Of a stretch of 32,000 bases of DNA, positions 1 through 32,000 are shown piece by piece. The position numbers and the translations under genes are program-made. A model generated the notes under the pieces. It ran no database searches, was not told where the DNA came from, and was given only the letters and a program-made list of their open reading frames with translations. Numbering within the stretch: the first letter of the stretch is position 1; every line of letters starts with the position of its first letter. The DNA comes from an uncultured Chloroflexia bacterium (GTDB taxonomy: Bacteria > Chloroflexota > Ktedonobacteria > Ktedonobacterales > JADMIN01), in contig CAVRAI010000009.1 in the NCBI GenBank assembly GCA_963718915.1, forward strand, positions 1 through 32,000. Reading direction: 5' to 3'.

Positions 1-102
1 CATACAACGACCCAGCCAGACTTGGTATGACTCGTTGGCAGCGGACATGTCTATCTGAAGCGTCTGGCAAGAAGCCCTGCGGGAGAAGCGCGGAAAATAA
101 TG

Positions 103-140
103 CCCCCTCTCCCGCGAGGAGAGGGGGCACGGGGTGAGGT
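103..140 (-). terminator. REP-type GC hairpin just downstream of the acnA stop; probable intrinsic terminator
   Basis: There is a perfect 10-bp stem, CCCCCTCTCC (103-112) pairing with GGAGAGGGGG (118-127), with a 5-nt loop. It is followed by GGGGTGAGGT (131-140). On the minus strand the stem is followed by CATTATTTTCC. The acnA stop codon is at 146-148. The same repeat unit recurs at 10204-10458. Confidence 0.5.
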
Positions 141-145
141 TCAGA

Positions 146-4510
<4,365 letters not shown>

Positions 4511-4730
4511 GACAATCACTCCTGAGGCGCGAGGATGGCGACGGGAGGAAAACTGCCGGGATCATCCTCATTGATGATGTGTGTCTCCAACGGTTTGGTA
4601 TCTCTACCCAGTATAGTGCAAAGGCGCGGGCCAATGCTTTTCCACTGGTGAGGGGAATCTCTAGCCATTGTAGCAGGCGGCTCATCCGATGGGACGATGT
4701 ATCGTATTGGATTTGGCGATATGACGCGCG

Positions 4731-5465
4731 CTACGAGAGGATGAGCCGCGAACGCTGGAAGCGGGCAATGACTCCCATGACGACGATGAGATCGATGATA
4801 GCCAGCGCGGCGGCGATGACCCCGACGGTCGTCCCGTTGGCTGTAGCGAGCCAGTTGTTGAACTGCTGGCGCGCTGTATCGGAGATCGTGCCGTAGATCA
4901 AGATTGGCAGCAAGAAAACGACGACCATGGCGACCCCCATCGTCAGCTGCGCCTGGCGTACGGAGGAGGCGCGCAGGGAGATGAGCACGCCGAAGCCAGC
5001 ATAGAGAAGCGAGACCAGCAGGGCAAATGCCACGATGGAGCCGAAGGCGCCGATGGAATAGAACTGGAAGCTCCCGCCACCACTCAGATTGGCGGCAACC
5101 ATGCCGACCAGGGCAGCGATGACCGAGAGCGCCAGGCTGTACGCGATGGCGGCGGCAAGTTTGCCGAGAATGATGGCGCGGTCAGAGAGACGGCTGGCGA
5201 GGAGGGTCTCCAGGGTGTGGCGCTCGCGCTCGCCCGCGATGGCGTCGGCGATGATGTTGGTCATTAGTTGAACAGGGAGGACAATGGCGTAGAGGACAAC
5301 GATCCACGGCGAGATGAGCAAGACTGGCCCCGCCCGGTAGGGGAGGTAGAAGCCGAAGATCGCCACGATGATGAGCAAGAAGATCAGGCCCGTGCGGCGG
5401 CTGCCGCCAGAGACGAAGAATTCACGCCACTCTTTGGTCATGATGGTGGTGATATCGCCGATCAT
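4731..5465 (-). CDS. ABC-2 type transporter permease (multi-pass membrane protein)
   Basis: The 244-aa product is strongly hydrophobic with about 6 predicted TM segments. Its start overlaps the stop of the upstream ATPase gene (ATGA at 5462-5465), which suggests translational coupling. Confidence 0.75.
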   Translation of the reverse strand: MIGDITTIMTKEWREFFVSGGSRRTGLIFLLIIVAIFGFYLPYRAGPVLLISPWIVVLYAIVLPVQLMTNIIADAIAGERERHTLETLLASRLSDRAIILGKLAAAIAYSLALSVIAALVGMVAANLSGGGSFQFYSIGAFGSIVAFALLVSLLYAGFGVLISLRASSVRQAQLTMGVAMVVVFLLPILIYGTISDTARQQFNNWLATANGTTVGVIAAALAIIDLIVVMGVIARFQRSRLILS

Positions 5466-6400
5466 CGCGCTTCCTCCTCCTGCATCAGGCTCAAAAACAC
5501 ATCTTCGAGACTGGCCTGGCCGCGACGCACTTCCTCGATCTGGACGCCCGCGCCGACGAGTGCGGCGACAATGGGGGCAGCCTTGGCCGAGCCGCGCAGT
5601 GCGACGATGAGATGGCCGTTCTGGATCGTGGCGCTCTCGATATCGGGGCGGGCCTGAAGCATGGACATCACCTCGGGCGTGAAGCCGTCGCCGACGATCT
5701 CAGCCTCGGGGCGGCCAGTCTGCTGGCGGAGCATATCGGGGCTGCCGACGGCGACGAGCCTGCCCTCGCGGATGACGCCGACCTGCTGGCAGAGCCGCTC
5801 CGCCTCGGGGAGATTGTGGGAATTGAGGAAGACGGTGGTCCCTTCACGCTGGACGAGCGCCTCCAGGTCGTCGCGCAGGGCGGCGGCGGCGACGGGATCA
5901 AGCCCGGCGGTCGGCTCATCCAGGAAGATCAGGTCGGGCCGGTGCAGCAGGACGCGGGCGATGGCCAGCTTTTGCTTCATGCCGCGGCTCCAGGCGCTGA
6001 CACGCTCCCGGCGGCGGTCGTAGAGGGCAAGGTGGGTGAGCAGTTCTTTGATGCGCGCCTGGCGCTCCCCGGGCGGCAAATGCCAGACGCGACCATAGAA
6101 TTCCAGGTTATCTTCGGCGGTGAGGCGCTCGTAGAGTCCCGAGAACTCGAGCAGAGCGCCGGAGCGCGTGCGGATCTGCTCGCTCTGGGTGCGCGGGTCA
6201 AGCCCAAGCACGCGCGCCTGACCAGACGTGGCTTCGAGCAGGCCGAGCAGCAGGTGGATAGTGGTCGTCTTGCCCGCGCCATTCGGACCAAGAAAGCCGA
6301 AGATGATGCCTGGTGGAACGCTGAGGGTGAGGTGATCCACCGCGCGGACGCTGCCAAAGTCGCGCGTCAGGTCGGTGGTCTGGATCGCCGCGTCGGTCAT
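5462..6400 (-). CDS. ABC transporter ATP-binding protein
   Basis: The product has Walker A (GPNGAGKTT), the ABC signature (WSRGMKQKLAIARVL), Walker B (LIFLDEPTAGLD) and an H-loop (SHNL). I chose the start at MTDAAIQ (ATG 6400-6398) because GGGAGG lies just upstream. The longer ORF-track N-terminus (to 6508) has no support. Confidence 0.85.
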   Translation of the reverse strand: MTDAAIQTTDLTRDFGSVRAVDHLTLSVPPGIIFGFLGPNGAGKTTTIHLLLGLLEATSGQARVLGLDPRTQSEQIRTRSGALLEFSGLYERLTAEDNLEFYGRVWHLPPGERQARIKELLTHLALYDRRRERVSAWSRGMKQKLAIARVLLHRPDLIFLDEPTAGLDPVAAAALRDDLEALVQREGTTVFLNSHNLPEAERLCQQVGVIREGRLVAVGSPDMLRQQTGRPEAEIVGDGFTPEVMSMLQARPDIESATIQNGHLIVALRGSAKAAPIVAALVGAGVQIEEVRRGQASLEDVFLSLMQEEEAR

Positions 6401-6545
6401 GGATGCCTCCCATGTCGCTTGTAGCGGGATGCCGATATGGGGCGTGATTGGCCCCACAGCCAGATAGTAGCATGACAGCGGCAATTTGACACGAAGCGGC
6501 TCTACCAATTCATCGGCGATGCCTGGCTTGCTTCTGGCTACTCTA

Positions 6546-7926
6546 CTACTCTACTGTCACCTCAAGCGTCCGCGTCGTCTCGTGGGCCGCGAAGTCAACG
6601 ACGTGGATCGCGATAGTGTAGCAACCTGGATCGGCATACGTATAGGAGAGCGCGGTGGGTAGCTCGCGGGCGCCTGTACGGACACGAGCGCCATGCGCGC
6701 GGTGGCGGAAAGTCGCGCCATCGGAGGCCCAGTCAACACTCCAGCTATCGAGAGCGCGTAGGCCGTGTGTCGGGTCGTCAGTCGCCGATGCGGCGTCTGC
6801 CGCAAGCATGCTGCCGGATGGAGGGATGTAGCCAGTCAGCCGCGCAGTGACGGCGCGCCCCGACCGCTCGACCGCGAACGTGAGATCAGCCGCGCTGGCG
6901 ACCGTCCGCATAGCGCCCGCAATGTCGGGACGTTGCACGACGAACGGATGCGGCGCGGCTAGGGCGAGCAGCCGCTTGCGGGTGGTCTGGGTGGCGAGCG
7001 GGCTGGCGTCGGCGGCAATCCAACGACGGCCCAGACTCTCGGCGGCGAGGGCGGTGGCGCCGCTGCCACAGCAGCAATCGAGGATGAGGTCGCGGGGATC
7101 GCTGGCGAGTGTGAGCAACAGTCGGAGCAGGCCCAGCGGCTTCTGCGTGGGATAATCGAGCCGCTCGCGTGAGAGATTGAGAACGGGCCGCACATTGTAG
7201 CGCACCAGCGTCTCGTCCGCGCCGACACAGATAATCTCGCCTTCTAGTGTGTCGCGCAGCAGCGTATCGACGTAGTGGCGACCGCGTGTGTCACAGGCCG
7301 ACCCCATGAACGGCTTGCGCAGATATTGGCGCTCGATCTGTGGTCGTATCCGAAAGCGCGGCGATCTGGCATAGAGCAGGATAGTGTCGTGTTTGCGCGC
7401 GAGTGACTCGCGACGGGATGCGCCACCGCTACGGTACGACCAGATGATGGCGTTGCGAAAGTTCTCCGCGCCGAAGATGTCATCCAGCAGCAGCCGCAGC
7501 ATCCCCTCGGCCCGCCAGTCGCAGTGTAGCAGCAACGCGCCATCGTCGGCCAACAGCTCGCGCAGCATCCACAGCGTCTCGTCCATCCAGCGCAGGTAGC
7601 CGTCGAGGCTCTCCCATGTGTCGCGATAGGCGGTGCGCCGGATATGCCGCTCTGAGCCGGGAAGCGTTATCGTGCTGGTGAAGTCGAGTCCGGTGGCGAA
7701 GGGCGGATCGATATAGACAAGGTTGACCTGCCCGAGCAAGCTCGGCCAGCAGCGCCGGGAGCGTCTGCTGCGTCTCGCCCGCGATCAGGCGGTTGGCTGG
7801 AGCCGGAGAAGCATCATCAGATGATATGCCACCCGCCTCGACTGTCCGCGGCGCGGCGACCGGTAGGCGCGGTCGGTGACGCGAGCCATCCGCGTCATAT
7901 TTGCCACTCCAGACCAACTCAGGCAT
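6546..7926 (-). pseudogene. Beta-class N6A/N4C DNA methyltransferase with a +1 frameshift near 7737-7746 and a C-terminal PKD-like beta-sandwich tail; no restriction partner is visible
   Basis: The N-terminal part lies in the frame of ORF 7480..7926 (MPELVWSGKYD...NRLIAGETQQTLPALLAEL). The rest lies in the frame of ORF 6546..7739 (LGQVNLVYIDPPFATG = motif IV; LDCCCGSGATALAAE = motif I). The two join only if one nucleotide is skipped in GCCGAGCTTGCTCGGG. The tail reads WSVDWASDG...YTYADPGCYTIAIHVVD. Confidence 0.75.
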
Positions 7927-8167
7927 CGATTGCTACTCCCCTCGCATGCTACAGCCGCCGTGCCTAGCATAACACACGGCTGCGGCCCCCTTGAAATGAA
8001 ACGAGCGTGCCCGATCACGCTCGTTGCCGGAAACGGGCTGTGACGGCGGAAGAGTAACAGCATGCGCTGAATCGCGTGTGGATAGCTTGACACATGCGAC
8101 CAAACGTTCTACCATTGCGACCGATGCAAGGCAATCATCCGCACGTAGGTAACGGAGGAGCGAAACG

Positions 8168-8665
8168 ATGGACGTGGCACAGGAGATGGTCGATGCCGCG
8201 ACGGTAGGCGACGAGATGCGGCTACGCGAGATGCTGGAAGAAGACGCCGCGCTGGCGAACGTCTACAGCGCCGATGGGTGGACGCCGCTGCATCTGGCGG
8301 CGCACTTCGGCCACACCAACGCCGCGCGCTGGCTGCTGGACGCGGGCGCGGATGTCCAGGCGCGCTCGCGCAACGATCTGGCGAATCAGCCGCTGCACGC
8401 CGCCACCGCCGGACCGGCGCCCGTGGAGTTGCTGACGTTGCTGCTGGACACGGGCGCGGAGGTCAATGCACGGCAGCGTGGCGGCTTCACGCCACTCCAG
8501 GCGACGGCGCAGAATGGCAACCTCGCGGCGACACAACTGCTGCTGGCGCGTGGCGCCGATGCCCAGGCGCGAACCGATGACGGTCAGACGGCGCTCTCCT
8601 TCGCGCTGGAGGGCGGACACGAGGCTATCGCCCGTCTGCTCCGCGAACAGGGCGCCATCGCATAG
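8168..8665 (+). CDS. Ankyrin-repeat protein (about 4 ANK repeats)
   Basis: Repeated ANK consensus is visible: DGWTPLHLAAHFGHTNAARWLLDAGADV, NQPLHAA..., GGFTPLQATAQNGNLAATQLLLARGADA, DGQTALSFALEGGHEAIARLL. GGAGGAG lies 7 nt upstream of the ATG. Confidence 0.85.
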   Translation: MDVAQEMVDAATVGDEMRLREMLEEDAALANVYSADGWTPLHLAAHFGHTNAARWLLDAGADVQARSRNDLANQPLHAATAGPAPVELLTLLLDTGAEVNARQRGGFTPLQATAQNGNLAATQLLLARGADAQARTDDGQTALSFALEGGHEAIARLLREQGAIA

Positions 8666-8792
8666 ATTCGCTGCCTCGAATCCTCGCCACGCTGCTATAC
8701 CGCTGCTATACTTGAGAAAGATAGATGACAGCGGTCGTGTTGGCGTCTCCGGGACATCACCCGGGGCGACATTGGGCGAGGTGAGGCAGCAG

Positions 8793-10196
8793 ATGGCGAA
8801 GAAGCACGAGAAGCACGACAAGAGCGACGATCACGACAAAGACGGCCACAACCACGCGGCGACAAACGGGCATATGGATGAAATCGAGTACGCCCCACTG
8901 GCGCAGCCTGCGAGCGCGTGGGGACAGACCCTGGCGATCACCGGCGTCCGGCTGATCGATGGGTCGGGCGCTGATCCAATTGAGCGGGCAACGGTAGTGA
9001 TCGATGGTGAGCGGATCGACACCGTCGGCGCGGCGAATAAGGTGAAGATTCCCAAAGACGCGACGGTGATCGAGGCCGAAGGAATGACCCTGCTGCCCGG
9101 CCTGATAGACTGCCACGTGCATTTCTTCGGCCAGTGGGGCTACGACCTATTGCGCGGCCTGATGACCCCGCCCTCACTCTCACTCCTCTACGCCGTGCCG
9201 AATGCGCGGGCGACGGTGGAGGCGGGCATCACGACAGTGCGCGACGCCGGGGGCGCTCCCGCAGGCGTGAAGATGGCCATCGAGCGGGGACTCTTCCCTG
9301 GGCCACGCATGCTCGTCTCCGTCTCATTCCTCTCGCAGACCGGCGGCCACGGCGATAACATGATGCCCTGCTGCATCGATCTCGGCGATAACAAACTCCC
9401 CGATGTGCCGGTTGGTGTGGTGGATGGCGAGGAGGCGATGCGCCACAAGGTGCGCGAGATTCTGCGCGCGGGCGCCGACTGGATCAAGCTCTGCACCAGC
9501 GGCGGCGTGCTCTCCTCAGCGGACTCGCCAAGGCACGCGCAGTTTACGGTGGCGGAAATCGCGACGGCGGTCTATGAGGCGGGCGCGCAGGGCAAACGCT
9601 GCCTGGCGCATGCGCAGAGCAACCAGGGCATCAAGAACGCCATCGAGGCGGGCGTCGCCAGCATAGAACACGGCATTTTCCTGGACGACGAGGCTATCGA
9701 GATGATGCTCAAGCGCGGCGTCTATCTGGTGCCGACGCTGGTCGCGCCAGCGGATGTGCTCGATCTGGCGGCGGCGCGTCCAGGCCTGCTGCCCGACTAC
9801 GCAGTGAATAAGTCACGCGAGGTGATGAGCGCGCACCGTGCGAGTTTCCGCCGCGCGGTGGAGGCGGGCGTGAAGGTGGCGATGGGCACCGATACCGGCG
9901 TCGGGCCGCATGGTGGCAACGCGCGCGAACTGGGACTGATGGTGGCCAATGGCATGACGCCGATGCAGGCTATCGTTGCCAGCACTCGCACGGCGGCGGA
10001 ACTGCTGCGGCTGGATGACCAGCTCGGAACCGTCGCCACGGGCAAGCTGGCCGATCTGCTGCTGGTCGAGGGCAATCCCCTGGAAGAGATAGGCGTTGTG
10101 GCCGATGCGGAGCGGCTGGGGCTGGTGCTCAAGGGTGGCGTGCCGGTGCGCTCGCGGATGGCGCCCACATTCTCGCGCGTCGCCGTCGGCGTCTGA
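8793..10196 (+). CDS. Metal-dependent amidohydrolase (COG1228-like, imidazolonepropionase/Xaa-Pro dipeptidase family) with a His/Asp/Lys-rich N-terminal tail
   Basis: Amidohydrolase motifs are present: LPGLIDCHVHF (HxH), KLCTSGGV, AHAQS, IEHG, GTDTG. I chose the start at MAKKHEKHDK (ATG 8793) because GAGGTGAGG lies upstream. The ORF-track start at 8466 overlaps the ankyrin gene. Confidence 0.85.
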   Translation: MAKKHEKHDKSDDHDKDGHNHAATNGHMDEIEYAPLAQPASAWGQTLAITGVRLIDGSGADPIERATVVIDGERIDTVGAANKVKIPKDATVIEAEGMTLLPGLIDCHVHFFGQWGYDLLRGLMTPPSLSLLYAVPNARATVEAGITTVRDAGGAPAGVKMAIERGLFPGPRMLVSVSFLSQTGGHGDNMMPCCIDLGDNKLPDVPVGVVDGEEAMRHKVREILRAGADWIKLCTSGGVLSSADSPRHAQFTVAEIATAVYEAGAQGKRCLAHAQSNQGIKNAIEAGVASIEHGIFLDDEAIEMMLKRGVYLVPTLVAPADVLDLAAARPGLLPDYAVNKSREVMSAHRASFRRAVEAGVKVAMGTDTGVGPHGGNARELGLMVANGMTPMQAIVASTRTAAELLRLDDQLGTVATGKLADLLLVEGNPLEEIGVVADAERLGLVLKGGVPVRSRMAPTFSRVAVGV

Positions 10197-10203
10197 CCTC
10201 AGC

Positions 10204-10458
10204 GGACCTCACCCCTATCCCCTCTCCTTGCGGGAGAGGGGAGCGCGTATGTCGCCACCTGGCGGGATGGTCGCCTATGCCCTCCTCTTCTAGGGGAGGG
10301 TGGCCAAAGGCCGGGTGGGGTTCTTCCCTGGCGACGGACCTCACCCCCAGCCCCTCTCCTACGAGGAGAGGGGAGCCAGAAGCCAGGATCCAGCTGCACG
10401 CCTGAGTCTGGCCTCTGGTACCCCTCTCCTTGCGAGAGAGTGGTCAGGGGTGAGGTCT
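10204..10458. repeat. Cluster of REP-like palindromic units between convergent genes
   Basis: Unit 1 is GGACCTCACCCC plus the hairpin CCCCTCTCC/GGAGAGGGG (10204-10241). Unit 2 is the same motif at 10337-10373. A degenerate hairpin, CCCTCC...GGAGGG, lies at 10280-10300. An inverted, partly decayed unit, CCCCTCTCC..AGAGAG..GGGGTGAGGTC, lies at 10421-10458. A fifth copy lies at 103-140. Confidence 0.75.
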
Positions 10459-10462
10459 CTCC

Positions 10463-11554
10463 TTACTCCCACTTGAAGAGGCGAATCGCCAGCAGCGAGC
10501 AGACGAGCGTCCACGCGGCCAGCACCGCCATGTCGAGCCAGATCGGGAATGCTGGCGTGCCACCCGTCACCACCTGCCGCAGGGCGTCGCCCAGGTAGGT
10601 GAGCGGCAGCGCCCGCACGATGGGCGTCAGGAAGATAGGCAGCGCCGCCAGCGGGAAGAAGATGCCCGACAGGAACATCATCGGGAAGTTGACCGCCGAG
10701 GTGATACCATTGGCCGCGTCAACCGTCTTCGAGATGGCGGCGACCAGATAGCCCATGCTGACGAAGGCGACCGCGCCCAGCACCACGAGCGCCAGCACCG
10801 CCAAAATGCTCCCCTGGATCTCTACCTTGAAGACCCAGACGCTCAACGCCAGGATGAGTACGGTCTGCACGAGCGCAATCGTCAGCCGCATCAACACCTG
10901 GCTGGCCAGCAAATGCCAGCGCGGCAGCGGGGTCGCGCCCAGGCGGCGGAGCACCTGCTCCTGGCGCAGCGTCACCAGCGGGGTCGCCGTGCCGAAGAGG
11001 CCAAGCTGCATCAGCGCCATCGCCAGAATGCCCGGCACCAGGAAGTCCACATAGCTGAACTGGTGCGTCAGGATCGAATTGGTCTCCAGCGCTAGCGGGG
11101 TCACTGTACCGGGCAGATTCTTGCTGAAGATTTGCATCACTGCCTGGACAATGCTCTGCTTGATCTGGGAGTCGGATTGCCCCTTGCTCGGGTCGTCATA
11201 CATCTGCACGGTGGCTGTCTGTTTCTGCGCGATCTTCTGGCTCGTGTCCGCCGGAATGACAATGACCATGTCAATCTGGCCCTGCTTGAGCTTATTCAGC
11301 TCGGTGTCGAGGCTGCCCGTCTCGAACTTGAACGAGGTCGCATATTTCTTGAATGTCGACGCCAGCGCCGTGCCATATGCGCCATTGTCCTGGTTGATTA
11401 GCCCAACCGTGTAGTTCGGCGCGCTATTGCCACTGAAGATGACACCGAAGAGCACGATGAAGATCAGCGGGAATGCCAGCGTCCAGATGATAGCGGCGCG
11501 ATCCCGTATGAACTCCTTGATGCTCGCTACGTAGAGACTGCGTATCGTATTCAT
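10463..11554 (-). CDS. ABC-2 type transporter permease with a large N-terminal extracytoplasmic loop
   Basis: The 363-aa product has one N-terminal TM segment, a soluble loop of about 140 aa, then about 5 TM segments, which is the ABC2_membrane architecture. It lies directly downstream of an ABC ATPase gene. Confidence 0.8.
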   Translation of the reverse strand: MNTIRSLYVASIKEFIRDRAAIIWTLAFPLIFIVLFGVIFSGNSAPNYTVGLINQDNGAYGTALASTFKKYATSFKFETGSLDTELNKLKQGQIDMVIVIPADTSQKIAQKQTATVQMYDDPSKGQSDSQIKQSIVQAVMQIFSKNLPGTVTPLALETNSILTHQFSYVDFLVPGILAMALMQLGLFGTATPLVTLRQEQVLRRLGATPLPRWHLLASQVLMRLTIALVQTVLILALSVWVFKVEIQGSILAVLALVVLGAVAFVSMGYLVAAISKTVDAANGITSAVNFPMMFLSGIFFPLAALPIFLTPIVRALPLTYLGDALRQVVTGGTPAFPIWLDMAVLAAWTLVCSLLAIRLFKWE

Positions 11555-11585
11555 TGCCTAACTATCTCCTCGGAAGAGGGCGCGT

Positions 11586-12518
11586 TCAGTCGCGCAGCGC
11601 CCGTCCGGTCAGTTTCAGGAAGACATCTTCGAGCGTGGCGTTATGCACGTTGAGGTCGTGCAACGCTGTGCCAACACCACCGCCGCTCTGCTGGCTCAAC
11701 AGTCCGGCCATCGTATGCGGCACATCGTTGGAATAGAGCGTCACGCGCCCATCCTCCGTCGAGACATGCGTCACGCCTTCCAGCGTGCGATAGGCGTCCC
11801 CACCCGCCGGATCGTGGAACGAGATGGCGATCTCGTTGAAGTAGCGGTGTACCAGCTCCTCAGGGCTGCCCATCTCGATGATGCGCCCGTGATCGATAAT
11901 GGCCACGCGGTCGCAGAGTTCCTCAGCCTCTTCGAGATAGTGCGTCGTCAGCAGGATGGTCTTGCCCCGGCGTTGCAGGTCGCGGATGACATCCCACAAT
12001 TGGCGGCGCGCCTGCGGGTCCATGCCGGTTGTTGGCTCATCCAGAAAGACGAGGTCGGCGTCGTTAACCAGCGCCAGCGCGACACTCAACCGCTGCCGTT
12101 GGCCGCCGGAGAGGTTTTTGCTGCGGGTGGTGCGCTTCTCGCCCAGATCCACCATCTCGATGAGTTGGTCGGTCGGGATGGTCTTGCGGCCCGGATAGAA
12201 CGTATGGAAAAGGTCGAGAATCTCGGTGACGGTCAGGCGCGGATAGAGCGCGGTCGTCTGTAGCTGGATGCCGATGCGCATTTTGATGGCGCGGGCGTCG
12301 CGTGGCTGGCGCAGGCCCAGCACGGTGATCGTGCCGCTATCGGCGGTGCGCAGCCCCTCGATCATCTCGATGGTGGTGGACTTGCCCGCGCCGTTGGGGC
12401 CAAGCATGCCGAAGATTTCGCCTTCCGCAACCTTGAGGCTGATACCGTCCACCGCCTTGGTCTGGCCGTACGTCTTGCGCAGTTCCTCGGCGACAATCGC
12501 CCAGGACTCGTTACTCAT
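11586..12518 (-). CDS. ABC transporter ATP-binding protein (DrrA/ABC-2 exporter type)
   Basis: The product has Walker A (GPNGAGKST), the signature LSGGQRQRLSVALAL, Walker B (LVFLDEPTTGMD) and an H-loop (THYLEE). Confidence 0.9.
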   Translation of the reverse strand: MSNESWAIVAEELRKTYGQTKAVDGISLKVAEGEIFGMLGPNGAGKSTTIEMIEGLRTADSGTITVLGLRQPRDARAIKMRIGIQLQTTALYPRLTVTEILDLFHTFYPGRKTIPTDQLIEMVDLGEKRTTRSKNLSGGQRQRLSVALALVNDADLVFLDEPTTGMDPQARRQLWDVIRDLQRRGKTILLTTHYLEEAEELCDRVAIIDHGRIIEMGSPEELVHRYFNEIAISFHDPAGGDAYRTLEGVTHVSTEDGRVTLYSNDVPHTMAGLLSQQSGGGVGTALHDLNVHNATLEDVFLKLTGRALRD

Positions 12519-13023
12519 ATCTGCTTCACCCTTTCTCCGGCGCGGAGGCCCCTACCTTCAGATAGGGGGTAAGCGCCGCTCTCCCGCTTGGTGTGCTATA
12601 CTGCCTGTGTGCTTAGGCACTCCGCTTTGGCGGAGCGAACGGTTTGCACATCGCACCTCCCCAATTGAACATTCGCGGGTTCCCGGCAGGAATCGTTGCC
12701 GGGGTAAAATGTTTGACGTACGGCCTCCGATGAGGCACACGCGGCAGGGCTTCGGTTCTGCCGGGCCGCCGTCAATCGGCCACACGCGGCGGCTTTGTCG
12801 TTCCGGGCTAGCTGCAAACCCCTGGGTTTATTCATGGGGTAGTTGACTCCTTCATTCCCGATGGAAGCGGCTTCGCCAGTGCGCCGCCTCGCGACTACTT
12901 ACCGCAAGATAGTCCCCAGGCCGCGCACTGGCCGCCACGTAGTATCGTCGCCTATAGGCCAGGGGACATACAAGTGCCATTCGTCACCTATCGCACTATG
13001 ACGAACGTCGGGTAAACTGCTCG

Positions 13024-13233
13024 CTACCCGTGATGATCTTCCTCGTCTGGCTGAAAGATGGCCTCGATGGGCATGCCAAACAGTCGCGCAATCTTGAATG
13101 CCAGCGGCAGGCTGGGATCATACTTGCCTGTTTCCAGCGCGTTGACGGTCTGGCGCGAGACCTCCAGATGGTCGGCGAGGTCGGCCTGCGACCAGTCCCG
13201 TTCCGCACGTAGCAGCCGTAGCGAATTCTTCAT
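13024..13233 (-). CDS. Small XRE-family HTH transcriptional regulator (about 69 aa)
   Basis: MKNSLRLLRAERDWSQADLADHLEVSRQTVNALETGKYDPSLPLAFKIARLFGMPIEAIF is a textbook short Cro/C1-type HTH. I chose the ATG at 13233 because GGGAG lies 6 nt upstream. The ORF-track start at 13302 would overlap the upstream gene. Confidence 0.85.
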   Translation of the reverse strand: MKNSLRLLRAERDWSQADLADHLEVSRQTVNALETGKYDPSLPLAFKIARLFGMPIEAIFQPDEEDHHG

Positions 13234-13250
13234 GGGTGGCTCCCAAAACG

Positions 13251-13607
13251 CTAGCGATAGCGATAGGCGGCCACCGCCGCGCCGATTCCCCACAGGGCAC
13301 ACATCAGCGGCAACACCCAGATCATGCTGAGCCGCGGAAAACCAGCATTCTCCAGCAGTTCCCAGGTAAAGGTCAGCAGGGCTGTCGCGGCTGCGGCGAA
13401 TCCTGCCGCGACTAACTGGATGCGTCGTTGCAATTCATCCATGCGCTCGACGTAACGAACCACCGCTAGCACCACTAGTGTCGCGGGAATGGCTGGCAGC
13501 ACTGCCACCAGCCCGCGCCACCCCGCCTCTGGGTTACGCTCGATCAGGTAGATCGAGAGCAGCAGCAGAACAACATAGGCGCCCATGGCGCTGAAAAACC
13601 GGATCAT
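13251..13607 (-). CDS. Small 4-TM membrane protein, co-transcribed partner of the XRE regulator
   Basis: The 118-aa product has four hydrophobic segments. It ends 17 nt before the regulator's start. This regulator-plus-membrane-protein pairing is a common arrangement. Confidence 0.7.
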   Translation of the reverse strand: MIRFFSAMGAYVVLLLLSIYLIERNPEAGWRGLVAVLPAIPATLVVLAVVRYVERMDELQRRIQLVAAGFAAAATALLTFTWELLENAGFPRLSMIWVLPLMCALWGIGAAVAAYRYR

Positions 13608-13650
13608 ATAGCTGCGACCGCTGCATTCATGCGTTTCCCACCTCTCGACA

Positions 13651-13713
13651 TGTCAAACACACTTGACACCGGTAGTGTAAAGCATACGTGACAAAATGTC
13701 AAGTGTGCTTTAC
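13651..13713 (-). promoter_or_regulatory. Sigma70-type promoter overlapped by palindromic operators for the membrane-protein/XRE operon
   Basis: On the minus strand, TTGACA (13702-13697), a 17-nt spacer and TACACT (13679-13674) form a promoter. A near-perfect 37-bp palindrome, GTAAAGCA-n4-TGACAAAATGTCA-n4-TGCTTTAC (13677-13713), covers the -35 and spacer. A second palindrome, TGTCAAACACACTTGACA (13651-13668), lies at the expected transcription start. Confidence 0.55.
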
Positions 13714-13764
13714 TTATCAGCACGCCGTAGCCGTGGTGGGTCGGGGAATGCTATCCTCAAAGGG

Positions 13765-13866
13765 GATATCCATGCGATATCCGTGCGATATCCGCGAGGA
13801 TTTCGAGAGGATTTCGAGAGGACTTCGAGAACGCGCAATGATGCGGCAGCATCGTGTAGCATCGTG
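13765..13866. repeat. Back-to-back short tandem repeat arrays upstream of the USP gene
   Basis: GATATCC(A/G)(T/C)G(C/A) occurs 3 times (13765-13797). GGA(T/C)TTCGAGA occurs 3 times immediately after (13798-13830); both arrays have an 11-bp period. AGCATCGTG then occurs twice with a 10-bp period (13848-13866) and runs into the SD GAGGAG. Confidence 0.85.
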
Positions 13867-13878
13867 AGGAGCGGGAGC

Positions 13879-14823
13879 ATGTATCAGCGAATATTGACGC
13901 CGCTTGACGGCTCAGCCTATGCCGAGGCGGCGCTGCCGGTGGCGGCGCGCATTGCCCAGGCCAGCCATGGCACGGTGGTGCTGCTGCATGTGCTGAGCGG
14001 TCCGCGCGAGCTACTGCCGTATGTTCTGCCGATGATGGAGCCGTCCACGCTGACCTCCGATGTGGAGGCCGCATCCGCATATCTCGAAGCGGCGTCCGGT
14101 CGTTCTGATCTGGCCGACGTGACCACCATCACCGAGGTACGCTCCGGGCTGGTTGGCTCGACCATTCTGGATGTGGCGGCCCACCAGCAGGCCGACCTGG
14201 TGGTGCTGGCGGCGCACGCGCATACGGGGCTAGCGCGCTGGGCGCCGGGCAAAGTCGCCGAGCATGTGGAGCATCGTGGCGCCATGCCGGTGCTTTCGCT
14301 GACCGACACCGACGCGCTTCCCGCTGAGGGGAAGCCCGCGCAGGGTCTGGTGCTGCTGGATGGCACGGAGGAGGCGGAAGCGGCGATTGCGCCCGCAATG
14401 CAGTTGCTAGAAGCGCTCAGTGGTTCAGAGCAGACCAATGCCACGCTGCGGCTCGCCTGGATCGGCGCCTTCGCGCCTGACGCGCCCTCGCACCATCCCG
14501 CCGACGACAATGTCGCGCTTTATCTGCGCACGGTGGAAGAACGTCTGCACGGCGAAGCAACCGCCAACTGGCCGTTTACCGTCACCTCGGAGGTGATCGC
14601 GGAGCAAGACCTACCACAGGCGGTGGCGGAGCTTGCCAGCCAGAAGCAGGTGACTTTCCTCGCGCTCGCGCCGCACGGCAAACGCGGCTACCCGCTCCAC
14701 ACCAGCGCGGATTTCGACGTCCATCTGCGCGGCGCGACGGCGCTGCCGCTGCTGATCGTGCCACGGAACGCGACGGCTGCCGGGGGAACCCAGACAATGC
14801 AAGACACCCCACCTCGCCAGTGA
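13879..14823 (+). CDS. Universal stress protein with tandem UspA domains
   Basis: MYQRILTPLDGSAYAEAALPVAARIAQASHGTVVLLHVL...DLVVLAAHAHTGLARWAPGKVAEHVEHRGAMPVLSL is followed by a second, degenerate USP-like half. I chose the ATG at 13879 because GAGGAG lies 7 nt upstream. The ORF-track N-terminus (from 13696) runs through the repeat arrays. Confidence 0.85.
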   Translation: MYQRILTPLDGSAYAEAALPVAARIAQASHGTVVLLHVLSGPRELLPYVLPMMEPSTLTSDVEAASAYLEAASGRSDLADVTTITEVRSGLVGSTILDVAAHQQADLVVLAAHAHTGLARWAPGKVAEHVEHRGAMPVLSLTDTDALPAEGKPAQGLVLLDGTEEAEAAIAPAMQLLEALSGSEQTNATLRLAWIGAFAPDAPSHHPADDNVALYLRTVEERLHGEATANWPFTVTSEVIAEQDLPQAVAELASQKQVTFLALAPHGKRGYPLHTSADFDVHLRGATALPLLIVPRNATAAGGTQTMQDTPPRQ

Positions 14824-14863
14824 CGCCGGGTGGGGTATCAGGGTTTTTGAGGTGTTCCAGGAA

Positions 14864-15799
14864 TTATGGCATATTCCCGGATCCTTGCGCTGCTCCAGAA
14901 TTTGCGGCTTTTTTCTCGGAGCGCCTCAAAAAGCTCGGAAGTTTATATTGCCATCCAACGGGAGCTTTCGCAAGGGTGATGAGCTTCTCCCACAATTTGA
15001 TTGCGTCGTCAATATCAGCTCGTATCTGGCGCGCAACTACTCGCATCACATCGGCATCGTAGATGCCCTCTTTACCCGCAAGATCAAGCTGCTTGAGATT
15101 CTCGCCTAACAGGTAACGAACGCTGTGACTAAACTGATGCTCAGCACTGGCAATGTGCTTGACTTTACGGCGGTGCGATAGGAAGGCGCGTGAAGCGCTC
15201 GAATCCGACGCGGCAGGATTATTGCTGGAACCGGTTTGCGAAGAGGTCAGAGTCGTCTGGGATGGGCTGGTGGATTGAAGCGCTTTGGAAGCGCCTGTTG
15301 CTGGATTAGGCAGCGTCTCACCAGCCACTGTCGTTGCTGACGGTATCAAGTCAAGCATGAGTCCCAAAGTAGCGCTTGTTTCTGTAAATACCTGGATCAA
15401 GTTCCCGCCTCGCGCGATGAACTTCATGCAAAATTCCTCGGAATGGCTAGGTAGCCCTCGAGCATGTCTGCGGTCTGGTGGTAGTTCTTGCGAGTCGGCC
15501 ACTACTGCATCGAACTGTAAGATTGTACTCACGCAAGTGACGATCCGAGAGCGAATGAATTCGGCGACACGCAGCGTTAGATATGGATCATGGCCAAGTT
15601 GCTGACCAATGCGGGCGAGTTCGTTTCGGGCAAAACCTCCAAGAGTTGAACCCGCAGCCACTAGCGGAACGGCTGCTTCGATGATATCACTCAGCAGCTT
15701 TGACTGCGCATCTAGTCGCACGCCGTTGTTGTGGTCGTTTAGCAACGTCTGAACCAGAGTTTGCAGCAGGCCAAGACGCCCGTCAACTCCATCCGACAT
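14864..15799 (-). CDS. Hypothetical 311-aa protein in the low-GC island: two helical regions joined by an S/T/P-rich linker, with HRRKVKH (R-x4-H) at the start of the C-terminal region
   Basis: This is the only long ORF here. GAGAGAGG lies 6 nt upstream of the ATG at 15799. I recognise no family. The R-x4-H match to the HEPN motif is weak, single-motif evidence. Confidence 0.6.
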   Translation of the reverse strand: MSDGVDGRLGLLQTLVQTLLNDHNNGVRLDAQSKLLSDIIEAAVPLVAAGSTLGGFARNELARIGQQLGHDPYLTLRVAEFIRSRIVTCVSTILQFDAVVADSQELPPDRRHARGLPSHSEEFCMKFIARGGNLIQVFTETSATLGLMLDLIPSATTVAGETLPNPATGASKALQSTSPSQTTLTSSQTGSSNNPAASDSSASRAFLSHRRKVKHIASAEHQFSHSVRYLLGENLKQLDLAGKEGIYDADVMRVVARQIRADIDDAIKLWEKLITLAKAPVGWQYKLPSFLRRSEKKAANSGAAQGSGNMP

Positions 15800-15907
15800 G
15801 GTAATGCCTCTCTCGCATGGCTAACGCTGCCAATTGCCTTGGCACGCATGAGCAGGACTCGTTATTTGTCGTATATGTCACTGTGAACTACCTTGTTGAT
15901 GCATCGC

Positions 15908-15918
15908 AGTATAACACA
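15908..15918 (-). promoter_or_regulatory. Extended -10 promoter element (TGTTATACT) for the 311-aa gene
   Basis: The minus strand reads TGTGTTATACT, about 105 nt upstream of the ATG at 15799. I found no convincing -35, which is acceptable for extended -10 promoters. Confidence 0.4.
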
Positions 15919-16186
15919 AGTTGTTCGCTCATGCACGGTAATCGTGATTGATTCAACAACGTTTCGTTGTGCGGATGGTTAACTACTTTTCAAGGTAATG
16001 GCATGAGATCAATCGCGACTAATGCGGTATTTAACTCAGTTAATGGCAAGTCACTCTAAAGTGATCGCGCCGAAAAATCAAGTCAACTACTACGCAATAA
16101 TGGTACTACAAACTTACTGCATCAATCAAGACTATATGGCATGACACATCATATTAGAATATAGATAGCCAATGCGTAATAGGTGT

Positions 16187-16244
16187 TTGACACTGCTCCA
16201 GTGGGGCTTGTATGCTGGCTATCTTGGCGCAAAGCTGGTATAGT
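16187..16244 (+). promoter_or_regulatory. Two sigma70-like promoters facing the XRE-like operon
   Basis: The first is TTGACA (16187-16192), an 18-nt spacer and TATGCT (16211-16216). The second is an extended -10, TGGTATAGT (16236-16244). Either would give a leader of about 330 nt before the ATG at 16584. Confidence 0.4.
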
Positions 16245-16583
16245 ACGTAGGTACTAGCCTAAACAGTAAGTAAGTGACGACTAACTTCCGATTCCAAAAC
16301 TCAACGCGAGAATGCCGCTTCTGATTGTGTTGAGCCATGGGTTGCACCGGCGATTCGTTTGACGCCACAACAATGCTCCACGCCTGCTATATGGTGGTTG
16401 AGATAGATGGCGCGGGGCGCAAGCGAGTGGCGCGAAGGTGAGCATCAACCAGCATCGTCCTCGCACATATCTAATTAGCGGGAGAAGGATGGTCTCCTTT
16501 CCGCGCTCTTCTGGATTTGTGTGGCCGACGATGTCGCAGAGTTCTGGTTGGCGCCACACTCGACCAGAGAAGCGAGGTCTCTC

Positions 16584-17024
16584 ATGAATGCGGAACGTGA
16601 AAGTATTCCTGTGCGCGAGTTCGACACATTTGGGCAGGCATTGCAATTCTATCGGGAGAATATCTCAGAACGAATTCGGCGCTACATACCTGGAGGCCAC
16701 CTAGCGCCTGTTCAACTGACCGTGAAAGATGTCGTGTCGGAAATGAATAAGGCTGGTTTTCCAATAAGCCAGGCAGCCTATTCTGATATAGAGCAAGCTC
16801 GCTATTTGCCAAAAGAGCCTGGAAAGTTCTTCGAGGCAGTCGTTTTATGCCTTGCGCTTGAACAAGGTACCCCAGAGTATCAGAATCTCATGGATCATCT
16901 TCTGTTTGATGTTTTGAAGCAGAAATTTGGTGAAAACGAGGCGGCACTGTACCGCAATGAGATTCTCGATTTACGCAAGAGTGGCTCAAAAAGAAGATCA
17001 CGAAGGCCACCAGCACGACAGTAA
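16584..17024 (+). CDS. Divergent XRE-like HTH protein with a basic C-terminal tail
   Basis: FGQALQFYRE...LTVKDVVSEMNKAGFPISQAAYSDIEQARYLP...FFEAVVLCLAL fits a Cro/C1-type 5-helix layout with an insertion. The tail reads KSGSKRRSRRPPARQ. The start is either the ATG at 16584 or the GTG at 16521, and I cannot resolve which. Confidence 0.6.
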   Translation: MNAERESIPVREFDTFGQALQFYRENISERIRRYIPGGHLAPVQLTVKDVVSEMNKAGFPISQAAYSDIEQARYLPKEPGKFFEAVVLCLALEQGTPEYQNLMDHLLFDVLKQKFGENEAALYRNEILDLRKSGSKRRSRRPPARQ

Positions 17025-17118
17025 TAATCTGGCTTTCACGTATATTTGACCGTACGCTTGACTCTGCCCTTCTGCTAATGTACTATTGTGCCATCGATCA
17101 GAGACTAGTAGTTAGCGG

Positions 17119-17445
17119 ATGGGGAATGTGATGTCTGCACAAGACTTCGGTCTTGCCCTGCAAGCCTGCCGCAACTCTACTTCTCACAACATGCTTGCGC
17201 AATGTATGTTCCCCGCATTCCGCCCATCGGTTACCGTAGCCCCCTTGCTCACCTCACAGCAACTGGAACAGCATTTACAGGAGATCGAGGCCGGGCATGT
17301 GTGGCCATTTGGTCGCTCTGACCTCAAGTCATTTGTCTCCGGAGTGCTTAACTGTTTGAGACGGCGGCCTAGTCCCCATGTTGAGTACGATTTCAAACAG
17401 GCCGCGGCAATCTATTTTACCGAATTGGGGTTCGTAACCCCATGA
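17119..17445 (+). CDS. Hypothetical 108-aa protein, a distant paralog of the preceding XRE-like protein
   Basis: It shares a pattern with 16584..17024: FGxALQxxR ... (I/L)ExxxxxP ... F..xV(V/L).CL. It lies in the same low-GC operon. Confidence 0.5.
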   Translation: MGNVMSAQDFGLALQACRNSTSHNMLAQCMFPAFRPSVTVAPLLTSQQLEQHLQEIEAGHVWPFGRSDLKSFVSGVLNCLRRRPSPHVEYDFKQAAAIYFTELGFVTP

Positions 17446-17498
17446 GCATCAGGTTCTCGCTTAGACACGAATCGTTGAAGCGTCTTGGAGGGATAGTT

Positions 17499-17987
17499 AT
17501 GCATGCGGCGAGTCATTCGACAGATACCCAGGCGATCACCAAAGCAGCGGAAACAGTGGCCGGTATTCTGGATATTCTCGCGATCCAAACAGCGGACGAA
17601 TCTGTTCCACTTTCTGCTGTTCGCATGAGGCGACTTTCGTCTGAACTTCAAGAAATGATTCGTCGCAATGACAATCCATCGACCCTTCGATTACGAACTC
17701 TTGAAGGGGTGAAGCTTGCCAAACGAGATGTTCAGGCACAGGCACGTTTGGCACTACAACTCAACAAGCCGTTGCAACGGAAACGCAGGTCCGCGGGCTT
17801 CTTCCAAAGGCTGCCATTTACTCGCCAGACTACCGATTCAACCATAGAGGATGTGGAAAACAACGAGCATAACGACATCTCCAAACTTGATATAGGCGCC
17901 AGGCGTCTCCTGGAGAACAGCAAAATTCTTTTGAATATTCTCGCCGAGATACGAACTCGCCTTGATGCCGCCGCGTTTCTGGTGTGA
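17499..17987 (+). CDS. Hypothetical helical 162-aa protein, third gene of the island operon
   Basis: GGAGGG lies 6 nt upstream of the ATG at 17499 (MHAASHS...). The alternative ATG at 17442 overlaps the previous stop (ATGA) but lacks an SD. I recognise no family. Confidence 0.55.
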   Translation: MHAASHSTDTQAITKAAETVAGILDILAIQTADESVPLSAVRMRRLSSELQEMIRRNDNPSTLRLRTLEGVKLAKRDVQAQARLALQLNKPLQRKRRSAGFFQRLPFTRQTTDSTIEDVENNEHNDISKLDIGARRLLENSKILLNILAEIRTRLDAAAFLV

Positions 17988-18172
17988 CCGTGACCGATCA
18001 GGTACAAACATGATCTCAGGCCCACGTCCAGAAAACAACGCCATAGCGCATAGATTCCAGTGCACTACCTGATAACGTGATGAATCTCACATCCTTCGCA
18101 CATCCGCCTCACATCTAGAGCGATCATACTGAGAAGACACTGCGTGTCCCTCAGCCACTGGAGGCGGATGTC

Positions 18173-19666
18173 GTGCGGATCATCTCTATGCGCCTGCGGG
18201 GTTTCCTCGCGACGCGCGCCGGGCGCATATTCCTGGCGATCCTTGTCGTCGCGGTCGCCATCCGCATTCCTCTGATGACTTTTCGCGGCTATTATTCGGA
18301 TCTCGCGACCTACATCGGCTGGGGCAATACCGTCGTTCAGCACTTCTTCGACATCTACACGTCCACGGCTTCAACGGGAGTCGGCGGTTTCCCAGGCGGA
18401 GGAGGCTTTCCAGGTGGATTTCCGGGTGGAGGCTTCCGTGGTGGTGGGTTCGGAGGGACTGGCGGAGGCGGCGGTGGCTCGATCAACTACCCGCCGGGGA
18501 TGCCCTACCTCTTCGGCGTGGTGGTCTTCGCCTACAATCAATTTGTGCTCCCACTCACCCATACCTCCCTCGATGCACTGGTGCGGCAGGATGGCTTCGG
18601 GCCGTTCTTTGCCAAGATTCCCCTGCTGATCGCCGATGTGGCCACCATGGTGTTGCTCTATGTCTGGGCGCGCCGTCGCCGCTCCGAACGATTCGCGCTG
18701 GCAGTCGCCGCCGCATACGCCTTCTCGCCCGCCGTGCTCTATGATGGCGCGCTCTGGGGGCAGACGGATGCGCTGGTCGCGCTACCGATCCTGGCCGCCA
18801 TCGTCGCGCTGACCTCCGAACGCTACGCGCTGGCAGGCGTCAGCCTCGCGGTTGCGCTGCTGCTCAAGCCGCAGCCGATCATCTTCGCGCCGCTGATCGC
18901 GCTCTGTGTCTGGCGTTGGGCCACGCGGGAACAGTTTGCCCGCTTCGCGGTCGCTGGCCTGCTGGCGGGGTTGCTCTTCCTGCTGCCGGTGATTCTGCCG
19001 CATTTCCAGCTGGTTGATATGGTGCGGAACATGCAGTCGGCATCGTACAACGACAATCTCGGCTTAAGCTCGGACGCCTTCAACTTCTGGTGGCTGATTG
19101 GCTATGGGCAACAGGCCATTGGCAGCGCGTTCCTGGGCGTCAAGAGCGGGCTGGTGGGCGATGCGCTCTATGGCGTGGTGACGCTGCTCTGCGGCGCGCA
19201 GGTCTGGCGGCGGCGCGAGCCTATCATCCTGGTCTTCGGCCTGGCAGTGCAGCTTTTTGGCTTCTTCCTCTTCATGGGCGGCCAGCATGAGCGCTACCTG
19301 TTCCTCTTCATACCACTCGCGCTTGCCAGCCTGGTTCTCGCGCGCCGTGAGGAGCGACCGTATCTGGTGGCGCTCTATGCGCTTGGTACGGCGCTCTGCT
19401 TCCTCAATATGGTGGTCGGGGTGGGCGGCGGCACATTTGGCGGCGGCGAGCCGATTCCCTTCCTCACGCTACCGTCGTTGCGCGCCTATCTCTCCGCCAA
19501 CTTCGCCTGGCTCAGCGCCACTATCGCCGCCATGCACGTGGTGGTATTCGCCTACACCATCTATGTCTATCTGGCCATCCTGGGCAACGCGCCACTGTCC
19601 AACCTGTCAATCACGCAGTCGGCTAACAGACCCGCTGGTGAGCCTGCCCTCAGCCACGGCGAATAA
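18173..19666 (+). CDS. GT-C-fold integral membrane glycosyltransferase (DUF2029/PMT_2-like) with a glycine-rich insertion in the first external loop
   Basis: There are about 11-12 hydrophobic segments. The first loop carries YYSDL...then GVGGFPGGGGFPGGFPGGGFRGGGFGGTGGGGGGS (nt 18377-18478), followed by INYPPGMPYL. The YPP motif is typical of this group. The start is GTG 18173 with GGAGG 8 nt upstream. Confidence 0.65.
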   Translation: MRIISMRLRGFLATRAGRIFLAILVVAVAIRIPLMTFRGYYSDLATYIGWGNTVVQHFFDIYTSTASTGVGGFPGGGGFPGGFPGGGFRGGGFGGTGGGGGGSINYPPGMPYLFGVVVFAYNQFVLPLTHTSLDALVRQDGFGPFFAKIPLLIADVATMVLLYVWARRRRSERFALAVAAAYAFSPAVLYDGALWGQTDALVALPILAAIVALTSERYALAGVSLAVALLLKPQPIIFAPLIALCVWRWATREQFARFAVAGLLAGLLFLLPVILPHFQLVDMVRNMQSASYNDNLGLSSDAFNFWWLIGYGQQAIGSAFLGVKSGLVGDALYGVVTLLCGAQVWRRREPIILVFGLAVQLFGFFLFMGGQHERYLFLFIPLALASLVLARREERPYLVALYALGTALCFLNMVVGVGGGTFGGGEPIPFLTLPSLRAYLSANFAWLSATIAAMHVVVFAYTIYVYLAILGNAPLSNLSITQSANRPAGEPALSHGE

Positions 19667-19680
19667 CATAGTCAGCCAAT

Positions 19681-19955
19681 TTATAGCCGCGAGGAGAGTT
19701 TATTGTATTCTTCGTGAGTACCAATCCAGAACCACGTGATTGTATCGCCATTCAAGAATCCGATGGCACGATAATGGTCTCCAGCTCGCGCCGAGTAGAT
19801 TGATGGATCTCGTTTGCCAATCTGTTTGAACTGTAAGCTCGGATGTCGTGGGTTCTGCTGAATAACTGGTAATCTGCGCTGGCCTGACGTTGTGCGCGTT
19901 CGGGAAGAGCATTAAAGAGCGCTCGGAAGCGTTTTGTGCGCCGTGAGCGAAACAC
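19681..19955 (-). pseudogene. RelE/ParE-superfamily-like toxin gene disrupted by a 1-nt deletion
   Basis: Frame A reads (GTG 19955) FRSRRTKRFRALFNALPERAQRQASADYQLF. A third frame, not in the ORF track, continues QNPRHPSLQFKQIGKRDPSIYSARAGDHYRAIGFLNGDTITWFWIGTHEEYNKLSSRL* with its stop at 19683-19681. The frames join at TTC-AG-CAG (about 19856-19862). The start overlaps the antitoxin stop (TAGTG). Confidence 0.7.
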
Positions 19956-20173
19956 TATTCCCAGCCGCCGTCTTCAACGTCGCCGCGCGCGATCTCAGCA
20001 CGAGCTTCGGCAGCGAGGCCCTCTAGTGTCTCCTGGCCTTCCGGGCTACTGACGATGGCGTCCCATTCTTGCTCATCCAGCCACGCCTCGATCTGGGCGG
20101 CCAACTGACGCTGCGCCTCGTCCGAGAGTTGCTGTTGCGCCTGCTCGAACGCACGAAGCAATTCGTCTACCAT
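19955..20173 (-). CDS. Small acidic antitoxin-like protein (72 aa), intact
   Basis: AAGGAGG lies upstream of the ATG. The product is acidic and helical (MVDELLRAFEQAQQQLSDEAQRQLAAQIEAWLDEQEWD...). The gene overlaps the downstream toxin-like gene by 1 nt. The family assignment comes from gene context only. Confidence 0.55.
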   Translation of the reverse strand: MVDELLRAFEQAQQQLSDEAQRQLAAQIEAWLDEQEWDAIVSSPEGQETLEGLAAEARAEIARGDVEDGGWE

Positions 20174-20248
20174 CGCTTTCCCTCCTTTGCGGTTGCAGCC
20201 AGGTAAAGTATATCATCCGCTTCGGGTATTCTCCCACGGAAACAGCGT

Positions 20249-20701
20249 CTACGGCATGAGCATGTAGACATAGAAATCGTTGTCACGCTGCCAGCCGAGC
20301 GATTCATAGAGGCGCTGCGCCGGGAAGTTGTCCACCGCCGTCTGAAGCATCAGTTCTCTGGCGTCCGTCTCGCGGGCGAAGACATGGACGCGTTCCAGCA
20401 GCGCACGACCCACACCCGCGCGGCGAGCGGCGGGCGCGACAAACAGGTCGTTTAGCAGCCAGGCGCGCTGCATCGTGGTGGATGAGAAGATGGGGTAGAG
20501 TTGGGTAAAGCCAGCGGGCGCGCCGTCGTCGAGCAGCGCGAGAAAAATGACCGACTCGCCACGCTCCAGCCGCTCGGCCAGAAACGCTCGCGCGCCGTCG
20601 AGGTCGCCCGGCTGCTGATAAAACTGGCGGTAGGCGTTGAAGAGCGGCGCAACCGTCTCGATGTCACCCACCGACGCTCGATTCACTTGCACTGATGTCA
20701 T
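20249..20701 (-). CDS. GNAT-family N-acetyltransferase
   Basis: The acetyl-CoA binding region is visible (LFVAPAARRAGVGRALLERV) in a 150-aa product with the usual GNAT layout. Confidence 0.85.
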   Translation of the reverse strand: MTSVQVNRASVGDIETVAPLFNAYRQFYQQPGDLDGARAFLAERLERGESVIFLALLDDGAPAGFTQLYPIFSSTTMQRAWLLNDLFVAPAARRAGVGRALLERVHVFARETDARELMLQTAVDNFPAQRLYESLGWQRDNDFYVYMLMP

Positions 20702-20762
20702 AGCTCGCCATCTTTCTCGCTAGTCAACTTAGACGACTGCCGAGCGGCTGGCGACTCAAGTC

Positions 20763-20905
20763 GCGCCTGAAGGGCCTCGCTCCGCTCCGCCACAAAACCC
20801 GCCTGCGCGGGTTTCAAGAAACTACCCTGCGACCGATTGTCTGGTTGAGGTATGCTCTAGCGAGTCCGCGTCGGCGGACTTCGTGGCCGCAGGCCCTTCA
20901 GGCGC
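20763..20905. repeat. Nested palindromic (MITE/REP-like) element between tyrS and the GNAT gene
   Basis: The outer inverted repeat is GCGCCTGAAGGGCCT (20763-20777) pairing with AGGCCCTTCAGGCGC (20891-20905). Inner hairpins are AAACCCGC-CTGC-GCGGGTTT (20795-20814) and AGTCCGC-GTCG-GCGGACT (20863-20880). Confidence 0.65.
20792..20814 (-). terminator. Candidate intrinsic terminator for tyrS inside the palindromic element
   Basis: The minus strand reads AAACCCGCGCAGGCGGGTTTTGTGG, a GC stem followed by a short T run. It lies 119 nt downstream of the tyrS stop. Confidence 0.45.
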
Positions 20906-20932
20906 GGTTTTAACCGCCCGCGTTCCTTGAGA

Positions 20933-22231
20933 TTACTCGGTCGCCAGCAGCAGGTGGTATTTGTTCTTGCCCGCGCGCACCAGAATCGCCCGACCAAAGA
21001 GCGCCGTCTCGCGCGTCAGCAGCATCTCGGGATCGGTGACACGCTGATCGTTGACGTAGAGGCCGCCCTGCTGGATCAGCCTGCGCGCCGCGCCTTTGGA
21101 TGGCTGGATGCCCTCACCGACCAGCGTCTCGATCAGCGAGATGCCCGTCTCCAACGCGGAGGGCGCGAGCGGCGAGGTGGGAACCGCGCCTGCCAGATGG
21201 GGCAGCGCCGCCTGCGAGAGCGACGCGACGCCACCACCGAAGAGCGCCCCGGACGCCTCCGCCACGGCGCGGGCGGTCTCCTCTCCATGCACCAGCTTCG
21301 TCACCTCGACGGCGAGCAGGCGCTGGCCGACACGGCTCGCGGGGTCCGCCGCCTGCTGCCTGCCAATCGTAGCGATCTCGTCCAGTGGCAGGAAGGTAAA
21401 GACCTTCAGGTAGCGCTCGACATCGGCGTCTTCGGTGTTGATCCAGTACTGGTACAGTTCGTAGGCCGAGGTCATCGCCGGATCGAGGAAGAGCGCATTG
21501 CCCTCCGTCTTGCCGAGCTTCTGCCCCGATGATGATGTTATGAGCGGCGCGGTCAGCGCGTGCGCCTGCGCGTGGCGCGCGCGACGAATCAGATCGACAC
21601 CCGCCAGGAGATTTCCCCACTGGTCGTTGCCACCCACCTGCACGGTGCAGTTGAAATGATCGAAGAGATGCAGGAAGTCGATTGACTGAAGAATCATGTA
21701 GCTGAACTCGGTGTATGAGATACCCTGGGCGCGGTCTTCCAGCCGCGCACGCACCGACTCCTTGGCGATCATCATGTTCACGGAGAAGTGCTTGCCGATA
21801 TCGCGCAGGTACTCGATCAGCGTCATTTTGCCGAGCCAGTCGGCGTTGTTCACCATCACCGCGCCGTTCTCGCCCTCGAACGAGAGAAACGGTTCGAGCT
21901 GGCGGCGGATCAGCTCGGCGTTCGCATCCACCTGCTCGGTGCTGAGCAGCACGCGCTCCTCCGACTTGAAGCTGGGGTCACCGATCATGCCCGTGCCGCC
22001 GCCAACCAGCAGCAGCGGGCGGTGGCCAGCGCGCTGAAAGTGGGCCAGCATCATAATCGGCACGAGATTGCCGATTTGCAGGCTTGGTCTCGACGGATCC
22101 CACCCACAATAGACCGAGAGCATGCCTGTTGCCGCCGCCTCTGGCAGGCCACTCTCGGTGATCTCGCTGATCAGGCCGCGCTCCTGGAGCACGGCGATCA
22201 CATTTTTCGGGGATGCCTTCGACGTAACCAT
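20933..22231 (-). CDS. tyrS: Tyrosine--tRNA ligase with an atypical HIGH motif
   Basis: TyrRS sequences are clear: VYCGWDPSRPSLQIGNLVPIMMLAHFQRAGHRPLLLVGGGTGMIGDPSFK, a KMSKS-equivalent KLGKTEG, and a C-terminal S4-like domain (GGLYVNDQRV). I chose the ATG at 22231 (MVTSKASPKN) because AAGAGG lies upstream. The ORF-track start at 22336 adds an unsupported Cys/Pro-rich extension. Confidence 0.92.
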   Translation of the reverse strand: MVTSKASPKNVIAVLQERGLISEITESGLPEAAATGMLSVYCGWDPSRPSLQIGNLVPIMMLAHFQRAGHRPLLLVGGGTGMIGDPSFKSEERVLLSTEQVDANAELIRRQLEPFLSFEGENGAVMVNNADWLGKMTLIEYLRDIGKHFSVNMMIAKESVRARLEDRAQGISYTEFSYMILQSIDFLHLFDHFNCTVQVGGNDQWGNLLAGVDLIRRARHAQAHALTAPLITSSSGQKLGKTEGNALFLDPAMTSAYELYQYWINTEDADVERYLKVFTFLPLDEIATIGRQQAADPASRVGQRLLAVEVTKLVHGEETARAVAEASGALFGGGVASLSQAALPHLAGAVPTSPLAPSALETGISLIETLVGEGIQPSKGAARRLIQQGGLYVNDQRVTDPEMLLTRETALFGRAILVRAGKNKYHLLLATE

Positions 22232-22428
22232 TGCTCTGCTAACCTCTTTCTCACATACTCCACAGCACGGGTGGCATCTTCCCGGCGGGGGCGATGCGTG
22301 GCGGCGTGCCCACAGCGCCGGGAAACGCGCAAGCACAAACTATTGTCCGCCATTCGGGCACTGAAACGCAAGAGGGAAATGCAGCCGCACCCAGTCCATG
22401 AGTAAGACACGATCCACAGGGCATAAGG

Positions 22429-23211
22429 TCAGCGCGCTGGGTTAGCGCACTGGCTGAGCGCGAAGGAAACGAATCGCTCTGTTTGCCTCAACGCGGCCTC
22501 GTCAGAGGTATCCTCTTCATCTGGCGCCAGCCGCCATCGCAGCGCCTGCTCAATCAGCGCGGACCACTCCGGCCACTCTCGCGCCACCCATTGCGCCGCC
22601 TGATCCTTCGAGCCAAATGCGCCTGTCCCCAGGCTGAAAAGCGCCCGGCACATCGTCAGCATCGCGTAGGATTGCGCTTTGCGGAGCGTGGAACGCCCAA
22701 CCCACTCGCGCCATCCTTGCGCCTCGCGGTAGACAGCCGCCAGAAATTCGTCGTGAGAGATGGGCGCGATGAACGCCTGGGGCGCCGATCCAGCCAGTGT
22801 TACGCCGTACTCACGCACCACATACCAGTTCAGCAGCCAGTCGCTCCCAGCTTCTTTGACGTGAAATGGCTCGCCGGGACTGATAACGGCGATGGTGCTG
22901 GTCTGGGTACGAAACGTCCGCAACGCCTGTTGTGAGAGGTATGCGACCTCGATGCGGTTATCCCAGCGCGTGTGTTGCTCAGCAAAGTCCCGATGCATCT
23001 GGAGCAGCGCCGCGTATTCAGCGTTATCAACCTCCGACGAAAGCACCGCGACCAGGTCAATATCGCTATGCTCAGTATCGAAATCGCCGGTGACGAGCGA
23101 CCCATAGAGATAGCAGCCCAACAGCTTCTCGCCGCATATCCGCTGCATCCGCGTCAGGAGCAGCGCGATGATGTCATTGACTGCGGGATGAACGGTGATC
23201 GAGGCTGTCAT
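22429..23211 (-). CDS. Nucleotidyltransferase-domain protein with a DUF4111-like C-terminus (aminoglycoside adenylyltransferase ANT(3'')/AadA-like fold)
   Basis: The minimal nucleotidyltransferase motif is present (LYGSLVTGDFDTEHSDIDLVAVL), followed by an AadA-like helical C-terminal domain (...KDQAAQWVAREWPEWSALIEQALRWR). Confidence 0.75.
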   Translation of the reverse strand: MTASITVHPAVNDIIALLLTRMQRICGEKLLGCYLYGSLVTGDFDTEHSDIDLVAVLSSEVDNAEYAALLQMHRDFAEQHTRWDNRIEVAYLSQQALRTFRTQTSTIAVISPGEPFHVKEAGSDWLLNWYVVREYGVTLAGSAPQAFIAPISHDEFLAAVYREAQGWREWVGRSTLRKAQSYAMLTMCRALFSLGTGAFGSKDQAAQWVAREWPEWSALIEQALRWRLAPDEEDTSDEAALRQTERFVSFALSQCANPAR

Positions 23212-23241
23212 AGAGGCCTTATCCGCACAAATGCGCCTATA

Positions 23242-23628
23242 CTAGGCGGGGCGCTGCTCGGCGGCCTCGTCTACAATCGCCAGCAGGTCGTCCATTTCGA
23301 ATGGTTTGTCGACGATCTTCGCCGACACCTCCGCCAGCAGTGGCCCTGCCTGCCGTCGCAGGAGTTTGCTGCTGCCGGTCATCAGCAGGTAGACATGGCG
23401 CTCTTTGAGCTGCGGATCCGCAATGACCGCTCTGAGGAGGTCGATACCGTTGAGTTGTGGTATCAACATATCGAGCAGGACGATCAGGCGCTCCTGGCTT
23501 TCGCGCAAGATCCCCAGTGCGGTCACGCCGTCGCTCACATCCAGCACCTCGTGATCGGCATCTTCCAGGATGAAGCGTACGGCGTCACGAAAGTCCGGGT
23601 CGTCGTCCACTATCAGAACCTGCGCCAT
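23242..23628 (-). CDS. Single-domain response regulator (CheY-like receiver)
   Basis: The receiver motifs are present: VLIVDDDPDFRD, the phospho-acceptor context LIVLLDMLIPQLNG, and conserved T/K positions (LLMTGS, KIVDKPF). There is no output domain. Confidence 0.85.
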   Translation of the reverse strand: MAQVLIVDDDPDFRDAVRFILEDADHEVLDVSDGVTALGILRESQERLIVLLDMLIPQLNGIDLLRAVIADPQLKERHVYLLMTGSSKLLRRQAGPLLAEVSAKIVDKPFEMDDLLAIVDEAAEQRPA

Positions 23629-23790
23629 GTTCGCTGCTCCCTGGTAGCAGTAGTCGCGTAGACCCGGGATGTCTCATGGAGCGAGAGCGCCTGCCAGCGT
23701 GCTGGTGTGCGCTCCGTGTCCTCGTCGTCTCGCGGTAACTCGATTGCTCTGGGCAGTGTAGCACATCAGTTTGCTGGTTGTCGCCGCGCG

Positions 23791-24456
23791 TTACGCCAGC
23801 CCAATCGCCCCCAGCGCGCGGATGGTCGGCGTCAGCAGCGGCGTCAGCAGCGGACGCAGCGCCAGCGCGATCAGCCCACCGAGGATGCCACAGATGGCTC
23901 CGCCGAGCACGTCGCCAGGGTAATGCACCCCCACGTAGACCCGCGCGAAGGCAATCGCGAGGGCGGCCAGTAGCCCAAGCAGCGCGATAATAGCCGCCAG
24001 CCAGCGCGCGATGTCGCGTTGCGCAATGGTTCGGGCGCTGGCGAGCAGGACGGTGGCGAGGGCAAACGCCGCCGCCGAGTGGTCGCTGGGGAAAGAGGCG
24101 TCGGCGGCGTGGGCGATGAGTTTATGGACGAGCGTGGGATGCGAGATGAAGGGGCGTGGCTCGAAGAGCAGATGACCCAGCAGGACATTGATACCCAGGG
24201 CAATGACCACGCCGACCACCGCCAGCGCCAGGGCGATATGCCCCTCCATCCGGGCGGCGTCGTTTTGGGGGTCGCGCCGCGCCAGGGGTGACCAGCGCGC
24301 CAGGGCGAACCAGAGCACGAGGACCAGCAGCGGGAGAAGGAAAATCAGGTCGTTGGCGGCGAAGACCATCATCGGATCGAGCAGCCCCTCATGGCCCGCG
24401 GGCTGATTGATGTCCTCAAAGAGAGTCCAGTTCCAGGAAAGCACGTCTTGCACCAT
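23791..24456 (-). CDS. PAP2-family phosphatase (BcrC/undecaprenyl-diphosphatase-like)
   Basis: The PAP2 motifs SFPSDHSAAAF and ARVYVGVHYPGDVLGG sit in a multi-TM protein. GAGGAA lies 7 nt upstream of the ATG. Confidence 0.85.
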   Translation of the reverse strand: MVQDVLSWNWTLFEDINQPAGHEGLLDPMMVFAANDLIFLLPLLVLVLWFALARWSPLARRDPQNDAARMEGHIALALAVVGVVIALGINVLLGHLLFEPRPFISHPTLVHKLIAHAADASFPSDHSAAAFALATVLLASARTIAQRDIARWLAAIIALLGLLAALAIAFARVYVGVHYPGDVLGGAICGILGGLIALALRPLLTPLLTPTIRALGAIGLA

Positions 24457-24527
24457 TTCGTCGTTCCTCAGCCTCTACGCTTCACATTCGTCTCTACATG
24501 GCTACCCATGGCACGGCACAGCAACCA

Positions 24528-24549
24528 GCGCATGTTAAGCGCATGTTAA
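24528..24549. repeat. 11-bp tandem duplication in the PAP2 upstream region
   Basis: GCGCATGTTAA occurs twice, at 24528-24538 and 24539-24549, and both copies are perfect. Confidence 0.85.
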
Positions 24550-24656
24550 ACTTCTATTAAAGTGGAATGGGTCGCAGTATAAGCTATATTGCGTAGAATT
24601 GGCAATCGGATCGGCTAACAGTCCCTTTTCTTGCCATCCGATGACGCGCCGCATAG

Positions 24657-24694
24657 CACAAAACTGCCCTCCAGCAATCGTGTGTGGAGGGCAG
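24657..24694 (-). terminator. Intrinsic terminator of the ECF sigma/anti-sigma operon
   Basis: The minus strand reads CTGCCCTCCA-n11-TGGAGGGCAG followed by TTTTGTG. The stem is perfect and 10 bp long (24664-24673 pairing with 24685-24694). It lies 30 nt downstream of the stop at 24724. Confidence 0.75.
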
Positions 24695-24723
24695 CGTAGG
24701 ATGGTGGGCGAGACGCCAGGCGG

Positions 24724-26580
24724 CTATGGCTGGTAGCGGTCGACCGCGAAGGTGAACAGTTGTGTATTGCCCGTCTGCACAGACTTGCTGGTGATGATGG
24801 CCCAGAAGGACTCCTCCCCGGTCGGCGAGACGGTGTAGCGCAATGTCGAAACATGGCCATCGGGCGCGGGCGCGATGACCTGCCAGCTGGTCTCGCCGGG
24901 CTTCCAGGTGTAGACCTTTGCCGCCTGCCCCTGATCGGCCTGGGTGGTGAAGGAGACGACCAACGAGCCATCAGCGCGCACAATCAACGGCGCGATAATC
25001 GGCAGCGCTTTATCAGGCGGGCCTGCCAGCGGCGACTTCTTCCACGAATGGCCGCCATCGCTGCTGGCGAGGAACTCATCGGCGGACTGCGTGACGCCGA
25101 TGATATGCGGCTGCCAGTTGACGGCTGGGAGATTGATGACCAGCAGCGGCTTGCCATCGGATAGCGCCGACGCCATACCCTGTGACGCGCCCTGTGGCAG
25201 GAAGCTGACGTGTACCCAGTTATTCCCGGCGTCGTCACTGCGGTCGAGCGCGAGTACTGGCGAGTTGAGCATATCGCATGAGCCACGGCTGACCGCGGCA
25301 AAGATCGTCTGGCTATTGGGCTGCGCGGCGAAGTCGCAGACGCCCTGACCCAGACCGCCAGCATCGGCCACCTGCCAGGTCGCGCCGCCATTCGTGCTGG
25401 TGACCAGCCGTCCGCCAGCGCTGGTACAGCTTGGCCCGCAGCTCAGCATCGCATAGAGGCGCGTGCCCTGCGCTTGAATCGGTGTCCCGGCGTAGGGTGC
25501 GGAGTCCGAGTAAGGGGTAGAAAGCGAGCCATTCACCGGGAAGCTGATCGCCTTCCACGAGGCGCCCTCATTGGTCGAGCGATATGTCGTGCTGCACGGC
25601 ACCTGGCCCGACGCCAGGATGTTGCCGTGGGTCGCGCCGCCAGCCGAGGCGAGCGCCGACGATGGACAGGCGTTCGTCCCCTGCCCATAGGCCAGGTTCA
25701 CCGTCACCGTCAGAAACGCGGTATGGGCGTCCAGCGGACTGGCCCAGATTTCGAGGATAATCGCCTGATCCGCGGAGGCCGGAAGGACAAGCGCCTTCCA
25801 GGTGGCGCCGTCATCATCCGAGCGGCGTAGTGAGATTGGCGCCATCGAGATCTCATAGACGATGGTGGGATCTATCGGCGAGAAGACTGGATACGGCGTC
25901 TGGGTGAAGACCGTCGTGCTATAGGTCATGCCCTCCATAACCTGCCACTTGCCTTGCGCGGTGGAGATGGGCGTCTGCGATGGCGACGTGGTGGCGTTAG
26001 CCGTGACGTCCGCGGTGGCGGTACCGTCGGTTCCCGCCGGGCTGTTTGCGCCCTTACTTCCGGCGAAGCCGCGCAGGAGCAGAGCGAACAGCGCGATGAT
26101 CGCAATCGCTGAGGCGCCAGCCGCGATGGTGCGCCAGTGATTCGGCTTCTTGATCGGCTGGATAGGCTGCGGTGGCCAACTCTCCGTGGGAGATGTTAGC
26201 AGATCGTTCTCATCAGATGTCATGTGTATCCCCCGATGGTTCAGGCGTCTGTCTAGCCCAACGATTTCATCTGAGTCTGGACTGCCGGATGTATCAGGCG
26301 CGGGCGCCAGCGAGACGCGCCGCTGGATAGTGTCGAGCGTGAGGAACGGTGGCACATTGGCCGGGATGCCATAGTGTCGCCGCACACCCTCCTCGATCAC
26401 CTGATCCGCCGCTGCCGTCGCCTCCTCGCGGCACGCTGCGCAGAATCGCAGGTGTCCGCGTAGCGCCGTCTGTTCGTCTGGCGAAAGGGTTCCGTCGCGG
26501 AGCCGTGGTGCGAGCGAACGATAGAGCGTTGCGTCAGCCGGGCAGGGAGGCTTCGGGAGTTCTGGTTGGGTGTTCATCAT
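24724..26580 (-). CDS. Anti-sigma factor: N-terminal zf-HC2, one TM segment, and an extracytoplasmic BNR/Asp-box beta-propeller
   Basis: HLRFCAAC matches H-x3-C-x2-C. The TM segment is WRTIAAGASAIAIIALFALLL. Repeated Asp-boxes are SDDDGATWKAL, STNEGASWKAI, STNGGATWQV, SDDAGNNWVHV and SSDGGHSWKKS. The start overlaps the sigma gene stop (ATGA). Confidence 0.8.
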   Translation of the reverse strand: MMNTQPELPKPPCPADATLYRSLAPRLRDGTLSPDEQTALRGHLRFCAACREEATAAADQVIEEGVRRHYGIPANVPPFLTLDTIQRRVSLAPAPDTSGSPDSDEIVGLDRRLNHRGIHMTSDENDLLTSPTESWPPQPIQPIKKPNHWRTIAAGASAIAIIALFALLLRGFAGSKGANSPAGTDGTATADVTANATTSPSQTPISTAQGKWQVMEGMTYSTTVFTQTPYPVFSPIDPTIVYEISMAPISLRRSDDDGATWKALVLPASADQAIILEIWASPLDAHTAFLTVTVNLAYGQGTNACPSSALASAGGATHGNILASGQVPCSTTYRSTNEGASWKAISFPVNGSLSTPYSDSAPYAGTPIQAQGTRLYAMLSCGPSCTSAGGRLVTSTNGGATWQVADAGGLGQGVCDFAAQPNSQTIFAAVSRGSCDMLNSPVLALDRSDDAGNNWVHVSFLPQGASQGMASALSDGKPLLVINLPAVNWQPHIIGVTQSADEFLASSDGGHSWKKSPLAGPPDKALPIIAPLIVRADGSLVVSFTTQADQGQAAKVYTWKPGETSWQVIAPAPDGHVSTLRYTVSPTGEESFWAIITSKSVQTGNTQLFTFAVDRYQP

Positions 26581-27155
26581 CCGTGAGTCTCCTGCGACCG
26601 TGGATTCCGTGCAAGGTAGCCTGCACGCAACCGCTGCTTCGCACGGGTGAGACGTTTCTTCGCCGCCTCCGTCGAGATACCGGTAATCTCGGCGATTTCG
26701 GTGGTGGTGAAGCCGTGTACGATGTTGAGAAGCAGCAACGCAACCGCCTCTGGCGCGAGGGTCGCGAAAACTTCGCGCAACACCTCACCCTCCAGCACGG
26801 CGTCTTCGAATGGGTACATGAGCAGGGGAATCTCGCCATGGTGCTCGGTGATCGCATCAAGCGATTCCCAGCGAATCAGCCGCCGACGCCGCAACGCTGA
26901 GATCGCCCGCCAGTAGGCCGCGTTGAAGAGCCACCGCCGGATGCCTTCCTCGGAGCCTTCGTGCCCGTCAAATGGCGCGACGGCCCGCTGCGACACACGC
27001 CAGGCGTCACAGAAAACATCCTGCACGATGTCGCGCGCGTGTTCGGTGTCGCTGATGAATCCACGCAGAAAGCTATAGAGCGGCCACTGGTAGCGATTGA
27101 GGAGATCGCCAAACGCTCCGGGAGCCAGCATCCTGGGCGCGGAAGCATCCTTCAT
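26577..27155 (-). CDS. ECF-type RNA polymerase sigma-70 factor
   Basis: Region 2 (ARDIVQDVFCDAW) and the region 4 HTH (FTTTEIAEITGISTEAAKKRLTRAKQRLR) are both visible. I chose the ATG at 27155 (MKDASAP) because GAGGAGG lies upstream, rather than the ORF-track start at 27275. Confidence 0.85.
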   Translation of the reverse strand: MKDASAPRMLAPGAFGDLLNRYQWPLYSFLRGFISDTEHARDIVQDVFCDAWRVSQRAVAPFDGHEGSEEGIRRWLFNAAYWRAISALRRRRLIRWESLDAITEHHGEIPLLMYPFEDAVLEGEVLREVFATLAPEAVALLLLNIVHGFTTTEIAEITGISTEAAKKRLTRAKQRLRAGYLARNPRSQETHG

Positions 27156-27266
27156 GCCGCCTCCTCGCTTCGAGCGCCTCTGCACATCGGGTCTGATTCC
27201 CCCTCTGCCTACTACGCCGCACCAGCCATCTGTTTGGGGACAGGGCCGCCTATGAATCCGTGAAAT

Positions 27267-27299
27267 TGTGGTCAATGTGTGGTCATTGTGTGGTCATTG
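27267..27299. repeat. 11-bp tandem repeat (3 copies) upstream of the ECF sigma gene
   Basis: The copies are TGTGGTCAATG, TGTGGTCATTG and TGTGGTCATTG. The array lies 112 nt upstream of the ATG at 27155. Confidence 0.85.
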
Positions 27300-27554
27300 T
27301 CCACCCAACGGCCACGCCAGTGACCGATGATAACAAGGTCGGCTGAAGTGTTGTCTATCCAACGCGCTGGAGCCTGTCCGTGAGTGGGCGGGGAAATTCA
27401 CCATAGCGTCAACGCTACGGCACACCTCCCTATGACAACGATCCCAACGGATGTCGTATGAGCCGGTCATCTGTGCGAACGAGAGACACGCCGCCGAGTC
27501 ACTTCGGAGTCACGCCGCATCACTCGGGGTCACTCGGAGCCAGAGACGATGAAC

Positions 27555-27818
27555 TCAATGGCGCGTGTGCCTGTGACGGTGATGTTTGTGGGGCGCTGGC
27601 GGTGTGGAGGCAGGGAGATTGGGGTGAAAATCTATCGCGATATGCGCGGTAGTAGGTGTCGGGAAGACCGCGACCCGACGGAGCAGGCTCTCTGCCAGAG
27701 GGAGTGTTGCCCGCCAGCTGCTGCCATCCTCTTCGAGTCCCTGATGCAACGGGAGCAGTTCGAGTGGAACGGTCTCCACTGTCTGCTCCTCGTCGTGGTC
27801 AGCGGCGCTACCCGTCAT
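27555..27818 (-). CDS. Questionable 87-aa ORF downstream of the second ECF sigma gene
   Basis: The only support is an open frame that overlaps the sigma gene end by 11 nt. The product is acidic at the N-terminus and ends in a His/Arg-rich tail (HKHHRHRHTRH). I see no TM segment, no recognisable domain and no clear SD. Confidence 0.25.
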   Translation of the reverse strand: MTGSAADHDEEQTVETVPLELLPLHQGLEEDGSSWRATLPLAESLLRRVAVFPTPTTAHIAIDFHPNLPASTPPAPHKHHRHRHTRH

Positions 27819-28485
27819 GCGTCTCTCCCTGTGGGTCCGTGGTGGGAGCCATCGTTGCGGTTGCGGTTGCGGTCGCGGCGGTTGTGGTCGCAGCCACGGT
27901 CATCTGGCCGCGCAACTCCCGGAGCGCGCGCCGCAGCCGGGTGCGCACGGTGGCCGGAGGGATGCCCAGAATCGCGCCGACCTCGGTCGCGTCCATGCCA
28001 GAGTAGTAGCGCAAGACGACGACCAGCCGCAGGTCCTCACCCAGCGAGCCGACAGCCCCGCGCAGGTCAATGGCGTTGGCGTGGTCGCTGGCGCCGGGAT
28101 CGCCGCCGAGCATCGCCAGGGGCGCGGCCTCGTCGTCATAGAGCGGCTCCGTCAGCCGACGCCGTGTGCCAAAGCGTCCGCGCTGCCAGTCGCGGCAGAC
28201 GTTGACGGTGATACGCAGCAGCCACGAACGCGCCGCCGAGCTATCCCGCAGCGTGGGCCATGCCTGCCAGCCGCGCGTGATCGCTTCCTGGGCGGCGTCT
28301 TCGGCGTCGGCGGGGCCAACCAGCGCTGCCGCAACGCGCAGAATCGCGGTCGCATATTGAGGAATGAGCGCCACAAATTCGGCGTCATTAGCAGAGAACC
28401 CGGTGGCTTCAGCGTCCTGACTGTGTTGCATCATCGTACGCAATCGCTGCCTGGATAACGCCATCTTCGTTCGCCTCAATTCCAT
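27808..28485 (-). CDS. ECF-type sigma-70 factor with a low-complexity Ala/Thr C-terminal tail
   Basis: Region 2 (AEDAAQEAITRGW, WLLRITVNVCRDWQR) and region 4 (VVVLRYYSGMDATEVGAILGIPPATVRTRLRRALRELR) are visible. The tail is TVAATTTAATATATATMAPTT. GGAGGGAG lies upstream of the ATG at 28485. Confidence 0.8.
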   Translation of the reverse strand: MELRRTKMALSRQRLRTMMQHSQDAEATGFSANDAEFVALIPQYATAILRVAAALVGPADAEDAAQEAITRGWQAWPTLRDSSAARSWLLRITVNVCRDWQRGRFGTRRRLTEPLYDDEAAPLAMLGGDPGASDHANAIDLRGAVGSLGEDLRLVVVLRYYSGMDATEVGAILGIPPATVRTRLRRALRELRGQMTVAATTTAATATATATMAPTTDPQGETHDG

Positions 28486-28680
28486 GATTTGACGCGCTCC
28501 CTCCGTGCGTTCTCCGCCTATCTGTAAAGAAGGATTGGAACTCGTCTAGTGTTTTCGTCATGCTCTAACTGTTCGTGATGAGAACCTCCTTCTCTATACA
28601 CAATCGAACGAGTTCATTTGTAACGGACAATTTTGTCGGATTTTGGGGTGAAACTGAACAGGAAGATGGAGCGGATAGCG

Positions 28681-29062
28681 ATGGAACATCCCCAGATCAC
28701 ATACGGAGCGCCTTGATCTCACCGCCCGCCAGGCCGAGGCGGAACAGCAACAGCGAGCGGGCGTCATCGGGTCGATAGTCGGCGCGGACCTCAACGTCAA
28801 TCTGGTTCGGCTGCTGCCTGACGAATACCTTGAAGCGCACATCAATACCGAGGTAGACGTGCTGCTGGTCGGTCTTGGCGGCGCGGGAACCGTGGAACTG
28901 GATGGCGGCGACGAACCGCTCGACGCGGGCAGCGCCGTCTATGTGCCAAAGAACGCGCGCCGGGGCATCCGCGCGGGCAGCCAGGGCGTCACCTACTTGA
29001 CGTGCCACAGGCGGCGCGGCGGGCTGATGCCCACGCCACGGAACGCCGCTCGCCATGGCTGA
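28681..29062 (+). pseudogene. Cupin-domain gene, apparently frameshifted near its 5' end
   Basis: The cupin beta-barrel pattern is in the frame of ORF 28859..29062 and its upstream extension: LNVNLVRLLPDEYLEAHINTEVDVLLVGLGGAGTVELDGGDEPLDAGSAVYVPKNARRGI. That frame has no start codon after the stop at 28776-28778. An SD-preceded ATG at 28681 (MEHPQITYGA) lies in another frame and stops at 28714. Skipping one C in GCGCC (about 28709-28712) fuses the two frames. Confidence 0.45.
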
Positions 29063-29075
29063 TAGCTGCGCCCGT

Positions 29076-29621
29076 CTACAGGCCCGGCAGACTCCTCTCC
29101 GCACGCGCACGGCGGGGTCGTTGCACCGCCAGCCAGATGACGCCCACCAGCGCGAGGAGATAGCCGGATAGTACGACCGCTGGCCCAAAAGCCAGTGTCG
29201 CTTTTGGCTGTATGACCTCTCCATGGGAAAAGAGCAGATAGAGCGCGCAATTGAGAAAGGTAACGCCAGCGCCGAGCAGTATCAGGAGCATGCCGAATAC
29301 CCAGACACGCGCCCGTGGTGGCTGGCGACGGACCAGCAGCGACATGCCGATGGCGGCCAGCACTAGCGGAGCCGCCCAGACCCCAACAAACAGCAGGCAA
29401 TTATCAATGCCCAGTCGATACGGAGTCTGTATCGCCTGCTGGACGATCAGGACAAGCGTCTGACCGGGAATCTCGACGAAGGTGGTTGCGGGTTCGTCGG
29501 CGACGGCGGGATACGCGATCTGACCCAACGGCAGAAATGATGCGACGAAGGCCAGCGCGCCCCCCGCGAAGAGGAGACCCGCCGCCCAGAAGCGCGCGGA
29601 CCGGCCAATCGAAGTGCTGAT
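29076..29621 (-). CDS. Membrane protein, paralog 1 of a tandem pair; the start is probably non-canonical (ATC) or the gene is N-terminally truncated
   Basis: Similarity to paralog 2 extends upstream of the ORF-track TTG at 29528. Compare IGRSARFWAAGLLFAGGALAFVASFLPLGQIAYP with SGPRRIAAGLLLAGGAMAFAATFLPLEYLTYP. That upstream stretch has no ATG, GTG or TTG. GGGAGG lies 6 nt before the ATC at 29621-29619. Confidence 0.55.
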   Translation of the reverse strand: MSTSIGRSARFWAAGLLFAGGALAFVASFLPLGQIAYPAVADEPATTFVEIPGQTLVLIVQQAIQTPYRLGIDNCLLFVGVWAAPLVLAAIGMSLLVRRQPPRARVWVFGMLLILLGAGVTFLNCALYLLFSHGEVIQPKATLAFGPAVVLSGYLLALVGVIWLAVQRPRRARAERSLPGL

Positions 29622-29706
29622 ACGACGCCTCCCTTCACATGCGCAAGTGCGCGAGCTTCACCAACAGTTGCCGAGCGTTTCCTGACCCATTGACATATCC
29701 TATCGG

Positions 29707-30237
29707 TCAGGCGGTGTTTGTGTCCATGGATCTGGTACGTTGGAGCGCTAGCCAGATGATGCTTGCTAGCGCGGCGAGATAGCCCAGAAACGACAGGCCA
29801 GCCCCGTACGTGAGTACCTGCGCGACGGCTCCCGGCAGGTTCACAATGAACAAACACGAGACGAGCGTCCAGCCAGCGCCAAGGAGTACCAGAATCAGGC
29901 TGGCGATCCAGATAGCCCATCCAGGGGTCCAGCGCCGCGCCAGCAGCAGCGCCAGTCCAAAGGTTGCCAGGATGAGCGGCGCTCCCCAGAGCAGGAACGC
30001 CCAAACGCATGCCCCGATGATGTTTGACGTTTGGTTATACGAAGACTGCCGGTAGAATTGGATGACCCCGATGAAGACCTGCGCGGGGATCTGAGGACTC
30101 GCGTCGATCCTGCCGTGAGTATCTGGATACGTCAGATACTCCAGCGGCAGAAACGTCGCGGCGAAGGCCATGGCGCCGCCCGCAAGCAGGAGGCCCGCCG
30201 CGATCCGGCGCGGTCCGCTGGTTGTCGGGTGACCCAT
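29707..30237 (-). CDS. Membrane protein, paralog 2 of a tandem pair (unknown family)
   Basis: I chose the ATG at 30237 (MGHPTTSGPRR) because AAGGAG lies 7 nt upstream. There are 4-5 TM segments. The C-terminus, GYLAALASIIWLALQRTRS, parallels GYLLALVGVIWLAVQRPRR in paralog 1. Confidence 0.65.
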   Translation of the reverse strand: MGHPTTSGPRRIAAGLLLAGGAMAFAATFLPLEYLTYPDTHGRIDASPQIPAQVFIGVIQFYRQSSYNQTSNIIGACVWAFLLWGAPLILATFGLALLLARRWTPGWAIWIASLILVLLGAGWTLVSCLFIVNLPGAVAQVLTYGAGLSFLGYLAALASIIWLALQRTRSMDTNTA

Positions 30238-30254
30238 GCGCAGACTCCTTCGGA

Positions 30255-30306
30255 ATCGCCAGTATCGCCAGTATCGCCAGTATCGCCAGTATCGCCAGTA
30301 TCGCCA
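30255..30306. repeat. 9-bp tandem repeat (about 5.8 copies) immediately upstream of paralog 2
   Basis: ATCGCCAGT occurs 5 times perfectly (30255-30299), followed by the partial copy ATCGCCA. On the minus strand each unit reads GGCGATACT and so contains a GATACT hexamer. Confidence 0.9.
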
Positions 30307-30410
30307 CGACAGCGGCTTCCTGCCAACAAGTCTACGCAATCACGGCCCGATTGAACACGTATAACTCGCAGAATGACTCGCAGAGATAGCTGGCTGCGGT
30401 ATGAGCTGGT

Positions 30411-30450
30411 ACAAAAAAGCTCCTCCCGCCCAGATGTGGGAAGGAGGAGC
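30411..30450 (-). terminator. Intrinsic terminator of trxB
   Basis: The minus strand reads GCTCCTCC-TTCCCACATCTGGGCG-GGAGGAGC followed by TTTTTTGT. The stem pairs 30419-30426 with 30443-30450, and the T run is 30418-30413. It starts 20 nt after the trxB stop. Confidence 0.8.
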
Positions 30451-30469
30451 CTGTTGTGTAGAGGGAGCT

Positions 30470-31477
30470 TTATGCCGGATTCGTGGCCGTCTCGGTGGGG
30501 CGGGTCTGCCCGTATTCGCGTGGGTCGCTAACCGTTGTCGTATCGACCGCATGCTGCGCTTCGAGCCAGCGCTCGGCGTCGATGGCCGCGCGGCATCCCT
30601 CGCCCGCCGCGGTGACTGCCTGGCGGTAGCGGTGGTCGTCCACATCGCCCGCGACAAAGACGCCCGGCACGTTGGTCATCGTGTGCTCGACATGTTTGAG
30701 ATAGCCAACCTCGTTCATATCCAGAATGCCACGGAAGATCCCAGTATTCGGCTGGTGGCCAATCGCCACGAAGAACCCCTGCACCGGCAGAGTCTCCGCC
30801 GCGCCGGTCTTCAGGTTGCGCACAACCACGCCCTCGACCGCCTGCTCGCCGAGCACATCTTCCACCTCTGAGTCGAAGTGGATCGTGATCTTCGGGTGCT
30901 CGCGCACGCGCTGCTGCATGATCTTGCTGGCGCGGAAGCTATCGCGTCGGTGGATCAGATGCACCTCGGAGGCGTATTTGGTCAGGAAGAGCGCCTCTTC
31001 CATCGCCGTATCGCCGCCGCCAACCACCGCCAGCGCCCGATTACGGAAGAACGGGCCGTCACAGGTGGCGCAGCCGCTGACGCCGCGTCCCTGAAGCCGC
31101 TGCTCGTTGGGCAGGCCAATCCACTTCGCGCTGGCGCCCGTCGCCACGATCACGCTTTGGGTCAGGTAGTGTCCGTCGCTGGTCCAGAGCTGGAAGGGCC
31201 GCTGCGAGAAATCGACGCGCGTGACATCTTGAGGGACCATCTCCGCGCCAAAGCGTCGCGCCTGGGCCTCGAACTTATCCATCAGCTCCGGCCCCTGAAT
31301 GCCTTCCTCGAAACCGGGGTAGTTCTCGACCTCGCTGGTAATCATCAACTGGCCGCCAAAGGCCTCGCCCTGGAGGACGAGCGTACGCATATTCGCGCGC
31401 GCGGCATAGATTGCGGCGGTATAGCCAGCCGGGCCGGAGCCAATGATGGCAACATCATACACCGGAGAATCGCTCAT
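30470..31477 (-). CDS. trxB: Thioredoxin-disulfide reductase
   Basis: The FAD motif is VAIIGSGPAGYTAAIYAARA, the redox centre is GVSGCATCDG, and the NADPH motif is AVVGGGDTAMEEALFLT. The C-terminal region reads FVAGDV...YRQAVTAAGEGC. Confidence 0.93.
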   Translation of the reverse strand: MSDSPVYDVAIIGSGPAGYTAAIYAARANMRTLVLQGEAFGGQLMITSEVENYPGFEEGIQGPELMDKFEAQARRFGAEMVPQDVTRVDFSQRPFQLWTSDGHYLTQSVIVATGASAKWIGLPNEQRLQGRGVSGCATCDGPFFRNRALAVVGGGDTAMEEALFLTKYASEVHLIHRRDSFRASKIMQQRVREHPKITIHFDSEVEDVLGEQAVEGVVVRNLKTGAAETLPVQGFFVAIGHQPNTGIFRGILDMNEVGYLKHVEHTMTNVPGVFVAGDVDDHRYRQAVTAAGEGCRAAIDAERWLEAQHAVDTTTVSDPREYGQTRPTETATNPA

Positions 31478-31775
31478 AACTTCAGACCTTCCTCACGCGA
31501 TGCGAAACGGAGCATACACTACTTCAGACTATACCACGCCCTGATATTATACCATACCCCCGTTAGGTATGGCAACTCGCTGGCCAGCGCCAACCAGAGC
31601 CAACACGAACGTCCTCGGTGTCACATCCAGTATCCGCATCGGAAATGTGTCGCCGTACGTAGTACTATTTAGAGAGAGCGTGGACGATAAGAAAAATATT
31701 GTACGATGACCTGACCGTTGAAAGACCTGGATTCGGCTTCTCAGAGCGTCTGGCATCTGGCGGACGGAGGTGGGC

Positions 31776-32000
31776 ATGAGCATCCATATCAACCCGATCT
31801 ACCTCACTGTCGTGATTCTTGCCTGGTTCGCCGTCTATCACCTCGCCTATGCATTTATCGCCATCGCACGCGACCACTCGCTGGTCGGCTGGAGCATCGG
31901 CCCATTGGGCATCAGCGCGATCACAATGCGGGAGCCACCGGTCCGCCAGGTCATCACCCAACTCCTCTGCGCCGCGCTGGCCCTCGCCGGCGCCTCATAT
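31776..32000 (+). CDS. Partial CDS (5' end) of a membrane protein running off the window
   Basis: The ATG at 31776 is preceded by GGAGGTG. The frame is open to the window end: MSIHINPIYLTVVILAWFAVYHLAYAFIAIARDHSLVGWSIGPLGISAITM..., with hydrophobic helices. It is absent from the ORF track because it has no stop in the window. Confidence 0.45.
   Translation, partial: MSIHINPIYLTVVILAWFAVYHLAYAFIAIARDHSLVGWSIGPLGISAITMREPPVRQVITQLLCAALALAGASY

What the first reader, a model, noticed from the sequence alone, without database searches (positions are those of the whole stretch)
14830..18170. Lower-GC island with an unrecognisable 311-aa protein (R-x4-H) divergent from an operon of two XRE-like paralogs and a helical protein
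Between the USP gene and the glycosyltransferase gene, the sequence composition changes visibly and is much more AT-rich than the rest of the window. The island has four genes of no family I can name. One is a minus-strand 311-aa protein: helical N-terminal region, an S/T/P-rich linker (TLPNPATGASKALQSTSPSQTTLTSSQTGSSNNPAASDSSAS), then a helical C-terminal region opening with HRRKVKH. That sequence fits the R-x4-6-H motif of HEPN RNases, but it is a single weak motif. On the plus strand are two mutually related, highly diverged XRE-like proteins (FGQALQFYRE.../FGLALQACRN...) and a 162-aa helical protein with a basic centre. The two transcription units are separated by a 780-bp gene-free region. 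It carries outward-facing extended -10 promoters (TGTTATACT on minus at 15908-15918; TGGTATAGT on plus at 16236-16244). It also carries a repeated motif, ATGGCATGA, at 15998-16006 and 16136-16144, with a TAATGGCAAG variant at 16041-16050. The plus transcript would have a leader of about 330 nt. This leader includes a 32-codon uORF (16489-16587) whose stop overlaps the ATG at 16584. A regulator-rich layout around an effector-like protein on horizontally acquired DNA resembles toxin-antitoxin, abortive-infection or prophage-immunity modules. It matches no system I know, so it is my best candidate in this window for an undescribed system.
Basis: partly seen in the sequence, partly recalled or inferred. 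Interest (0 to 1): 0.7.

Follow-up and report, generated by a model that had tools for sequence, protein, structure and literature searches.

The report
Acquired Ktedonobacterales regulator cassette, function unknown
A 3.3-kb low-GC island carries a rare four-gene cassette found only in Ktedonobacterales soil bacteria: two related DNA-binding regulators and two helical proteins of unknown role, with conserved promoter and operator sites, and no sign of the proposed HEPN RNase.

Summary
The island is real. GC is 0.50 against 0.63±0.013 elsewhere, GC3 is 0.44-0.57 against 0.73-0.81, and the edges sit at about 14830 and 18150. All four ORFs are real genes with homologues, all from Ktedonobacterales MAGs or unnamed soil-type contigs. 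None matches Pfam, NCBIfam, PHROGs or PADLOC.

- **A (146 aa):** a very divergent XRE-type HTH protein. Its best fold match is M. tuberculosis EspR.
- **B (104 aa):** a shorter paralogue of A (hhalign E 1.7e-6).
- **C (162 aa):** helical, and evolves fast.
- **D (311 aa):** a long helical bundle from a tiny family. All four relatives found lie next to an A-family gene. The R-x4-H motif is not conserved and no HEPN fold appears, so the HEPN idea fails.

New cis findings:
- A pseudo-palindrome, TAGTAC-N4-GTACTA+GCC (16241-16259), is conserved about 300-360 nt upstream of A in four lineages, and with one mismatch in a fifth.
- A TTGAC[A/T]-17/18-TACnAT promoter lies in the A-B spacer, with its TTGAC and TAC core invariant in 8 of 8 loci, so B-C likely form their own unit.
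- The uORF is not conserved.
- ATGGCATGA alone is at chance level, but it belongs to a thrice-repeated composite unit.

The function is unproven. A toxin-antitoxin-like or defence role is possible but has little support.

The parts
14830..18150 (.). Low-GC island between the USP gene stop (14823) and the GT87 gene start (18173)
   Evidence: GC is 0.50 against 0.631±0.013. The 200-nt profile drops at 14800-14999 and recovers at 18100-18299. GC3 is 0.44-0.57 against 0.73-0.81. No flanking direct repeats, tRNA or integrase were found.
14864..15799 (-). Gene D: a 311-aa all-helical protein with a disordered S/T/P-rich insert (aa 156-205) specific to this copy
   Evidence: Only 3 representatives in 1.84 billion proteins, plus a remote relative in L023 (hhalign E 6.5e-5). 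AF2 pLDDT 71.7, pTM 0.66, long helices. No significant fold match and no HEPN hit. The motif is not conserved.
15908..15916 (-). Candidate extended -10 (TGTTATACT) for gene D; prediction only
   Evidence: The sequence is present. The consensus scan did not flag it. L010 has TGGTATAGT upstream of its D gene.
15929..15955 (-). Composite repeat copy 1: ATCAATCACGATTA (15939-15952) followed by GTGCATGA. It is the left arm of a 27-nt inverted repeat with 16118-16144.
   Evidence: The inverted repeat matches 20 of 27, above all 40 shuffles (maximum 19). The 14-mer pattern occurs 3 times in 32 kb, all here, and 0 of 100 shuffles reach 3.
15998..16021 (+). Composite repeat copy 2, permuted: ATGGCATGA then ATCAATCGCGACTA
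16102..16108 (+). GGTACTA, an extra copy of the operator half-site
   Evidence: GGTACTA occurs only twice in the 32-kb window, here and in the operator.
16118..16144 (+). Composite repeat copy 3: ATCAATCAAGACTA then TATGGCATGA
   Evidence: L010 has a related ATCAATC..CTATAC inverted pair with 159-nt spacing.
16187..16244 (+). Promoter region of gene A: TTGACA-18-TATGCT (16187-16216) and the extended -10 TGGTATAGT (16236-16244)
   Evidence: Consensus scan. The region aligns with a TTGCnn-18-TATGGT block in L010, L007, L023, L026 and L029. Which start is used is not known.
16241..16259 (+). Candidate operator: the perfect pseudo-palindrome TAGTAC-gtag-GTACTA, followed by GCC
   Evidence: GTACTAGCC occurs exactly once per locus, at -333, -334, -300 and -363 from the A start in four lineages. 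L029 has GTGCTAGCC. The surrounding DNA cannot be aligned.
16260..16583 (+). Long leader of gene A; its length is conserved (300-363 nt) but not its sequence or fold
   Evidence: Fold z-scores are -0.03 to -1.9. RNAalifold gives -1.6 kcal/mol. No Rfam match. No conserved small ORF. The last ~25 nt (GACAGAGAAGCGAGGTCTCTC-ATG) are conserved and contain the ribosome-binding site.
16489..16587 (+). 32-codon uORF overlapping the A start; probably fortuitous
   Evidence: None of L010, L007, L018, L023 or L013 has an overlapping upstream ORF.
16584..17024 (+). Gene A: 146 aa, a divergent XRE/EspR-like HTH domain plus a C-terminal helical hairpin
   Evidence: 12 family members with the invariant motif ISQAAYSDIEQ.xYLP. 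AF2 pLDDT 79.8. Best PDB matches are EspR (E 0.046, probability 0.97, TM to 0.62) and the TP901-1 CI N-terminal domain. 5 of 12 members give weak HTH_31 hits.
17058..17086 (+). Conserved internal promoter for B-C: TTGACT-17-TACTAT; its -10 overlaps a GTACTA half-site (17080-17085)
   Evidence: TTGAC and TAC..T are invariant in 8 of 8 loci in an otherwise unalignable 106-194-nt spacer. The consensus scan flags it.
17131..17445 (+). Gene B: 104 aa, a shorter paralogue of A that lacks A's last helix
   Evidence: hhalign of A1 against A4 gives probability 89.8%, E 1.7e-6. 7-member alignment. Identity between loci is 28-49%.
17499..17987 (+). Gene C: 162 aa, a helical protein with a basic centre and a C-terminal leucine-rich helix
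   Evidence: Homologues sit in the same position in L010, L008, L013, L023, L024 and L028. Identity is 21-32%. No family, PDB or D-family relationship.

Best explanation
The island is a horizontally acquired accessory cassette restricted to Ktedonobacterales (Chloroflexota).

**Parts**
- The core is a pair of paralogous, very divergent XRE-type helix-turn-helix proteins.
- A has the same domain layout as EspR: an N-terminal HTH domain and a C-terminal helical domain, likely for dimerisation.
- B is a shorter copy without A's last helix.
- C is a fast-evolving helical protein that usually follows B.
- D is a long helical-bundle protein, usually transcribed divergently. It is not a HEPN RNase.

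**Likely logic (inferred)**
- A dimers bind the conserved pseudo-palindrome TAGnAC-N4-GTACTA at or near the start of A's long-leader transcript. This would give autoregulation.
- A may also bind related GTACTA half-sites, including one over the -10 of the conserved B-C promoter.
- The three ATCAATCnnGAyTA/TGsCATGA repeats lie between the divergent promoters, possibly bridging sites as EspR does. Together these would couple expression of D, A and B-C.
- B would modulate A by competing for sites or by forming mixed complexes.
- C and D are non-enzymatic cargo or partner proteins.

**Status of the steps**
- Shown: island composition, gene reality, co-occurrence, A/B paralogy, the HTH-like fold of A, conservation of the operator-like and promoter-like blocks, and the absence of a HEPN signature.
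- Inferred: who binds what, and every physiological role.

My split for the role is about 0.25 for a TA-like, immunity or defence-island module, about 0.3 for a lineage-specific regulatory cassette, and the rest unknown.
For: **Composition**
-.

**Real genes with homologues**
-.

**Taxon**
- The only named relatives are Ktedonobacterales MAGs.

**Co-occurrence**
- A-B-C is found in the window, L010, L007/8/9/12, L013, L023, L024 and L028.
- A-B alone is found in L018 and L002.
- D-family genes lie beside A-family genes in the window, L010, L023 and L014.

**Protein evidence**
- A/B paralogy.
- Fold of A. Weak HTH_31 hits.
- EspR architecture and looping behaviour: PMC3315491.

**Cis elements**
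- Operator block.
- B-C promoter.
- Repeats.

**Divergence and mobility**
- In syntenic L010 and L013, identity falls in the order PglX 79%, A 66%, B 40%, C 31%.
- The cassette GC is lower than its flanks in 7 of 9 loci examined.
Against: - No DNA-binding, interaction or expression data exist.
- A's fold matches have E-values of 0.05-0.3, not below 0.001, and no member reaches a Pfam threshold.
- The operator motif is absent from L018, L026 and the distant L014/L016 loci.
- The 14-mer repeat pattern was defined after seeing the copies. It is specific to this window, apart from a partial resemblance in L010.
- Chloroflexota promoter rules are assumed to be sigma-70-like.
- No effector-type domain was found in any of the four proteins.
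- The D model rests on a 3-sequence alignment.
- B and C were not modelled.
Confidence: 0.5

Rival explanations
1. First reader's model. D is a HEPN-type RNase toxin or effector, held in check by the XRE-like proteins. This would make the cassette a new toxin-antitoxin or abortive-infection system.
For: - D contains HRRKVKH, which fits R-x4-H.
- D is transcribed divergently from regulator genes.
- Some homologous cassettes lie next to BREX or TIR genes.
Against: - R210 is N in P0014. H215 and K212 are not kept in the L023 relative.
- The AF2 model is a long multi-helix bundle. Its best matches are designed bundles at TM ~0.2, with no HEPN entry in the top 50 of PDB or BFVD.
- No profile or PDB sequence hit.
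Confidence: 0.03
2. A tripartite addiction or immunity module of the omega-epsilon-zeta or PaaR-PaaA-ParE kind. A is the transcriptional regulator. B-C (and/or D) form a non-enzymatic toxin/antidote pair that diversifies quickly and rides in variable or defence islands.
For: - The regulator gene comes first, and the B-C unit has its own conserved promoter.
- The operator-like site is palindromic.
- Distribution is sporadic. Single samples yield two different cassettes: SRR29757245 gave L023 and L029, and the SRR345022xx runs gave L014 and L018.
- Identity falls steeply, A > B > C, relative to a neighbouring gene.
- GC is lower than the flanks.
- Neighbours include BREX PglX and BrxC, a TIR protein and a STAND-like ATPase.
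Against: - No toxin-like fold or motif was found.
- A 300-360-nt leader and long intergenic spacers are atypical for toxin-antitoxin loci.
- C is missing in L018 and L002.
- L010 and L013 share synteny, so BREX counts as one context. Defence neighbours then occur in about 2 of 8-9 contexts.
- Other contexts are housekeeping genes: USP and GT87 here, and lipase and HAD hydrolase in L002.
Confidence: 0.22
3. An ordinary lineage-specific transcription-factor cassette. It would act in development, stress or secondary metabolism in these mycelial Chloroflexota, much like the XRE/small-protein WhiJ-BldB clusters of Streptomyces. It would have no conflict function, and the low GC would reflect transfer between Ktedonobacterales of different GC content.
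For: - A and B are HTH-like.
- The regulatory region is elaborate, with a long leader, as at the EspR-regulated espACD locus.
- Neighbours include TetR, LacI, a response regulator and a TPR plus AAA_16 protein pair.
- Homologues in other loci have near-host GC of 0.56-0.61.
Against: - The family is extremely rare: 12 clusters in 5.8 billion proteins.
- B, C and D diverge fast.
- The genomic context varies, and part of it is defence genes.
Confidence: 0.3
4. A remnant of a prophage or integrative-element immunity region, with a CI/Cro/CII-like switch and divergent promoters.
For: - A's second-best fold match is the TP901-1 CI N-terminal domain.
- One C homologue gives a weak hit to phage CII (E 0.036).
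- The cassette has divergent promoters with repeated sites.
- The island has foreign composition.
Against: - No integrase, tRNA or att-like repeats, and no phage genes in the window.
- No relative in 2.9 million viral contigs, 50,697 phage genomes or 72,556 plasmids.
- No PHROG hit.
- None of the fetched homologous loci has phage genes.
Confidence: 0.08

Closest known systems
EspR (Rv3849) of Mycobacterium tuberculosis, an atypical XRE-like HTH regulator (PDB 3R1F, 3QF3, 3QWG)
   Same: - It is the best structural match for A.
- The size is similar: 132 against 146 aa.
- The layout is the same: an N-terminal HTH domain and a C-terminal helical dimerisation domain.
- EspR acts through several sites spread over a long (~1.3 kb) upstream region by bridging and looping (PMC3315491). 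Here a long upstream region also carries several repeated sites.
   Different: - There is no significant sequence similarity, and the fold E-values are only 0.05-0.3.
- EspR is a genome-wide, nucleoid-associated regulator. It has no adjacent paralogue and no C- or D-like partners.
- DNA binding by A has not been tested.
SinR/SinI (and SlrR/SlrA) of Bacillus subtilis: an XRE-type repressor with an adjacent truncated paralogue that antagonises it
   Same: It offers a working analogy from my own knowledge: an HTH repressor encoded next to a smaller paralogue, each with its own promoter.
   Different: - SinI keeps only the oligomerisation helices.
- B instead keeps the HTH-like part and lacks A's last helix.
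- There is no sequence relationship.
- There are no C or D equivalents.
Tripartite toxin-antitoxin systems with a separate regulator (omega-epsilon-zeta; PaaR2-PaaA2-ParE2)
   Same: - The regulator gene comes first, followed by two small genes.
- Autoregulation through an operator is likely.
- Distribution is sporadic and island-borne.
   Different: - No Zeta, ParE or other toxin fold was detected.
- B is a paralogue of the regulator.
- The leader and spacers are long.
- C is absent from some loci.
XRE-DUF397 (WhiJ/BldB-type) gene pairs of Streptomyces
   Same: Both are multi-copy, lineage-restricted pairs of an HTH_31-type regulator and a small partner, in a mycelial, sporulating bacterium. 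A-family members give weak HTH_31 hits.
   Different: - B is not DUF397, and no Pfam hit was found.
- A is about half the size of WhiJ-type proteins.
- The comparison rests on my own knowledge and was not tested further.
HEPN-domain RNases (R-x4-6-H)
   Same: This copy of D carries a single R-x4-H string, and its C-terminal half is helical.
   Different: The motif is not conserved in the family and there is no HEPN fold match.

Membership tests
HEPN RNase superfamily (for D) | A conserved catalytic R-x4-6-H motif | tested here: not met
   The window has R210-x4-H215. P0014 has N at 210 (NKGKARH) and P0015 has R. Once the L023 relative is added, K212 and H215 are no longer invariant.
HEPN RNase superfamily (for D) | A compact four-helix up-down bundle recognisable by structure comparison | tested here: not met
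XRE / Cro-CI-type HTH family (for A) | A sequence match to HTH_3 or HTH_31 profiles at the curated threshold | tested here: not met
   The window's A gives no hit. 5 of 12 family members hit HTH_31 only weakly (best E 0.023). A PDB profile search gives only E 1.5, to a designed XRE-like binder.
XRE / Cro-CI-type HTH family (for A) | A five-helix HTH fold with a recognition helix | tested here: inconclusive
   The top 13 Foldseek hits are all EspR chains (probability up to 0.98, TM to 0.62 on the HTH-domain chains). The TP901-1 CI N-terminal domain also appears, but all E-values are >= 0.046. The invariant ISQAAYSDIEQ.xYLP reads like helix 3 of XRE proteins.
XRE / Cro-CI-type HTH family (for A) | Sequence-specific DNA binding to a dyad operator | not testable with these tools
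   A candidate conserved dyad exists, but binding has not been tested.
Known anti-phage defence systems (PADLOC-DB v2) | At least one protein matching a system model | tested here: not met
   None of the four proteins gives a hit at E <= 1.
Type II toxin-antitoxin systems | A recognisable toxin family member next to the antitoxin or regulator | tested here: not met
   B, C and D have no Pfam, NCBIfam, PADLOC or PDB relationship.
Type II toxin-antitoxin systems | Toxicity neutralised by the cognate partner | not testable with these tools
   This needs expression experiments.
Prophage immunity region | Embedded in, or derived from, a phage genome: phage genes, an integrase, att sites, or homologues in phages | tested here: not met
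   No tRNA or att-like repeats. The flanks are housekeeping genes. No relatives in IMG/VR, INPHARED or PHROGs.
Structured cis-regulatory RNA (riboswitch or leader) for the ~330-nt leader | A conserved secondary structure or an Rfam match | tested here: not met
   No Rfam match, even at E <= 1. Fold z-scores are -0.03 to -1.9. RNAalifold consensus energy is -1.6 kcal/mol.

The most novel reading that the evidence does not exclude
The cassette is an undescribed conflict system restricted to Ktedonobacterales, of the toxin-antitoxin, abortive-infection or immunity kind. Its effectors are non-enzymatic helical proteins: C and/or the D family. They would be gated by an EspR-like repressor and its truncated paralogue, acting through a conserved dyad operator and a separately promoted B-C unit. 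The fast divergence of B, C and D would then reflect an arms race.
Probability: 0.2. Interest if true: 0.65.

Novelty: new variant of a known kind. Interest (0 to 1): 0.42.

Why it matters
If the cassette is only a regulator module, it adds a very divergent branch of XRE/EspR-like HTH proteins. It also gives a defined operator and promoter set for a poorly studied phylum, which is useful but modest.

If it is a conflict or addiction module, it would be a system whose effectors have no recognisable enzymatic fold, in a lineage whose defence repertoire is little explored.

Either way, the conserved cis-elements at 16241-16259 and 17058-17086 give concrete, testable handles. They are also among the few comparative clues to promoter architecture in Ktedonobacterales.

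Tried and rejected
- **HEPN for D:** rejected.
- **C as a paralogue of D's N-terminal half:** it looked plausible by eye, but hhalign gives probability 0.3%.
- **The 389/390-aa TPR-like divergent proteins of L007 and L018 as D relatives:** rejected.
- **The L014 128-aa middle gene as a B homologue:** not supported (probability 1%).
- **A structured RNA or riboswitch in the leader:** no support.
- **A conserved small ORF or uORF in the leader or intergenic region:** none.
- **ATGGCATGA as a significant repeat on its own:** rejected.
- **Nucleotide conservation of the whole upstream region:** absent between diverged loci.
- **Integration scars (direct repeats, tRNA):** none.
- **Phage or plasmid origin:** no hits.
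- **PDB profile searches for A, B, C and D:** nothing significant.
- **Finding the window's own genome or close relatives, to test presence or absence of the island:** not possible.
- **Source names:** the collection holds no names or accessions for the four proteins.

Full report
**1. The observation**

The compositional island is real and sharp.
- GC is 0.50 over 14864-17987. Equal-sized windows elsewhere in the 32 kb average 0.631 (sd 0.013, minimum 0.60).
- In 200-nt windows the drop falls at about 14830, just after the USP gene stop. Recovery falls at about 18150, just before the GT87 glycosyltransferase start.
- Third-position GC of the four genes is 0.44-0.57, against 0.73-0.81 for USP, GT87, TyrRS, aconitase and an ABC ATPase.
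- The flanks are housekeeping genes.
- There is no tRNA, no Rfam match and no flanking direct repeat worth noting.

Independent gene calls on a public copy of this DNA give D at 14864-15799 (-), 311 aa. They also give A at 16584-17024, B at 17131-17445 and C at 17499-17987, of 146, 104 and 162 aa. None of the four hits Pfam, PADLOC, PHROGs or NCBIfam.

**2. Are they real genes, and do they travel together?**

Yes to both.
- A has 11 homologues at 51-66% identity among 5.8 billion clusters. One block, ISQAAYSDIEQ.xYLP, is invariant.
- The only named sources are Ktedonobacterales MAGs. The rest are unnamed metagenome or read-archive contigs, one of them labelled farmland.
- Fetching their contigs shows A-B-C in the same order in L010, L007/8/9/12, L013, L023, L024 and L028. 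A-B occurs without C in L018 and L002.
- D is much rarer. An exhaustive HMMER scan of 1.84 billion representatives found only three family members, and a profile search added none.
- P0014 is the divergently transcribed neighbour of A-B-C in L010, exactly as in the window (29% identity, E 7e-28).
- P0015 lies two genes downstream of a 237-aa A-family protein in L014.
- The 291-aa divergent neighbour in L023 is a remote D relative (hhalign E 6.5e-5 over 227 columns).
- So all four D-like genes found sit beside an A-family gene.
- In L007 and L018 the divergent position is instead filled by an unrelated 389/390-aa TPR-like protein. In L007 an AAA_16/NACHT-like ATPase follows it.

**3. What the proteins are**

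*A.* With the 12-sequence alignment, AlphaFold gives pLDDT 79.8 and seven helices.
- The top 13 Foldseek PDB hits are all chains of M. tuberculosis EspR. Probability reaches 0.98, TM reaches 0.62 on chains that cover only the HTH domain, and the best E-value is 0.046. The TP901-1 CI N-terminal domain also appears.
- Five of 12 family members give weak HTH_31 hits.
- EspR has an N-terminal HTH domain and a C-terminal dimerisation domain. It bridges several sites across a long upstream region (PMC3315491).
- I therefore accept 'XRE-like' at the fold level. It is not family membership by the curated sequence criteria.

*B.* B is a paralogue of A. BLASTP alone is weak (E 0.096), but the two family profiles align at probability 89.8%, E 1.7e-6. 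The match covers the FGxALRxYR helix, the IExG..P turn and the following helix. B ends before A's last helix.

*C.* C is helical and basic in the middle, has a leucine-rich C-terminal helix, and has no detectable relatives. It is not related to D.

*D.* D models as an elongated bundle of roughly 30-residue helices (pLDDT 71.7, pTM 0.66). The S/T/P-rich stretch (aa 156-205) is disordered and is an insertion specific to this copy.
- Foldseek against PDB and BFVD gives nothing at E <= 0.001. The hits are designed bundles and ClyA-type toxins at TM ~0.2, with no HEPN entry in the top 50.
- HRRKVKH aligns with NKGKARH and RKGKAEH. Neither K212 nor H215 survives once the L023 relative is added.
- The HEPN proposal is therefore not supported.

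**4. The regulatory DNA**

Upstream regions of different lineages cannot be aligned overall, but short blocks stand out.

(a) *An operator-like dyad upstream of A.*
- GTACTAGCC occurs exactly once per locus. It lies 333, 334, 300 and 363 nt upstream of the A start in the window, L010, the L007 group and L023. L029 has GTGCTAGCC.
- It is the right half of a pseudo-palindrome, TAGnAC-N4-GTACTA. In the window the palindrome is perfect: TAGTAC-gtag-GTACTA, 16241-16256.
- A TTGCnn-18-TATGGT promoter-like block precedes it in the other lineages.
- The long leader is therefore conserved in length. It has no conserved sequence, structure, Rfam match or small ORF.
The 25 nt before ATG 16584, including the ribosome-binding site, are conserved, which fixes the A start.

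(b) *A promoter inside the A-B spacer.*
- The spacer is 106-194 nt long. It contains TTGAC[A/T]-17/18-TAC[T/C/G]AT, whose TTGAC and TAC core is invariant in 8 of 8 loci. In the window this is 17058-17086.
- B-C therefore very likely form their own transcription unit.
- The -10 of this promoter overlaps a GTACTA half-site in five of the eight loci.
- In the window GTACTA occurs seven times in 32 kb. Four copies are in these promoter regions. GGTACTA occurs only twice, at 16102 and 16250.

(c) *Repeats between the divergent promoters.*
- It is, however, part of a composite unit, ATCAATCnnGAyTA plus TGsCATGA. The unit is present three times: 15929-15955 inverted, 15998-16021 permuted, and 16118-16144.
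- The 14-mer occurs nowhere else in the window, and 0 of 100 shuffles reach three copies. The pattern was defined after seeing the copies.
- The 27-nt inverted pair exceeds all 40 shuffles.
- L010, the other locus with a close D homologue, has an ATCAATC..CTATAC inverted pair with similar spacing, 159 against 162 nt.

**5. Context and evolution**

- The cassette's GC is below its flanks in 7 of the 9 loci examined. The deficit is 5-9 points in six of them and 13 points here. The window copy looks like a recent transfer from a lower-GC relative.
- Neighbours vary. L013 has BREX PglX (E 1e-146) and BrxC (E 7e-98), and the syntenic L010 has PglX. L008 has a TIR_2 protein. L007 has a STAND-like ATPase with a TPR protein. 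L024 has TetR. L002 has lipase and HAD hydrolase. The window has USP and GT87.
- Counting synteny, defence genes are neighbours in about 2 of 8-9 independent contexts. That is suggestive, not compelling.
- In the syntenic pair L010/L013, PglX is 79% identical while A is 66%, B 40% and C 31%. D-family members are 27-31% identical to one another.
- The partners thus diverge much faster than the regulator.
- No relative was found in viral contigs, phage genomes or plasmids.

**6. Most likely mechanism**

*Shown:*
- The cassette is acquired and restricted to one lineage.
- Its core is two paralogous HTH-like proteins.
- It has three separately promoted units: D; A with a long leader; and B-C.
- It carries a conserved dyad and repeated half-sites.

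*Inferred:*
- A, dimerising through its C-terminal helices as EspR does, binds the dyad to autoregulate. It may also bind the related sites at the B-C promoter and between the divergent promoters, which would couple the units.
- B lacks the last helix and modulates A.
- C and D are non-enzymatic partners or cargo.

The physiological role is open. I put roughly 0.25 on a TA-like, immunity or defence role, 0.3 on a plain lineage-specific regulatory cassette, under 0.1 on a prophage remnant and about 0.03 on the HEPN model.

**7. Comparison with known systems**

- The cassette works most like EspR or SinR-type HTH regulators that have a paralogous modulator.
- Its layout recalls tripartite toxin-antitoxin systems with a separate regulator.
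- It is not a demonstrable member of any of these. The sequence criteria for XRE are not met, no toxin family is present, and no PADLOC system matches.

**8. Verdict**

This is a real, conserved cassette that matches no described system, with newly defined cis-elements. The headline idea of a HEPN effector is refuted and no function is established. Interest is moderate (0.42). I class it as a new variant of a known kind: an HTH-regulated accessory cassette. There is about a 0.2 chance that it is a truly new conflict system.

Noticed in passing
window 146-4519 (-): The 1457-aa aconitase ORF is interrupted by an intein. Aconitase and Aconitase_C domains flank an Intein_splicing match spanning residues 552-1060.
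   Followed up: no
window 19752-20173 (-): Two small adjacent ORFs (72 aa, then 67 aa) meet at 19955, where the ranges share one base. They sit in a second, milder GC dip (0.546 at 19501-20000). The layout looks like a toxin-antitoxin pair, but Pfam and PDB sequence searches found nothing.
   Followed up: partly
window 13024-13607 (-): A canonical small XRE regulator (HTH_3, E 4e-15) lies directly downstream of a hydrophobic 118-aa ORF with no family. It contrasts usefully with the highly divergent A and B proteins.
   Followed up: no
window 18173-19666 (+): The GT87/PMT-like membrane glycosyltransferase carries a glycine-rich low-complexity insert (GGFPGGGGFPGGFPGGGFRGGGFGGTGGGGGG) near residue 70.
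   Followed up: no
L013 1785-10433; L010 3461-4573: A BREX-like cluster has BrxC, an unknown 196-aa protein, and PglX. PglX ends convergently against the A-B-C cassette. No pglZ or brxL follows within the contig. PglX is 79% identical between the two loci, while the cassette proteins are 31-66% identical.
   Followed up: partly
L023 1925-1965 (leader of its A gene): The leader contains a tandem repeat of about 10 nt (CCGACTTCAA x3-4). The other leaders lack it.
   Followed up: no
L016 1-1145 and L017 1-1148: Two JGI contigs carry a distant A-like gene (37-38% identity). Each is preceded by at least 1.1 kb without a convincing ORF, and this stretch is 77% identical between the two contigs. A long upstream non-coding region therefore also marks remote family members.
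   Followed up: partly
L007 3-2431 (-); L018 13-1185 (-): A conserved 389/390-aa TPR-like protein (58% identity) takes the place of D as the divergent neighbour. In L007 an AAA_16/NACHT-like ATPase follows it, giving a STAND-like pair with no PADLOC match.
   Followed up: partly
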